This document shows, in pieces, positions 1 to 64,000 of a stretch of 64,000 bases of DNA. Below the pieces are notes generated by a model. That model did no database searches. It was not told the DNA's origin and worked only from the letters and a program-made list of their open reading frames with translations. A program made the position numbers and the translations under genes. Origin of the DNA: an uncultured Gammaproteobacteria bacterium (GTDB lineage: Bacteria; Pseudomonadota; Gammaproteobacteria; Steroidobacterales; Steroidobacteraceae); the NCBI GenBank assembly GCA_963745705.1, contig CAVUYL010000011.1, positions 8,535 to 72,534 of the forward strand. The letters are read 5' to 3'. The first letter of the stretch is position 1, and every line of letters starts with the position of its first letter.

Positions 1-54
1 GGATGTTCTCTGGATATTCATTTTTCCGCTGCTGTACATGGTTGGTCGCCGGCT

Positions 55-327
55 ATGAAAAAAGAGTGGAACTTACCTTTGGTGGTGTGGTGCGCGCTGT
101 GCGGGTTGACGCTCCTATCGGTGGCTCTTATCGAGGAGGCATGGCAGCGCAGTGTCGCCTCGATTCTCATCGTGCTGATTGCCGCCGTGAAATCACGGCT
201 GGTCATTCTGCACTACATGGAGGCAAACCGCGCCTTAATACACTGGCGCTTCCTGTATGCGACGTGGATTTTCGCGGTGAGTGCGACGATCATCATTGGT
301 TACGTGATGAGTCTTGGTGCGGATTGA
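55..327 (+). CDS. small 3-TM membrane protein, possibly of the prokaryotic cytochrome c oxidase subunit IV-like family
   Basis: 90-aa ORF with three hydrophobic helices. The VKSRLVILHYME segment resembles CoxIV-family small proteins. Assignment is by recall only. Confidence 0.45.
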   Translation: MKKEWNLPLVVWCALCGLTLLSVALIEEAWQRSVASILIVLIAAVKSRLVILHYMEANRALIHWRFLYATWIFAVSATIIIGYVMSLGAD

Positions 328-474
328 TGGGTCATTGGTGTCGACCGCACGTCGGGTTTTTAATCGGCCGCTCGATGATGCTTACGAGCCGCGAGAGTCA
401 CCAGTGCGGCTGCGTGATTTCTGCGTGACCCAGTCGTGCTTTGTTGTGCTATTGCTGCGCAGCTGTGGGCGAGA

Positions 475-1401
475 TCAACCGCCGGTACGTGCGTTGAGCG
501 CCGGATCGTGAGCAAACGCCTCTGCGATGAAGTCCATGAACGCGCGTGCTCGCCGCGGCAGCAGCCGGTTGGCAGCATAGACAAATTGGATGGGCACGGG
601 TGGCCCGTGATGTTCAATGAGCAAAGAGCGTACGCGGCGATCGGCGAGCGCGTCTTCAAACAACCAACTCGGCGCGTAGGCGATACCGATTCCATCGAGC
701 ACTGCACTGCGGATGCCATCCGGAGTATTCACGCGAAAGCGTCCACCAACCACCACATCGACGTCTCGAAAGGACCAGGTGCTGCCGGCAGAGGAGAGCG
801 TGTAGAGGATACAATTGTGACTGCGCAGATCGTTCGGGTTTGTCGGTGTCGAATGTTCAGCCAGATACTCGTTGCTTGCGACACAGAGTCGCTCGGCGGC
901 GCCAATGCGCCGTGCCTTGAGCGCACTGTCTTTAAGGGTCCCGATGCGGATTGCCAGATCAATTCCCTCCTCGACCAGATCGATGTAGCGATCGCCGATC
1001 TGCAAATCGATCTCCATTCCCGGGAACCGCGCCAGGATCGCCTTCACTTGGGGCAGGATATGGGAGCGACCGAGCGCCGTGGGGCAGGCCACACGCAATA
1101 GACCCTGCGGGGCATCTTCGCCGCGTGCGTTCGACTCGGCCTCTGTGATGGCATCGATGATACGTCTCGTCTCGCTGTAAAAGCGCTCCCCCTCCGGGGT
1201 CAGGGTGAGCTTGCGGGTCGAGCGGTGGAGCAGCCGCGTCCCCAGATGCCTCTCAAGCGCGGCGATGTGCCGGCTGACATTCGGTTGTCCCGTCCCCAGT
1301 TCTCGAGCGACGGCGGAGAAGCTTCCGGTCTCGACCACTCGGGCAAAGCTGCGCATGAGAAGAAATCTATCCATGGGTACGTCTCGAGCTGGGAGATTCA
1401 T
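475..1401 (-). CDS. LysR-family transcriptional regulator
   Basis: N-terminal wHTH (MDRFLLMRSFARVVETGSFSAVARELGTGQPNVSRHIAALE) plus a LysR substrate-binding domain. The true start is probably the second Met at 1374 (MDRF...), because the palindrome at 1396-1418 overlaps the first ATG. Confidence 0.9.
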   Translation of the reverse strand: MNLPARDVPMDRFLLMRSFARVVETGSFSAVARELGTGQPNVSRHIAALERHLGTRLLHRSTRKLTLTPEGERFYSETRRIIDAITEAESNARGEDAPQGLLRVACPTALGRSHILPQVKAILARFPGMEIDLQIGDRYIDLVEEGIDLAIRIGTLKDSALKARRIGAAERLCVASNEYLAEHSTPTNPNDLRSHNCILYTLSSAGSTWSFRDVDVVVGGRFRVNTPDGIRSAVLDGIGIAYAPSWLFEDALADRRVRSLLIEHHGPPVPIQFVYAANRLLPRRARAFMDFIAEAFAHDPALNARTGG

Positions 1402-1418
1402 GCATATATCGCATGAAT
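1396..1418. promoter_or_regulatory. perfect 8-bp inverted repeat ATTCATGC-N7-GCATGAAT, candidate LysR operator
   Basis: Read directly from the sequence. It lies in the divergent region between the LysR gene and the SDR gene and has the interrupted-dyad layout typical of LysR-type binding sites. Confidence 0.4.
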
Positions 1419-1549
1419 ATTATGCCAGATTGACCGACTTATCTAAGTGGGAGAAGAGGGGGACACTGTGAGTAGGTACTAAACGTTCTGAAACCGCCCG
1501 GCGGTGCTGGGCGCCGCGCCTTGTAGGCGAAACATAGATAGGTGAAACC

Positions 1550-2281
1550 ATGAAGAAGCTCGACAACAAGGTGGCCGTGATTACCGGCGGCACCTCAGGT
1601 ATGGGACTGGCCACGGCAAAGCGATTCGTGGCCGAAGGCGCCTATGTGTTCATCATGGGTCGTCGCCAGCGCGAACTCGATGCGGCGGTGAAGGAGATCG
1701 GCACCCGTGTCACGGGCGTGCAGGGTGATATCGCCAAATTAACGGACCTCGATCGGCTGTATGAAATTGTCAAAGCGCAGAAGGGCCGCGTCGACATTGT
1801 CTTCGCCAATGCGGGCGTCGGCGAATTCGCGGCCACAGCTGCTATGACCGAGGCTCATTTCGATACGACGTTCGACGTCAACGTCAAAGGCACGCTGTTC
1901 ACCGTGCAAAAGGCACTGCCGCTCTTCAATGAGGGCGGATCCATTATCCTCACTGGCTCAATCGCCACGGTCAAAGGCATTCCCGCGTTCGGAGTCTACA
2001 GTGCCAGCAAAGCAGCCATCCGTTCCTTTGTCCGCACCTGGACACTGGAGCTCAAGGATCGCAAGATCCGCGCCAACGTCATTAGTCCCGGCACGATCGA
2101 CACACCGATCTTGGCGCCACTCCCGAAGGAGGCCATCGCTCAAATCGTCGCCAGCATCCCGATGGGACGCATGGGTAGCGCGGATGAAATTGCCAAAGCG
2201 GCCGTATTTCTGGCGTCGGACGACTCGAGTTTTGTCACCGGCATCGAATTGTTTGTGGATGGCGGTACGGCGCAGGTCTGA
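1550..2281 (+). CDS. SDR-family oxidoreductase
   Basis: TGGTSGMG Rossmann motif and YSASKAA catalytic motif; 243 aa. Confidence 0.9.
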   Translation: MKKLDNKVAVITGGTSGMGLATAKRFVAEGAYVFIMGRRQRELDAAVKEIGTRVTGVQGDIAKLTDLDRLYEIVKAQKGRVDIVFANAGVGEFAATAAMTEAHFDTTFDVNVKGTLFTVQKALPLFNEGGSIILTGSIATVKGIPAFGVYSASKAAIRSFVRTWTLELKDRKIRANVISPGTIDTPILAPLPKEAIAQIVASIPMGRMGSADEIAKAAVFLASDDSSFVTGIELFVDGGTAQV

Positions 2282-2409
2282 CGCAAATCGCGGTAAAGTA
2301 CCCTACGGTGTAGATCTCGAAGTTGCCATGGTCAAATGAACACGGTGCGTACGCCGCGGCGGTGTCGTCTTATGATCGCTCAATAAAATAGACACCCGGA
2401 GCTGAAGCC

Positions 2410-3285
2410 ATGACTGACGATACCGCCTACACACCGCCCAAGGTTTGGGCCTGGACCAAGGGAAACGGGGGCCAGTTCGCCAACATCAACCGCCCGGTGG
2501 CGGGGCCGACGCACGAGAAGGATCTGCCTGTGGGGCGCCACCCGCTGCAGCTCTATTCATTGGCCACGCCCAATGGTGTGAAGGTGACGGTGATGCTGGA
2601 GGAACTGCTGGCGCGCGGTCACGCGGGCGCGGAGTATGACGCCTGGCTGATCAACATTCGCGAGGGCGATCAGTTCGGTTCGGGCTTCGTGGGCGTGAAT
2701 CCGAACTCCAAGATTCCGGCCCTGATGGACCGCAGCGGGCAGACCCCCATCCGCGTCTTCGAATCCGGCGCGATATTGATCCATTTGGCTGAGAAGTTCG
2801 GCGCCTTCCTGCCTTCGGAGCCCGCGGCGCGGGCGGAGTGCTTGTCGTGGCTGATGTGGCAAATGGGCTCGGCGCCGTACCTTGGCGGCGGCTTCGGCCA
2901 CTTCTATGCCTATGCGCCGACCAAGATCGAATACGCCATCGACCGCTTCGCCATGGAGGTGAAGCGGCAGATGGACGTGCTAGATCGGCGCCTGGACGAG
3001 AACGAGTACCTGGGCGGAACGCACTACACCATCGCCGACATGGCGGTCTGGCCCTGGTACGGCGCGCTCGCCAAGGGCCTGGTCTACGAGGCTGGCGAGT
3101 TCCTGCAGGTGGCCGACTACAAGAACGTCCAGCGCTGGACCGATGCGATCGCCAAGCGACCGGCGGTGCAGCGCGGGCGGATGGTGAACCGCATCTACGG
3201 CGACCCGGCGAGCCAGCTGCGCGAGCGACACGAGGCAAGCGACTTCGACACCAAGACGCAGGACAAGGTCGCCCCCGCGGGGTGA
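2410..3285 (+). CDS. yghU: YghU-type glutathione S-transferase (glutathione-dependent disulfide-bond oxidoreductase)
   Basis: Collinear over the full length with E. coli YghU as I recall it (PKVWAWTKGNGGQFANINRPVAGPTHEKDLPVGRHPLQLYSLATPNG...). Confidence 0.93.
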   Translation: MTDDTAYTPPKVWAWTKGNGGQFANINRPVAGPTHEKDLPVGRHPLQLYSLATPNGVKVTVMLEELLARGHAGAEYDAWLINIREGDQFGSGFVGVNPNSKIPALMDRSGQTPIRVFESGAILIHLAEKFGAFLPSEPAARAECLSWLMWQMGSAPYLGGGFGHFYAYAPTKIEYAIDRFAMEVKRQMDVLDRRLDENEYLGGTHYTIADMAVWPWYGALAKGLVYEAGEFLQVADYKNVQRWTDAIAKRPAVQRGRMVNRIYGDPASQLRERHEASDFDTKTQDKVAPAG

Positions 3286-3380
3286 GGGGTGCAATAAGTA
3301 TGTCGCGGCCGCGATGCGACCGTGGGTGGGGGCGTTGCCCAACTCGCCGTCGATCCCGCGCTAGCCCTAAGCCGGACAGG

Positions 3381-5264
3381 TCACTTGGCATTGACGGCGG
3401 TGAGTGTGTTGATGCCCTCAAGATAGAGAACGCCATTGCTCGACAGCGCTAGATTGCCTGTGACGGGGTAACTCCAAACCGTCTTATGCGTCGTTATGTC
3501 GACTGCGTACGTAGACAGATTGGTGCTGACGAATGCCAGGTTTTTTGTAAGCAGCACCTCGCTCTTGAATCCGACATCGCCGGAGGCCGGGGGCACCCAG
3601 TTCCACAACAGAGATCCGTCGGTTTCCGAGCGCGCTTCCAGTTGCATCGGGTTGTTGTTCACAGCGTAGAGCACTCCAGCGTTGTAAGCAGGAGTAGCTG
3701 GGTAATCTCCTGCCGACTGCCAATCGACCGTCAGAGCTTGGGTGTTGAAATGAATCAGAGAATTGCCGATGCCGCCGCCATTCAGCCAGCTGTTGTCGTA
3801 GGCTGCTGCGAACGCGGAATTTGCTGTACCCAACACGACCGAGCCGCCAACCACGTAGATGTAATTGGTAAATGTGGGATCGACGATGGAGCCTTTTACC
3901 TGGCCGGTCAGGGGATCAATGAGACTGAGCCGCGATCCGAAGTATGCATATACGGTGTTCTCGTCGGCCGCGGGAGTCCAAGCGGATTGCTGATCAAGCT
4001 GGGTGAAGAATAGCTGCTGGCCCGCGAAGCCGAAGCCATACATCCCGCCGTAGGTACCGGCATTCGTGTAAACGCCGTCGGGGCCAATCGTTGGCGCCAG
4101 ATAGTTTTCCCACTGGGAAGACATCTGCGACTTGAAAGTCAGCGAACCTGAAATCGCGTCAAACGCGAACATGTAGGTCGATGACTGCTGACCCGCGGCG
4201 ATATAAACAATTCCGTTGGATACTGCTGGCGGGTTTGCGGATGGAAAAGCCAGCCCGCTAAAATCGTATCGCCACACGAGACTCGCATCCAATTCCATTC
4301 GTGCCTCCAGCGCATTGCCACCGGCTATGTAGTACATGCCGTTGTAGGTCGTCACCGTTGCTAGATTGACCAGTTCGTTGAAGTATTGGTTTGTTGTTAC
4401 CCCGTGCTGCCATCGTGTGATCAGTTGATCGGGGGATATCGTTACCGGCACGAACCCGGTATGGGCGGAGTTTCCTTGGAAGGTTTGCCAATCTGGCACG
4501 TTGGCCCAAGCGGTCAGCGCAGTCTGGTTGTCCCCCGGCCAATTTGAGGTGGGTGACATGATGCGGATGTCGTAGTTCGTAGAAACGCTCGAAACCGGTT
4601 GGGCATTATTGCAATCTGAATCACTGCACAATTTCAGCGTGGCCGCGCCTGAGTATTCGGCAGCCGTCGCCGCAGTGGAGGTGGCGAACTCGAGTGTAAA
4701 GGTGCCGTCATTGTTGTTTGCGACCGACACGGGCTTCGCAAATACATTATTAGGATCGCTCGCCATCGAGAATAGCGTGCCGGCGAACTGAAGGTATCGC
4801 GGCTGGATCATGACATCCACATACACGGCAGTGCCTGCCACCACGGTTCGCTTGATGCTCGACTCAGACACTACGTCGACAGATCCTACTGCGAACTGAA
4901 GCGTGGCCGTCGCGGAGCCGCGGTTGTTTGTTGCCTTTACGACATAGGAGGTTTTTGGGGTTGCCGCGGTAGGCGTGCCCGAGATGGCGCCGGACGTCGT
5001 GTCCAGCGTCAGGCCAGCAGGCAACGGAGGAGTAACACTGTAGGCACTTACGGTACCCGTCACGGTCGGCGTTAGCGCAGGCATCGCTACTCCCACCACC
5101 GGAGTTCCAACATTTGGATAGGCCAATCCGCTCGGAGCCTGGGTCATCGGCGGCGGCGGGCTTGCAGGGTTGCCGCCACCTCCTCCGCCACAACCCGTGA
5201 GCATCAACGTGATTCCCGCCACAAGCGCGGCGTAACAACGCGCGCGTCCGGATTGCGCAATCAT
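3381..5264 (-). CDS. lipoprotein with an N-terminal Ig-like domain and a PQQ-like beta-propeller
   Basis: Lipobox LMLTGC followed by a Gly run. LPAGLTLDTTSGAISGTPT matches the putative-Ig motif, and the C-terminal half is repetitive and propeller-like. GGGAG Shine-Dalgarno upstream. Confidence 0.8.
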   Translation of the reverse strand: MIAQSGRARCYAALVAGITLMLTGCGGGGGGNPASPPPPMTQAPSGLAYPNVGTPVVGVAMPALTPTVTGTVSAYSVTPPLPAGLTLDTTSGAISGTPTAATPKTSYVVKATNNRGSATATLQFAVGSVDVVSESSIKRTVVAGTAVYVDVMIQPRYLQFAGTLFSMASDPNNVFAKPVSVANNNDGTFTLEFATSTAATAAEYSGAATLKLCSDSDCNNAQPVSSVSTNYDIRIMSPTSNWPGDNQTALTAWANVPDWQTFQGNSAHTGFVPVTISPDQLITRWQHGVTTNQYFNELVNLATVTTYNGMYYIAGGNALEARMELDASLVWRYDFSGLAFPSANPPAVSNGIVYIAAGQQSSTYMFAFDAISGSLTFKSQMSSQWENYLAPTIGPDGVYTNAGTYGGMYGFGFAGQQLFFTQLDQQSAWTPAADENTVYAYFGSRLSLIDPLTGQVKGSIVDPTFTNYIYVVGGSVVLGTANSAFAAAYDNSWLNGGGIGNSLIHFNTQALTVDWQSAGDYPATPAYNAGVLYAVNNNPMQLEARSETDGSLLWNWVPPASGDVGFKSEVLLTKNLAFVSTNLSTYAVDITTHKTVWSYPVTGNLALSSNGVLYLEGINTLTAVNAK

Positions 5265-5462
5265 CTTTAACTCCCTGTATTCCCTTAAAGACCTTAGAAA
5301 TCGCGTTATTGTCGGGCTGGCATCGCATTGTAAGTTATACGTGTACAGATATCACTGCGGGCGTTTTGCGATGTCAAAGAAACGCTGCGTTCAAGAGTAC
5401 CAACCTGTCTTAGGCCCAGTTCCAAAGGCTATCCTGACCGAATCGACTTGCCGGAGAACACT

Positions 5463-5480
5463 CCTTACATTATAGTAAGG
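5463..5480. promoter_or_regulatory. palindrome CCTTAC-ATTATA-GTAAGG upstream of vapB, candidate autoregulatory operator or -10 region
   Basis: Read from the sequence, 24 nt upstream of the vapB GTG. Type II antitoxins commonly bind palindromes in their own promoter. Confidence 0.3.
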
Positions 5481-5503
5481 CAATACTTTTGAGGTAACCT
5501 GCC

Positions 5504-5746
5504 GTGACCACCGCGACCCTGACCAGCAAGGGCCAAATCACCATTCCAGCCGAGGTCCGTGAGGCACTCGGTGTGGATACCGGCGATCGCGTGGAGTTTG
5601 TCGAGGTAGCGCCGGGCCGCTATGAATTCATTGCGGCAACGAAATCAGTCACCGCCCTGAAGGGGATGTTCGGCAAACCCCGCAAATCGGTATCGATTCA
5701 GGAAATGAACGCTGCGATCGCCCGTCGTGGTGCGGCCGGGAAATGA
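5504..5746 (+). CDS. vapB: AbrB/MazE/SpoVT-family antitoxin (VapB-like)
   Basis: LTSKGQITIPAEVREALGV swapped-hairpin motif, GTG start with a GAGG Shine-Dalgarno, and a 4-nt ATGA overlap with the PIN gene. Confidence 0.85.
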   Translation: MTTATLTSKGQITIPAEVREALGVDTGDRVEFVEVAPGRYEFIAATKSVTALKGMFGKPRKSVSIQEMNAAIARRGAAGK

Positions 5747-6138
5747 TCGGCCTCGATACCAACGTCCTTGTTCGCTACATCATGCAGGATGACGCTAAGC
5801 AAGCCCCACTGGCGACACGACTCGTGGAGTCGCTGTCCGCGGACGCTCGCGGCTTTGTTCCCTTAGTTGCCGTGGTAGAGCTCGCCTGGGTTCTGTCGTC
5901 CGCTTACGATCTCAAGCAAGAACAACTCGTGCAAGCCTTCGAAGGTTTGTTGCGTACGAAGGAATTAGTCATCGAGCGGGCAGAAGTCGTCTGGCAAGCG
6001 TTGCGCGCCTTTCAATCCGCGAACTCCGATTTTGCCGACTGCCTGATCGCACGCTCGGCCGCATCCGCCGGATGTGAGAAAACGATGACCTTTGATCGTG
6101 GAGCCGCGAAGAGCGCGGGCATGATACTCATCGCGTGA
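5743..6138 (+). CDS. vapC: PIN-domain ribonuclease toxin (VapC)
   Basis: N-terminal LDTNVLVRY with the acidic PIN residues, 131 aa, translationally coupled to the antitoxin. Confidence 0.9.
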   Translation: MIGLDTNVLVRYIMQDDAKQAPLATRLVESLSADARGFVPLVAVVELAWVLSSAYDLKQEQLVQAFEGLLRTKELVIERAEVVWQALRAFQSANSDFADCLIARSAASAGCEKTMTFDRGAAKSAGMILIA

Positions 6139-6328
6139 CGTCAGAGTGCGGTAGGGGAGGGCGCTGCGCCTCACCCCCGCGGGGCCGCCCAGCCACCTGC
6201 TGGTAACGGTCACCCGCTAGCCCCGGACAGCTTCAAACATTGGCGACTGTTCTAGGCGAAGCTCCCAAACGCGCGTGAAAACTGGACGCGGCCAAAGAAT
6301 TCCCATGTTCGTGAACAATGGAAGACGC

Positions 6329-6496
6329 TCACGTCGCCTGTCGCGCTGACTGAGTCGACGCATGAGCGGATGCGATGACGACTGACTGCCGCTGCGATTC
6401 GCTGTCGAAGACATGAACCAATCCGACCACGATCACGCTGTTCATTGCCAGAGCGACAGTAAGAGCAATGATTTTTAACCCTGTCTGAGCATTCAT
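6329..6496 (-). CDS. small single-TM hypothetical protein (55 aa)
   Basis: Internal ATG preceded by a strong AAGGAGA Shine-Dalgarno. TM helix LKIIALTVALAMNSVIVVGLV. No family recognised. Confidence 0.4.
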   Translation of the reverse strand: MNAQTGLKIIALTVALAMNSVIVVGLVHVFDSESQRQSVVIASAHASTQSARQAT

Positions 6497-6908
6497 GTGA
6501 GTCTCCTTGAGTTGGTACGGGGTCCAGATCTTGCGGTTCAATATCCGGCCCACACTAAGATCAGAGCAAGCATCGTGCCAACTGCAGGAATACGCTAAGT
6601 CGCGAATCTTGAAAGGATTATTTTGCCGACAGTTGACCACGGACATTTGCGGACGGTGTCCGCGGACAGCCGCGGACAGTTGAGCACCGGCCGGCGATGA
6701 CGGCATTTACATTGTGATGAGTGCGACACGGCGATCCGTGGCGCTGAAAATGCGTCTCGATTTTGACTGCGTCTGGATTTCGTACCTGAACCGGTGCGCC
6801 GGCGACACCCATCACAACTCCCGCCTCGCGGAGCCGCGCGTCGTGCGCGTGTCCCGATCGTCGAGGTCCGGCAGGGGCTTGTTAAGGCCCCGGCCGGACG
6901 TGGTGCAT

Positions 6909-9900
6909 TTACTGAATCGTGTACGTATACGGGATCGCGGCCAGTTCATCGCCCGAAATATTACCGTACGGAGGCACATTGCTGAGGAAGTCGTCGACGT
7001 ACAAGGTTCCCGTGACCAGCGTGCCCGACGCTCCGGACGGTGTGATCGTCACATTGATGGTGGCCGTCTGGCCGGGGTTGATCACTATCGGCGAGAACGA
7101 CACTGCCGGGTTCGCGGATGCCAGCCAGACGTTGCCCGTATCGGAGGTCACGGCGGGATCGAAAGCCTTCGTCTGCGCCGTCATCGAGACCATCGCGGAT
7201 CCCGCGGGTGCCCCACCGGCGGGGTAGGGCCCGCATTCCGTGGGGTTCGCGCCCCACAGACCTGCAGTCACGGTGCCTCCCGGCGGCGTGTAGGAAGCCG
7301 ACGCCGTCGTCGCGCACAGCGACGCCGCACTAAAGCTGGCGCTCGGCAGATCCGGGTCGCCCGCCCACGTACTGAAATCGAACATGGCGGGCAGGCTCGA
7401 GGTCTGCGACACCGAGACGCTCGATGTCTGCGTCGGAACGAGCCAAAACGGAGGATTGCCCGTATTCGGCAGCGCGATGCTGCCGGAAGTGCCGAACTGC
7501 GTTGCCAGAACCAGGCTCGTGCTCGCGTTCAACCGCGCATCGACGAAGAAGCCCTGTGCCGCCGCACCGTTGTTGGTGATCGTCACCGGGATCGTCACCG
7601 GGACGCCTGCCGGGAGCAGGGTAGCGGCACTCTTCGGCACGCCGGAGGCGCTGACGTCGACGTGGTTGAACCGGATGTTGCCGGTGTAGGGCTGCGAGAT
7701 CTCGTCGCCGACCACGGGGTTTGCGAAGTCTACGACCAAAGTCCAGGTACCGGGCACCGGGTTCAGCGTAAAGGCCGTCAGCGACAATCCATTGATGCCG
7801 TTGAGGGAATTCTGACCGTAGCCGAGCGTGTCGCCATCCGGGCTGATCAGATATGCCCCCACCGGATCGTTCGCGTCATTGGTCAGCGACACGTTGGCCG
7901 TGATGTCCTTGACGCCGCGCCCGACGTTGAATTCATAGTACTGCGTCTGTCCTTCGCCGGGTGGGCGACCGTTGCCGCCGGTCAGCACGCCGCTGAAGCG
8001 ACCACCGTGTGCGACATCCACGAGGCTGCGCAGCGTCACTGGGATTGACGTGGTTCCGCCAGAGCCACTGTCCGAACTCAACATGATCGACCCGGACGCA
8101 TCGCCAGGAGCAGTGGGCGTCGCGGCGGAGATCGTGACCGCTTTGCTTTGGCCGCGCGCCAGCAGCAGGCTGCCCGGCTCGATCGATCCGAACGATTGGT
8201 ACTGCTGCGTCGCGACCCGCCACGGGACAGTCCCGTTGGTGCCGCCGGCGCTGGCGACGTCACCGAAGATGACGCCGGTCCAACGTCCGGGAGCGGGGAA
8301 CCTCACATCCACGTTGCCGAAGTTACCGACACCCTGCGGTAGCGAGTGCGCCGCGAACCGGCCCTGCGGGTCAATCAAGATCAGCCGTACGCGCGAATTG
8401 TTCCCGTTGGCCGGATTGCCGGGGTACGCGATCGACGCGTCAAGCCGGTCTGCACGCGGCGGCACCTGGAAATGGATGACTGCGTAGTTGTTCTGAAGCC
8501 CCTGGTAGTTCGCGAACTGCGGACTCGTCGCGTCGTTGAGCACGACGGAGCCGGTCTGCACGTGCTGATCCGGCCCGAGGGTGCGGCCGCTGAGTTCCAC
8601 GGCTTGCGGGTACCCGCCGGTGTTGGTGACGGTCACGGTCCAGTGCTGCTCGGTGCCGGGCATGCCCACCGCGTTCAGCTGATTCGACGAAAGGAGCAGC
8701 GTGTTGCCGACCGGCGCCGGTGCGCCATCGGCGGTGTGAATGGACTCGGCGAGCAGCACCGCCTGGTACGAGTTCAGCAGTCCGGCGCCCTGCTCAGTCG
8801 CCGGAAGGCCAAGATCGGTCGCGCTGCTGATCAGGATCTGCCTGACCAGTGCCGGCGTCGGAGAGGCGCCGCCGTGAGTCTTACGGTAGGCCTGGATCAC
8901 CAGCGCCGCCGCACCGGCCACGAACGGAGACGACTCGCTGGTGCCGCCGGCCTCCTCGATGATCGAAGGCTGACCCGGGAAATTGATGCATCCGTAAAAG
9001 AGCGGGTAGCTCGCGTCGCACGAGGCGACGCTGATGTCGCCGGGCGCGATCAAGCTGACGGTGCCGCCGGTCTCGTTGTAGCCGCCCGAGCTCAGCGAGC
9101 TGAAATTGTTGCTGAGCCAGCCCGTCGTCGCGAAGTAATTCGCGGCGGCGTAGTCGGTTTGCACGTAAAACTGGAACTGCGTCGATGCACCGACCGAGAG
9201 CACGAGCGGATCGGTCGACGGCGAACCGATGGTGTTGGTCGACCCGGCATCGCCGCTCGACACGCTGACCACCACGCCGGCCGCGACTGCGGCATCGTTG
9301 AACTGCTTGGTCACGTCCAGCGCTGTCACGTCCGGGAATTGGTTGGAGCCGAAGGACTCGTTGATGACGTCCACATGGTCGACCATCACCGCATATTCGA
9401 TGGCCTGCAGGAAGTTGGACTCCGTCGTGTCCTCATAGGTGCCGAACACGTCGAGGCCGACCAGCGCCGCGCCGGGAGCCACGCCCTCGATGCGCACGTT
9501 GCACGCGGAGGGATCGGCCTGGGCACTGAAACCGTTGAGGTCGTAGACCTGGATGCCCTGGCCGGCGATCGTGTTGGAGTCAAGGAACGCCTCGTCGCCG
9601 CTCGTGATCTGCCCGGGTCCGTCGCCGCTGAAGTCCTGATAGTCGCCCCCGATCGAGGGATCGAACACCGACTTGCCGTCGGGCCGGATGAAATTCACGT
9701 TGGAAGGATCCACGCCGTCAGCGATCCATGCGACCTTGACGCCTTTGCCGGTGATGCCGAGCGCACGAGCAGTCCGGGTGAACGGGTTGTCCGAAGCGGT
9801 CTGCGTCAGCGCGAGCCCTTCGGGCGCGAGTTGCACCTTGCCGTTCGCACCGCAAGCCCCTGGGATAACATGGGGCGTCAGCGACGTGCTGACGTTCGTC

Positions 9901-10325
9901 GTGGTCGCTGCGATCGACGAGGCGGTCGCGGTACGGTGCGCGCGGTGAATCACCGCATCCGGGACCACCTGGGCAACGGCCGGATTCGCCTTCAGGCGCG
10001 CAACCTCCCCATCCGACACCGTGGCCGCGACCGCGTTGACCATACGGTAGGCTTTGACGCGCTTGGCATTCACCTTGCCAAGCTCGCTCACTACGGGCCC
10101 CTGGTCGCGCGCCGCGTCCGCACCGCTGAATGCGTTCTTCATAACCACGATCACGCGACGATTGACGTTCTGCGACAATTTCGCCGCCACGTCCGCGGTC
10201 AGCGGCGCGGCCGGATCCGGCGCAGCCGCTGTGGCAAGGCCGGCAGCCGACAGACAACAGGCGGCGAACACACAGTAAAGCAGCAGATAAAATCTTGTCC
10301 CAGAATTGACGGGTGAATGGCTCAT
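6909..10325 (-). CDS. secreted subtilisin-like serine protease (peptidase S8) with an I9 propeptide and a very long C-terminal extension
   Basis: Signal peptide, inhibitor-I9-like segment, catalytic Asp (VAWIADGVD), His ([10 protein letters not shown]) and Ser ([16 protein letters not shown]). About 650 aa of beta-rich C-terminal domains. Start taken at MSHSP (10325), which has a GGGGA Shine-Dalgarno. Confidence 0.9.
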
Positions 10326-10415
10326 AAATTTTCCCCTGCGATGACTTATTGTTTGCGGAATCCGCATGCGGCCGGTCCGTAGATGAGCGCATTAGGATAC
10401 TTTGCGCGCCTGATT

Positions 10416-10772
10416 TCAAGGGTGTTGCTTTACATAATCATGTCGGCGAGTGCGCACCGCGATGTTGGACTTAGGCCCATGGGAGATCGTTGCGCGCGCC
10501 TGCGCATTCCAGGCCGAGTACGCCGGAATGCCCAAGGATTGCCATAGAACCGGCCTATCGTTTCGATCCAATCCATTCATTGGCGAAACCTCCAATGCTG
10601 CGTCTATCGTCAGCCCGGCTAGGCAGCGCGCGCGGGGTAGGGTACGTGATGCGCGATGCCCGGAGAAGTCGATCACTACCGCTCCTTCCGATATAAGGAA
10701 GGCGACCGGGATGCTGCCCTGGGCAGGAGCCTTGAGCGCGTTCGGTGCGGGCAGCCTGTCGCTGTTCATCAT
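10416..10772 (-). pseudogene. possible remnant of a DJ-1/PfpI-family gene
   Basis: Only the N-terminal segment IPVAFLISEGAVVIDFSG resembles DJ-1/PfpI proteins. The rest of the ORF has no recognisable similarity. Confidence 0.2.
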
Positions 10773-10893
10773 GACCTGATCTCCTGCGATGTCGCTTCAG
10801 CGAGAGTCTGGGAGACATCGCGGCTGTCCGCAATGTCAACCAGAGGTCAATTTCTGCCATCCCGATTCAGCCCGCTTGGACGGATGCAATTTC

Positions 10894-11574
10894 CTACTTC
10901 ATCGAAAGACTCTTCGCCGCCCTTTTGATGAGTTCCGCGACGGCTTCCGGCTGCGAAACATAGACCGCGTGGCTGCCTTTTACCTCGACGACGCTGGATC
11001 CTGCACGCTTCGACATGGCGCGCTGAGCGGCGGGCGGGATCATCCGATCATCAGTTGCAACCAGGTACCAGCTCGGCTTGGCCTTCCAGGCGGGTTCGGT
11101 TACCGCGCCGTTGAGCGCGTCGACACCCCAAGGAACCTGCGAATTCGCCATGAATTCCGCTTTCTCCGCCGCCACATCGGCCGCGAAGCTGGCAGAAAAC
11201 TTGAGTTTATCGAGCGCCAAAAAGCCTTCCTGGGGAGGAAGGATCGGCGGAACCGGTGCGCCCGGAGGAGCATCCTTGATCAGGGCGGCGACCGACTCGC
11301 CGCGGTCAGGAGCAAACGCGGCAATGTAAACAAGGCCCGCGACACCTGGGTCGTTGCCTGCTTCGGTGATGACGACCCCACCGTACGAATGCCCCACGAG
11401 AATGACGGGGCCCTGCTGCTCGGCGATGACGCGCTTGGTGGCGGCCACATCATCGGCAAGAGTGGTTGTCGGATTTTGCACGATGCTGACGCGATAGCCG
11501 TCTTTCTTTAGGATCCGGTAAACGTCTTCCCACCCCGAACCGTCGACGAATCCGCCGTGAACCAGAGCGATCAC
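10894..11574 (-). CDS. alpha/beta hydrolase
   Basis: Nucleophile elbow GHSYGG, ALVHGGF oxyanion region, 226 aa, GTG start. Confidence 0.85.
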   Translation of the reverse strand: MIALVHGGFVDGSGWEDVYRILKKDGYRVSIVQNPTTTLADDVAATKRVIAEQQGPVILVGHSYGGVVITEAGNDPGVAGLVYIAAFAPDRGESVAALIKDAPPGAPVPPILPPQEGFLALDKLKFSASFAADVAAEKAEFMANSQVPWGVDALNGAVTEPAWKAKPSWYLVATDDRMIPPAAQRAMSKRAGSSVVEVKGSHAVYVSQPEAVAELIKRAAKSLSMK

Positions 11575-11767
11575 GCGTTTGCCCGGCAGATCGGGCCATG
11601 TTGTGCAACTAAGATCGCTCGCAGTGTCGCCACAATGTCACGGGCGTGGATATGCCGCGGCGATGGTACAAGATGTGCTCACCCGCCTTCTACGATTGAG
11701 TTCGGCGTAACCCCGGGTACGAAATTTGATGGGCGGACGCGACGGGCACCGAAAAGAGGACAGTCGT

Positions 11768-12163
11768 ATGAGAGATCAGGAAATACGTGAGGCACTGAAT
11801 CAACATTGGACGGCATCCGAGTCCGGCGATTTTGCGACAGAGCACGACATCTATCAGGAAGATGCCGTCCTCGATTATCCGCAATCCCGCGAGCGAATCG
11901 TCGGGCGGCACAACATACAGATCACCCGGAGCCTCCAGCCGAACAAGAAGCGCTTTGTGGTTCATCGAATCATGGGAAGCGGGGACTTGTGGGTCAGTGA
12001 GTATGTCCTGACTTACGATGATCAACCCTTCTACACCGTGAGCATAATGGAGTTCAACGGAGTAAAGGTTGCGCACGAGACGCAATACTTCGCCGATCCC
12101 TTCGAGGCCAGGGAATGGCGCAAGCAGTGGGTCGAAAGTATGGACAGCCCCAAGGATCAATGA
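11768..12163 (+). CDS. SnoaL-like / NTF2-fold protein
   Basis: About 130 aa with an NTF2-like pattern. AGAGGA Shine-Dalgarno before the ATG at 11768. Confidence 0.75.
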   Translation: MRDQEIREALNQHWTASESGDFATEHDIYQEDAVLDYPQSRERIVGRHNIQITRSLQPNKKRFVVHRIMGSGDLWVSEYVLTYDDQPFYTVSIMEFNGVKVAHETQYFADPFEAREWRKQWVESMDSPKDQ

Positions 12164-12199
12164 AGTCCCGAAGGCACGTTCGCAGGACTGGGCGGCTGA

Positions 12200-12430
12200 C
12201 CAGCGATTCCGGTTTGGGGCGCTTTCTACTCAACTCCTCCGCCGATTGCGCTTAGCTATCGACGCTTGGCCTCGGCACCCGATCAGCGCTTAACATTGGA
12301 GTTAACCTACCGAATGGGGTATTCCGTAGCAGAGACTGCCGCAATAACCAACTCACCGGTCGGGACCGTCAAGGCGCGTATGTGCCGCGCCCGCGAGAGA
12401 CTGCGAAAGCATCCGCCGGCTCTGGCCGGC
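12200..12430 (+). pseudogene. orphan sigma-70 region-4 fragment (ECF sigma factor remnant)
   Basis: PDQRLTLELTYRMGYSVAETAAITNSPVGTVKARMCRARERLRK is a complete region-4 HTH. The frame opens only at 12200, directly after the previous gene, and no region 2 is present. Confidence 0.45.
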
Positions 12431-12507
12431 GTTCGCTCGAGTGTGCCTCGACATCTCATGACGCGTTTGTGGTCGCGCCCTAGCCGTGCCTGGCGAAGAC
12501 GCCGCGG

Positions 12508-13005
12508 CTACCGCTGCGAAGCGGGCGCCCCGTATTTGTACGCAGGATCACTGTCGTAACGGGAACGGATGAAGGTGAGCAGTTTCCACAGATCATCCGA
12601 ATCCTTGATGATTGCGCCCATGGGTGGCATGGGACCGGCCGTGGTGATGAGACCCTGGCGGGTGTAACCCTGTTTCTGCAATTCGATGCTGCCCAGAGTG
12701 ACGAGCCGAAACAGCGAGTCGTCGTCTCCGCCGTAAATCCAGTCGCTTGTAGTCAGCGGAGGGCACATGCCGCCGCCGGCATTCCCGCCATGACAGCCAC
12801 TACAGGGATAGCTGCGAAACAGAGTTGCCCCTTGAGAAACTATGTCTGCCTGTGAGTCGTTGTACGGGTTATGCAGATTCCCCTTGGATGTTTGGTTGAC
12901 GAGATCCATCGCTGAAACTGTGCCGGTGTCGGCTGGCACTGCCGGTGCATCTGCGCGAGATGCCCCGAGAGTGAAAACCGCAATCAGAAGTGCCGAGACG
13001 TTCAA
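12508..13005 (-). CDS. c-type cytochrome (class I, monohaem)
   Basis: CSGCH haem-binding motif and a distal PMPPMG Met region. Apparent TTG start with a weak signal peptide, so the start is uncertain. Confidence 0.8.
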   Translation of the reverse strand: MNVSALLIAVFTLGASRADAPAVPADTGTVSAMDLVNQTSKGNLHNPYNDSQADIVSQGATLFRSYPCSGCHGGNAGGGMCPPLTTSDWIYGGDDDSLFRLVTLGSIELQKQGYTRQGLITTAGPMPPMGAIIKDSDDLWKLLTFIRSRYDSDPAYKYGAPASQR

Positions 13006-13225
13006 CGCCCGCTGTCATCGGATGATTTCACGGCTAGGAGCGCGAATTGCAAATGAAATGTTCGGTGATCGGCAGGGCCGCGATTTCATCCGTAACCGAA
13101 GCGGTCCGCGCGGCAACGCCCGGGACATGACGCTCGCGCAACATCTGCATCCATGCATTCGACGAGCGGAGATCCGCAAATTCTGCGCCCATCGCGCATC
13201 ACTCGGAACCTATGAGGAGCGAATA

Positions 13226-13633
13226 GTGAACATTTCATGTAGAGAGTTGATTTTGATCGGTTGCGGCATTTTTGGTGCAACCGCCTGTGGGGTTGCTGGA
13301 CTCGCCAAGCAAGCAAGCGCGCAAGACGTGGCCGCTCCGGCATTGAAACAGTCAGCTTCGGTCACGATTTCGTCAACGCAGGGCGCAGACCGAATGTCGG
13401 ATGAGACGTTAAGGAAGCGCGTGAAGGATGCGCTGCACTCAGACCCGTATTTCTATGACGAACATGTTACGGTATCGGTCGAAAATGGCGCCGTCGTGCT
13501 GCGCGGAATTGTCAGCAGCGAGTGGGACTTACTAGACGCGGTCCGCATTGCAAGGAAAGCGGCTGCGAAACGACGCCTGATCGACGATCTTTCGATTGAG
13601 GACAATGTGAACCAACGGGGTGACAGTCGTTAA
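13226..13633 (+). CDS. BON-domain protein
   Basis: LRKRVKDALHSDPYFYDEHVTVSVENGAVVLRGIVSSEWDLLDAVRIA is a BON domain. GTG start 8 nt after an AGGAG Shine-Dalgarno. N-terminal TM or signal segment. Confidence 0.8.
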   Translation: MNISCRELILIGCGIFGATACGVAGLAKQASAQDVAAPALKQSASVTISSTQGADRMSDETLRKRVKDALHSDPYFYDEHVTVSVENGAVVLRGIVSSEWDLLDAVRIARKAAAKRRLIDDLSIEDNVNQRGDSR

Positions 13634-13738
13634 GCGGAGCGCCCCCCAACCGCCCGCGCCGATCCGGACTCCGTCGTGCGCTCTTTTTTAGCCATGACGT
13701 TGCCCTCAGGAGGTGCGGACTCGCCGTTGCCTAGGGTA

Positions 13739-14437
13739 TCAGCGCAGCGCGCCAAATACCTTCGAGATGATGGCGCTGCCGGCCGCCGCGGGATTTTCCC
13801 GGATGGCGTGCTCTTCCTCGCCTATCATGAAGTACAAGCCGTCCAATGTCTTGTGGGTGACGTACTCCTCGATGTTGGCGGCGTCTCCTTTGACGAGACC
13901 GAGTTTGACCCCCTCGCCGGCAAGCCGATCGTATTTCTGGGCCAAGCCGACTCGATCCGTTGCCTGCTTCACGACCGGCAGGAACTTTACGGCCAACGGC
14001 GCTGCGGTCTTGCTGCGAAAGAAATTTGTCACCGATCCATCGCCGCCCGTGAGAATAGCCTTGGCGTCGCCTAAGGACATTGACTTGACTGCGTTAACTA
14101 GAAGGTCCCTTGCTTGCGGGACGGCCTGTTCGGCCGCATGGTTCATCGCTTCGACCAATTCATCGGCGTCCTTGCCTTGACCGATCATGCGCATGCCCTT
14201 GGCGACATCATCGAGGGCGGGCGGCAACGGGATTTTGACCTTCGGGTTATTGAGGAACCCGCCCGCAACGCCCAGCTTATCGATGGCCGAGGCAGCCCCT
14301 TTGTTGAGCGCCCCCTTGATGCCCTGAGCGGCATCCCGATTCGTCAGATCGGCGAGGCCGAGAGCGTAAGCGGAACCGAGATAGAGACAGGCCAATAACC
14401 CCGCTAGGCCAACCGAATCTATATGCAGCGCACGCAT
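13739..14437 (-). CDS. DUF4197-family secreted protein
   Basis: Signal peptide and the characteristic GLKEAL-like, NPKVKIPLP and TNFF segments recalled for DUF4197. Confidence 0.8.
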   Translation of the reverse strand: MRALHIDSVGLAGLLACLYLGSAYALGLADLTNRDAAQGIKGALNKGAASAIDKLGVAGGFLNNPKVKIPLPPALDDVAKGMRMIGQGKDADELVEAMNHAAEQAVPQARDLLVNAVKSMSLGDAKAILTGGDGSVTNFFRSKTAAPLAVKFLPVVKQATDRVGLAQKYDRLAGEGVKLGLVKGDAANIEEYVTHKTLDGLYFMIGEEEHAIRENPAAAGSAIISKVFGALR

Positions 14438-14630
14438 GCACAGTCCTTGATGGGATTACTATCGCTAGAGTATATCGCCTGGCGTTGCGTAAATGCCACC
14501 AAACGCAACCTGCGACTCCTACGTCCAATGACGGTGGGGGTGTCGCGGCGTGACCCGCGGTGTTAGCCTGCCTCCCGACGGAAAAGGGGCGGGACGTAAT
14601 CGGTCCGCAAATCGTACAACTGCTCGAAGG

Positions 14631-16637
14631 ATGGCGAACGGCGAACGCATGAAGGGAAACGTGCTCATTGTCGATGATAGCCTGACCGTGCGAATGGATC
14701 TGGCGGACGCCTTCGAAACCGTGGGTCTTCGTCCCCTGCTGTGTTCAACGATTCGCGAGGCACGCGAGACCTTCACAGTGGAATCCATCGATCTTGTCGT
14801 CCTGGATGTCATGTTGCCGGATGGCGATGGCGTGGAGTTTCTCAAGGAAATTCGGACTCGTCTGGCAACACCCGATCTGCCCATCTTGATGCTCTCGGGC
14901 GAAGCGGAGGTCAAAGATCGCATCCGCGGTTTACAGACGGGCGCCGATGACTATGTGGGAAAACCCTACGACGCCGGTTATGTGGTGGCGCGAGGGCGGG
15001 AGCTGGTGCGTCTGCGTCAGAATCAGAGTGCGATTCCTGGCGCTGCGGAGAACGCGAGCATCCTGGTGATCGACGATAGTTTGACGTCGCGCGCAGAGTT
15101 GCGGCAAGCCCTCGAGGGGGCGGGGTACGGGGTCATGACAGCCGGATCCGGGGAGGAGGGGTTGCGGCTGGCAGCGACGCGCCGACCGGCGGCACTCATC
15201 ATCGACGGTGTGATGCCGCGGATGGACGGTGCCACGGTGGTCCGCAAACTGCGTCTGGATGCCGCGCTGCGTGGCTTGCCGTGCCTGCTTTTGACCGCAT
15301 CGGACGAAGAAGGCGCGGAGCTGCAAGCGCTGGAGGCCGGGGCGGATGCCTTCGTACGCAAGGACGAGGACATGGACGTCATTCTCGCGCGTCTTGCAGC
15401 CATACTGAGAACCGCTCATCCGGAGCTCGTGCCCGCATCGAATCTGGCGAGCTCGAAGCGCATTCTGGCCGTGGATGAGAGCGTGACGTATCTGCAGCAA
15501 CTGGCGTTCGCCTTGCGTGACGAAGGCTATGACGTGGTCCTGGCCCACTCGGGCGAGGAGGCCATTGAAATCCTGGCCGTTCAGAACGTCGACTGCATCC
15601 TGCTGGAACTCACGATTCCCGGCCTCGGTGGTCAGGAGACCAGTCGTCGCATCAAGGCCTCGCCGATGCTGCGCAATATCCCACTCATTCTGTTGACGGC
15701 CGTCGAGGACCGGCAGGCGTTGATCGAAGGTCTCGGCGCAGGCGCGGACGACTACATCGCGAAGTCGAACTCGTTCGACGTACTGCGAGCTCGGATTCAG
15801 GCCCAGATCCGCCGCAAACAATTCGAGGATGAGAGTCGCCGCAATCACGATCAGCTGCTTCGCAGCGAGTTAGAAGCGGCCGAGGCGCGCGCCGCTCGGG
15901 AACTGGCGGAAGCGAAGGCGGGCCTCATTAAAGAGCTGGAATACAAGAACAGAGAACTCGAATCCTTCAGCTACACGGTCTCGCACGATCTGCGAGCGCC
16001 GCTGCGCGCCATCGACGGATTCAGTCAGGCGCTCATCGAGGATTACGGAGATCGGCTGGAGGCTGAGGCACAGCACTACCTGAATCGGATTCGGGCGGCG
16101 GCACAGCGCATGGCAGCGCTGATCGATGACTTGCTGTCGCTGTCGCGCATCAGCCGGACGCAGGTCCGTCGCGAACACGTGGATCTCTCCTCGCTGGCGC
16201 AAACCGTTGCGGATGAGCTACGGACCCAGAGCCCGAACCGGACAGTCGCCTTTCAGATCGAGGCAGGGCTCTCTGCATATGCGGACCGCGGTCTGATGCG
16301 CGTCCTTCTGGATAACTTGCTGGGCAACGCCTGGAAGTTTACCGTGCGAGCGGTTGACGCCCGAATCGAATTTGGGGCGCAAACATCCGGAATGGACACC
16401 GTCTTCCTGGTGAAGGACAACGGCGCCGGATTCGACATGAGCCATGCCGGCGTGCTCTTTCAACCCTTCCAGCGCCTGCACAACGCCGCAGATTTTCCTG
16501 GAACGGGAATCGGATTGGCGACGGTTCGGCGCATTGTGGATCATCATGGCGGTCGTATCTGGGCGCAGGGCGCAGTCGGTACCGGCGCGACGGTCTCTTT
16601 CACGATTCCTCTCGCTCGCGGAACAGATCAGCAATGA
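14631..16637 (+). CDS. hybrid sensor histidine kinase with three N-terminal receiver domains
   Basis: Three REC domains (VLIVDDS..., ILVIDDS..., ILAVDES...), a coiled coil, the H-box FSYTVSHDLRAPL and an HATPase_c domain (DNGAGFD, GTGIGL). Start ambiguous between 14631 and 14649. Confidence 0.9.
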   Translation: MANGERMKGNVLIVDDSLTVRMDLADAFETVGLRPLLCSTIREARETFTVESIDLVVLDVMLPDGDGVEFLKEIRTRLATPDLPILMLSGEAEVKDRIRGLQTGADDYVGKPYDAGYVVARGRELVRLRQNQSAIPGAAENASILVIDDSLTSRAELRQALEGAGYGVMTAGSGEEGLRLAATRRPAALIIDGVMPRMDGATVVRKLRLDAALRGLPCLLLTASDEEGAELQALEAGADAFVRKDEDMDVILARLAAILRTAHPELVPASNLASSKRILAVDESVTYLQQLAFALRDEGYDVVLAHSGEEAIEILAVQNVDCILLELTIPGLGGQETSRRIKASPMLRNIPLILLTAVEDRQALIEGLGAGADDYIAKSNSFDVLRARIQAQIRRKQFEDESRRNHDQLLRSELEAAEARAARELAEAKAGLIKELEYKNRELESFSYTVSHDLRAPLRAIDGFSQALIEDYGDRLEAEAQHYLNRIRAAAQRMAALIDDLLSLSRISRTQVRREHVDLSSLAQTVADELRTQSPNRTVAFQIEAGLSAYADRGLMRVLLDNLLGNAWKFTVRAVDARIEFGAQTSGMDTVFLVKDNGAGFDMSHAGVLFQPFQRLHNAADFPGTGIGLATVRRIVDHHGGRIWAQGAVGTGATVSFTIPLARGTDQQ

Positions 16638-17314
16638 ACTTGCAGTGTTCCTGAACCGGTAACCACCCAATCCATCGGAATATCGTGGGGCTGAGGAAAT
16701 ATAGTGCGCAGTTCAGCGCCCGGATAGCCAACACCGATGGCCAGCGGCTTTGGGCTCAACTGAGCGAGTGTTCGATCAAAGAAGCCTCCTCCATACCCAA
16801 GGCGATAGCACCCATGGTCGAAGCCGACCACCGGCGCTATGACCACGTCAGGGACGATTAGCTCTCCGTCGGCGGGATATGGAATTTTCCAAAGACCCCG
16901 CGCCAGCCGCGCGTTGGGCCGCCACTCGCGAAAAATCAGCGGCTGAGCAAGCGCCACGGCGACAGGTAACGCCACCCGGACACCCGCCTGAGACAGCGCG
17001 TGCATCCATGGGCGCAGATCGGGCTCGCCGCGTATAGGCCAATAGACGCTGACGGCGGGTGCCGTTAAGCCGCTTGCGGCGAGAATTTCCTCCAGTTTCC
17101 GTGCGATGACGAGGGTCTGGTCGGCACGATACTGCGTGTCCAACGAGCAGCGCGCCCTGATCAAGCGCTCTCGCTCGGCTTTGCGCCAACGCGCAACGTC
17201 TCGGACTTGTTCCGGATCCACGATCGGCGTGCCATCCTCTCGTAGTTCGTCGAGCAAGCAGGGCGACGATGCAAGCTTGGCCGCAGGGAATTGTTCACCG
17301 GTAATGTTTTTCAC
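16628..17314 (-). CDS. 5-formyltetrahydrofolate cyclo-ligase family protein
   Basis: YWPIRGEPDLRP and GFDHGCYRLGYGGGFFDR motifs. Confidence 0.8.
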   Translation of the reverse strand: MKNITGEQFPAAKLASSPCLLDELREDGTPIVDPEQVRDVARWRKAERERLIRARCSLDTQYRADQTLVIARKLEEILAASGLTAPAVSVYWPIRGEPDLRPWMHALSQAGVRVALPVAVALAQPLIFREWRPNARLARGLWKIPYPADGELIVPDVVIAPVVGFDHGCYRLGYGGGFFDRTLAQLSPKPLAIGVGYPGAELRTIFPQPHDIPMDWVVTGSGTLQVHC

Positions 17315-17503
17315 ATCGTTCCCTCATGTCGCCCGTCACTCGATTGAGTCGCGTATCCGGCGCCACATTCTCAAAAAGGGCGAGCGCCTGCTCGTCAAGC
17401 TCGCAGCGTTGCATCGCGCGGAGCTCAAGTCAATTCGTGGGGTTTTTCCCGTGCCATTGGCCAAGAGCTGACAGTGCAGACATTCTTGTTTATGGCTCCA
17501 ACG

Positions 17504-18445
17504 TCAGCGCTCAAAGTCAACCGCGGTCGTATTGCCTCCGCAGATGAGCACAGCCACCCGTTCAGCGGGGGCCGGCACGTACTGGCGGGAAATGAGTGCC
17601 GCGAGAGCCGCTGCACCGCCCGGCTCCGCAACGACGCGCAGCTTCGTCCACAGCCGTCGCTGCGCCTCGCGGATTGCATCGTCGGACACTAGTACCGTCG
17701 CGTTGACGTAGTGCCGAGCGATGGGAAAAACCAGCTCCCCGACGCGGCGCGGCGCCAAAGAGTCGGCCGCGATGCCGCCCGCCTCGGCATCGACGGGCCG
17801 CCCCGCCTCGAGCGCACGTGTGAGTGTCGGTGCTTGGGCCGGCTCCACCCCGACGATCTTGATGCGCCCTGCGTACCACGCCGCAATTCCGGCGATGAGG
17901 CCGCCTCCGCCGACCGCGACCAGAAGCGTCGTCAGTTCGCCGGCCTGACCTTCCAGCTCCAACCCAACGGTACCCTGCCCGAGCAGCGTCTCGATCTGAT
18001 CAAAGGCATGGATCGGCATTGCCCCGGACTGGGCTACCCAAGCTTCGCTTGCCGCGAGCGCATCCGAGTAGCGTTCGCCGGCAATCACCAAATCCGCGCC
18101 GTACTCGGTGATCTGCTGAATCTTCGCGGACGAGGCAACACTGGGCACGAATATCTTCGCCGGAACGTTACGCGCCATGGCCGCGAAAGCCACCGCCGCT
18201 CCATGGTTTCCCCCGGACGCGGCAACCACGCCGGCGCCGGGCACCTGTCGGGTTAGAAGATTGGCGAAGGCGCCGCGGGTCTTGAATGAGCCCGCATGTT
18301 GAAGCGACTCCAGTTTGAAAATCAATCTGGCGGCGGCGACGCCGAAGTCCGACCCGTCGACCTCGATAACGGGGGTGCGGCGTATGTGCGGTGTGATTAC
18401 CTGGTAGATCGAGCGGATTTCACTGCACGAGAACATGGCTGCCAC
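17504..18445 (-). CDS. PLP-dependent threonine/serine dehydratase family enzyme
   Basis: PLP-lysine motif SLQHAGSFKTRGA and glycine loop GGGGLIAG. Confidence 0.9.
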   Translation of the reverse strand: MAAMFSCSEIRSIYQVITPHIRRTPVIEVDGSDFGVAAARLIFKLESLQHAGSFKTRGAFANLLTRQVPGAGVVAASGGNHGAAVAFAAMARNVPAKIFVPSVASSAKIQQITEYGADLVIAGERYSDALAASEAWVAQSGAMPIHAFDQIETLLGQGTVGLELEGQAGELTTLLVAVGGGGLIAGIAAWYAGRIKIVGVEPAQAPTLTRALEAGRPVDAEAGGIAADSLAPRRVGELVFPIARHYVNATVLVSDDAIREAQRRLWTKLRVVAEPGGAAALAALISRQYVPAPAERVAVLICGGNTTAVDFER

Positions 18446-18469
18446 TCTACAAAAGAAACGAGGCCCGCA

Positions 18470-19390
18470 TCAAGGCGCAGCCGGCGGCTCCAGGTCGGTG
18501 GGGATGCCGGTGATGTGCCGATACAGCGCGACGACCCGATTGATGTAGGAGTTTTCATGGCCGGAGATGAGCCAGCTGCCCTCGGCGAATCTCGTGAGGC
18601 CGTAGTACGTCCAGATGCCGCGCGAGCGTTCTTCGAAGAAGTACAGGGCGCGCATGCCGCCGGGCTTGAGCAGCGTCAGCGCGAACAGACGCACCGCCGT
18701 CACGTTCTCGGTTTCTATGACCAAGCGGGCTCGACTGCTTTCCCGTACCCGCACACGGTAAATGACTTCGCCCGCCCCGCGGCTGTCCCTTTGTGAAAAA
18801 TACACATCTTGCCCGCGCTGAAGTTCGGCGTTCGTGAAATCGTCGCGGGGTTGGCCGGAATCGCGCGTCGTCAATGCAGCGGCGGCCAAAACCAAGGGAC
18901 GCCATTGCTTTTCGGTGGTTGACCAATAGCGTACCGCCAGAAGCTTCGATACCTCGCCGAATCGTGCGAGGAGGGCAGGCGCGCCGCCGGCGTTCGCAAA
19001 CGTGCCCGCGACCGTCACGAGCATGTGCAGATCCGGTCCAGCTAACCCGAGACACGCGGCTTGGGGGGGCAATGCGGCGAGGTTCGGCTGTTTCCAGATC
19101 TCGATGTTTGGCGCCGCGCCAACCGGAGCGTAGAAAGGCGGCGGCAAATCCGAGTCGCAGGGCGGGAACGCCGACGTCTCGGCCCGGCCGATCGATGTCA
19201 CTGCGCAGAGGACTGCGACGGTAGCCAAGCCACGCGTTCGAGGGCCGAAACGCGCCACGACGATCAGAGCGATGATTGACTCCTGCTGTGAAACTGAGCA
19301 CACCGGGTACGCCAGGCGCGCACCAGAACAAAGCCGATCAAATAACTGTCGCCGAGGCGAATGTTCACGGACACAAGGTAGGCACACCAA
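18470..19390 (-). CDS. hypothetical secreted protein
   Basis: Long ORF with GC3-consistent coding and an internal signal-like segment (LATVAVLCAVTSIGRAE). True start uncertain. No family recognised. Confidence 0.6.
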   Translation of the reverse strand: MVCLPCVREHSPRRQLFDRLCSGARLAYPVCSVSQQESIIALIVVARFGPRTRGLATVAVLCAVTSIGRAETSAFPPCDSDLPPPFYAPVGAAPNIEIWKQPNLAALPPQAACLGLAGPDLHMLVTVAGTFANAGGAPALLARFGEVSKLLAVRYWSTTEKQWRPLVLAAAALTTRDSGQPRDDFTNAELQRGQDVYFSQRDSRGAGEVIYRVRVRESSRARLVIETENVTAVRLFALTLLKPGGMRALYFFEERSRGIWTYYGLTRFAEGSWLISGHENSYINRVVALYRHITGIPTDLEPPAAP

Positions 19391-19476
19391 AACCTCTCAC
19401 GGCACGTTTCGATGATCCGCCAATCGGCGTACTCTTGGAAGCCGTCACGATTGATACTCGACAGTTCAGGTGCAAT

Positions 19477-20859
19477 CTGCGACAGAATCATCTTCGCGCG
19501 ACGTTGGCGGCCAGCATCCTGGGATCAAGCCTCGCCTTCATTGACGGTTCCGTGGTCAATGTGGCGCTCCCGGCGTTGGCTCATGAATTGCACCCGGATC
19601 CCTCGACGCTGTCGTGGGCAATCAACGCTTATTTGCTGCCCGTAGGCGCGCTGATTTTGCTTGGCGGCAGCCTCGGCGACCACTTTGGAAGACGCCGACT
19701 GTTTCTCGTGGGCTTGGTATTGTTTGCGTCATCCTCGATCCTGTGCGCGGCGGCACCAACCTTTGCATGGCTGCTTGCCGGTCGAGGCCTACAGGGAGTC
19801 GGCGCCGCGCTGTTGATGCCCAACAGCCTGGCGATCCTGGGAGGCGCATTTTCGGGCGTCGAGCGCGGCCACGCGATCGGTACCTGGGCGGCGGTCGGCG
19901 CGGTGGCTGGCGCCGTCGGCCCGATCGCCGGCGGCTGGCTCATCGACGTCATCGGCTGGCGCATCATATTTGCCATCAATATTCCGGTGGCGTTGGCCGC
20001 CGGTTATCTTGCTTCGGTGTATGTTGCTGAACAGCGGGAGCGCACCAAGGCGCGGCTCGATGTCCTCGGAGCAGCCTTGGCAACCACGGCGCTTGGCCTG
20101 CTGACGTGGTCTTTGACCGAAACAACGGGTTCCCACCGTTCTTCCGCTTTGATCTGGATGGCCACCCTCAGCGGCCTGGCGCTTCTAGGCTTTTTCCTCA
20201 GCCTCGAGAAACGCTTGGCGGATGCCGCACTCATGCCGTTCGCCATGTTTTCTTCTTCCTCGTTCGTGGGTCTCACGCTGCTGACGTTTTTTCTCTACGC
20301 GAGCTTGGGTGGGCTGATCGTCTTGTTGCCATTCCTGCTCATCCAAATAAATCAATGGTCAGCCGTCGCGGCAGGAGCTGCGCTACTGCCCGTGCCGGTG
20401 TTGATAGGCCTCGGCTCGCGGCTGATGGGTCGGGTCGCCGCCCGGATCGGCGGTCGCATACCTTTGGCCGGCGGATCCGTGCTCGTCGGCATAGGCCTTG
20501 CACTGTATTGCCGGATCGGTACGGGCGCCGTTAACTATTGGCTCGATGTATTCCCTGCTACGTTGTTGGTGGGACTGGGTATGGGCGTATGCGTTGCGCC
20601 GCTGACTACGTCGGTGATGGCATCGGTCGACACCGATCATGTCGGAGTCGCGTCAGGCTTCAACAATGCGACCGCGCGCCTTGCCGGATTGGCGGCGACT
20701 GCGCTGCTGGGCTTGGTGTTCGCAAAACAAGATTCATCATATAGCTTCATTCCGGCCTTTCACGTGGCCGCATTGGTGGGCGCGGGCTCGGCGATAGCTG
20801 CCGGCGTGTTCGCGGCCACGCTTATTCGGTCGGAAGACGAGAAGAATCAAAACGAGTGA
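19477..20859 (+). CDS. MFS transporter, DHA2 (14-TMS drug:H+ antiporter) type
   Basis: LAFIDGSVVNVALPAL and GRRRLFLVGL MFS motifs and about 14 hydrophobic segments. No canonical start lies near the first TM, so the start is uncertain (the ORF is open from 19276). Confidence 0.85.
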   Translation: MRQNHLRATLAASILGSSLAFIDGSVVNVALPALAHELHPDPSTLSWAINAYLLPVGALILLGGSLGDHFGRRRLFLVGLVLFASSSILCAAAPTFAWLLAGRGLQGVGAALLMPNSLAILGGAFSGVERGHAIGTWAAVGAVAGAVGPIAGGWLIDVIGWRIIFAINIPVALAAGYLASVYVAEQRERTKARLDVLGAALATTALGLLTWSLTETTGSHRSSALIWMATLSGLALLGFFLSLEKRLADAALMPFAMFSSSSFVGLTLLTFFLYASLGGLIVLLPFLLIQINQWSAVAAGAALLPVPVLIGLGSRLMGRVAARIGGRIPLAGGSVLVGIGLALYCRIGTGAVNYWLDVFPATLLVGLGMGVCVAPLTTSVMASVDTDHVGVASGFNNATARLAGLAATALLGLVFAKQDSSYSFIPAFHVAALVGAGSAIAAGVFAATLIRSEDEKNQNE

Positions 20860-20965
20860 CGGCGGCCGCGCTGCATTGCGGATGCCGGCGAAAAATTGGG
20901 CATGTAATGCGTTTGGGGAATGATTCTACCATGTGAGTCGCTGTCATTGTAGCCACGGGGAAAAC

Positions 20966-21861
20966 ATGCGCGGCTTGCGACACACCGATTACTGTAGGCG
21001 CGTTGCGTCCTTGAGTATCTTTGCGGCCCTCGCAGCTATCTGTCTGGTCGACTCGTGCCGCGGGGCGGGTGTGCTGGATCGCACGGACCGGTTGCCGGGG
21101 CGGAGCGGTTGATCCTGCTCAATGCACCGCCATCATGTTGGTTGTCGTCGTGCCCGTAATCGTGCTCACGCTGGCATTTGCATGGTGGTATCGCGCGTCC
21201 AACAAGCGAGCCACCTACTCACCGGACTGGAGCTATTCCGGTCACATCGAGCTGGTGGTCTGGTCGATACCGGCGATGGTGGTGATTTTGCTGGCGGCCG
21301 TCGCATGGATCGGCTCGCATGAGCTGGATCCTCCGCGCAAGCTCAAGTCCGATGCGAAGCCGGTCAGAATCGAGGTCGTATCGCTGGATTGGAAATGGCT
21401 GTTCATCTATCCGGACTGCAGGAGTGGCGGCGGTCAACGAGCTGGTTGTGCCCGGCGGAGTACGCCGGTCGAGTTCGTACTGACCTCGGCACCGTGTCAT
21501 GAACGCCTTCTTCGTGCCGCAGCTCGGCAGCCAGATCTACACCATGCCGGGCATGACGACGCGCCTGAATCTGATGGCCGATACATCCTGGCGACTATCG
21601 CGGGCCTGTCCTCGCATTTCAGCGGCGATGGCTTCTCCGACATGCGGTTCGTCGTGCACGCGGTGTCCGGCGGCGGAATTCGTGGGCTGGCTGGAGCGCG
21701 CAGCGCACGGCGCGGGCCCGACGCTGGATGCGCAACGCCTACGCGCAGCTGGCGCGAGCCGAGCAACGACGGTCCGTGCAAACCTACCGCCGCGTCGACC
21801 CCGGCCTCTTCGAGCACATCGTAGCGCAAAGCCATGCGCGCAGCCGCCCGCCGGCCCCTGA
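20966..21861 (+). pseudogene. cyoA: cytochrome bo3 ubiquinol oxidase subunit II, multiply frameshifted
   Basis: CyoA-like segments appear in three frames: MRGLRH...ICLVDSC, GPVAGAERLILLNA, AIMLVVVVPVIVLTLAFAWWYRASNKRATYSPDWSYS...[42 protein letters not shown] and [16 protein letters not shown]. There are at least 5 frame changes. Confidence 0.8.
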
Positions 21862-21872
21862 CGGAGGACTGA

Positions 21873-23850
21873 ATGTTGGGCAAGCTAAGCTGGGCGGCGA
21901 TTCCCTTCGATGAGCCGATACCGATGGCGGCATCGCTCGTTGATGATCTGTCGGTGTGTTCGGCGTTCTGGCTGTCTGGTCACGTGCAAGGGATGGTGGC
22001 CCTACCTGTGGCGCGAGTGGCTGACGAGCGTCGACCACAAGCGGATCGGCGTGATGTACATCCTGCTGGCGCTGGTGCATGCTGCTGCGCGGCTTCATCG
22101 ACGCCATCATGATGCGCTCGCAGCTGGCCATCGCCGCGGGCGGCGCGCAGGGCTACCTGCCGCCGGAGCACTACGACCAGATCTTCTCGGCTCACGGCAC
22201 CATCATGATCTTCTTCATGGCGATGCCCTTCATGGTCGGGCTGATGAACTTCGTCGTGCCGCTGCAGCTCGGCGTGCGCGACGTGGCGTTCCCGGTGCTG
22301 AACGCCATCAGCTTCTGGCTGACTGCGTCGGGCGCGCTGCTGGTGAATGTGTCGCTGGTGGTCGGCGAGTTCGCCCGGACCGGATGGCTCGCCTATCCGC
22401 CGCTGTCGGAACTGCATTCTCGCCCGGTGTCGGGGTCGATTATTATCTGTGGTCGTTGGAGATTTCGGGCATCGGTACACTGCTGGCCGGCATCAACATG
22501 GTGACGACCATCTTGAAACTGCGCGCGCCGGGCATGACCTACATGCGCATGCCGGTATTTTGCTGGACCGTCGCTGTGCTCCAGCATGTTGATCGTGGCC
22601 GCCTTTCCGATCCTCACCGCGACCTTCGGCATGCTGCTGCTCGACCGTTATGCGGCATGCACTTCTTCACCAACGACGGCGGCGGCAATCTGATGATGTA
22701 CATCAATCTGATCTGGATCTGGGGCCACCCGGAGGTCTACATCCTGATGCTGCCGGCCTTCGGAATCTTCTCCGAGGTGATCGCGACCTTCGCCGGCAAG
22801 CAGCTGTTCGGCTATCGCTCCATGGTGCTGGCGACACTCGCCATCTGCGTGCTGTCTTTCATGGTGTGGCTGCATCACTTCTTCACCATGGGCGCCGGCG
22901 CGGATGTCAATGCCTTCTTCGGCATCATGTCGATGATCATCGCCATCCCCACGGGCGTGAAGCTATTCAATTGGCTGTTCACCCTCTACCGGGGCCGCAT
23001 CCGCTTCGAGGTGCCGGTGCTCTGGGCCATCGGCTTCATGGTGACCTTCGTCATCGGCGGGATGACCGGCGTGCTGCTGGCGGTGCCGCCCGCCGACTTC
23101 GTGCTGCACAACAGTCTGTTCCTGGTCGCGCATTTCCACAACGTGATCATCGGCGCCGTCGCTGTTCGGCGCCATGGCCGGCTACAACTACTGGTTTCCG
23201 AAGGCGTTCGGGTTCACCCTCGACCGGCGGCTGGGCAAGGTCAGCTTCTGGTGCTGGCTCGTCGGCTTCTATCTGGCGTTCATGCCGCTCTACGCCCTCG
23301 GGCTCCTCGGCATGACGCGACGTATGCAGCACTACGCGGACTGTGACCTGGCAGCCGTATCTGATCGTCGCGGAGGTCGGAGCGATCGTCATCCTCTGCG
23401 GCATCGTCGCGACGATCGCGCAGCTCGTGGTGAGCATCCGCACGCGCGAGCAGCGTCGCGACTTCACCGGCGACCCCTGGAACGGCAGAACTCTGGAATG
23501 GTCCACCACCTCGCCGCCGCCGTCCTACAACTTCGCCGTATTGCCGCGGGTCGAGTCGCTGGATGCCTTCTGGGTCATGAAGCAACGCGGGCCCGTCGCG
23601 CCGCCTGAGCATTACGAATCCATCGAGGTGCCGCGCAATAGCCCGAACGGATTTGTCACCGCCTTCTTTGCGGTGGTCACGGGCTTCGCCCTGATCTGGC
23701 ATATCTGGTGGATGGCGATCGCGGGTCTCGCCTGCGCCGCTGCTGACGTTGCTCGTCTTTGGCTGGGTGGAGCGTCACGAGGATGAGGTGTCGGGAGAAC
23801 AATTGGCCGATGCCGAGCGCACGCGGTTGCGAGTGGCGGCTCCCCCATGA
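21873..23850 (+). pseudogene. cyoB: cytochrome bo3 ubiquinol oxidase subunit I, multiply frameshifted
   Basis: Near-complete CyoB similarity split over all three frames, with about 9 frame changes. Examples: MLGKLSWAAIPFDEPIPM; [27 protein letters not shown]; [15 protein letters not shown]...[10 protein letters not shown]; [49 protein letters not shown]; FFTNDGGGNLMMYINLIWIWGHPEVYILMLPAFGIF...HFHNVIIG; [14 protein letters not shown]...[18 protein letters not shown]; [23 protein letters not shown]. Confidence 0.85.
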
Positions 23851-24479
23851 GTGCGCAGATGGGCACTGCGGAGCTCCCCGGACTGGGCACGACGATGGCG
23901 CGGGGCGGTGAGGGGCCGGCGCCGGTGCGAATCGTCGTCGGCTATGGTTTTTGGATCTTCCTGCTCTCCGACATCATCATGTTCTCGGCGCTGTTCGCCT
24001 CCTACGCGGTGCTGTCCGGACAGACAGCCGGGGGACCCTCGGGCCGCGAGCTGTTTGAGCTGCGCCACGTCGGCGTTGAGACGCTCTGTCTGCTGTTCTC
24101 AAGCTACACCTGCGGGCTTGGCCTCCTGGCCATCGAGCGGCGCCAGCTGCGGGGTTTCTATCTTGCCTTCGCGTTGACGTTCGTGCTCGGCGCCACGTTC
24201 CTGGGGTTGGAAATCAGCGAATTCGTCGGCCTGGTGGCGCGCGGTGCCGGCCCATCGCGCAGCGCCTTCCTATCGGCCTTTTTTAGTCTCGTCGGTTTGC
24301 ACGGCGCGCATGTCACCGCCGGACTCCTGTGGCTCAGCTTTATGGTGGCGCAAACCGCGGCGCGGGGACCCCGCGACTTCGTGCGCCGCCGGCTGCTCTG
24401 TTTCAGCCTCTTCTGGCACGCACTCGATATCATCTGGGTGGGGCTGCTGACCTTGGTGTATCTCATGGGGGCGCGATGA
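23847..24479 (+). CDS. cyoC: cytochrome bo3 ubiquinol oxidase subunit III (intact)
   Basis: 210-aa uninterrupted ORF with the CyoC pattern (FWIFLLSDIIMFSALFASYAVL, FSLFWHALDIIWVGLLTLVYLMG). Confidence 0.9.
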   Translation: MSAQMGTAELPGLGTTMARGGEGPAPVRIVVGYGFWIFLLSDIIMFSALFASYAVLSGQTAGGPSGRELFELRHVGVETLCLLFSSYTCGLGLLAIERRQLRGFYLAFALTFVLGATFLGLEISEFVGLVARGAGPSRSAFLSAFFSLVGLHGAHVTAGLLWLSFMVAQTAARGPRDFVRRRLLCFSLFWHALDIIWVGLLTLVYLMGAR

Positions 24480-24844
24480 TGGAAAGAACATGCGCGGCAA
24501 CCGGGCGGATGAGAAAAGAGTCCTCCGGCAGCATTCTTACCTACACCGTGGGACTCGCCTTCGCTTTGCTGCTGACCGCCGCATCCTTCATCGTCTCGCA
24601 AACCGATCTCCTCTGGGCGCCGGGCGTACCGGCCGGGCTTGCCGTGCTCGCCATCGCTCAGATGGGAGTTCACCTGGTGTTCTTCCTCCACATCAGTACC
24701 GGGCCGGACAACACCAACAACGTGCTCGCGCTTGCCTTCGGCGTCCTCATCGCCGTGCTCATTGTCGGCGGGTCGCTCTGGATCATGGCCAACCTCAACG
24801 CGAACATGCTGCCCGCGTCGGCTATCATGGAAATGCAGCGGTAG
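24476..24844 (+). CDS. cyoD: cytochrome bo3 ubiquinol oxidase subunit IV (intact)
   Basis: ATGA overlap with cyoC. 122 aa, 3 TM, with the QMGVHLVFFLH motif. Confidence 0.85.
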   Translation: MMERTCAATGRMRKESSGSILTYTVGLAFALLLTAASFIVSQTDLLWAPGVPAGLAVLAIAQMGVHLVFFLHISTGPDNTNNVLALAFGVLIAVLIVGGSLWIMANLNANMLPASAIMEMQR

Positions 24845-24859
24845 TTGAAAGGACGCCCG

Positions 24860-26077
24860 CTACTGCGGCCCGGGGCACTTCGGAATTGAACCCGGCAGAG
24901 TCAGCGACGCCCGGAAGGATCGTTGCAGCAGTCCCTCCGGTGTGGTCCACAACTCGCCGCGCATCGCACAGTCTGCGCCGAAGTTGAACAAGGCGCGCAT
25001 GCGTTCGGGCTTGAGATCGAGCAGACCGTTGAACGGATAGTCGTCGGGGATCGCCGTGACGTTCATGTGCATATCGTTTCTGGTGGCGAGAGCGAGCGTG
25101 GCAAGGACGGCACCCCGAGTGCTGCTGTGGAGCGAAGCCTGGATTCCTCGTTTTGCGATCGCAGTTGTCCTGACTCGCGTCGTGATGGTTGGCGCGCCGT
25201 ATTGGCCGTTTGCAATGACGTAGATATTGGCTCCCCGCAGGCCCCCCAGTCGATCGGGCAAGATGGAGGCGATCTCCGGAGCAATGAACATCGACGCCGT
25301 GGTACTGCCGTCCACGTGCATTTCCTCGAGAATGGTGCCGGATGTCTCCACCGGAATCATGACGGGCGGAAACAGCCCCGGAATGCTGGCGGACGCAATG
25401 AGCACCTGGCGGAACAGCTTGAGCGCCGCCGGGCCACCTTGCAGGGCAATGGCGCCCATATCCCAGATCACACTGCGCTCGCTGTCAAGATCGGTCGTTG
25501 CTATCAGGAGCAGCCGGCCCTTGGCGGCCTCAACCGCCACGGCGCGCAGCATCTCCTCGGTCGCGTAATGGTTCACGAGATCGGCCAGCGGCTTGCCCTT
25601 GAAGATGCTCGACCCGAAGAGCAGGCCGGTCAAACTGAACTGCACCAGTTTGGCCGACCTTTGCCCGGAAAATGATTCCGTCAGCGGTCCATCCCATGCC
25701 GGTCCCAGGAATGCGAAAGGCGCCGTCAGCGCACCGGCACTCACTCCTGTGACGACATGAAAGTGCGGACGAGTACCCGCCGTGCTTAAGCCCGCGAGTG
25801 CACCGGCGCCGAACGCCGCTCCGGCACCGCCGCCCGACAGCGCAAGAACGTTCACCACGCCTCCCCCGGCAGCCGACCTGACCCGGCTGATGTAGCGCTG
25901 TGAATCCTTCTCAAAAGAGACGCGATCCTCGGTTACGGTTCGCACGGTCTCCGGAAAACCGGCGGGCGGTGCCGTGTCATACCAATAGATCGGATGCTCG
26001 CGGCGGGCGGGCCCCGCACAGGCCGCGATTGACAGCGCGGCAAACATGAGACATGCCCCGCGTAGCCGCTTGCGCAT
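24860..26077 (-). CDS. patatin-like phospholipase, lipoprotein
   Basis: Lipobox LSIAAC, oxyanion GGGAGAAFGAG, nucleophile GVSAG and a catalytic DGS region. Confidence 0.9.
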   Translation of the reverse strand: MRKRLRGACLMFAALSIAACAGPARREHPIYWYDTAPPAGFPETVRTVTEDRVSFEKDSQRYISRVRSAAGGGVVNVLALSGGGAGAAFGAGALAGLSTAGTRPHFHVVTGVSAGALTAPFAFLGPAWDGPLTESFSGQRSAKLVQFSLTGLLFGSSIFKGKPLADLVNHYATEEMLRAVAVEAAKGRLLLIATTDLDSERSVIWDMGAIALQGGPAALKLFRQVLIASASIPGLFPPVMIPVETSGTILEEMHVDGSTTASMFIAPEIASILPDRLGGLRGANIYVIANGQYGAPTITTRVRTTAIAKRGIQASLHSSTRGAVLATLALATRNDMHMNVTAIPDDYPFNGLLDLKPERMRALFNFGADCAMRGELWTTPEGLLQRSFRASLTLPGSIPKCPGPQ

Positions 26078-26115
26078 GATGATACCCCATGGCCCGCACT
26101 GCTATTGCTGCGGAG

Positions 26116-26682
26116 TCATCGCGATTTGTTCCCGGATCCGAATTCGGGAAGCATTCTAGCGAGGACGTCGTCCTTGTTCCAGAAGTGATGCTTGATTGCC
26201 GCAACAACGTGCAGCGAGGCGATCGCAAACAGAGCGTCGCTCAATAGGTGGTGCAGCGCTCTGAAGTAGTTGAACGCGGCTTCGTTCGGTGCAATGAGGT
26301 TTGGCCAGGTGAAAGCCCCGAACCAGCTGACCGAGTAATTCTTGGCGGACGACATGAGCCAGCCGCTCAACGGCATCGCGAAAAGCAGCACGTAGAAGCA
26401 GAGGTGCGTGGCGCGAGCCAGGAGGCGTTCGACACGGTGCATGTCCGCGGGCAGCGGCGGCGGCCGGTTGTTGAGCCGCCATGCGAGACGGATCGCCGCC
26501 AGCATCAACACCGTCATTCCAAAGCTCTTGTGCTCCGCCAGCAGCGCGAGTTTGCGCGCTCCCAGCGGCAAATGAGCGGCCATCCTGGCGAGTACGAACT
26601 GGACCACGATGAGCAGGGCTATCAGCCAGTGAAGTACCTGCGCCGTGGCGCCGTAGCGGCGCCACGTCTTTGGTTCGTTCAT
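26116..26682 (-). CDS. cytochrome b561 (CybB family)
   Basis: Four TM helices with conserved His residues (QVLHWLIALL, EHKSFG, HHLLSD). Classic pairing with a downstream YceI gene. Confidence 0.9.
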   Translation of the reverse strand: MNEPKTWRRYGATAQVLHWLIALLIVVQFVLARMAAHLPLGARKLALLAEHKSFGMTVLMLAAIRLAWRLNNRPPPLPADMHRVERLLARATHLCFYVLLFAMPLSGWLMSSAKNYSVSWFGAFTWPNLIAPNEAAFNYFRALHHLLSDALFAIASLHVVAAIKHHFWNKDDVLARMLPEFGSGNKSR

Positions 26683-26713
26683 GGGTTGGGTCTCGAGTGA
26701 CCGATCGAAACCC

Positions 26714-27290
26714 TTAGTTCACCTTGATTCCTTCGACCTGTATGCGCAGCAGCACATCTTGCTTGAATCCGTACTGTTGTCCGTAGTTCACACCGAAGTC
26801 GGCGCGGTTGAAGGTGCCGCTGGCATCTGCTCCGCAGACCTGCTTCTTGAGCATGGGATTCTGAAAGCACTTGAAGGAATTGATGGTGAGCGTCACGGGC
26901 TTCGTGACGCCATGAAGTGTCAGGTCGCCAGAAATCGTTTTCGGGGCGGCGCCGACGAATTCAACGAACTTCCCCTTGTACTCTGCGGTCGGGTATTTCG
27001 CCACATCGAGCATCTCGGGGCTCGATACATGCTCGTTGAGCTTGTCGTGTGCGAAATCGATCGTTGCGGTGTCGATCACGACATCGACGGTTCCCGTCTT
27101 GGCCGCCGTATCGATCTGTGACGGTGCCGGTGGTCTTCTTGAACGTGCCTCGCCAGATGGACACGCCGCCGAAATGGTCCACCTCGAAGCTGGGGTGGGT
27201 GTGGTCCGGGTCCACATTGTAAGTAGTGGATGCGGCGGTCGCCGATGTGATTCCCAAGACCAGGAGCAGCAGCGCGTAGTTGTGTTTCAT
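26714..27290 (-). pseudogene. yceI: YceI-family periplasmic polyisoprenoid-binding protein with a single +1 frameshift
   Basis: N-terminus ([13 protein letters not shown]...[20 protein letters not shown]) and C-terminus ([21 protein letters not shown]...ISGDLTLHGVTKPV...) lie in different frames and join at about 27118. An extra G in ACA-G-ATC breaks the frame. The span is 3n+1 nt long. Confidence 0.8.
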
Positions 27291-27316
27291 AAGTGTCCTT
27301 GTAGAGTTTAGTGAGT

Positions 27317-28167
27317 TTAAGTTGCCAGCGGAGCAACCCAGCGGCCACGAGTTGATTGCCGATGCGTCGAATCTCCGATTCTCCCGCGACGAAGAGCCGC
27401 CGAGTCGTGTGAACCGAGTAGTGGCCGAGCACCAGCGTCGTGCGGATGTTTCGCCGCGGAACCGAGAACGAACCTCGATGCACTGTCTGCCTGAATGACA
27501 AGGGCGTCGCTGGACTCCTCGAACACCACCAATTCGCCTGCGGAAACGGGTTCCGGTGTGCGTAGGGTCCCGTCGGAGACAGCGAGCCAGGCAACTTCGT
27601 GACCCAACGGTGGCTGATAGATCCACCGTTCGCCCGCCGCGAGTTGAACGTCCAGATAGTTGATGCCCTCGGAGCGCGCGAATCGCGCTCTTGGCACGAC
27701 CATAGGAGCCCAAGATGACCCGCGCGGGCTTCTCCTCGGGCACTTCGTCCGCAGACAAGTATTGGCTTTGGCATGGGCGCGTTCTCGAGTTCCTCCGGCA
27801 ACGCGATCCACAACTGAAAGCCTCTTTGCGTGTGCCAAGGCGGACCCGGTATGCCACACGCCGCGGCCGGCGCGCATCCATTCAACGCCGCCGGCGGCAA
27901 GCATTCCCTTTGACGCCGGTGGTCTCTTGATACTCGATCGCACCCTCATGAACGACGGTGAGCGTGGCAATTCCAGAATGGGGATGCCAGCCGAAGTTCG
28001 GGCCGCTCGCTGCGGAGATGTCGAAAAGATCCAGGAACACGAATGGCTTGATGAGCTCGCCGATATCCGACGGGCTGACCAGCCGCGTGATGGGTCCGTG
28101 CCGTCGCCCTCGGGTCCGTAGCACAATAGGGCGCTCGCGCGACGCGACGCCTTCAATACGCGCTCAT
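27317..28167 (-). pseudogene. pirin-family protein, multiply frameshifted
   Basis: Pirin segments occur in three frames: ERPIVLRTRGRRHGPITRLV...WHPHSGIATLTVVHEGAIEYQETTG; [21 protein letters not shown]; [11 protein letters not shown]; [20 protein letters not shown]...; VLGHYSVHT...ESEIRRIG. The ATG at 28167 overlaps the azoR stop (ATGA). The 3-prime end is uncertain. Confidence 0.75.
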
Positions 28168-28780
28168 GCCGCCATCGCCGCGATGTTCGCGCGCGCCTTC
28201 AACATGGCGGCCTCTTTGGCTTCCGCTCCGAACGCAAGTCCCTCCGCCCGGACGATCGTGACATCCGTCAACCCAATGAAGGACAGCACGCCGGTGAGGT
28301 AGCTCTCATGATGCTCGAAGGCCGCCGCGGGAGAGCCCGGCGGCATAGACGTTGCCGCGAGAGGAAGCGATGAAGACTTTCTTGTTCTTGGATAGCAATC
28401 CTTCCGCACCATTCGCGCCGTAGCGGAATGTTTTGCCGGCGACGACCACGCGGTCGATCCACGCTTTGAGCTGGCTGGGAATGGAAAAGTTATACATCGG
28501 GGCGCCGATCACGATGATGTCGGCAGTCAAAGAGCTCCTCCAAGTAGGCGCCGCCCTTCGCCAAGTCGGCAACCCAAGAGTCGTCATCCTCAACCGCGCC
28601 GCCCTGCCAGGCAGCCAGATGTGCCGGACGATAGGTGCAGCGCCGCATCCGCCGCCAAATCCCGGTGCACGACGTTGATGCCCGGCTGCAGCGCAACCTG
28701 TTTCGCGACGATTTCCGCCGAGAGTGCGCGGCTTGCCGAGTGGGGCCCAGAACGCTGGAATCGATGTGAAGGAGCTGCAT
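28164..28780 (-). pseudogene. azoR: FMN-dependent NADH-azoreductase, frameshifted
   Basis: [48 protein letters not shown] and [29 protein letters not shown] lie in three different frames. The span is 3n+2 nt long. Confidence 0.75.
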
Positions 28781-28902
28781 GACCGTGTGCCTCGTTGGCT
28801 AAGAACGAAACTGGGGTGTATGCTGCGCCTGCGAATCTCCTATGAATAGCCGTTATATTGCGATACTATCCATCTGAATATCCGATACATAGGGGGCAAA
28901 TC

Positions 28903-29861
28903 ATGCTGGATGGCGTCTCTTTGGACCAGTTGCGGGCCTTCATCGCCGCAGTCGATGAGGGCAGCTTTTCTGCCGGTGCACGCAGACTGCGTCGTGCGCA
29001 ATCTGCGGTCAGCGAACTCGTCAGTAACCTCGAAGCGCAAATCGGTGTCGTTCTTTTCGATCGCTCCGAGCGCTATCCCAAGCTCACACCCGCCGGCGTT
29101 CTGCTTGGTTGCCGATGCGCGCAGCGTCGTGGCCAACGTCGATCTGCTCAAGGCTCGCGCCAAGGGAATTTCCTCCGGACTCGAGTCGGAACTCTCGGCC
29201 GTCGTTGACGTGCTTTTCCCGATTGAAGCGATCGCTGAATCGGCCAGGGAATTCAGGGACCGATTTCCGCGCACGCCTTTGCGGCTGTACGTCGAAGCGC
29301 TCGGCGGCGCCTACAAACCCGTGCTCGACGGCCGTTGCAGCTTGGGCGTCGTGGGGTCCTTGCCGGATCGTACCGGACTCCATGACCCTGGAACGGCTGC
29401 AGGGGGTCGAGATGATCATGGTCGCGGCGCGCGAACATCCCCTCGCGGCGCTCCAGGGTGTCGTTCCAAAAACGGAACTCGCCAAACACGTGCAGCTGGT
29501 ATTGACGGATCGATCCGATCTGACGGCGGGGCGCGAGTTCGGGGTGATGTCGCCGCTCACCTGGCGATTGGGCGATTTATTTGCCAAGCACGCGTTTCTC
29601 CTCAAGGGCCTCGGTTGGGGCGGCATGCCGATGCACGCGGTGAAGCGCGATCTGTTGGAAGGCCGCCTCGTGAAGTTGTCGATCGAAGATTTGCCGGAGG
29701 AGGGTCTGATCCTGCCGATGTCGGCCGTTTATCTCACGGCGAAACCCCCCGGACCTGCGGGTCGCTGGCTCATCGAGCGCCTGCGGCAGTGTCGCAAGCA
29801 GCGTGCGGCGCCGGAGGGAGTTGCACTTCCCCGCCAACACGAGACGCTGGTGGCGATTTAA
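28903..29861 (+). pseudogene. LysR-family regulator, frameshifted, divergent from azoR-pirin
   Basis: The HTH (MLDGVSLDQLRAFIAAVDEGSFSAGARRLRRAQSAVSELV), the middle (ADARSVVANVDLLKARAKGISSGLESELSAVVDVLFP...) and the C-terminus (MTLERLQGVEMIMVAAREHPLA...WGGMPMHAVKRDLLEGRLV) lie in three frames. Confidence 0.75.
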
Positions 29862-29902
29862 CTGCGCGCCGCATAGGCCGGCATTGCCGGGACGTGAGGC
29901 GG

Positions 29903-30895
29903 CTATTTCGGCGCGGCCACCAAAATTTCGAAGCCGCTCGCGCCCATCGCCGGCACATAGATCCGATGGGTCGCCGCATCCAGCGCCATCGTCTTCGCTC
30001 CGTTCGCCGTAGCGAGGCTACCCTTCACCGCAAAATGGCCGCCGCCGTCTTCGGTTACGACGGTCACGTCCGCGCTGTCTCCGTTGGAACTGAACACGAG
30101 CGAGGTGGAGGGGTCGAACGCCGCGGCATCGACGTGCTTGCCGATCGGCAACTCGGCGACGCGCGAACCGGTCACGCTGTCCGTCACGATCAGACGCTCG
30201 TTGTGGCACACCGAAAACAGACGGTGTCGCGCCGCGTCGAGGGCAATGCCGGTGGGCTCCAAGCAGGGCGCGAGCGACCACGTGGACTGTACGCTGCCCT
30301 TGGCCACATCGATCACCGCGATCAGCCCCTTATCCTCGATATTGACGAAGATGCGTCCGGCGCCGTCGGTGACTGCGAATTCCGGCCCACCGGGCAAGGC
30401 GATACTGCCAACTTCCCGGGCCGTACCCGCATCGATGACCGTTGCGTTGTCGCTGTGACCATTGAACGTATAGATCCTCTTGCTGGGCGCATCGTAGATG
30501 ATGGCATCGGGATCCTTGCCGGAGATTTTGATCTCCGTGATGGGCGCGAGCGACTTTAGATCGAACACCGTCACCGAATCTCCCTTGCCGTTGCTCGTGA
30601 AGCCACGGTTGAGGTCGTATGCGAGAGCGATGCCGTGCACGCCGGGCGTGTTGGCGATATCGCCGGCGGCTTTGCCCGATTCGAGATCGAACACCTGCAC
30701 ATGCGTCGCGCGCGAGACGAACAAACGATGCTGTGCTGAGTCGACGATCAGGTAGTCCCACTTTCCGGCGCCCCCGACCGGCCACCGGCCAACGATGCTG
30801 TAACCGCTGTCGCCTGCGGCAAGGACCGCAGTCGAAAGAGCGAGCCCGAGAAAGCTCGCTGCGCTGAATGCGCGGCTCTGCGTGGAAAGAGTCAT
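29903..30895 (-). CDS. yncE: YncE-like seven-bladed beta-propeller (YVTN repeat) periplasmic protein
   Basis: Signal peptide then repeated YVTN-type blades (RLFVSRATHVQVFD, RIYTFNGHSDNATVID, RIFVNIEDKGLIAVID, RLFSVCHNERLIVTD...). Start at MTLSTQ (30895). Confidence 0.8.
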   Translation of the reverse strand: MTLSTQSRAFSAASFLGLALSTAVLAAGDSGYSIVGRWPVGGAGKWDYLIVDSAQHRLFVSRATHVQVFDLESGKAAGDIANTPGVHGIALAYDLNRGFTSNGKGDSVTVFDLKSLAPITEIKISGKDPDAIIYDAPSKRIYTFNGHSDNATVIDAGTAREVGSIALPGGPEFAVTDGAGRIFVNIEDKGLIAVIDVAKGSVQSTWSLAPCLEPTGIALDAARHRLFSVCHNERLIVTDSVTGSRVAELPIGKHVDAAAFDPSTSLVFSSNGDSADVTVVTEDGGGHFAVKGSLATANGAKTMALDAATHRIYVPAMGASGFEILVAAPK

Positions 30896-31059
30896 GTGTT
30901 CGAACTCCGTGACGATGCGGGGGCGGCCCAACGCTACGCACTCGGTTGGTTCAACGCAACGGACGTGGAGCTCTGCAGTGAAAGATTTTTCGGTGTAAGA
31001 AAATGGCAACGTTGACTGTCTACGCTGTCGAGTCCAACGCCAGCATGCGGAGGGTCGAA

Positions 31060-33783
31060 ATGCCCCGACAGCGATCGTTCTTGCCGCGCTTCAGCATCTG
31101 CGCTGTCGCACTGGCCGGAGGGCTGACCGTCATCGCGAACTCGGCGGTGGCGCAAACTCCGGCCGCGCCGCCCGCGGCGGAATCGACGCCCCCTGGAAGC
31201 AAGCCAGCACCCGCCGAGACCGACATCGGGCGGGTAAGCACCGGTGCGGGGCAGGGCGAGAATGGGCCCACGCCGGTGGTACCGAGCGCCACGATCAATC
31301 GCGCCGACGCGATCGCGGAAAAGCAGCAGGCGCCCAACCTCATCGATGTGCAGCCATTGAGTGAAATCATCAAGCTTCCGGACATCAACACCGCAGAGGC
31401 CCTGCAGAGAATCCCGGGAATTTCTCTCGAAACCGATAGCGGCGAGGGACGCTTCGTGCACATTCGCGGACTCGATTCCGATCTCAACGGCACGACCTAC
31501 GGCGGCGTGCGCTTGCCCGCCTCCAATCCGTCGTCGCCTTCCGGCGGCGGCCGCGCGGTCGCCTTCGATACGTTTCCCACCGGCGTCATCGGCGGCGTCG
31601 AGCTTACCAAGACCTCGCGGCCCGACATGGACGCGGAGGCACTTGGCGGCTCGATCAATCTCGTGCCGCGGAGCGGCGCCGAACACGGCGGCGCGCCCTT
31701 CATCGATGCCGATCTGGGCAGCGGCTACGAACCGCTGCGCGAGTCGCCGGTGTATCACGCGGAAGTCAGCGCCGGCCGTAGCTTCGATGGCGGCGACGGA
31801 ATTGGCGGCTTGTTTGCCGGGAAAAATGCCTTCAGCGCAGTCGTCACCGCCGTCTATCACGAGGATAAGCGCGGGATCGACGACGTCGAGGAGAGCTACA
31901 CCGACCAGCAGAGCAGCGGCTATCCGGATAAAGTATTGAGCAATTTGCAGTTCCGCCGCTACGAATACCATCGGCGCCGCTACGGTGCCGCGGCCAACTT
32001 CGACGCAAAAGCGAGCGATAGCACGTCGTTGTATTTGCGCGTCCTGTATTCCGGGTACCTGGAGGGCGCCGACAAACACTATCTGGTGCTCAACAACCTC
32101 GACGATTCGTCACAAGGCGGCTGCACGCCGCTGCCGAGTTGCATCCAAGATCCCGGCAATCCGAACGGCTTCATCGCCTCGGGCGCTCAACTGCAACAGC
32201 AGACCACCGATACCTTGGAACGCATTCAAAACGGGCTTGGTGTGGTCGGCGGCAGCAGCATATTCTCGAATTTCAAGCTCGACTATCACGCTTCCTTCGC
32301 GCTCGGTACCGACCGAGTATCCACCAGTTACGGCAGCGTGTGGACCGACCCCAACCCGGTCCCAATCGCGTATGACACCACGACCGATCCGCGCTACCCG
32401 AGGTTTCACACGCTGGATGGGACCAATCCCGCCAATCCGGCCAATTACGCGTTGCAGGAGATCGATCTCGGACCGTCCTACGCCCACGATGGAGAGACGG
32501 CGGCGGCGCTCGACGCCACCATCCCGACGGGGAGCGGTGATCACGCGGGGGAGTGGAAATTCGGCCTCTCGCTGCGCGATCGACATAAGACCAGCGTTGC
32601 CTCATCGCCGGTATTCACGCCTACCGGCACCATTGCGTTGTTGCCCGCGACCTATGGCTCGCCGCAGATCTATTACAACAATCTCTACGATATCGGGCCT
32701 GCGATAAGCCTGCCGTCGGTCCGCACGCTGGCCAACAGCAACTTGGGCACGATGACCGATGATGCGGCCGCCGACGCCGCGTCCAACACCGACGACCGCG
32801 AGAATGTCTTTGCGGGCTACGGCCAATACTCGGCTCGGCTCGGCAAGGTGGGAGTGCTGGCCGGGGTGCGGGTCGAGTCGACGCGCGCCACCTACGGCGG
32901 CAATCTCTACAACAGCGACGCGGACACGAACACACCGACGACCGAGCGGAACTCGTACACGAATTACTTTCCGACCCTGCAGGGCCGCTATGACTTCTTC
33001 GAGAATCTGGTCGGGCGGCTCACCTATTCGACCGGGATCGCCCGTCCGGGTTTCGAGCAGATCACGCCGGGGGCGTCCATCAGCGTGTCGAATGCCGCCG
33101 TGACCGTCGGTAATCCGGCGCTCAAGCCCACGCTCGGTCAAAATTTCGACGCCACCGTGGAATATTATCCGGGCGATGGTCAAGTCGCCGCCCTCGGGTT
33201 GTTCTACAAACAATTTCGCGACTACATCCTCTTGTCGCAGCAGATCGTCTCCGGATACAACTATCCGGGCCTCACCGGCGTCATTACGACGGTTCAGAGC
33301 TACACCAACGGTCCGGCGCACGCGGAGGGCGTTGAGGGCCAGTATCAGCAGCAGTTCAAATTCCTGCCGGCGCCGTTCGACGGCTTCGGCTACAGCGGCA
33401 ACTTCACCTTGGTCGATTCGCGGGCGCAGATTCACCCGGGCATTTACGGTCTTCTGCCGTCCACTTCCAAGGTCACGTGGAATGCGGCGGTCTTTTACGA
33501 GCGCGCGCCGTTCGAGGTGCGAGTGGCGGCCGACTATGTCGGCCAGGATCTGTTCGCCTTCGGCGGTACGATCGGCAATGCCGCCGACGTGTATTCACGC
33601 CACCGGCTAACCCTCGACCTGGGCAGCAGCTATGCCATCGCCCATGAAGTCAAGATCTACTTCGACGCGAAAAATCTGCTGAATACGCCGTTGGAGTTCA
33701 CCGAGGGGACCAGCGATTCACGGCCCATCCAGCGCGAGTTTTACGACATTACGCTGCTCGCCGGCGTGCGTATGAGTTTTTGA
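31060..33783 (+). CDS. TonB-dependent outer-membrane receptor
   Basis: Signal peptide, plug domain (AEALQRIPGISLETDSGEGRFVHIRGL), a long beta-barrel and a C-terminal ...LLAGVRMSF. GGAGGG Shine-Dalgarno before the ATG at 31060. Confidence 0.9.
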   Translation: MPRQRSFLPRFSICAVALAGGLTVIANSAVAQTPAAPPAAESTPPGSKPAPAETDIGRVSTGAGQGENGPTPVVPSATINRADAIAEKQQAPNLIDVQPLSEIIKLPDINTAEALQRIPGISLETDSGEGRFVHIRGLDSDLNGTTYGGVRLPASNPSSPSGGGRAVAFDTFPTGVIGGVELTKTSRPDMDAEALGGSINLVPRSGAEHGGAPFIDADLGSGYEPLRESPVYHAEVSAGRSFDGGDGIGGLFAGKNAFSAVVTAVYHEDKRGIDDVEESYTDQQSSGYPDKVLSNLQFRRYEYHRRRYGAAANFDAKASDSTSLYLRVLYSGYLEGADKHYLVLNNLDDSSQGGCTPLPSCIQDPGNPNGFIASGAQLQQQTTDTLERIQNGLGVVGGSSIFSNFKLDYHASFALGTDRVSTSYGSVWTDPNPVPIAYDTTTDPRYPRFHTLDGTNPANPANYALQEIDLGPSYAHDGETAAALDATIPTGSGDHAGEWKFGLSLRDRHKTSVASSPVFTPTGTIALLPATYGSPQIYYNNLYDIGPAISLPSVRTLANSNLGTMTDDAAADAASNTDDRENVFAGYGQYSARLGKVGVLAGVRVESTRATYGGNLYNSDADTNTPTTERNSYTNYFPTLQGRYDFFENLVGRLTYSTGIARPGFEQITPGASISVSNAAVTVGNPALKPTLGQNFDATVEYYPGDGQVAALGLFYKQFRDYILLSQQIVSGYNYPGLTGVITTVQSYTNGPAHAEGVEGQYQQQFKFLPAPFDGFGYSGNFTLVDSRAQIHPGIYGLLPSTSKVTWNAAVFYERAPFEVRVAADYVGQDLFAFGGTIGNAADVYSRHRLTLDLGSSYAIAHEVKIYFDAKNLLNTPLEFTEGTSDSRPIQREFYDITLLAGVRMSF

Positions 33784-34187
33784 TGCGCAACTGGCCGTCA
33801 CGCCCCCGAAAAGCGCCGCGGATCGAGATCATTCCGATGATCGACGTCATGATGTTCCTGCTGGTCTTTTTCGTGCTCATCAGCTTGAACTCCCTGCCGT
33901 CGAGGGGAGTGAAGGTGGCGCTGCCCTATGCCGCCGACGCGGCGCATCTGGAGGTGCCCAAGCGGGTGACGCTGACGCTCACGGCCGACGGCGAGGTGTA
34001 TCTCGATGGGACTCGAACCGGTCTCGCCGAACTCAGCGAGCAACTGGAGGCGTTGGAACGATCGAATAAGCTCACGGTCATCATCGCCGGCGACCAGAGC
34101 GCGCGGCTGCAGCCGCTGGTCAGCGTGCTGGAAGCGGTGAAGCGTGCGGGAATCGGCTCTGCGTCCATCATTGCCAAGCAGGAATGA
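33783..34187 (+). CDS. exbD: ExbD/TolR biopolymer transport protein
   Basis: IEIIPMIDVMMFLLVFF motif. The start overlaps the receptor stop. Confidence 0.9.
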   Translation: MRNWPSRPRKAPRIEIIPMIDVMMFLLVFFVLISLNSLPSRGVKVALPYAADAAHLEVPKRVTLTLTADGEVYLDGTRTGLAELSEQLEALERSNKLTVIIAGDQSARLQPLVSVLEAVKRAGIGSASIIAKQE

Positions 34188-34876
34188 CGGCAAATCGCGA
34201 GGATTTGGCGCAGATTGCGAGCGACGGCATGGCGCTGGCGCTCACCGGTGCCCTGTTGGCGGCCGTGTTCGCAACCAAGCCCGATTTGTGGCGCAGCTCC
34301 TCGGTGCTGCCGGAGAACACCGGCCAATCGGGCATCGAGGTCTCACTGCAACAGCCTGCGGCGGAAATCCCGCGCGCACCGCCGCCGCCCTTGCCCCGCA
34401 AGTTGCCGACGCATCGCGTGGTGCGGCGGCAACCCACGGAGGAAATGCCGATGCCGGCTGAGCCTGAGCCCGTGCCGGTCGAGCACGATCCCATGCCCGA
34501 GGGAGGCGCGTTGGTCGCATCGTCGGACGCGACGTCGGTTGCCGCGCCGAGTTCCGATGCACGAGCGGATTTGGAGGCCCAATACGCCGCGGGATTGCGC
34601 GCAGACATCGACCGCAGAACGCACCCGCCGGATTCCATTCAGTATCGGCTGCATCGCCCGTCGGGCGAGGTGCGAGTGGGCTTCGTCGTCATGCGCAACG
34701 GCGAACCGACGGTCGTCCGGGTGCTGCGATCCTCGGGATCCTCGATTCTCGATGCAGCGGCCCTGGCAATCGTGGCATCCGGGCACTACCCGCCGATGCC
34801 GGCAAAAATCTTTGCCGGGGAACCGGAACACCCGTTCGCGGTGACGATTGAATTTCGCGCGGTAAGCGAGGCATGA
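34184..34876 (+). CDS. tonB: energy transducer TonB
   Basis: N-terminal TM, Pro-rich spacer (PRAPPPPLPRKLP) and a TonB C-terminal domain. ATGA overlap with exbD. Confidence 0.85.
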   Translation: MTANREDLAQIASDGMALALTGALLAAVFATKPDLWRSSSVLPENTGQSGIEVSLQQPAAEIPRAPPPPLPRKLPTHRVVRRQPTEEMPMPAEPEPVPVEHDPMPEGGALVASSDATSVAAPSSDARADLEAQYAAGLRADIDRRTHPPDSIQYRLHRPSGEVRVGFVVMRNGEPTVVRVLRSSGSSILDAAALAIVASGHYPPMPAKIFAGEPEHPFAVTIEFRAVSEA

Positions 34877-34883
34877 GACAAGA

Positions 34884-35549
34884 ATGAACTATCAGTTATT
34901 CCATACCATTACTTTCAACGTGTTATACGGCAGTATCGGTCTGCTGGTATTTGTCATTCTCGAGCGCGGCATCTATCTTTCCTACCTTGGATGGCGGATG
35001 CAACGTCTGGCAGCGATCATAGGTCGTGCACCGGGGACTGCCGGGCAGGCTATTGGCGGCGTAGCGTGGGCGGATCCGGCAAGCCGCGCGGTCGTGCGCT
35101 ACGCGCAGATGATCGCGGCGGGCGCAACCCGCGAGCGGCAGGAGGATTTCTCCTCCGCATTGTTCATCGGCGTCGACAAGAAAGTCAGCGGCCGGCTTTG
35201 GATACTCGACACCATCGTGACGGCCGCGCCGTTGCTGGGGCTGCTCGGTACGATATTTGGCATCATGGAGACATTCAACGCGCTAGCCGCCGGTGGGGTG
35301 TCGGACTCGGCGGCGGTCAGCCGCGGCATCGGGACCGCGCTGATCGCCACCGCCATAGGAATCGCGACCGCGTTGCTCGGGCTGCTCGGCAACAATGTGC
35401 TGAGCCGCCGCGCCCACGTGCTGATGGAAGACTTCAAGGCGCTGTTGCTGAACCTCTCCGCCGGACACCAGGAGCTTCACGGCGCAGATTCGTCCGTTCA
35501 GGCCGCCTTGCCGACGGCCGTGCTGTCGCGTGGAATGGTCGAACGATAA
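34884..35549 (+). CDS. exbB: MotA/TolQ/ExbB proton channel protein
   Basis: AAPLLGLLGTIFGIMETF and GIGTALIATAIGIATA motifs. Confidence 0.9.
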   Translation: MNYQLFHTITFNVLYGSIGLLVFVILERGIYLSYLGWRMQRLAAIIGRAPGTAGQAIGGVAWADPASRAVVRYAQMIAAGATRERQEDFSSALFIGVDKKVSGRLWILDTIVTAAPLLGLLGTIFGIMETFNALAAGGVSDSAAVSRGIGTALIATAIGIATALLGLLGNNVLSRRAHVLMEDFKALLLNLSAGHQELHGADSSVQAALPTAVLSRGMVER

Positions 35550-36466
35550 ATCTTTGCGCCGGTGAAGTCGCGAAACTCAAGGGTGAGCGAATCCGGACGC
35601 GATCGCACCGCCGCGAAGCCCGACTGGGCCGCGCAGAACCGCGTACCTTCAATGGCTCCTACGGGCCGGACCTCGGAACCCGCCCCGCAACAGACATAGT
35701 CGACGCCGCCGCGGCGCAGGTGCTGCAGGTCGTGATCGTGGCCGTTGAAGTAAGCCTGCACGTGGTGCTTGCGGAGCAGGGGTTCGACGAGCTCCTTGGT
35801 TTCCGGCGTGTCTCCGTGGCCGCTCCCGCCCGAGTAGATGGTGTGATGGCCGATCACCAATTTCCAGGCTGCCGCAGACTGGCCCAATTGCTCGTCGAGC
35901 CAGCGCAGCTGCGCCGGCACATCCTGGCTCGCGACGTTCTGGGCGATCGCACTGTGCACTTTGTCGCGGTACTGGTGAACGAGGGGCGACGTGTCGATCA
36001 CGAAAAGATCGACATGGGGCGCGCCGATGTCGGTGCCCGCCACCTTGTAGAAGCGGCTCGGCATGCGCCAGCGCATGCTGCTCTTCGCATAGTCGATTTG
36101 AGCTTGCGGGACGCCCCGATAGTCGTGGTTACCGAGGGCAACGTACCACGGAACTTGCAGGGACGGTGCCGTATAGATTTCCTCGAACGATGAGCGCCAC
36201 TGCGGGTCGGAGGTTGACTTGACACCATCCTCATAGAAATTATCGCCCACCGAGATCACGCACCGGCTGCCAAGGCTGATCGCGGCTTTACCCATTTGCG
36301 CAGCCACTTCACGCTGGTGGCTCGCGCCGTCCCGCCCCCAGTCCCCCACGACCAGAAAATCGAGGGTCGCCGCCGGCAGGGCGCCGAGCGCCGGGAGTGC
36401 GGTCAATGTCGCCGATGCGGCGATCGAAGCGAGTACTTCGCGGCGGTTCAGCAGGATGTCGTGCAT
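35498..36466 (-). CDS. Tat-exported purple acid phosphatase / metallophosphoesterase
   Basis: Twin-arginine-like NRREVLASIAA signal and metallophosphatase motifs GDWG, GDNFY and GNHDY. Confidence 0.85.
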   Translation of the reverse strand: MHDILLNRREVLASIAASATLTALPALGALPAATLDFLVVGDWGRDGASHQREVAAQMGKAAISLGSRCVISVGDNFYEDGVKSTSDPQWRSSFEEIYTAPSLQVPWYVALGNHDYRGVPQAQIDYAKSSMRWRMPSRFYKVAGTDIGAPHVDLFVIDTSPLVHQYRDKVHSAIAQNVASQDVPAQLRWLDEQLGQSAAAWKLVIGHHTIYSGGSGHGDTPETKELVEPLLRKHHVQAYFNGHDHDLQHLRRGGVDYVCCGAGSEVRPVGAIEGTRFCAAQSGFAAVRSRPDSLTLEFRDFTGAKIYRSTIPRDSTAVGKAA

Positions 36467-36610
36467 AGGTCCCCACCCGGTGGTTTTGCGATTTCAACGC
36501 GCCATCGCCGACATACTGTGATGCGCACATTGCGCTAGTATTTCAATGGGGCGGCGGCGGAACGAATGCTGCCGCGAACGGTCCCAAATATTCCGCGGAG
36601 GATAGAAGAT

Positions 36611-37060
36611 ATGCGAAGCTACGGTAAAAGCCCCGAAAATATTTCCAAGCTCTCGCCGGAGCAGTATCGGGTCACGCAGCTCGGTGACACCGAGGCCCCC
36701 GGTACCGGCAAGTATCTGAATAATAAGGAGCCCGGCATCTACGTCGACATCGTATCGGGCGAGCCGTTATTCGCCTCGGCGGACAAATTCGACTCCGGGT
36801 GCGGCTGGCCGAGCTTCACCAAGCCCATCGAGCGCGCCAACGTCAGCGAATTGACGGACCGCACCCACGGCATGATCCGGACCGAAGTGCGCTCCGCACA
36901 CGGCGACAGTCATCTGGGTCACGTGTTCCCCGACGGTCCTGCGGACCGGGGGGGACTGCGCTACTGTATCAACTCAGCGTCGCTGCGGTTCATCCGCCGC
37001 GACGACATGGCGGCGGAGGGCTACGCGGCCTATCTGGATCAGGTGGAGGATGTCCAATGA
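36611..37060 (+). CDS. msrB: peptide-methionine (R)-S-oxide reductase
   Basis: SelR motifs GCGWPSF and RYCINS. GGAGGA Shine-Dalgarno. Confidence 0.9.
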
Positions 37061-37599
37061 GTAAGGAACGCGCGGTGCTTGCCGGTGGCTGCTTCTGGGG
37101 AATGCAGGATCTGTTTCGCCGTCACGAGGGCGTGCTGTCGACGCGGGTTGGCTACTCGGGTGGTGATGTGCCCAATGCGACATACCGCAATCACGGAACC
37201 CATGCCGAAGCGATCGAGATCATCTTCGATCCCGCCAAAGTGAGCTATCGGCAAATTCTCGAATTCTTCTTTCAGATCCACGATCCGGGCACGCGCAACC
37301 GGCAGGGTAACGATGTCGGCACGAGCTATCGATCAGCGATTTTCTACACCACCGATGAACAGCGGCGCGTCGCCGAAGACACGATCGCCGATGTCGATGC
37401 GTCGGGGCTGTGGCCACGCAAGGTGGTCACCGAGATCTCTCCTGCCGGCGATTTTTGGGAAGCGGAGCCCGACCACCAGGACTACCTCGAGCGGTATCCG
37501 GACGGCTACACCTGTCATTTCGTGCGGCCCAATTGGAGGTTGCCGGTGAGACAGAGCGCCGCTCCGGCGCAAGCGCGGCAGGCAAACCGGTCCCAGTAG
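37057..37599 (+). CDS. msrA: peptide-methionine (S)-S-oxide reductase
   Basis: GGCFWG active-site motif. ATGA overlap with msrB. Confidence 0.9.
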
Positions 37600-37651
37600 T
37601 CACGATCGCGCGGCAGGTAACGGTTCGGCGCGCGCAACACCGCCAGCTGGC

Positions 37652-39559
37652 ATGCCCCCAGAAGTCCCAGTGTTGGATTTGATCGCCGTGGGTCGTTCCA
37701 GTGTCGACCTCTACGGTGAACAGGTCGGCGGCCGCCTGGAAAACATGGCATCGTTCGCGAAGTACATCGGCGGCAGCCCGACCAACACCGCCTGCGGCGG
37801 TGCGCGGCTTGGCCTCAAGACCGGACTGTTGACGCGTGTAGGCGCCGATCATATGGGCCGGTTCATTCGCGAGCAGCTTGCCGCGGAGGGCGTCGACGTC
37901 ACGGGTGTGATCTCCGATCCGGACAGGCTGACTGCGCTCGTCATACTGGGCATCCGCGATCGAAATTCCTTCCCGCTGATCTTCTTCCGGGAAAATTGCG
38001 CGGACATGGCAATTTCCGAGGCTGACCTGGATGCGGCTTGGTTGGCCTCCGCGCACGCACTGCTCATCAATGGCACGCACTTGTCGCAACCATCGGTGTA
38101 TGCGGCAAGCCGCGCCGCCGCCGAGATCGTCAAGAAGGCCGGCGGCCGCGTGGTGTTCGATATCGATTACCGGCCGGTCCTCTGGGGGCTGGCGAGCCGC
38201 GACCGCGGCGAGGATCGGTTTGTCGTGAGTTCCGCGGTGACGCAGCGGCTTCAAGAGATCATCCCGCTGTGCGATCTGATCGTCGGCACCGAAGAGGAGA
38301 TCCATATCCTGGGGGGTTCGATCGACACGATCACGGCATTGAAGGGCATTCGTGCACGCTCCGACGCGTTGCTCGTCTGCAAGCGCGGGCCACAGGGCTG
38401 TGCGGCATTCCCTGGCGCGGTGCCCGATGATCTCGATCAAGGCGTGAACGGCGCGGGTTTTGGCGTCGAGGTATTCAACGTCCTGGGGGCGGGAGACGCT
38501 TTCATGGCGGGGTTTCTCCGCGGCTGGCTGCGCGGCGAGCCGCTCGAGCGCTGCTGCGAGTGGGGCAACGCCTGCGGCGCGATCGTCGTGTCGCGCCATG
38601 GGTGTGCTCCGGCCATGCCGACGTGGCCGGAGCTGCAGAACTTCCTCGCCAAGTCGAATCGCCCGCATCGCCTGCGGGACGACGTCGAACTGGAGCACAT
38701 TCATTGGGCGACGACACGGCGCGGCAAGTATGACGCGCTGATGGTGCTGGCCATCGATCACCGTACTCAGTTCGAAGACTTGGCCCGGGAAGCAGGCGCA
38801 GATACTCGGCTGATCGGCGCGTTCAAGGCGTTGGCGCTCCGTGCCGTCGAATCAGTCGCTGCGGGAGATAGCCGTTTCGGCTTGCTGGTTGATGGCCGCC
38901 ATGGTTTTGACGTGCTGGCGCGAGCCGCCGATTCGCCCTATTGGATCGGCCGGCCGATCGAGATTCCCCAGTCCCGTCCGATCGAGTTCGAGAGTACGCC
39001 CGACGTCGCGGCGGAAATTGCGCAGTGGCCGCGCAACCAGGTGGTGAAATGTCTCGTAACGTATCACCCCGATGATGACCTGGGATTGCGCGACCGTCAG
39101 GAGCGGCAGCTTGCGCGGCTGTATGATGCCTGTCGCAAGACGGGCCACGAGTTCCTGCTGGAGGTCATCGCACCCAAGGATAGTGAGGTCGCGGTGGATA
39201 CCATGGCGCGTGTGATCCGGCGCATGTACGCGATCGGCGTGCGGCCGGACTGGTGGAAGCTGGCTCCCGCAGCCGATGCGGCAACTTGGGCAGAGATCGA
39301 GGCTGCAGTTGGCGAGAATGACCGCTGGTGCCGCGGCGTGCTGCTGCTCGGCCTGTCCGTGCCGGAAGCCGACTTGATCGCCGCATTTGCAATCGCCGCG
39401 CCGTTCGCGATCGTCAAAGGGTTTGCGGTAGGGCGTACGATTTTCCACGCAGCCGCACGCCATTGGTTCGCGCGCCGTATCGATGACGCGGCCGCCGTCG
39501 ACGCGCTTGCCGGCGCGTTCTCGCGGCTCGCGCAGGCATGGCAGCAGCTACGGGGCTGA
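37652..39559 (+). CDS. iolC: fused 5-dehydro-2-deoxygluconokinase (PfkB family) and DUF2090/aldolase-like protein
   Basis: N-terminal PfkB ribokinase-like domain (VLGAGDAFMAGFL) fused to a C-terminal region of about 300 aa, as in long IolC proteins. Confidence 0.8.
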   Translation: MPPEVPVLDLIAVGRSSVDLYGEQVGGRLENMASFAKYIGGSPTNTACGGARLGLKTGLLTRVGADHMGRFIREQLAAEGVDVTGVISDPDRLTALVILGIRDRNSFPLIFFRENCADMAISEADLDAAWLASAHALLINGTHLSQPSVYAASRAAAEIVKKAGGRVVFDIDYRPVLWGLASRDRGEDRFVVSSAVTQRLQEIIPLCDLIVGTEEEIHILGGSIDTITALKGIRARSDALLVCKRGPQGCAAFPGAVPDDLDQGVNGAGFGVEVFNVLGAGDAFMAGFLRGWLRGEPLERCCEWGNACGAIVVSRHGCAPAMPTWPELQNFLAKSNRPHRLRDDVELEHIHWATTRRGKYDALMVLAIDHRTQFEDLAREAGADTRLIGAFKALALRAVESVAAGDSRFGLLVDGRHGFDVLARAADSPYWIGRPIEIPQSRPIEFESTPDVAAEIAQWPRNQVVKCLVTYHPDDDLGLRDRQERQLARLYDACRKTGHEFLLEVIAPKDSEVAVDTMARVIRRMYAIGVRPDWWKLAPAADAATWAEIEAAVGENDRWCRGVLLLGLSVPEADLIAAFAIAAPFAIVKGFAVGRTIFHAAARHWFARRIDDAAAVDALAGAFSRLAQAWQQLRG

Positions 39560-39585
39560 TGGCATCGCGAGCTGACCGCGGGCGC

Positions 39586-40416
39586 TCATAGCGCCGCGGT
39601 TTCCGCTCGCGCGCCCAAGGACAGGATTTCGCTGATCTTGACGCGGTCCGTGCGGTCCTTCTCCCACTCGTTCAGAGTCAATCCGTAGGATTCAAACAAC
39701 TCCCGAATGCCGCCGGTGCGCCAGTGCAGCAGCTGATCGAGGATGGGCACCATGATGCTGAACGCGTTGTCGCTCAGCACCGTGCTCTTGGCGATCCGCG
39801 CCAGCTGTTTGTTTTCGGACACGGCAATCGTGAATCCGTCATGGTTGTTGACATGCAGCATCACGTGCACGTCGGAACTGCCGTCGCCCACATAGATCAT
39901 GCGATCGGGTGCGACTCCCAGTCGATGCTGCAGCTCCTCGATCACCGCGACCTTGCCGTAGCCGGCGGGAACGCGCTTGATGGCACGAACTTCCCCCGAT
40001 CGCGCATCGAAGTCGAGTTCAGTGCCGTAGATGTGCTCGGGAGGAATCACGCCGGCCAGCGCTGAGATGACAATCTCGCGCGGTGCCGCAGATATGATGA
40101 AAAAGGAAAAGCGATAGCCTTCTGTACCCCGCTCCATGAAGTCCGCCAACGCCGGGATCGCACTCTTCAGGCGCACGCGACGCCCGGCCTCGATCAGATG
40201 TTCGCGCCGGACGCCGCGAAATTCAGGATCGTGCCGGATCAAATAGGCGAGCTCGCCGCCCTGCTGCACGAGATTGCTCCGGGCAAGGCCGGCAACTCGC
40301 TCTTCAAAGCCGGAAATGCCGAGCAGCTCGGCCAGAACCACTCCCGAATCCTTGAAACTCAAGGTTTGGTCGAAGTCTGAGGCGAGCAAGTAGTGCTTGT
40401 GCGGTGTGTCGGTCAT
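39586..40416 (-). CDS. HAD-superfamily hydrolase (subfamily IB-like)
   Basis: DFDQT nucleophile motif and a distal GDGSSD motif. AGGAGA Shine-Dalgarno before the ATG at 40416. Confidence 0.8.
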   Translation of the reverse strand: MTDTPHKHYLLASDFDQTLSFKDSGVVLAELLGISGFEERVAGLARSNLVQQGGELAYLIRHDPEFRGVRREHLIEAGRRVRLKSAIPALADFMERGTEGYRFSFFIISAAPREIVISALAGVIPPEHIYGTELDFDARSGEVRAIKRVPAGYGKVAVIEELQHRLGVAPDRMIYVGDGSSDVHVMLHVNNHDGFTIAVSENKQLARIAKSTVLSDNAFSIMVPILDQLLHWRTGGIRELFESYGLTLNEWEKDRTDRVKISEILSLGARAETAAL

Positions 40417-40576
40417 TGGCGAATCTCCTACCCCATGATCAAGCATTCGTCGAGAGATGTCAGATGATAAATACTCCCGTCCCGTTCAATTCTTCTCATC
40501 CTCGACCGAGAAGAACTGTGACGCGGGTAGTGCCTCCCCACCGAGGCACGGTGTAGCCGACGGTTGGTTGATCCGG

Positions 40577-41746
40577 TTATGGCGGTGGATTCTTCGAGAA
40601 ATAAATCGCGGCCACTTCGTCGGCAATTCGCTCCGGTTGCGCCTGCGCGAGATTCGTCAGCACCACGACGGTGAGTCCATCATCCACGTAGCGAGAAATT
40701 TGGGTCTCGAAGCCCTGCCATTGGCCTTCATGCTCGACCACGTGATGGCCCTGCTTGTTGCCGATGAACCAGCCATAGCCATAATGGCCGGCGTTCGGCT
40801 TTCCGTCCCGCAGCGCCGCCACGCGCCACATCTGCTGCAGGCTCGCGCGCCTGAGAAGTTTTTCCGTATAGAGTGCGGCATCCCACTTGGCGAGATCCAG
40901 AACTGAAAAATACAAGCTGCCGTCCGCGGTCGTATTCAACAGAGGGGAAACCCATTCCTGGTTCTTCAGCTGGCCGCCGACCCAGCGGTATCCGGCGGAC
41001 CTATTCGGGATTATGTCTGCCTCACTGATGATGCGCGTGGTGGACATGTCCAGCGGCTTGAATATTCTCCGTTGCAGGAAGTCTCCGTAGAACTCGCCCG
41101 TTACCCGATGGATGAGAATTCCGAGCGTCAGATAACCTAGATTGCTGTAGCTCCATTTCGTACCCGGTGCGTAAGCGGGAGGAATCGCGCCGACAATTTT
41201 CAGGAGATCCTCCTCGCTATAGTCCTTGCGCATGTCGAAATCGTCCGGATAGTCCGTGAAACCGCCGGTATGGCTCAGGAGCTCGCGAACCGTCACGTCC
41301 TTCCACCAGGCCGGCGCCTCCGGGAAAAATCGGGTGAGCGGATCTTCCAGCCCGACTTTGCCGGCCTCGACCAGCATCATCACGGCCGTCGCCGTGAATT
41401 GCTTGCCCACCGATCCCGATTGAAAGATCGTCTCGGGCTTCACCGCGACCTGCAATTCGACGTTGGACAGGCCGTACCCTTCGGCCCGTATCGGCTGGCC
41501 GTTGCGTGACACCAAGAGGGCCACGCCGGGGATATGCTGTTTTTGCATCTCGGCGCGCACGAGGCGGGCAACAGCGTCGGCGGGCGGATCCGTGTCGGCC
41601 CGCGGATCCGCGTCGGCGAGCGGCAGCGCCATGAGGCAGGCAATGCCCAGGGTCGCCAGTTGTAAATTCTTCAAGCTAGGCTCTCTATGCGGTCGCTGTT
41701 GTGACCGTCGGGCGTGCGTGCGAAACTCAAGATATGCGCTCTCCAT
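40577..41746 (-). CDS. serine hydrolase of the class C beta-lactamase / PBP family
   Basis: SxxK motif SGSVGK, YSN motif (WSYSNLGY) and a signal peptide. The true start may be the TTG near 41674. Confidence 0.85.
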   Translation of the reverse strand: MESAYLEFRTHARRSQQRPHREPSLKNLQLATLGIACLMALPLADADPRADTDPPADAVARLVRAEMQKQHIPGVALLVSRNGQPIRAEGYGLSNVELQVAVKPETIFQSGSVGKQFTATAVMMLVEAGKVGLEDPLTRFFPEAPAWWKDVTVRELLSHTGGFTDYPDDFDMRKDYSEEDLLKIVGAIPPAYAPGTKWSYSNLGYLTLGILIHRVTGEFYGDFLQRRIFKPLDMSTTRIISEADIIPNRSAGYRWVGGQLKNQEWVSPLLNTTADGSLYFSVLDLAKWDAALYTEKLLRRASLQQMWRVAALRDGKPNAGHYGYGWFIGNKQGHHVVEHEGQWQGFETQISRYVDDGLTVVVLTNLAQAQPERIADEVAAIYFSKNPPP

Positions 41747-42420
41747 TCAAAAGATGGATGTTCATACGTTTTTTCATCGCTGCAGCCATGCTCAGTGCCG
41801 GCGCATTTGCCGCTGATTCGCCCGATTCACCCGTCGATCAGGCCATCCGCGCATGGAGCGTAGCAATGCGGGGTCCACTCGAGCAATGCGTCGATGATTT
41901 GAAAGCGCAGGATTTGGATTCCATTCGTGCCAAGGCCGATCTGTCGAGAATGGCTGCGGATGGTCCGCCGCCCTTCAGAATTGCATTGAACGATACCTTT
42001 GCGACGGATTCCGAGCGCATCGAGATCGCCAAATGGCTGAGGATTCGGGATTTTTGCCGCAAGCGATTCGCAATGCCGCGCACCCCACCCGCCACGGGAA
42101 GCGCGATCGAGGCGGCCTCGCTGCAACAAATGTTCGCCCTCGCCCAGATATTTCAGTCCAGTGTCAATCAACTCATCCGTGCGCTCTATTATCAGGAGCT
42201 GACTTACGGTGAGTTTGTGCGCAAGAGGTACGAATTTGCACGCGATGCCGCGGCCTTGAGTTCGGCCCTGCGCGAAGCGGAGCAGGGTGCCGATGAAGCT
42301 CAGCTGCGGCATAATTGGCAGGAGTTGTGGTATCTGAGAGTCAGCTGGAATATCTACCTGCGGCGCGTCAATACTCGTCAACCGGGGACCGTGCACCTTC
42401 GCGGCGCCATAAGTACCTGA
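41734..42420 (+). CDS. hypothetical secreted protein
   Basis: Signal peptide MRSPFKRWMFIRFFIAAAMLSAGAFA. Helical. No family recognised. Confidence 0.55.
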   Translation: MRSPFKRWMFIRFFIAAAMLSAGAFAADSPDSPVDQAIRAWSVAMRGPLEQCVDDLKAQDLDSIRAKADLSRMAADGPPPFRIALNDTFATDSERIEIAKWLRIRDFCRKRFAMPRTPPATGSAIEAASLQQMFALAQIFQSSVNQLIRALYYQELTYGEFVRKRYEFARDAAALSSALREAEQGADEAQLRHNWQELWYLRVSWNIYLRRVNTRQPGTVHLRGAIST

Positions 42421-42430
42421 TAAATCCTTA

Positions 42431-43708
42431 ATGTCGGCATCAACGCTCGAACGCGCTCGGTTCGCTGTGGCGTCCGAGGATTTGCCCAAGCTCGCCACAT
42501 CCGTTGTGTCGTTCACGCTGCTGCTCGCCAGTTATTACATTCTGCGGCCGGTGCGCGATGCGCTGGCGGCGACTTTGGGCGCCGACTCGATCAAGTATTT
42601 GAGCAGCGCGGTTTTCGTCGTGATGCTTCTCATCGTGCCCGTGTTCGGCTGGTTGTTCGTGCGCGTGCCGCGTCCGCGGCTGGTGCCGGGGCTGTTTGCC
42701 TTCTTCATCGTGAATCTCTGCATCTTCGCCTGCGCTTTCGGCCGCTATGGCGGCGAGGGCCCCATCGGGGCCTGGTGGTCGCGGGCATTCTTCGTCTGGG
42801 TCACGGTATTCAACATGTTCGCCGTATCGGTGTTCTGGAGCCGGATGGCGGAGGTATGGAGCGAGCCGCAGGGTCGCCGCTACTTCGGCATCGTAAGCGC
42901 CGGCGGCAGCCTGGGCGGCTTGGCCGGGCCGCTGCTGGCGCGCACCTTTGCGGCGAACGTCGCCATCACCGGTCTCGTTTGGATCAGCGCGGCGCTTTTG
43001 AGCGGGGCACTGATCGCGCTCAGTTTGCTCGCGCGCTCGCCGGCCGCGGCCACCGGGGCGTCTGCGGCGAAGGTGAGCGAACCGACCGCTCTCGCGGTGC
43101 TCCGGGGCCTGTGGTTGATCGGCCGCACGCCGTTTCTGGCCGGCATCGCCGCACTGGTGAGCCTTGGCTCCTTCCTCGGCATGATCGTGTACATCGAGAT
43201 GGCGCGCTTGGTCGCGGCGACGTTTCCCAGTGCCGTGGCACGCACGACGTTTTACTCAACCCGCGATCTTTGGGTCAACGGCGGCGCGTTCGTGCTGCAG
43301 CTCGTTCTGCTGGGCCAGATCACGCGCCGCTTCGGCGTCGGGCCGGCGCTGGTCGCGGCCGGGGCAGTCTTGCTGGCCGCGTTCGTAGCGCTTGGCTTCG
43401 ATCCGACCCTGGCAGCGCTCACCGGCGTCAGCGTGATCCTGCGCTGCGCGGAATTCGGGCTTGCTAAGCCGTCGCGCGACATGCTTTTCACCGTCGTGCC
43501 GCCTGCCGCGAAGTACCAATCCAAAAACGTGATCGATACGGCGCTGTACCGGGGCTCCGACATGGTGTCGGGTTGGATTCAGTCGCTGATCGGCCGGCTC
43601 GGCGTCGGCCTTGGTGGCTGGGGGTGGATTGCCGCGGCGTTGACCGTCGCGCTCACCGCGGTGGCGGCGCTGGTGGGGCGCGAATACCGGCGCCGCGGCG
43701 GCAAGTAG
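42431..43708 (+). CDS. MFS-type transporter (N-terminus resembles TLC/ATP:ADP-antiporter-like MFS proteins)
   Basis: About 12 TM segments. LLLASYYILRPVRDAL resembles the N-terminus of Npt/TLC-like MFS proteins, by recall only. Confidence 0.7.
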   Translation: MSASTLERARFAVASEDLPKLATSVVSFTLLLASYYILRPVRDALAATLGADSIKYLSSAVFVVMLLIVPVFGWLFVRVPRPRLVPGLFAFFIVNLCIFACAFGRYGGEGPIGAWWSRAFFVWVTVFNMFAVSVFWSRMAEVWSEPQGRRYFGIVSAGGSLGGLAGPLLARTFAANVAITGLVWISAALLSGALIALSLLARSPAAATGASAAKVSEPTALAVLRGLWLIGRTPFLAGIAALVSLGSFLGMIVYIEMARLVAATFPSAVARTTFYSTRDLWVNGGAFVLQLVLLGQITRRFGVGPALVAAGAVLLAAFVALGFDPTLAALTGVSVILRCAEFGLAKPSRDMLFTVVPPAAKYQSKNVIDTALYRGSDMVSGWIQSLIGRLGVGLGGWGWIAAALTVALTAVAALVGREYRRRGGK

Positions 43709-43723
43709 CCGTCCGAGGCCGCT

Positions 43724-43930
43724 CTATTCGAGAGTGATCTCGCCCTTGAATTCGACGTTTACCTTGAGTCCCGCAATTTCCAGCGTCATCTTTGCAGGAA
43801 ATGATTCAGTGCCGGCAATGGTGCCGGCCGTCGCGGCTTTCGCCACGGCGTGCTCGATCTCCCGCTGCGAGCTGATGCCGACCAATTTTAGAAATTTGCG
43901 TATGCTGAGATTCAACGCATCTTCGTTCAT
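43724..43930 (-). CDS. small conserved hypothetical protein (68 aa)
   Basis: MNEDALNLSIRKFLKLVGISSQREIEHAV... ORF with codon bias consistent with coding. The family name DUF6494 is recalled only tentatively. Confidence 0.45.
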   Translation of the reverse strand: MNEDALNLSIRKFLKLVGISSQREIEHAVAKAATAGTIAGTESFPAKMTLEIAGLKVNVEFKGEITLE

Positions 43931-44141
43931 ATCGAGGCTCACTTCTTTCGATATCGATGTAATCCCTATTAGGCTCCCACAGCCGGCAGTTGTCGATATT
44001 GCCCTGCGGGTGCGATCAGGGCCGGTCTTGAGGCGCGCCCGATCCATAGACAGCATCGATCGATTTCATCGTATCAATCACCTGGATATCGAGCGCACAA
44101 CCGCTACGATGGCCCACATCCGCCATCACCAGGACATTCTC

Positions 44142-45602
44142 ATGAGCCCATCCAAGACCTCTTTGACGACGGCATCCGGAATCCCGGTCGTCGACAATCA
44201 AAACTCGCTTTCGGCCGGGCTGCGGGGGCCGCTGTTGCTGCAGGATTTTCATCTCGTCGAAAAATTGCAGCATTTCAACCGCGAGCGAATCCCCGAGCGT
44301 GTGGTGCACGCCAAGGGATCGGGCGCGTATGGCACGTTCACCGTGACGCACGACATCACGAAGTTCACCAGCGCCCGGCTCTTCGATCGCATCGGCAAGA
44401 AGACCGAAACGTTCGTGCGCTTCTCGACGGTCGGGGGCGAGAAGGGCTCGGCCGACACCGAGCGCGACCCGCGCGGCTTCGCCATGCGCTTCTACACCGA
44501 AGACGGCAATTGGGACCTCGTCGGCAACAACACGCCGATGTTCTTCATCAAGGATCCGATCAAGTTTCCGGACTTCGTCCACACGCAGAAGCGCGACCCG
44601 CAGACCCATCTCAAATCGGCGCAGATGATGTGGGACTTCTGGAGCAAGGCGCCGGAGAGCCTGCATCAAGTCACCATGCTGTTCAGCGACCGCGGCACGC
44701 CCGATGGCTATCGTCACATGGACGGCTTCGGCAGCCACACCTTCAGCCTCATCAACGCCGCGGGCAACCGCGTGTGGGTGAAATGGCACTTGAAAACCCG
44801 GCAAGGGATCAAAAACTTGAGCGCAGCGGAGGCCGAGCGGCTGGCCGGCTCCGATCCCGACCATGCGCAGCGCGATCTTTTCAATGCGATCGCGGCGGGC
44901 GATTTCCCACGCTGGGACGTGTCGATTCAGGTCATGGCGGAAACCGAAGCCGCTGCGTGGGAAAAGCGGACCGGCTGGAATCCCTTCGATCTGACGAAGG
45001 TGTGGCCGTACGGCGATTTTCCGCGCATCCCGGTGGGCGTCCTGGAGCTCAATCGCAATCCGGACAACTATCACGAGCACGTCGAACAGGCCGCTTTCTC
45101 GCCCGCCAACATCGTACCGGGCATGGGCTACAGCCCCGATAAGATGCTGCAGGGACGCCTGTTTGCCTACCACGATGCACAGTTGTACCGGGTGGGAACC
45201 AATCACCAGCACTTGCCCGTGAACCGCGCACGTTGCCCGTTTCATAATCAGCAGCGCGATGGGCAGATGGCGGTCCACAACGGCGGCGCCGCCCAGAACT
45301 ATGAGGCAGTCAATGCCGCGGGCACCGCGCCGCAGGGTTTCGGCAACGATGATCCGGGCTGGGTTCTACAGGGGCTCGCGGGCCGCTACGACGAGCGCGC
45401 CACCGCCGACGACTACACTCAGGCGGGCAATCTGTACCGCATCATGAAGCCCGATGCCCAGGATCGATTGATCTCCAACATCGCAAACGCCATGAAGTAT
45501 GTATCCGACGACATCAAGAAACTGCAAATCGGCCACTTCAGCAAAGCGGACCCGGCCTACGGCGCGGCAGTGGCGCGCAAGCTGGGGTTTGCCGCAAACT
45601 AG
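44142..45602 (+). CDS. monofunctional haem catalase (small-subunit clade)
   Basis: FNRERIPERVVHAKGSGAYGTF distal His region and RLFAYHDAQLYR proximal Tyr region. 486 aa. Confidence 0.95.
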   Translation: MSPSKTSLTTASGIPVVDNQNSLSAGLRGPLLLQDFHLVEKLQHFNRERIPERVVHAKGSGAYGTFTVTHDITKFTSARLFDRIGKKTETFVRFSTVGGEKGSADTERDPRGFAMRFYTEDGNWDLVGNNTPMFFIKDPIKFPDFVHTQKRDPQTHLKSAQMMWDFWSKAPESLHQVTMLFSDRGTPDGYRHMDGFGSHTFSLINAAGNRVWVKWHLKTRQGIKNLSAAEAERLAGSDPDHAQRDLFNAIAAGDFPRWDVSIQVMAETEAAAWEKRTGWNPFDLTKVWPYGDFPRIPVGVLELNRNPDNYHEHVEQAAFSPANIVPGMGYSPDKMLQGRLFAYHDAQLYRVGTNHQHLPVNRARCPFHNQQRDGQMAVHNGGAAQNYEAVNAAGTAPQGFGNDDPGWVLQGLAGRYDERATADDYTQAGNLYRIMKPDAQDRLISNIANAMKYVSDDIKKLQIGHFSKADPAYGAAVARKLGFAAN

Positions 45603-45627
45603 GCCATCGGACGGATCGTCCCGCAAG

Positions 45628-46059
45628 ATGAGGCCTGGGCTGGTGCAATCTGAATACGATGCCAAGAGGCGCCCCGGCTTGGGTCCGCTCGAGACCAGGG
45701 TGCTCGAGCTGCTGTGGGGCGAGGGCAGGGCGCAGACCGTTCGGCACCTCCTGCCCGTATTCCCCGAGCTTGCGTACACGACGCTGATGACCACGCTCGA
45801 CCGCCTGTATCGAAAGGGCTTGCTGCTGCGACGCCGACGGGGCCGCGCCTTCGCTTACGAGCCGCGCTGCTCGCGCGAGCAGCTGCTGGGCGAACTGGTC
45901 TCCGGGCAGGTCAGCGATCTTTTGGCGGCGTCGGGCACCCGCACCGCGATTCTCTCGACGCTGGTGCACTGCGTGGGCCGCCAGGACGCCGCCCTGCTCG
46001 ACGAACTCGATGCGCTGGTTCAGGCCGAGCGCGTGCGACTGCAAATGGCGGACGAGTGA
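45628..46059 (+). CDS. BlaI/MecI/CopY-family transcriptional repressor
   Basis: Winged-helix segment LGPLETRVLELLWGEGRAQTVRHLL...YTTLMTTLDRLYRKGLLLRRRRGRAFAYEP. Confidence 0.85.
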   Translation: MRPGLVQSEYDAKRRPGLGPLETRVLELLWGEGRAQTVRHLLPVFPELAYTTLMTTLDRLYRKGLLLRRRRGRAFAYEPRCSREQLLGELVSGQVSDLLAASGTRTAILSTLVHCVGRQDAALLDELDALVQAERVRLQMADE

Positions 46060-46994
46060 ACTTCGCCGGCACGCTTTGCCTGGTGCTGCTGGCGGCCTAT
46101 GGTCTCGCCAGCTTGCTGCTATCGATCGCGGTTGCCGGCCTCTATGGCGCGTGGCCGGTGCGCACGCGCGCGACCTCCGGCGACCTTCTGGCGCTGCGCC
46201 TGCTGCCCTCTGCGGGGGCATTATTTCTGACGCTGGCCGTGGTGTTGCCCGCGTTCTTGAGCCACGAGCCAAACCGTGCGGCGGAAGCGGTGGGACCTCT
46301 GCTGGTGGGGCTGGCGACGTTCGCGCTGCTCATCATCGGCGATGGCATGCTGCGCGGCTGGCGCGCGTGGGTGGCGGCCGCCGCGCTGCTGCGTACCTGC
46401 GGCCGGGCCAATCGCCGTTGCGTAATGGCGGGGCTGAATATCGACATCGTCGACCTCCCGCAACCGATGGTCGCGGTGATCGGTGCGTGGCGGCCGCGAA
46501 TCGTTGCCGCAAAACGCGTCCTCGCCGCCTGCAGCCGGGAAGAGTTTCGCCAGGTCATCGGGCATGAGGCGGCGCACATAGCGGCGCACGATAATCTCAA
46601 GCTCCTGCTGCTCCTTGCATGCCCCGATGCGCTCGCCTGGATGCCCGCGGGGGGTGCCTTGACCGCGCGCTGGCGAGCGGCGGCGGAGCTCGAAGCGGAC
46701 GCGCTGGCGACGGGTCCCGATCGTTGCAAGCGAGTCGCGCTCGCGTCCGCGTTGATCAAAGTCGCCCGGCTGTCGGCGGGCGCGCAACGCGAGTTCGCCA
46801 TGCTCATGATGCCCGTCGCCTTGGATGATGTGGAAGGCCGGGTGCGTCGGCTGCTGGCCCCGTGCCCGGCGGCGACGCGGGCGTTTCGCATGCGAATCTT
46901 GATTTCGAGTGCGCTGCTGGTCGCAGTCGTTATGCTGCCGCTATACGGGTTCGTCCAGGAACTGGTGGAAACGCTGGTTGCCTTCGGGCGTTGA
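46056..46994 (+). CDS. M56-family (BlaR1-like) membrane metallopeptidase without a recognisable sensor domain
   Basis: GTGA overlap with the repressor gene. Multiple TM helices and the HEAAH zinc motif (IGHEAAHIAAHDNL). Only 312 aa, with no penicillin-binding-type C-terminal domain. Confidence 0.85.
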   Translation: MNFAGTLCLVLLAAYGLASLLLSIAVAGLYGAWPVRTRATSGDLLALRLLPSAGALFLTLAVVLPAFLSHEPNRAAEAVGPLLVGLATFALLIIGDGMLRGWRAWVAAAALLRTCGRANRRCVMAGLNIDIVDLPQPMVAVIGAWRPRIVAAKRVLAACSREEFRQVIGHEAAHIAAHDNLKLLLLLACPDALAWMPAGGALTARWRAAAELEADALATGPDRCKRVALASALIKVARLSAGAQREFAMLMMPVALDDVEGRVRRLLAPCPAATRAFRMRILISSALLVAVVMLPLYGFVQELVETLVAFGR

Positions 46995-47028
46995 GGTCGC
47001 CGCACCCGGCGTTGCCGATGGCCTGCCC

Positions 47029-49281
47029 TCAGAAGTGGTAGGTGAGGTTCACGCCCACGGAGCGCGGCTTCTGGTAATACGAGGACTGCTGCCCTTCACT
47101 GCCGGCGTACGCGTAGGTGAGCGGCCGCGCGTCCGTCAAGTTCGTGACCCAGAGACTCGCGTCCCAGTGCTCGGCCGGATTCCGGAGGCCGAGCCGCGCA
47201 CCCAGGGAATGTCCGCGCCCAAAGGTCGTCGGGTCCGCCAAGTAGGGGTGTTCCGCGCCGGAGTAGTGGTCGTTGGCCTGGGCATACGCCCGCAAGCCGC
47301 CCGCAACGGAATGCTCGTACTGCGCCAGCCAGTTGCCGCTGAAAGTCGGTGCATCGGGGAGCATTTGACCGACGGCGACGGGCGTGAACAGCGCCAGACC
47401 ATTGTCGTTGGTCAGGGTCTCCGTCACGCGGGCATGGAGGTAGGTGGCGCCGAGGTGGACCTCGAGGCCGGTGAGCGGGCGCCACTCGATGCTGCTCTCG
47501 ACGCCGTCGATCCTGGAGCGCGGCACATTGCCTAGTCCCGCTATCAGCGGCTGCGTGCCGACCGGACCCGCCCACAGGGACAGGCTCGACTGGCGATCGC
47601 GGATGTCGGTGTCGAACACCGCGGCGTTGAACTGCACGGAGTCGGCGAAAAACCGGCTCTTGAGCCCGAGTTCGGTGGTACGCACGTGCTCCGGATTCAC
47701 ATAGCCCCAGTCCACCGATACCTGGGCGGGCTGGCCATAGAAAATCCCCGCCTTGTAAGCCGTTGCGACGCTGGCGTACAGCAGAACTTTGTCCGAGAGG
47801 TGGTACTCGGGCTCGAGGCGATAGGAGACATTCTGACTCGAACGTGACTGATCGAGCGCGGCGAGCACGGTATTCGGCACGATCGGCCCGCTGAAGTTAT
47901 TGCTGGCGAACGTCAACAGGCCCGTCGGATCGATGGTTTTTCCGTCGAATGCCGCCTCGTCATGCGAGTAGCGCAATCCGGTCACGAGTGTCCAGCGCTT
48001 CGATACATGGGTTTCCGCGTGGGCGTACAGCCCCGACGACTGCTGCGTCTGGATGAAGTTCGCGGCCGTGATGGCCTTGCCCGAATCCGTGATGAAGTCC
48101 GCGAGTCCATACACGAATGTCCAGTCGAGCGAGTCGCGGCAGTGAAACCAGTTCTGGGCGTACTCGGCACCGACGATCCAGTCGACGAGGCCGCCCGCAA
48201 CCGAGCCTAAGCGCAGCTCTTCGCTGAACTGCTGCTGCTGGAAATTCTTGGTCCAATTGTTATCGGCCGCCGGGTAGCCGTCGTAGTTGTCGAGACTGTG
48301 CGCAAAGAACTCGTCGAATGCGCTGATCGATGTGAGAGTCAGTCCCTCAAAGCGCACATTCAGAGTGGCGACGGCGCCGTCGCCGTGCTCGTTCTTGTAG
48401 AGCGGCAAGCCTCCGACCCTGACGAGCGTGCCGCCCGGGGGACTGTCCAGCAGCCCGGCGGTCGGGAACGGCAGGTTGGGCGGCACCAGGCTCTCCACGT
48501 TCGGGGTGGAAGGCGAGGATGGCACCGAGTGGTCGTAGACATAGTGCAGGTTGAGCATCAGGCTGGCCGCGTCGGTCAGCCGGATGTCGAACAATGTCCG
48601 GGCGCCGCCGCGATCGAGCTTGCCGTATTTTTCGCCCGTGTCGATGTCGGTTTGATATCCCTCACCCTGCTTGGTCGCCGTTGCCGCGAGCCGAGCCTTG
48701 ATGGAATCCGTGAGCGGACCGCTGACGGCGGCCGTGAGGTCGGTCGTCTCCCATCGGCTGTAGTCGACGTCGACATAGCCCTCGAAGTCGTCCGTGGGCC
48801 GCTTGGAGATGATGTTGATCGCGCCCCCCGCGGTGTTCTTGCCGTACAGGGTGCCTTGCGGACCCTCGAGGATCTCGACCCGGTCCAGGTCGTACAGCGC
48901 AGCGGTGAGAAATCCCGGAAAACTTGCGAATACATCGTCCAGATAGGTCCCGACACCACTGCTGTTGTTCATGTTGAAGTCATCCAGGCCGATGCCGCGG
49001 ATGAGAAACAGCGGCGTGCTGTCGGTCGTCGCATTCATGGTCGAGAGGCTCGGGGAGACGGCCGCAAGGCTCAATGGCTGCTGGATGCGCAGAGTCTGCA
49101 TTTCCTCGCCGCTGACGGCGGTGATGGCGACACCGATCTGCTGCACATCCTGGCTGTATTTTTGTGCGGTCACGACCACTTCCTCAAGAGCCGTGTCGGC
49201 ATCCGAGGCCAGGGTCACATGGGGCGCGAGCAGCGGCAGGAGACCGACCAATGCGGCGGTTGGCAATAGATCACGATGCAC
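47029..49281 (-). CDS. TonB-dependent outer-membrane receptor
   Basis: Signal peptide, TonB box/plug (LEEVVVTAQK, GPQGTLYGKNTAGGAINIISKRP) and a terminal ...GVNLTYHF. Confidence 0.9.
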   Translation of the reverse strand: MHRDLLPTAALVGLLPLLAPHVTLASDADTALEEVVVTAQKYSQDVQQIGVAITAVSGEEMQTLRIQQPLSLAAVSPSLSTMNATTDSTPLFLIRGIGLDDFNMNNSSGVGTYLDDVFASFPGFLTAALYDLDRVEILEGPQGTLYGKNTAGGAINIISKRPTDDFEGYVDVDYSRWETTDLTAAVSGPLTDSIKARLAATATKQGEGYQTDIDTGEKYGKLDRGGARTLFDIRLTDAASLMLNLHYVYDHSVPSSPSTPNVESLVPPNLPFPTAGLLDSPPGGTLVRVGGLPLYKNEHGDGAVATLNVRFEGLTLTSISAFDEFFAHSLDNYDGYPAADNNWTKNFQQQQFSEELRLGSVAGGLVDWIVGAEYAQNWFHCRDSLDWTFVYGLADFITDSGKAITAANFIQTQQSSGLYAHAETHVSKRWTLVTGLRYSHDEAAFDGKTIDPTGLLTFASNNFSGPIVPNTVLAALDQSRSSQNVSYRLEPEYHLSDKVLLYASVATAYKAGIFYGQPAQVSVDWGYVNPEHVRTTELGLKSRFFADSVQFNAAVFDTDIRDRQSSLSLWAGPVGTQPLIAGLGNVPRSRIDGVESSIEWRPLTGLEVHLGATYLHARVTETLTNDNGLALFTPVAVGQMLPDAPTFSGNWLAQYEHSVAGGLRAYAQANDHYSGAEHPYLADPTTFGRGHSLGARLGLRNPAEHWDASLWVTNLTDARPLTYAYAGSEGQQSSYYQKPRSVGVNLTYHF

Positions 49282-49367
49282 GGCGCGCAGTCTAGGCTGC
49301 GGCGTCGCTCTACTACCATCGATCGTAGCGGTCGCCGAAGGTCGGCGGATCTAGCTTTCCGGCGGCC

Positions 49368-49700
49368 TCAGTGGCGGGAGAAGAAATGCAGGAACCCGGC
49401 GCGGCGATTTTTATGGCTTGTCGTTCGCCGATTCGACCACAGTTCGAATGGGGTTTTGCCGTCTTCGAATGGAGATTTTCCGTCTTGGTTGCAGCAGCTG
49501 CACACCAAGACCTTGCGCTTGACAGAGTCGCTCATGTAGGTCTCGATGAGACAGAGTACGGCGTCCGCCACATTGCGCGCGCGGATGACTCTGACGTCTC
49601 CCGTCGTGCAGGTGGCGCCCGATCCGAGATTCGGACACGTGAGAGTGTGCAGCATCGTGACCGGCGGAGAGTGCTTGATCTCGGCTTGAAATTTGGTCAC
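49368..49700 (-). CDS. hypothetical Cys-rich basic protein (110 aa)
   Basis: GTG start 6 nt after a GAAGGA Shine-Dalgarno. 7 Cys including VCSCC. Duplicated GKSPFE/GKTPFE. The segment is visibly less GC-rich than its surroundings. No family recognised. Confidence 0.35.
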   Translation of the reverse strand: MTKFQAEIKHSPPVTMLHTLTCPNLGSGATCTTGDVRVIRARNVADAVLCLIETYMSDSVKRKVLVCSCCNQDGKSPFEDGKTPFELWSNRRTTSHKNRRAGFLHFFSRH

Positions 49701-49816
49701 TTGGTTCCTTCCCTGTGTGAAGTACACGGGGGAGGAACCTACTGCGAATTGGAATATGTTAATAGTGTCGCCAGGACCCGACAGACTGTCGGGGGGCGAC
49801 CCGCTCAGCAGAAAGA

Positions 49817-49851
49817 CCTAGTGCATCAGCAGGCCTAGTGCATCAGCAAGG
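49817..49851. repeat. tandem duplication of a 17/18-bp unit CCTAGTGCATCAGCA(A)GG
   Basis: Read directly from the sequence. It duplicates the last four codons plus the stop (LLMH*) of the small membrane gene on the minus strand. Confidence 0.8.
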
Positions 49852-50043
49852 CAGCCCCGACTCCGGCGAGCGCCGGCAATACGAGCATGGCTGCGTCCAC
49901 GCGGGCGCGCCAGTTCGGGCGCGAGGATAAGGGCACAATGGCGCCCGCATCTCCCACGGCGACAAAAAACACATTGGCGGCGAGCCATACAACGAACGCT
50001 GCAGCGGTCGCGGCGATCACAAGCCAAATTCGGGTGTCCGTCA
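49835..50043 (-). CDS. small 2-TM membrane protein (69 aa)
   Basis: AGGAG Shine-Dalgarno 7 nt before the ATG. Two hydrophobic helices. No family recognised. Confidence 0.5.
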
Positions 50044-50207
50044 TTGCCAACTCCTGAAGCCTGGGCGACCTAGACTTTAGGTCACCCCGGCCTCGGCGCC
50101 TGTGACGCGAAACACCAAAAAGGCCGGGCCGGCGAGTGCGGTTCCACACTGGCGACGACGCAAGGGACATTGTCAAATACCGCGCAGCAGGGAGTCGCGG
50201 CCAAACG

Positions 50208-50657
50208 CTAGCCGGCGTCTGGGCAAACTCCAGGCTGGTCGATGGCCGCATCGGCCTGGTTGGATTCGGTGGCGAGAATGTCGCGGCGCTGTTGCTGCAT
50301 TTGGCCGGCTTGCTTGCGCAGCTCGCGGCTTTCCACCCTCAATAGATACTTCGGGGCGCCGTCCGTGCCCTCATCCAACTCCATGGCCTCCCGATCCCGC
50401 GAAGTTGCCCGCAGATTGAGCGAGCGGATTTCACCCCGCATGTCATCGCCCAAGACCGATCCGCCGACGGATCGACCGACGAGGAATCCGGCGGCATCGA
50501 GCTCGCTCTCATCGACGGTGGTTTGCGTATCCATGATCGGCTTGCCGCGCGTCTTGATTGCGGCCAGCGTCGCCAGTCGTGTGGAGCGGACGATTTTGCC
50601 GCTCGATCGATCCAACGCGGTGAAGAAGTAGACGTAGGCATCGGCCATCGGGCTCAT
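50208..50657 (-). CDS. hypothetical soluble protein (about 149 aa) downstream of the STAND operon
   Basis: ORF with a coding-like GC3 pattern. N-terminal YVYFFTALDRSSGKIVRSTRLATLAAIKTRG and an acidic/coiled C-terminus. It starts about 50 nt after the 4-TM gene. Confidence 0.5.
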   Translation of the reverse strand: MSPMADAYVYFFTALDRSSGKIVRSTRLATLAAIKTRGKPIMDTQTTVDESELDAAGFLVGRSVGGSVLGDDMRGEIRSLNLRATSRDREAMELDEGTDGAPKYLLRVESRELRKQAGQMQQQRRDILATESNQADAAIDQPGVCPDAG

Positions 50658-50707
50658 TCTACCCGTTGCAGCCGGGCCGTCCGTACGGTGGCGTACATAA
50701 CGACGCC

Positions 50708-51745
50708 TCAGGCAAGCGGCAGATTGTGCGGCCGGACCAGCAGGTGCCAATCTTGGTGCTCCTCCAAAATCAGCGCGATCGCCGCCTCGATCGCGGCCTT
50801 GAGCGCAGCGACGTCGCCGGCGGAGACGCTCTCATCGAGCGCGGTGCGAATGCGCGTCATCGCGTCCTGCAGATCGGCGACCAGGCGTTCCGAGGTGGTG
50901 CCGAGCCGATAGGATTCGGATTGGGCGAGCGCGCCGTGCAATGATGCGCCGAGCGCCGGGAAAAAAGTCGTTATCACCGACAGAAAAAACGTATGCACGA
51001 TGAGGTGCAGCAGCGCACCGAGTGCCGTCAGGCCGAACAGAGCGCTGTTCATGACATGCACCCGATGGCGCAGCGCGTGGTGCTTGCTCGCGATGCGGTA
51101 GTGATAGTGGCGCTGCTCGTCGAGAATGTCGATGGTCCACTGCGCGTAGCTCGAGACGAACTTGAGGTCCGACCAAGCGTCGAGCAGCAGCCCCCGCGCC
51201 AGCGGCTCGTTCTCTGCGCAGAGCGCAGCCACGTCGTCCGCGCTGCGCACGTGCTGGCCAGGATCGAATACGCGCAGATACCAATTCGTGGCGCTCGCCG
51301 GCGCCGAAAAATCCAGCAAGGGCGCGAGCATGGGCAGATACCAGCTCAATTCCGCGGTGGTGCGTGCGCTCAGCCATTGCGCCTGCCAGTCGCAGCGGTG
51401 ACCGCGCCAGTAAATCGCGCTCACGGTGCCGATCACCATGACTTCGCCGACCGCCCACAATCCCGCGAAGGGATGCAGCATGTGGTTCGAGCTGTCCCAG
51501 CCGAGCGCCAAGGGCATGACGGCGAACAATACGGCAACCGCGCTCAGCAGATAAATCGCCCAGAAGCCGCTGCGGTAACGGTTCCCATAGAGCATGGCGC
51601 GCTCATCGAACCGCCGGTGCGGGCCGGCAATGGCCTCGATGAGCGGCACTAGCGCCGCCGGTGCCTGGGGCACGGGGGCCGGCGGCAGGGTTTGAACATG
51701 AGCGCCGATCAATAACAGCCGCTGAACGAAATTATGCAGCGCCAT
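50708..51745 (-). CDS. 4-TM membrane protein with two SLATT-like (2TM plus helical) modules
   Basis: Module 1: YGNRYRSGFWAIYLLSAVAVLFAV / LWAVGEVMVIGTVSAIYW followed by WLSARTTAELSWY. Module 2: QRHYHYRIASKHHALRHRVHVMNSALFGLTALGALLHLIV / FFLSVITTFFPALGASL followed by a helical tail. The ATG lies 1 nt after the PGDYG stop. The SLATT call is pattern-based only. Confidence 0.7.
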   Translation of the reverse strand: MALHNFVQRLLLIGAHVQTLPPAPVPQAPAALVPLIEAIAGPHRRFDERAMLYGNRYRSGFWAIYLLSAVAVLFAVMPLALGWDSSNHMLHPFAGLWAVGEVMVIGTVSAIYWRGHRCDWQAQWLSARTTAELSWYLPMLAPLLDFSAPASATNWYLRVFDPGQHVRSADDVAALCAENEPLARGLLLDAWSDLKFVSSYAQWTIDILDEQRHYHYRIASKHHALRHRVHVMNSALFGLTALGALLHLIVHTFFLSVITTFFPALGASLHGALAQSESYRLGTTSERLVADLQDAMTRIRTALDESVSAGDVAALKAAIEAAIALILEEHQDWHLLVRPHNLPLA

Positions 51746-52213
51746 GTCAGTCGACGATTTCATAGGTCGTGGCAAAGATGGGCGTGGAAACGATCCCGAG
51801 ACTGCCGTCGCCATAGTCGACCAGCCATTCGCCCGGAACCCCGCTCAAGCGCGATACCCCATCGGCGAGCAACACCTCGAACGGCACCGCCATGGGCACC
51901 GCCATGATGCGATTCGGCAGGCTGATATAGCGCCCCGACTGGCCGGCGACGGTGGGCGGCACGGGGCGGTATTTGTCGGGAAACCGTGCGCGGGACACAC
52001 GCCAGTGCTCCCCCGCGGTGCCGGTGATGATGGCATCGCCGGGCGCCGCATGCACCTCGCCTTCGGAGGTCTTCACGGTGCAGGCGACCGGCGTGAAGCG
52101 CACGTCGATTTCACGTTCCAGCTTGCGCGCAAAGACGCGCCGCGGATCGGCGCTGATCTCGTTCGAGTAGCCGCGATGCCCGCTCGAACGAAACAAAGGC
52201 ACCTGCCCGGCGT

Positions 52214-55437
<3,224 letters not shown>

Positions 55438-55441
<4 letters not shown>

Positions 55442-56823
55442 GACCCGCGAGCCTGCATGAAGTCCTTGAGCCGCCGCGCGAACTCGGGGGGCACTTGTCC
55501 GCCCGGCAATTGCGAAAAATGCAGCGCTTTGAATTTGTCGGGCACCAGCGCATCGGCCGCGTTGGTGGCGTCGATGCTCACCGGCAGAATGAACAATGCG
55601 CCGTCGGCCATGTTGCGCACCCGATCCATGGCATAGCTCCATTCGCGGCGAAAGAAGCCCTCGAGCCGCCGCTGCGTGGCGGCCGAGACCACGGGTATGA
55701 AATACGAGCAGCGCGCAATATTGCGCTGAATCTTTCGGTCGTAGTCATCGCCGACTTCCAATCGGTCGATGTCGAACCAAGTGACGATGCCGGCCGACTC
55801 GAGTCCGGCCTTGATCGCCTGCACCGCTGCCAAATCCTCGCGCGCGTAGCTCAAGAAAACGGCGTTGTCCGGCATTTCGCGCGCCGGCGGCGCAAAGCGC
55901 ACCATGGCGGGCACCGCGGCCGCGGCGGCCGGCTTGCGGCGCGCCTGCCAGCGCCGGTGCAGTTCCTCGACGAAGCGCTCCGCCCCCACGTAGATCCGGG
56001 TGCGGACGCTGACCTGCTGCAGGAAGGCGACGAGGCGATCATCCTGGCTGCTGTGATCGTCCGCCAGCACCTCGCCTACATCGCGTGGGTCCGACAGTCG
56101 TTGACGCTTGGCCATGCGCAGAAACAAGCGCGCCAGCCAATTGGTGAAATTACTGCCGATGAACAGCAGATGATTGTGCTCGAGTTCATGAAACAGCTTC
56201 TCGGGCGCCAAGTGCTCGCTCTGCAGCGCGCAGATGTACTCCAAGAGATCCTCATCCGAGATGACGTAGGTGGGCGAGGCGGAGACCTTGCCGAACAAGT
56301 GGTAGACGACCGGCCGCTGCAGGCGATCCCGCTCGGTGGGCAGATCGGTGACGCGATTGGGTGCGTAGGACAGCACGTCCGTCGAGGGCGCGCCGTTGAA
56401 GCGCTCCAGGTTGATCGCCGTCTCGAGCAAGGGATCGAAGGTGGTGGAGACGAACAGGTCGAAATCGGTGATCGCCGCCAATTGCCGCAGCGCCGCCGGC
56501 GGTTCGAAATTGGCATCTTTGATGATGCCGCGCAGGCGGACGTACGCCTCTTCGCGCCGTCCGCGCGCCGACAGGAACCAGCAAATCACGTCATTGAGCG
56601 TATAGGGCTGCGGCAGCTCGGCAATGTTGACGTTGAGCCGTCCCGCCAGTTTCTCGGCGACCCAGTCGAGCAGCAGGCGCGGACCGCGCTCGGTCGACAC
56701 CAACAGGAGTTCGGGCCCCACGATCGGGATGACGCGGCGTTCCTCGATGTAGCTCAGCAAATCGTCCCATGCATCATCATCGAGCGTGCTCATGGGTACG
56801 GCAGTAGCCGAGGCAGGACTCAT
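55438..56823 (-). CDS. SIR2-like (SIR2_2-type) and TIR domain fusion protein
   Basis: SIR2_2-like motifs IPIVGPELL, STTFDPLLETA, VVYHLFGKV...YVISDEDLLEY and LLFIGSNF (about 55969-56766). C-terminal TIR VFLSYAREDLAAVQAIKAGLESAGIVTWFDIDRLEVGDDYDRKI...YFIPVVS...GFFRREW (about 55549-55872). The longer 794-aa ORF is rejected because its extension is antisense to the acyltransferase gene. Confidence 0.88.
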
Positions 56824-56994
56824 GCCGCGCCAACCGCCTGAAAGGATCTCTGTGAGTGCATACGACGAAGCCGTTTGGCCCCTAGTGCCGGGGCCTTTGC
56901 TGACAGTGAAGTCTGCCGCACCGCAAAGCACACTGCAAGGCGCGCACCCAAGATGGCCCGTTATGGTAACGGATGACGTAAACTTGAGCGGCCC

Positions 56995-57846
56995 ATGATC
57001 AAATTTTTCTCGCGCCTGCCCCTGCGCGCGCTGTATGCATTTGCCACCTTCCTGTATCTGCTCGCGTTCTATGTGGTGCGGCATCGGCACCGGGTGATTC
57101 GCGAACAACTCGAAAAGGTCTTCCCCGACGCGAGCGGCGCGGCGCGCGAGACCATCCACAAGCAGTTTTTGCGCAATTTCTGCGATGTCATGGTCGAGGT
57201 GCTGAAGTCGGTCACCATGAGCGAGGCCGAGATGTGCGCGCGGGTGCGAATCCTGAATTTGGACGTTGCCCGGCGCTATTTGGATGCCGGCCGATCGATC
57301 ATGTTCGTGACCTCGCACCTCGGCAACTGGGAATGGCTGCTGCACGGGGTCGCACTGCAGTTGGGCTATCCCGTCGACGCGGCGTACAAGCCCTTGCACG
57401 ATCAATGGGCGGAGCGGCTCATGCTCAAGGTCCGCTCGAGATTCGGCGCCCGGCTGGTGCCGGCCAAGGAGCTGCTGGCGGATTTTTTGCGGCGGCGTGG
57501 GATCGTGCGCGCCCTGGCCATGAATGCCGACCAGGCGCCGGTCTCGACCGACAAGCGCTATTGGACACGATTCCTGGGCCTGGACACGGCGTTCTACATC
57601 GGGGCGGAGCAAATTGCGCGCGCGACCCGCCTGCCCATCCTGTACGCGGGCGTGCGGCGCGTAGGGCGCGGCTACTATCAGGTCGAGTTCAAAACGCTGT
57701 GGGACGGGCGCGAGGCGGTCGAGCCCAATGCGGTGACCGAGCGCTACGCGCGCGCCTGCGAGATCGATGTGCTCAAATCGCCCGCCGATTGGCTCTGGTC
57801 GTATCGGCGCTGGCGGCTGCAAAAGCCCTTGTACGGCACCGATTGA
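56995..57846 (+). CDS. lysophospholipid / lipid A-type (LpxL/HtrB-like) acyltransferase
   Basis: N-terminal TM, HLGNWE catalytic HX4E/D motif, 283 aa. Confidence 0.85.
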   Translation: MIKFFSRLPLRALYAFATFLYLLAFYVVRHRHRVIREQLEKVFPDASGAARETIHKQFLRNFCDVMVEVLKSVTMSEAEMCARVRILNLDVARRYLDAGRSIMFVTSHLGNWEWLLHGVALQLGYPVDAAYKPLHDQWAERLMLKVRSRFGARLVPAKELLADFLRRRGIVRALAMNADQAPVSTDKRYWTRFLGLDTAFYIGAEQIARATRLPILYAGVRRVGRGYYQVEFKTLWDGREAVEPNAVTERYARACEIDVLKSPADWLWSYRRWRLQKPLYGTD

Positions 57847-57923
57847 CCTTCAGGCTCCGCCGCCCGAATTGCCTGCTAGGATAGGGGCGACGACGGTATC
57901 CAACCAGCCACGAGGGGCGCCGC

Positions 57924-58787
57924 ATGAAACTCGACGACAGCCGTCGCAGCGATAATGTCGAGGACGAGCGCGGTTCGGGCTTCGGGCGCGGCGCCGGTAT
58001 CGGCATCGGCACCATCGTCATCGTGGTCATCGGCTACTTCATGGGTGTAAGCCCATCGACCCTGTTGAGCTTGTTGAACGGCAGCGACCCGCAAGCCGTC
58101 ACCCAGAGCGGCCCCGCGGAATCGGGCACGGCAGCAGCGAACGACCCGCAGGTGGACTTCGTCCGCGCCGTGCTCGGCGAAACCGAGGACGTTTGGGGTG
58201 CCTATTTCAGCAGTCTGGGCAAGACCTACATGCGTCCCAAGCTCGTGCTGTTCAGCGGGCAGGTTTCATCAGCGTGCGGCTTCGCCAGCGCGGCGTCGGG
58301 TCCATTTTATTGTCCCGGCGATCAACGGGTTTACCTGGATCTGTCGTTCTTCCGGCAATTGGCGACGCAGTTCGCCGCACCGGGTGATTTCGCGCGCGCC
58401 TACGTGATTGCGCACGAAGTGGGGCACCATGTGCAAAATCTGCTGGGCATTACCGACACCGCCGCCCAAGCCGAGGAACGCGCCGGCCGCGTCGGCGCAA
58501 ATCGCGTGTCGGTGAAAATCGAGCTGCAGGCCGATTGCTTCGCCGGCGTATGGGCCGCGCGCGCCAACGCGGCGCGCAAAATCCTGGAGCCCGGCGATTT
58601 GGAGCAGGGGCTCACCGCCGCGTCTTCTGTGGGCGATGACACTCTGCAAAAGCGCGAGCAGGGGACGGTCGTGCCGGACAGCTTCACGCACGGCACTTCG
58701 GCGCAGCGCGTCGGCTGGTTCCGCCGCGGCTTCAACGCCGGGAACATCGACAACTGCGATACCTTCAGCGCGGGCGCCTCGCCGTAG
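57924..58787 (+). CDS. ypfJ: YpfJ-family neutral zinc metallopeptidase
   Basis: MKLDDSRRSDNVEDERG N-terminus, Gly-rich TM segment and HEVGHH zinc motif. Confidence 0.9.
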   Translation: MKLDDSRRSDNVEDERGSGFGRGAGIGIGTIVIVVIGYFMGVSPSTLLSLLNGSDPQAVTQSGPAESGTAAANDPQVDFVRAVLGETEDVWGAYFSSLGKTYMRPKLVLFSGQVSSACGFASAASGPFYCPGDQRVYLDLSFFRQLATQFAAPGDFARAYVIAHEVGHHVQNLLGITDTAAQAEERAGRVGANRVSVKIELQADCFAGVWAARANAARKILEPGDLEQGLTAASSVGDDTLQKREQGTVVPDSFTHGTSAQRVGWFRRGFNAGNIDNCDTFSAGASP

Positions 58788-58812
58788 CGCGGCTTCCTAA
58801 AACTTCAGGGTG

Positions 58813-60798
58813 TCATGCCGGCGCCGCCTTGAGCTTGCCCTCCAAGTGCTTCGCGAGCTCGGCGATGGTCGGATGATCGAACAGCTCGGTCAAATCGATG
58901 AGCCTGGGGAATTCGCGATCGACGTTCTCGTGGATCTCTATCAGCTTGAGCGAGCTTGCTCCGATGTCGAATAGGTTGTCGTGCACATCGATGCGCTTGC
59001 CGGGCAGCGCCGCCTCGCAAATCGATTGCAGACGGTTCTCGAGCTCGGTGCCGGAGACGTGCGCCGCGGCTCCCGGCGCCTCGCGCAGTGCTTTGAGCTC
59101 GGCTAATTCCGCGTCGAATTCACCGTCGACATAGGCTTGTTCCAATAAGTGCCGCTGCACCTTGCCGCTGGTGGTCTTCGGTATCCGCTTGGTGGGAATG
59201 ACCTGCGCGACCTCGAGTCCTGTGTGCTCGTTGATGAGGCGGCTGACCGCTGCCGCGGTGGGCAGAAACTCCGGCATGCTGCCGCGATGAAGCACGAACA
59301 CCACGAGCTCCTCGCCCTGAGCGCCGGGCTTGGCGACGCCCGCGGCCACCAGCTTGTTGAGATCCAAACCCGGCGCCCGCTGCGCGATGTTCTCCAAATC
59401 GTAGGGATAGTAGTTCTGGCCGTTGACGAAGATGATCTCCTTGCTGCGGCCCGCGATGTACAGCGAACCCTCGTGCAGGAAACCGAGATCGCCGGTGTCG
59501 ACCCAGCCGTCCGCGCCGACCGCCAATGCGGTGGCCTCCGCATCCGCGAAGTAGCCGCGCGTGACGCTGGCGCCGCGAATCAAGATATGGCCGACATACC
59601 CTTCCGGGAGCGGCTCGCGGGCCAGGGACGCGATGCGCAGTTCGGTGTTCGGCACTGCACGCCCGACACACATGAGTTCCAGCGTGTCGCGCGCGTCCCT
59701 GGGATTGAGCTCGATTTGCGCGCCTTGCCCAAGCATGTGCCGATTCACGCGCACCCATCGATAGTCCGATCCCAGTTCCGGCAAGGTCACTGCCAGCGAC
59801 GCCTCGGCCAAACCATAGACCGGATACATGGCTTGGCGCCTGAGGCCGGTATAGGCCAGCTTGCTCATGAATTCATTGCATAGTTCCACTGAGATGGGTT
59901 CGGCGCCGTTGAAGATCAGGCGAATCGCCGACAGATCGACGCCTTCGAGCCGGCGATCTCCCAACACTTTCAAGAAATGCCGATATCCGAAGTTGGGAGA
60001 GCAGGTGATGGTGACGCGCTTCTTCGCCGCCACCTGCAGCCACAGCAAGGGCCGCCGCACGAACAGCTCGGTCTGCATCAGGTGGATGTGCACGCGATTG
60101 GCGAACTGCATCAGATAAAATCCGATCAATCCCATGTCATGCGTCAGCGGCATCCAGCTCAACGTCACGTCCTCATCGTTGAACTGGTCGACCGCCGTCG
60201 CACCTTGCGTGTTGGCGATCAGATTGCCGTGAGTGAGCATCACGCCCTTGGGCTCGGCAGTGGAGCCGGAGGAGAATTGGATGAAGGCCAGATCCTCCGG
60301 TGCCGGCCGCTGCAGCTTGCCCGGGCGCGAGATATCGGTGATCGACTCGACCAAGAACGCTCGGGATTTGAGCTCATCGAACAGGGCCGACTCGCCCACC
60401 TGAACGGCGAGGGCTTGCAGGCGCTCGAGATTCTTCGAGTCGGTGTAGAGGAGGGGCTTGCCGAGCTTGCGCGCCACCCGCAGCAGCTTGTGTCGATGCT
60501 CGTCGCTGATGCCGACGGCGAGCGGCACGGGGATGATCCCGCCGCACACCGCCGCCCAGAAGCCGTCCAGGAATTGCTCGTTGTTGCTCAGGAAAATGAT
60601 CATCGGGTCGCCGCGCTGCGCGCCCATCGCCTGCAGGTGATACAAGATGCCGAGCGCTCGCGTATAGACATCGCCGTACGTCACGCGCCGCTCGGAGTTC
60701 TCGCCCTCCACATAGGTGACGGCCCGGTCGACGCCGCGATTGCTCTCCAGCACGTCGAACAATGTCTTGAAATTCATAAGTTTACTGGCGTCGTTCAT
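58813..60798 (-). CDS. fatty acyl-AMP ligase (FAAL) fused to a C-terminal acyl carrier domain
   Basis: AMP-binding motifs (FIQFSSGSTAEPKGVMLTHGN, TGDLGF), a FAAL-like N-terminus and a C-terminal carrier domain with FDIGASSL. The ATG overlaps the P450 stop (ATGA). Confidence 0.9.
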   Translation of the reverse strand: MNDASKLMNFKTLFDVLESNRGVDRAVTYVEGENSERRVTYGDVYTRALGILYHLQAMGAQRGDPMIIFLSNNEQFLDGFWAAVCGGIIPVPLAVGISDEHRHKLLRVARKLGKPLLYTDSKNLERLQALAVQVGESALFDELKSRAFLVESITDISRPGKLQRPAPEDLAFIQFSSGSTAEPKGVMLTHGNLIANTQGATAVDQFNDEDVTLSWMPLTHDMGLIGFYLMQFANRVHIHLMQTELFVRRPLLWLQVAAKKRVTITCSPNFGYRHFLKVLGDRRLEGVDLSAIRLIFNGAEPISVELCNEFMSKLAYTGLRRQAMYPVYGLAEASLAVTLPELGSDYRWVRVNRHMLGQGAQIELNPRDARDTLELMCVGRAVPNTELRIASLAREPLPEGYVGHILIRGASVTRGYFADAEATALAVGADGWVDTGDLGFLHEGSLYIAGRSKEIIFVNGQNYYPYDLENIAQRAPGLDLNKLVAAGVAKPGAQGEELVVFVLHRGSMPEFLPTAAAVSRLINEHTGLEVAQVIPTKRIPKTTSGKVQRHLLEQAYVDGEFDAELAELKALREAPGAAAHVSGTELENRLQSICEAALPGKRIDVHDNLFDIGASSLKLIEIHENVDREFPRLIDLTELFDHPTIAELAKHLEGKLKAAPA

Positions 60799-62093
60799 CT
60801 CGTTTCTAAGTTCATCATGAGGTGGGATCGGGGGCGCAGGTTGATCTGCGCCTCGAGTTCAATGGGTTCGTTGCCGGCGCGGGTCAGGCGAAAGCGGCGC
60901 GACATGGCGTGCACATGGACCAACATTTCGAACATGGCGATATTCTCCCCGATGCAATGCCGCGGCCCGACGGCGAAGGGAATGTAGGAGAAGCGATGCC
61001 GTTCCTCGGCGTCGGCGCCGGCGAAGCGTTCGGGCCTGAACTCCTCCGGTTCGTTCCAGAAGGCCGGATGCCGGTGCAGCATATACGGGCTGATGAATAC
61101 GTCGGTGCGCGGCGCAATGGGGTAGCCGCCGAGCTCGTCCGCCTCGAGCGTGCGCCGCGTGAGCAGCCACCCCGGCGGATACAGCCGCAGCGCCTCCTGC
61201 AGCACCTGGTGGGTGAACTGCAGCGACTCGGCGGCATCGAGACCCAGCGTCCGATCGGGGCTGGTGCGATCCGCTTCCTCTTGCAGCCGCTCCGCGGCAT
61301 CGGGGTGAATGCTCACCAGATACCAGGTCCAGGTGAGCGCCGCGGCCGTCGTCTCATGACCCGCCACGATCAGGGTCAATACCTCGTCGATCAGTTCCTT
61401 GTCGCTCATCGGCGTACCGGTTTCTCGGTCGCGGGTGGCCATCAACATGCTCAAGAAATCGAAATGCTCCTCCGACAGGCGCCGCCGGCGTTCGACCAGC
61501 TGCGCGACCAGCTTGGTCAGCGAGCGGAAGCGGAACGCGAATTTCAGGTCGCGGTTCTGCTCCTTGGCGACGACCTCGAATGGATTCGCGCCGAACTCCA
61601 ATTCCAGCCTGGCCAGATCGCTGCCAAAGATCGAGCGCAGCACGATCTCCAGGGTCAATTCACTGGCATCGTCGCCCACGTTGATCGCTTCGGCGCGCGC
61701 CGCCTTTTCCGCCCAGCGCGCCGCGAATTTGTCGTTGACCTCGCGTATCAAGGCACTGAATTGATCGATGACCCGGCGGTGAAACGCGGGCTGCATCATG
61801 CGCCGCTGGCGGCGCCAGAAATCGCCCTCGCTGGTCATGATGCCGTTGCCGAGCAGGATCTTGACGCGATCCATCCCTTCGCCCTTCGTGTAGTTGCGGT
61901 GATTCGACAGCAAGACCCGCTTGATATCGTCGGGGTGGTTGATCACGTAGTTGTAGACGCCGCGCGCGGGCGCGAAGACCCGATAGATGTCGCCGAACTC
62001 CGCGAAATAGCGGATCAGACGCGCCAGCGACTCATCGCTGCCGCCGAGATCGAAGCCGTCGGCGGGGCCGGGGGGCAGTGTCAGGGTCTGCAT
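60795..62093 (-). CDS. cytochrome P450
   Basis: I-helix AGHETTA, EALR (ExxR) and haem loop FAVGPRHCIGENIA. Start at MQTLTLPPGP (62093). Confidence 0.9.
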   Translation of the reverse strand: MQTLTLPPGPADGFDLGGSDESLARLIRYFAEFGDIYRVFAPARGVYNYVINHPDDIKRVLLSNHRNYTKGEGMDRVKILLGNGIMTSEGDFWRRQRRMMQPAFHRRVIDQFSALIREVNDKFAARWAEKAARAEAINVGDDASELTLEIVLRSIFGSDLARLELEFGANPFEVVAKEQNRDLKFAFRFRSLTKLVAQLVERRRRLSEEHFDFLSMLMATRDRETGTPMSDKELIDEVLTLIVAGHETTAAALTWTWYLVSIHPDAAERLQEEADRTSPDRTLGLDAAESLQFTHQVLQEALRLYPPGWLLTRRTLEADELGGYPIAPRTDVFISPYMLHRHPAFWNEPEEFRPERFAGADAEERHRFSYIPFAVGPRHCIGENIAMFEMLVHVHAMSRRFRLTRAGNEPIELEAQINLRPRSHLMMNLETR

Positions 62094-62194
62094 CGTCCTA
62101 TTGTAACGTAGGCATCCCAAGGAGCCCGTCGGTTCCGCGTGGCCGGGCGGGGCGCCGGCAGCGGCTATTGCGGAGCGCGGCGCCCTTCTCGACA

Positions 62195-62944
62195 ATGCCG
62201 GCCGTGAAAGAAAAACGCGGTGGCGGCCTTCGCAATACGATTTACGAACAGCAAACCCGCTCCGGTCGGCGGCTGACCCGCGGCCGCCTGTTGCTGTACC
62301 AGATGCTGGTTCCCGTGGGCTTGTCGCTGCTGCGCCTGGTGTGGGCGTGGTCGCGCGTCATCCATGTGATCGGCGCCGAGCACATGACGGCAGCGCTGGC
62401 GCGCGCACCCTCGTTCATCCCGGTGTACTGGCATCAGCACCAACTATTTTGCGTGAAGCTTCTGTTGGCGCAGCGCCGCGCAGGGCTGAAACTGGGTTTT
62501 CTGATTTCACCCTCGGTCGACGGCGAGATCGGCGCCATGATCGTGCGCAATTTGGGCGCGGAGGTGATTCGCGGCTCATCCAGCCATACCGGGGCGCGGG
62601 CGCTGCGCGATTACTACCAGGCGCTGGCGCACGAAGGCGTGTCGCCCGCCATCACCCCGGACGGTCCGCGCGGTCCGCCTTGGAAGTTCAAGCCCGGCGC
62701 GGTGCTGCTCGCGCAACTGTCGGGGCGTCCCATGATCCCCTTGAGCTACGCCGCCTCGCGTGCCTGGAAGATCAAGTGGGATCGGTTCGTCATCCCTGTG
62801 CCATGGTCGCGGATTACGATCGCCGTAGGCGAGCCGGTGTACGTGCCCAAGGGCCTGGATGCCGCCGGTTTGGAGCGGGTCCAAGCCGATATGGAACGGC
62901 GCTTGCGGGCTCTGTTCGACGTGGCGGAGGCCGCCTTGGGTTAA
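62195..62944 (+). CDS. DUF374-type lysophospholipid acyltransferase family protein
   Basis: WHQHQ, SPSVDGE and PDGPRGP motifs characteristic of DUF374/LPLAT proteins. Confidence 0.8.
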   Translation: MPAVKEKRGGGLRNTIYEQQTRSGRRLTRGRLLLYQMLVPVGLSLLRLVWAWSRVIHVIGAEHMTAALARAPSFIPVYWHQHQLFCVKLLLAQRRAGLKLGFLISPSVDGEIGAMIVRNLGAEVIRGSSSHTGARALRDYYQALAHEGVSPAITPDGPRGPPWKFKPGAVLLAQLSGRPMIPLSYAASRAWKIKWDRFVIPVPWSRITIAVGEPVYVPKGLDAAGLERVQADMERRLRALFDVAEAALG

Positions 62945-63132
62945 CGTTTTGCGGCAAGCCCCAACAATACAAACGCTTAGCTTGTATTCCTTACAACTTA
63001 TGCGAGAATCCAGATGTAGGTGCCACATACGAATTCGAAGAAACTGTGTGACGCATTCGGTTTTAAACTTGATTCCAGTGGCAAACTGTTGATCTATAAC
63101 CGCAACAATTCTTCTGGGACCAACGCAGGCGC

Positions 63133-64000
63133 ATGGCAATAGCCCCCCACGATCCCCGCCACCCAGATCTCACCGCCTCGGACGTGTTGTCGCCGCAGGC
63201 CTGGCCGAAGCGAGGTATTCGCCACACGGCCGGCCTCGACGTGATCTGCACCAAGATCGCAGTTGACTTCCAATCGATGACGGCGCAAACGGCGCTCGAA
63301 GTTATCAGCTGCAATTTGGAGCTGCTGCGCGAGGCGACGCGCACCGACGCTGCGTTCCATATTCATCTGGATGCCGAGTCCGGCCAGTTCACCGAGATTC
63401 AGGTGGCGCGCGGCTTGCTGGCGACCGGCAATCCGGAACAGTTGCGCGGTCAAACACTGGACGCTTTCCCGTGGCTGCAATCGCGCCTGGCGCCGCTGCG
63501 GGTCTCGGAGATGCGCGATACCGCCAAACCGCGCGAGGATCAGAACGCGGACGCCGCGATCTGGAGTCAACTCAGCATCGGTTCGGTGCTGATCATCGGT
63601 TATTTCATCGAGGGCCGGCCGGCCGGCCTGCTCGGCATCGCCGGCTCCCTGCCGCGCGACAACTGGGAAGTACAGCTGCATCTCTTGATGAAGCTCATCG
63701 GCTGCAGCCTTGCCACGGGCCTCGAGCGCATCGAGATCCAGCGGCACCTGCGCGATCTGGAGGAGCGCAACGAGCTCGCCCTCTACAGCGCCAACGACGG
63801 GCTGTGGGATTTCGACACACTCAACAACCGCGTCTATCTGTCGCCGCGCTGGAAGGCGATGTTGGGCTACGACGAAGCCGAGGTGGGACAGGCGCCGGAC
63901 TGGCGAACCCTGGTTCACTCCGACGACATGTCGCGCGTGCAGGCCGCCATTCGCGACCACGTGGCCGGCAAGACGCCGATTTTCGAGAGCATGCATCGCA
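63133..64000 (+). CDS. GAF-PAS sensory protein, 3-prime partial (runs off the window)
   Basis: My own translation from the ATG at 63133 stays open to the window end. It shows a GAF-like region (...IGSVLIIGYFIEGRPAGLLGIAG...) followed by a PAS start (LALYSANDGLWDFDTLNNRVYLSPRWKAMLGY). It is missing from the ORF track because no stop codon is reached. Confidence 0.7.
   Translation, partial: MAIAPHDPRHPDLTASDVLSPQAWPKRGIRHTAGLDVICTKIAVDFQSMTAQTALEVISCNLELLREATRTDAAFHIHLDAESGQFTEIQVARGLLATGNPEQLRGQTLDAFPWLQSRLAPLRVSEMRDTAKPREDQNADAAIWSQLSIGSVLIIGYFIEGRPAGLLGIAGSLPRDNWEVQLHLLMKLIGCSLATGLERIEIQRHLRDLEERNELALYSANDGLWDFDTLNNRVYLSPRWKAMLGYDEAEVGQAPDWRTLVHSDDMSRVQAAIRDHVAGKTPIFESMHR

What the first reader, a model, noticed from the sequence alone, without database searches (positions are those of the whole stretch)
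55438..56823. Both Thoeris-type NAD-processing domains (SIR2 and TIR) fused in one 461-aa protein, with an atypical SIR2 motif
In Thoeris the TIR protein (ThsB) makes a signal that activates a separate SIR2-SLOG protein (ThsA). Here a SIR2_2-like domain (aa 20-285 approx.) is fused directly to a TIR domain (aa 318-425 approx.), and I see no SLOG or other ligand-sensor domain. By eye, the motif that reads TTN(Y/F)D in ThsA/DSR-type SIR2 domains reads STTFD here (56434-56448). The Asn position is therefore Thr, while the HG-type His (VVYHLFGK) and the TIR Glu (FFRREW) are retained. One domain could thus be catalytic and the other a degenerate NAD/ADPR-binding regulatory module.
Basis: partly seen in the sequence, partly recalled or inferred. 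Interest (0 to 1): 0.7.

Follow-up and report, generated by a model that had tools for sequence, protein, structure and literature searches.

The report
Dead sirtuin–TIR effector of membrane STAND
This gene encodes a protein in which a sirtuin-like domain that has lost its catalytic residues is fused to an intact-looking NAD-cleaving TIR domain. It is always paired with a membrane-spanning STAND ATPase whose outer sensor domain is hypervariable, so it looks like an undescribed variant of bacterial NLR-type immunity rather than a fused Thoeris system.

Summary
Window 55438-56823 (minus strand) encodes a 461-aa protein with a SIR2_2 domain and a TIR_2 domain, and nothing else. STTFD (56434-56448) aligns with ThsA TTNYD, so the catalytic Asn is Thr.

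One sub-claim is wrong. The canonical HG histidine is not retained: ThsA H152 aligns with F177, and H175 lies two residues upstream and is only 70% conserved. The GAGxS NAD loop is also lost (GPELL). None of 123 diverse family members has the HG His, so the SIR2 domain is a pseudo-enzyme. It is nevertheless the most constrained part of the system (dN/dS 0.01).

The TIR glutamate E394 is invariant and aligns with E77 of SPARTA TIR-APAZ.

The Thoeris framing does not hold. In 80 of 80 related genome loci, and in eight of nine diverged or variant-architecture homologues sampled (down to 31% identity), the gene is followed by an nSTAND1 NTPase gene, usually with a start/stop overlap (ATGA here). 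That protein has a conserved single transmembrane helix and a repeat sensor (TPR-like here, WD40 elsewhere). The sensor is hypervariable and was swapped by recombination.

Most likely mechanism: the STAND senses an extracytoplasmic cue and assembles the pseudo-SIR2-TIR protein so that TIR degrades NAD+. I rate it a new variant of a known kind.

The parts
55438..56823 (-). Gene for the 461-aa pseudo-SIR2-TIR protein
   Evidence: ORF and translation. Pfam SIR2_2 plus TIR_2. AF2 model pLDDT 92.1.
55936..56781 (-). Pseudo-sirtuin (SIR2_2-fold) domain, about aa 15-296
   Evidence: Foldseek best matches are ThsA, Avs5, KomC and DSR2. It is the most conserved part of the system: median 84% identity over 60 loci and dN/dS 0.01 against L001.
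56704..56718 (-). GPELL (aa 36-40), in place of the GAGxS NAD-phosphate loop
   Evidence: Aligned to KomC GAGFS. The family pattern is G[PQRA][ED]L[LS].
56434..56448 (-). STTFD (aa 126-130). T128 occupies the catalytic Asn position.
   Evidence: Profile alignment to ThsA TTNYD N112. The family has T95, S10, A6, N5, G4 at this position.
56287..56310 (-). VVYHLFGK (aa 172-179). F177 occupies the catalytic His position. H175 is two residues upstream and non-canonical.
   Evidence: ThsA VVYKMHGD, SeThsA and KomC alignments. None of 123 family members has His at position 177.
55525..55872 (-). TIR domain (aa 318-433) with catalytic Glu E394 (nt 55642-55644)
   Evidence: Pfam TIR_2. E394 is invariant in 123 of 123. 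It aligns with the Glu of KELAVA, residue 77, of SPARTA TIR-APAZ.
55438..55441 (-). ATGA overlap: stop of the SIR2-TIR gene and start of the nSTAND1 gene
   Evidence: Read directly from the sequence. Four-base overlaps of this kind are also seen in L081, L083, L095 and L097.
52214..55441 (-). Gene for the 1075-aa nSTAND1 NTPase-TM-repeat protein. Walker A GQSGLGKTS is at nt 55232-55258.
   Evidence: Pfam nSTAND1 E 2.9e-34, 119.8 bits against a cut-off of 27.1. Walker A and the LLIFDQFEE Walker B are visible in the translation. It lies directly downstream of the SIR2-TIR gene in 79 of 80 loci, and 4.7 kb away in L061.
54038..54094 (-). Single predicted transmembrane helix (aa 450-468)
   Evidence: Kyte-Doolittle score 2.42. 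Present in 68 of 69 orthologues and in three WD40-type relatives. Net charge is +4 before and +1 after the helix.
52217..54016 (-). Hypervariable post-TM sensor domain (TPR-like helical repeats), predicted to be extracytoplasmic
   Evidence: Weak TPR hits. Median 47% identity against 83% for the NTPase part. DNA identity to L001 falls from 91-98% to 59-74% exactly over 54030-52230, with almost no indels. dS is 1.46 here against 0.23 elsewhere.
51747..52217 (-). PGDYG-domain gene (156 aa, GTGA overlap with the STAND stop). Accessory; present in about one third of related loci.
   Evidence: Pfam PGDYG E 1.6e-19. Gene calls in L090, L092 and L094. Present in about 27 of 80 loci.
50708..51745 (-). 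Gene for a 345-aa helical membrane protein with a sub-threshold SLATT-like C-terminal domain. Accessory.
   Evidence: SLATT_1 E 0.0017, below the cut-off. 21 of 28 homologues hit SLATT_1 and 5 hit DUF4231. Four hydrophobic segments. No structural match.

Best explanation
The locus is a two-gene STAND (NLR-like) conflict or immunity module. Here it is extended by two accessory genes.

The nSTAND1 protein sits in the inner membrane. Its P-loop NTPase module is in the cytoplasm. Its hypervariable repeat domain (TPR-like here, WD40 in relatives) lies on the far side of a single transmembrane helix.

Proposed steps, all inferred:
1. The outer domain recognises a cue, presumably from a phage or another invader or competitor.
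2. This drives NTP-dependent oligomerisation of the cytoplasmic NTPase modules.
3. Oligomerisation recruits or clusters the separately encoded pseudo-SIR2-TIR protein.
4. The TIR domains, which need self-association to form their active site, then cleave NAD+ through E394 and cause growth arrest or death.

The SIR2-fold domain is not an enzyme. It has lost the Asn, the His and the GAGxS loop, yet it is the most constrained part of the system. I infer that it keeps the assembly role of defence sirtuins (ThsA, Avs5, KomC and DSR2 all act as tetramers or helical filaments). It would then be the scaffold or adaptor that couples TIR to the STAND.

Shown here: the domain identities, the loss of the SIR2 catalytic residues, the retention of the TIR Glu, the obligate gene pairing, the conserved TM helix and the hypervariable recombined sensor.

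Inferred: the membrane topology, the trigger, NAD+ depletion as the output, and the scaffold role of the pseudo-SIR2.
For: - Domains and fold.
- Loss of the SIR2 catalytic residues across 123 diverse members: T128 aligns with ThsA N112, F177 with ThsA H152, and GPELL with GAGFS. The same holds in the 32%-identical Paraburkholderia homologue.
- Strong purifying selection on the dead domain: dN/dS 0.01, and median identity 84%, which is higher than for TIR.
- TIR: E394 is invariant, as are S325, W349, D351 and G358 or nearly so. The best PDB relatives are SPARTA TIR-APAZ (E about 5e-13), with E394 on residue 77. The best PADLOC hits are effector-type TIRs.
- Pairing with nSTAND1: 80 of 80 loci. 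Pairing also holds at 49%, 41%, 37% and 31% identity and in the caspase- and bDLD3-containing variants. One representative is a direct nSTAND1-SIR2-TIR fusion.
- The Walker A and B motifs are intact.
- The TM helix is conserved with a positive-inside bias.
- The sensor is hypervariable and swapped by recombination, and it is replaced by WD40 in relatives.
- Two thirds of loci have no further gene that could act as an effector, so TIR must be the output there.
- The closest structural relatives of the N-domain are filament-forming sirtuins.
Against: - Nothing was tested biochemically.
- No defence genes flank the locus in this window. The flanks are catalase, a TonB receptor, a fatty-acyl ligase, a P450 and an LpxL-like gene.
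- The family is absent from phage records and nearly absent from plasmids.
- PADLOC has no model for the STAND.
- An extracytoplasmic WD40 or TPR sensor on a STAND is unusual and rests only on hydropathy and charge bias.
- The SIR2-TIR unit also occurs fused to a caspase, to a Death-like domain and to an unannotated 590-aa N-terminal region. So the pseudo-SIR2 need not be a STAND-specific adaptor.
- In this window a SLATT-like membrane protein is co-transcribed. That fits a signalling role for TIR at least as well as NAD+ depletion does.
Confidence: 0.5

Rival explanations
1. Signalling model, Thoeris-like in logic. The STAND-activated TIR makes a cyclic-ADPR-type messenger rather than depleting NAD+. 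The messenger is read in cis by the dead SIR2 pocket (feed-forward assembly, as SLOG does for ThsA). In four-gene loci like this one it is also read in trans by the PGDYG protein and the SLATT-like membrane protein, which would form the lethal pore.
For: - PGDYG and the SLATT-like gene are tightly packed behind the STAND (GTGA overlap, then a 1-nt gap) in this window. They recur in about 27 of 80 loci.
- TIR plus SLATT is the published type VII Thoeris, which signals through cADPR (bioRxiv 10.64898/2025.12.03.692087).
- In two cluster representatives (P0121, P0123) a class III nucleotide-cyclase-like C-terminal region replaces the TIR behind an 78-88% identical SIR2 part. A cyclase is a messenger synthase.
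- The overall model aligns over both domains with ThsA SIR2-SLOG.
Against: - About two thirds of loci, and all the distant ones sampled, have no candidate receptor.
- The SLATT assignment is below the Pfam threshold and has no structural support.
- The TIR is closest to NAD-depleting effector TIRs.
- The SIR2 phosphate loop carries an acidic residue.
- The cyclase variant sits on a single 2.7-kb contig without a STAND and could be a chimera.
Confidence: 0.22
2. The system is not immunity. It is a housekeeping transmembrane signalling system that couples an envelope or extracellular cue to local NAD+ turnover or signalling.
For: - The flanking genes are ordinary.
- There is stable synteny with the LpxL-like, Zn-peptidase and FAAL genes in one subclade.
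- The family is absent from phages and almost absent from plasmids.
- The effector is very highly conserved.
Against: - The sensor domain is hypervariable, with alleles exchanged by recombination.
- The genomic position varies outside the closest relatives, and one MAG carries two copies.
- The sensor type is swapped between TPR and WD40. Caspase and Death-like domains are fused in, a caspase gene lies nearby in one locus and an integrase gene lies next to another.
Confidence: 0.13
3. The SIR2 domain is still an active NADase or ADP-ribosyltransferase that uses relocated residues (H175, D130), so the protein has two catalytic NAD-consuming domains.
For: - H175 lies two residues upstream of the canonical position on the same strand, so its side chain should point to the same face (inferred from strand geometry).
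- D130, G178 and G223 are invariant or nearly so.
Against: - H175 is His in only 86 of 123 members. It is Q, Y, R, A, K, S, L or D in the rest.
- Position 128 is T, S, A or G in 115 of 123.
- The GAGxS loop is lost in all members.
Confidence: 0.05

Closest known systems
ThsA (type I Thoeris effector, SIR2-SLOG; PDB 6LHX, 8BTO)
   Same: It is the best sequence and structure match for the N-terminal domain. Both have a SIR2_2-type fold followed by a C-terminal Rossmann-like nucleotide-handling domain. ThsA acts through higher-order assembly.
   Different: ThsA N112, H152 and the GAGxS loop are replaced here by T128, F177 and GPELL. The C-terminal domain is a catalytic-looking TIR, not a SLOG ligand sensor. 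The partner gene is an nSTAND1 NTPase, not a ThsB TIR.
Avs/AVAST STAND systems with SIR2 or TIR effector domains (e.g. Avs5 SIR2-STAND; PDB 9JAP, 9NC9)
   Same: Both combine a STAND NTPase, a C-terminal repeat sensor and an NAD-targeting effector. Avs5 SIR2 is among the best structural matches. The sensor diversifies rapidly.
   Different: The effector is a separate, overlapping upstream gene rather than an N-terminal fusion. The SIR2 is catalytically dead and carries a TIR. The STAND belongs to the nSTAND1 clade and has a conserved TM helix between the NTPase and the sensor. No PADLOC Avs model matches it.
SPARTA TIR-APAZ (short pAgo-associated TIR NADase; PDB 8FEX, 8IFK)
   Same: It is the closest TIR by profile search (E about 5e-13). 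The family's invariant Glu sits on the SPARTA catalytic Glu at residue 77 (that E77 is catalytic is from memory of Koopal et al. 2022).
   Different: There is no APAZ domain and no Argonaute partner. The upstream domain is a pseudo-sirtuin.
nSTAND1-centred conflict systems (Kaur, Burroughs, Iyer and Aravind, eLife 2021, PMC8195603)
   Same: The partner protein is a clear nSTAND1 member. Variants of the effector carry bDLD3 or caspase domains, which that work describes as adaptor and effector parts of such systems.
   Different: The text I could read does not describe a pseudo-SIR2-TIR didomain effector, the conserved TM helix, or the exchange of sensor cassettes by recombination.
Type VII Thoeris (TIR + SLATT effector, cADPR signal; bioRxiv 10.64898/2025.12.03.692087)
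   Same: A TIR enzyme and a SLATT-like membrane protein lie in one operon in this window.
   Different: The SLATT-like domain is below threshold. A STAND gene and a PGDYG gene separate it from the TIR gene. It is missing from about two thirds of related loci.

Membership tests
SIR2_2 (PF13289) / defence sirtuins | Profile match above the curated threshold, and a SIR2 fold | tested here: met
   48.6 bits against a cut-off of 24.5. 70 of 70 family members match. Foldseek finds ThsA, Avs5, KomC and DSR2 with E 1e-12 to 1e-7.
SIR2_2 (PF13289) / defence sirtuins | Catalytic Asn (ThsA N112) and His of the HG motif (ThsA H152), plus the GAGxS NAD loop | tested here: not met
   T128, F177 and GPELL occupy these positions. 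None of 123 members has the His and only 5 of 123 keep the Asn.
TIR NADases (PF13676 TIR_2) | Profile match above threshold, and a conserved catalytic Glu | tested here: met
   64 bits against a cut-off of 28. E394 is invariant in 123 of 123. It aligns with residue 77 of SPARTA TIR-APAZ.
TIR NADases (PF13676 TIR_2) | NAD+ cleavage activity | not testable with these tools
   This needs an enzyme assay.
Thoeris (type I) | A separate ThsB TIR gene next to an effector that has a signal-binding domain (SLOG or STALD) and an active SIR2 | tested here: not met
   No SLOG domain is found. PADLOC ThsA hits are only E 0.008-0.06 and only over the SIR2 part. The SIR2 is catalytically dead. The partner gene is nSTAND1.
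Thoeris type VII (TIR + SLATT) | A TIR gene adjacent to a bona fide SLATT effector gene as a conserved pair | tested here: inconclusive
   The SLATT_1 hit is below threshold (E 0.0017; 21 of 28 homologues hit). It has no structural support. The gene is not adjacent to the TIR gene and is present in about 27 of 80 loci.
nSTAND1 STAND-NTPase conflict systems | An nSTAND1 P-loop NTPase with Walker A and B motifs and a C-terminal repeat sensor, linked to an effector | tested here: met
   nSTAND1 scores 119.8 bits against a cut-off of 27.1. GQSGLGKTS and LLIFDQFEE are present. The C-terminus is TPR-like here and WD40 in relatives. The effector gene is linked in 80 of 80 loci.
Avs / AVAST (as modelled in PADLOC) | A match to Avs STAND models, with the effector fused at the N-terminus of the STAND | tested here: not met
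   The STAND protein has no PADLOC hit. The effector is a separate gene, except in one fused representative, P0235.
SPARTA (short pAgo + TIR-APAZ) | An APAZ domain and an adjacent short Argonaute | tested here: not met
   Only the TIR part matches (aa 320-424 of this protein, residues 3-106 of the chain). The neighbouring genes are nSTAND1, PGDYG and the SLATT-like gene.

The most novel reading that the evidence does not exclude
This would be a bacterial outside-in immune receptor. A STAND ATPase spans the inner membrane and reads an extracytoplasmic cue with a hypervariable, recombination-shuffled repeat domain. It passes that signal to a cytoplasmic TIR enzyme through a catalytically dead sirtuin. 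The dead sirtuin would have been repurposed as an assembly scaffold or as a sensor of the TIR product. In four-gene loci such as this one, the TIR product would in addition gate a SLATT-like pore through the PGDYG protein. In logic this resembles a Toll-like receptor (outer repeats, TM helix, TIR) built on an NLR-type engine.
Probability: 0.2. Interest if true: 0.85.

Novelty: new variant of a known kind. Interest (0 to 1): 0.62.

Why it matters
STAND/NLR-type sensors and the TIR and SIR2 NADases are the main building blocks shared by bacterial, plant and animal innate immunity. This family combines them in three unusual ways.

- A sirtuin fold has been kept under very strong selection after losing every catalytic motif. 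It is a clean case for asking what defence sirtuins do besides catalysis, such as assembly, adaptor or ligand-sensing roles.
- The STAND appears to cross the membrane. That would mean NLR-like proteins can sense outside the cytoplasm.
- The sensor is exchanged as a cassette between otherwise near-identical loci.

The family is large and common in soil Pseudomonadota: more than 1200 clusters at 50% identity and at least 542 species genomes. I found no description of it in PADLOC v2 or in the literature I could search. A cultured carrier exists (Paraburkholderia caribensis MBA4), so the questions can be tested directly.

Tried and rejected
- A single-sequence PDB search found only TIR relatives. 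A family profile was needed to reach ThsA.
- The pairwise phmmer alignments put FFRREW on PdTIR FFKKEW and AbTIR FIKKDW. That would have placed the canonical Glu (four residues after the Trp, from memory of AbTIR E208) on a non-conserved position. The family-profile alignment to SPARTA TIR-APAZ and the 123 of 123 invariance of E394 resolved this in favour of E394.
- The search for related loci with the 70-sequence alignment failed for lack of a conserved stretch. It worked with 11 closer sequences.
- Literature searches for 'SIR2-TIR', 'TIR-SIR2', 'PGDYG' and related phrases found no description of this architecture. Burroughs et al. 2015 (NAR) is not held.
- The promoter and terminator scan gave nothing above the shuffled background.
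- PGDYG has no PDB relative and only unknown-function PHROG matches.
- The AF2 model of the SLATT-like protein (pLDDT 75) had no Foldseek match below E 0.1, so the SLATT label stays a sub-threshold sequence hint.
- I considered a diversity-generating retroelement as the cause of sensor variability and rejected it. The divergent tract is 1.8 kb with dS 1.46, which is allele replacement and not adenine-targeted mutagenesis of a short repeat.
- I considered whether the SIR2-cyclase variants show that the pseudo-SIR2 is a constant adaptor with swappable enzymes. The one contig I looked up (P0123) is 2.7 kb with no STAND, so I left this as a lead.
Full report
**What is there**

- Window 55438-56823 on the minus strand is an ORF of 461 codons.
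- Pfam finds two domains and nothing else. SIR2_2 covers aa 123-249 (E 1.2e-12, above the curated cut-off). TIR_2 covers aa 322-433 (E 2.3e-17).
- An AlphaFold2 model built on 70 family members is confident (mean pLDDT 92.1, pTM 0.77). It shows an N-terminal alpha/beta domain (about aa 15-296), a poorly defined linker (about 297-320) and a C-terminal flavodoxin-like domain.
- Foldseek against the PDB returns only defence-type sirtuins at the top: BcThsA, SeThsA, EcThsA, Avs5 SIR2-STAND, KomC and DSR2, with E from 4e-12 to 1e-7.
- The fusion of a SIR2 fold to a TIR is therefore real, and no SLOG or other known sensor domain is present.

**The SIR2 motifs**

I collected the family with an exhaustive HMMER search of 1.84 billion representatives. 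It gave 10,367 hits at E<=1e-3 and 1,224 at E<=1e-30. Almost all of the best 150 are 440-500-aa proteins that align end to end at 37-63% identity.

I aligned the query with 122 full-length representatives. I also built a profile of the SIR2 part and searched it against PDB sequences. The best match is ThsA (6LHX, E 7e-5).

- **Asn.** The family consensus fvsttfDslLerAl lies on ThsA YWTTNYDRLIEKAL.
- **His.** The same alignment puts VyhLlGkv on ThsA VVYKMHGD. The catalytic His that directly precedes the invariant Gly (H152 by my count) therefore corresponds to F177. H175 lies two residues earlier. SeThsA (VYKLHGD) and KomC (IKFHGT) align in the same way.
- **Family variation.** Position 177 is F56, L53, M13, C1 and never His. 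Position 175 is H86, Q21, Y5, R4 and others. Position 128 is T95, S10, A6, N5, G4.
- **NAD loop.** The GAGxS NAD-phosphate loop (KomC GAGFS) is GPELL here. Family-wide it is G[PQRA][ED]L[LS], usually with an acidic residue where the second Gly should be.
- **Deep conservation of the loss.** A 32%-identical homologue in Paraburkholderia caribensis shows the same pattern: TMTCD, VLYMFGK, GSQLM.

The domain is therefore a pseudo-sirtuin across the whole family.

**The TIR**

- E394 is invariant (123 of 123). D351 is also invariant. S325, W349, G358, W395 and A398 are invariant or nearly so.
- A profile of the TIR part finds the TIR-APAZ subunits of short-Argonaute SPARTA systems as the best solved relatives (E about 5e-13).
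- That alignment places E394 on the Glu of KELAVA, which is residue 77 by my count. From memory, this is the catalytic E77 of SPARTA (Koopal et al. 2022).
- PADLOC's best hits are also effector-type TIRs (Aga_TIR, SAVED-TIR) rather than ThsB.
- The retained TIR Glu is confirmed.

**Context: this is not Thoeris**

- The stop codon of the gene overlaps the start of the next gene (ATGA at 55438-55441).
- That gene (52214-55441) encodes a 1075-aa protein with an nSTAND1 NTPase module (E 2.9e-34). It has intact Walker A (GQSGLGKTS) and Walker B (LLIFDQFEE) motifs, one strongly hydrophobic helix (aa 450-468) and a long helical C-terminal region with weak TPR hits.
- A scan of one genome per species found relatives in at least 542 genomes. 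Most of the best 80 are Steroidobacteraceae MAGs, with some Betaproteobacteria.
- In all 80 of those loci an nSTAND1 gene follows the SIR2-TIR gene.
- The same pairing holds for homologues at 49% identity (three proteins), 41% and 37% and 31% (Paraburkholderia caribensis MBA4). Most of these have a 4-nt overlap.
- It also holds for a caspase-SIR2-TIR variant and a SIR2-bDLD3-TIR variant. One representative is a direct nSTAND1-SIR2-TIR fusion.
- In the diverged loci the STAND's C-terminal repeats are WD40 propellers rather than TPR-like repeats.
- The STAND has no PADLOC match.
- nSTAND1 was named by Kaur et al. (eLife 2021) as a STAND clade of conflict systems with TIR, caspase and Death-like partners. 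I found no description of a SIR2-TIR effector in the literature I could search.

**The STAND looks like a transmembrane receptor with a shuffled sensor**

- The hydrophobic helix is present at the same place in 68 of 69 orthologues and in three WD40-type relatives.
- The 15 residues before it carry a median net charge of +4, against +1 after it. The side before the helix is the more positive in 67 of 69.
- This predicts a cytoplasmic NTPase and an extracytoplasmic repeat domain.
- Over 60 loci the median identity to the window is 84% for the pseudo-SIR2, 82% for TIR and 83% for the NTPase. It is only 47% for the post-TM domain.
- Against the closest locus (L001), DNA identity is 91-98% through the SIR2-TIR gene, the NTPase part, the PGDYG gene and the SLATT-like gene. 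It drops to 59-74% exactly between about 54030 (just after the TM helix) and 52230 (the stop codon), with almost no indels.
- Synonymous divergence there is 1.46, against 0.21-0.26 elsewhere. The sensor is therefore an old, divergent allele brought in by recombination rather than a region of merely relaxed constraint.
- dN/dS is 0.01 for the pseudo-SIR2, 0.07 for TIR, 0.09 for the NTPase and 0.20 for the sensor.
- The dead sirtuin is thus the most constrained part of the system.

**Accessory genes in this window**

- Behind the STAND lies a PGDYG-domain gene (51747-52217; GTGA overlap with the STAND stop; Pfam E 1.6e-19).
- One base after it lies a 345-aa helical membrane protein (50708-51745). 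Its C-terminal 125 residues hit SLATT_1 below threshold (E 0.0017). 21 of 28 homologues hit SLATT_1 and 5 hit DUF4231.
- The pair recurs in about 27 of 80 loci. In one subclade it occurs with the same LpxL-like, Zn-peptidase and FAAL flank.
- I could not substantiate the SLATT label by structure.
- Outside the closest relatives, the genes flanking the module differ from those in this window, and one MAG carries two copies.
- The window's own flanks are ordinary genes. The family is absent from phage records and nearly absent from plasmids.

**Mechanism**

Best-supported reading (confidence about 0.5):
- The membrane STAND senses an extracytoplasmic cue with its variable repeat domain and oligomerises its cytoplasmic NTPase modules.
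- This assembles the pseudo-SIR2-TIR protein, and the clustered TIR domains cleave NAD+ through E394.
- The pseudo-SIR2 keeps the assembly or adaptor function of defence sirtuins, whose closest structural relatives all act as tetramers or filaments.
- The domain facts, the pairing, the TM helix and the sensor shuffling are shown. The topology, the trigger, the output and the scaffold role are inferred.

Rivals:
- A signalling model (about 0.22), in which the TIR product is read by the dead SIR2 pocket, by the PGDYG and SLATT-like pair, or by both. It is encouraged by the published TIR-SLATT type VII Thoeris and by two representatives in which a nucleotide-cyclase-like region replaces the TIR behind a closely related SIR2 part. 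It is weakened because most loci lack any receptor gene.
- A non-immune envelope-signalling role (about 0.13).
- A still-active SIR2 (about 0.05).

**Verdict**

- The interpretation (one live domain, one degenerate domain) is right in spirit, but the Thoeris frame is wrong.
- The object is the effector of a widespread, apparently undescribed nSTAND1 two-gene system. I rate it a new variant of a known kind, with moderately high interest.

Noticed in passing
window 52230-54030 (minus strand, 3' 1.8 kb of the nSTAND1 gene): DNA identity to the closest related locus (L001) drops sharply from 91-98% to 59-74%. The drop is bounded by the TM helix and the stop codon and has almost no indels. dS is 1.46 here against about 0.23 in the flanks. 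This looks like exchange of a sensor cassette by recombination.
   Followed up: yes
window 51747-52217 and 50708-51745 (minus strand): A PGDYG-domain gene (function unknown, with relatives of unknown function in phages) and a helical membrane protein with a sub-threshold SLATT-like domain are packed directly behind the STAND gene. The pair is present in about one third of related loci.
   Followed up: partly
P0121 (414 aa) and P0123 (473 aa); L087:330-1751: Two cluster representatives are 78-88% identical to this protein over the SIR2 part. In place of the TIR, P0123 hits Pfam Guanylate_cyc (E 2.8e-6) and P0121's C-terminus reads like a class III cyclase by eye but had no Pfam hit. The one contig I looked up (P0123) is 2.7 kb and has no STAND downstream, so it may be a real domain swap or an assembly chimera.
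   Followed up: partly
L081:14303-17074; L083:7536-10833; L084:6420-9717: In 49%-identical Betaproteobacteria-type loci the WD40-type nSTAND1 gene is followed by pilin (N_methyl), T2SSF and PilP genes, with overlapping or abutting starts and stops. An ankyrin-repeat gene lies upstream. This suggests a link to a type IV pilus-like apparatus.
   Followed up: no
P0235 (L088:1796-4816), P0239 (L098:7001-9175), P0203 (L089:1883-3514), P0243, P0200: There are several architectural variants of the SIR2-TIR unit: an nSTAND1-NTPase fusion, a caspase fusion (next to a phage-type integrase gene), a Death-like bDLD3 domain inserted between SIR2 and TIR, an unannotated 590-aa N-terminal extension, and an extra N-terminal TIR.
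   Followed up: partly
L081:17105-19386: Close to one SIR2-TIR/nSTAND1 locus lie a MAP3K_TRAF_bd-TPR-S-guanylate-cyclase protein and a 944-aa ThsB_TIR-WD40 protein. Both appear to be further conflict-system-type genes.
   Followed up: no
L061 and L066 (both from MAG CAWKGA01): One genome carries two diverged copies of the SIR2-TIR gene (74-75% identity to the window). In L061 the matching nSTAND1 gene lies 4.7 kb downstream rather than adjacent.
   Followed up: no
window 56995-62195: Divergently upstream lie an LpxL-like lipid A acyltransferase gene, a Zn-metallopeptidase gene, a fatty-acyl-AMP ligase gene with a carrier domain (58813-60798) and a cytochrome P450 gene whose stop overlaps the ligase start by 4 nt. 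This may be a lipid-modification cluster. It is syntenic with the module only in the closest relatives.
   Followed up: no
window 50208-50657 (minus strand): A 149-aa ORF lies about 50 nt downstream of the SLATT-like gene. It has no Pfam or PHROG match, and the alignment with L001 breaks down just before it, at about 50655-50740.
   Followed up: no
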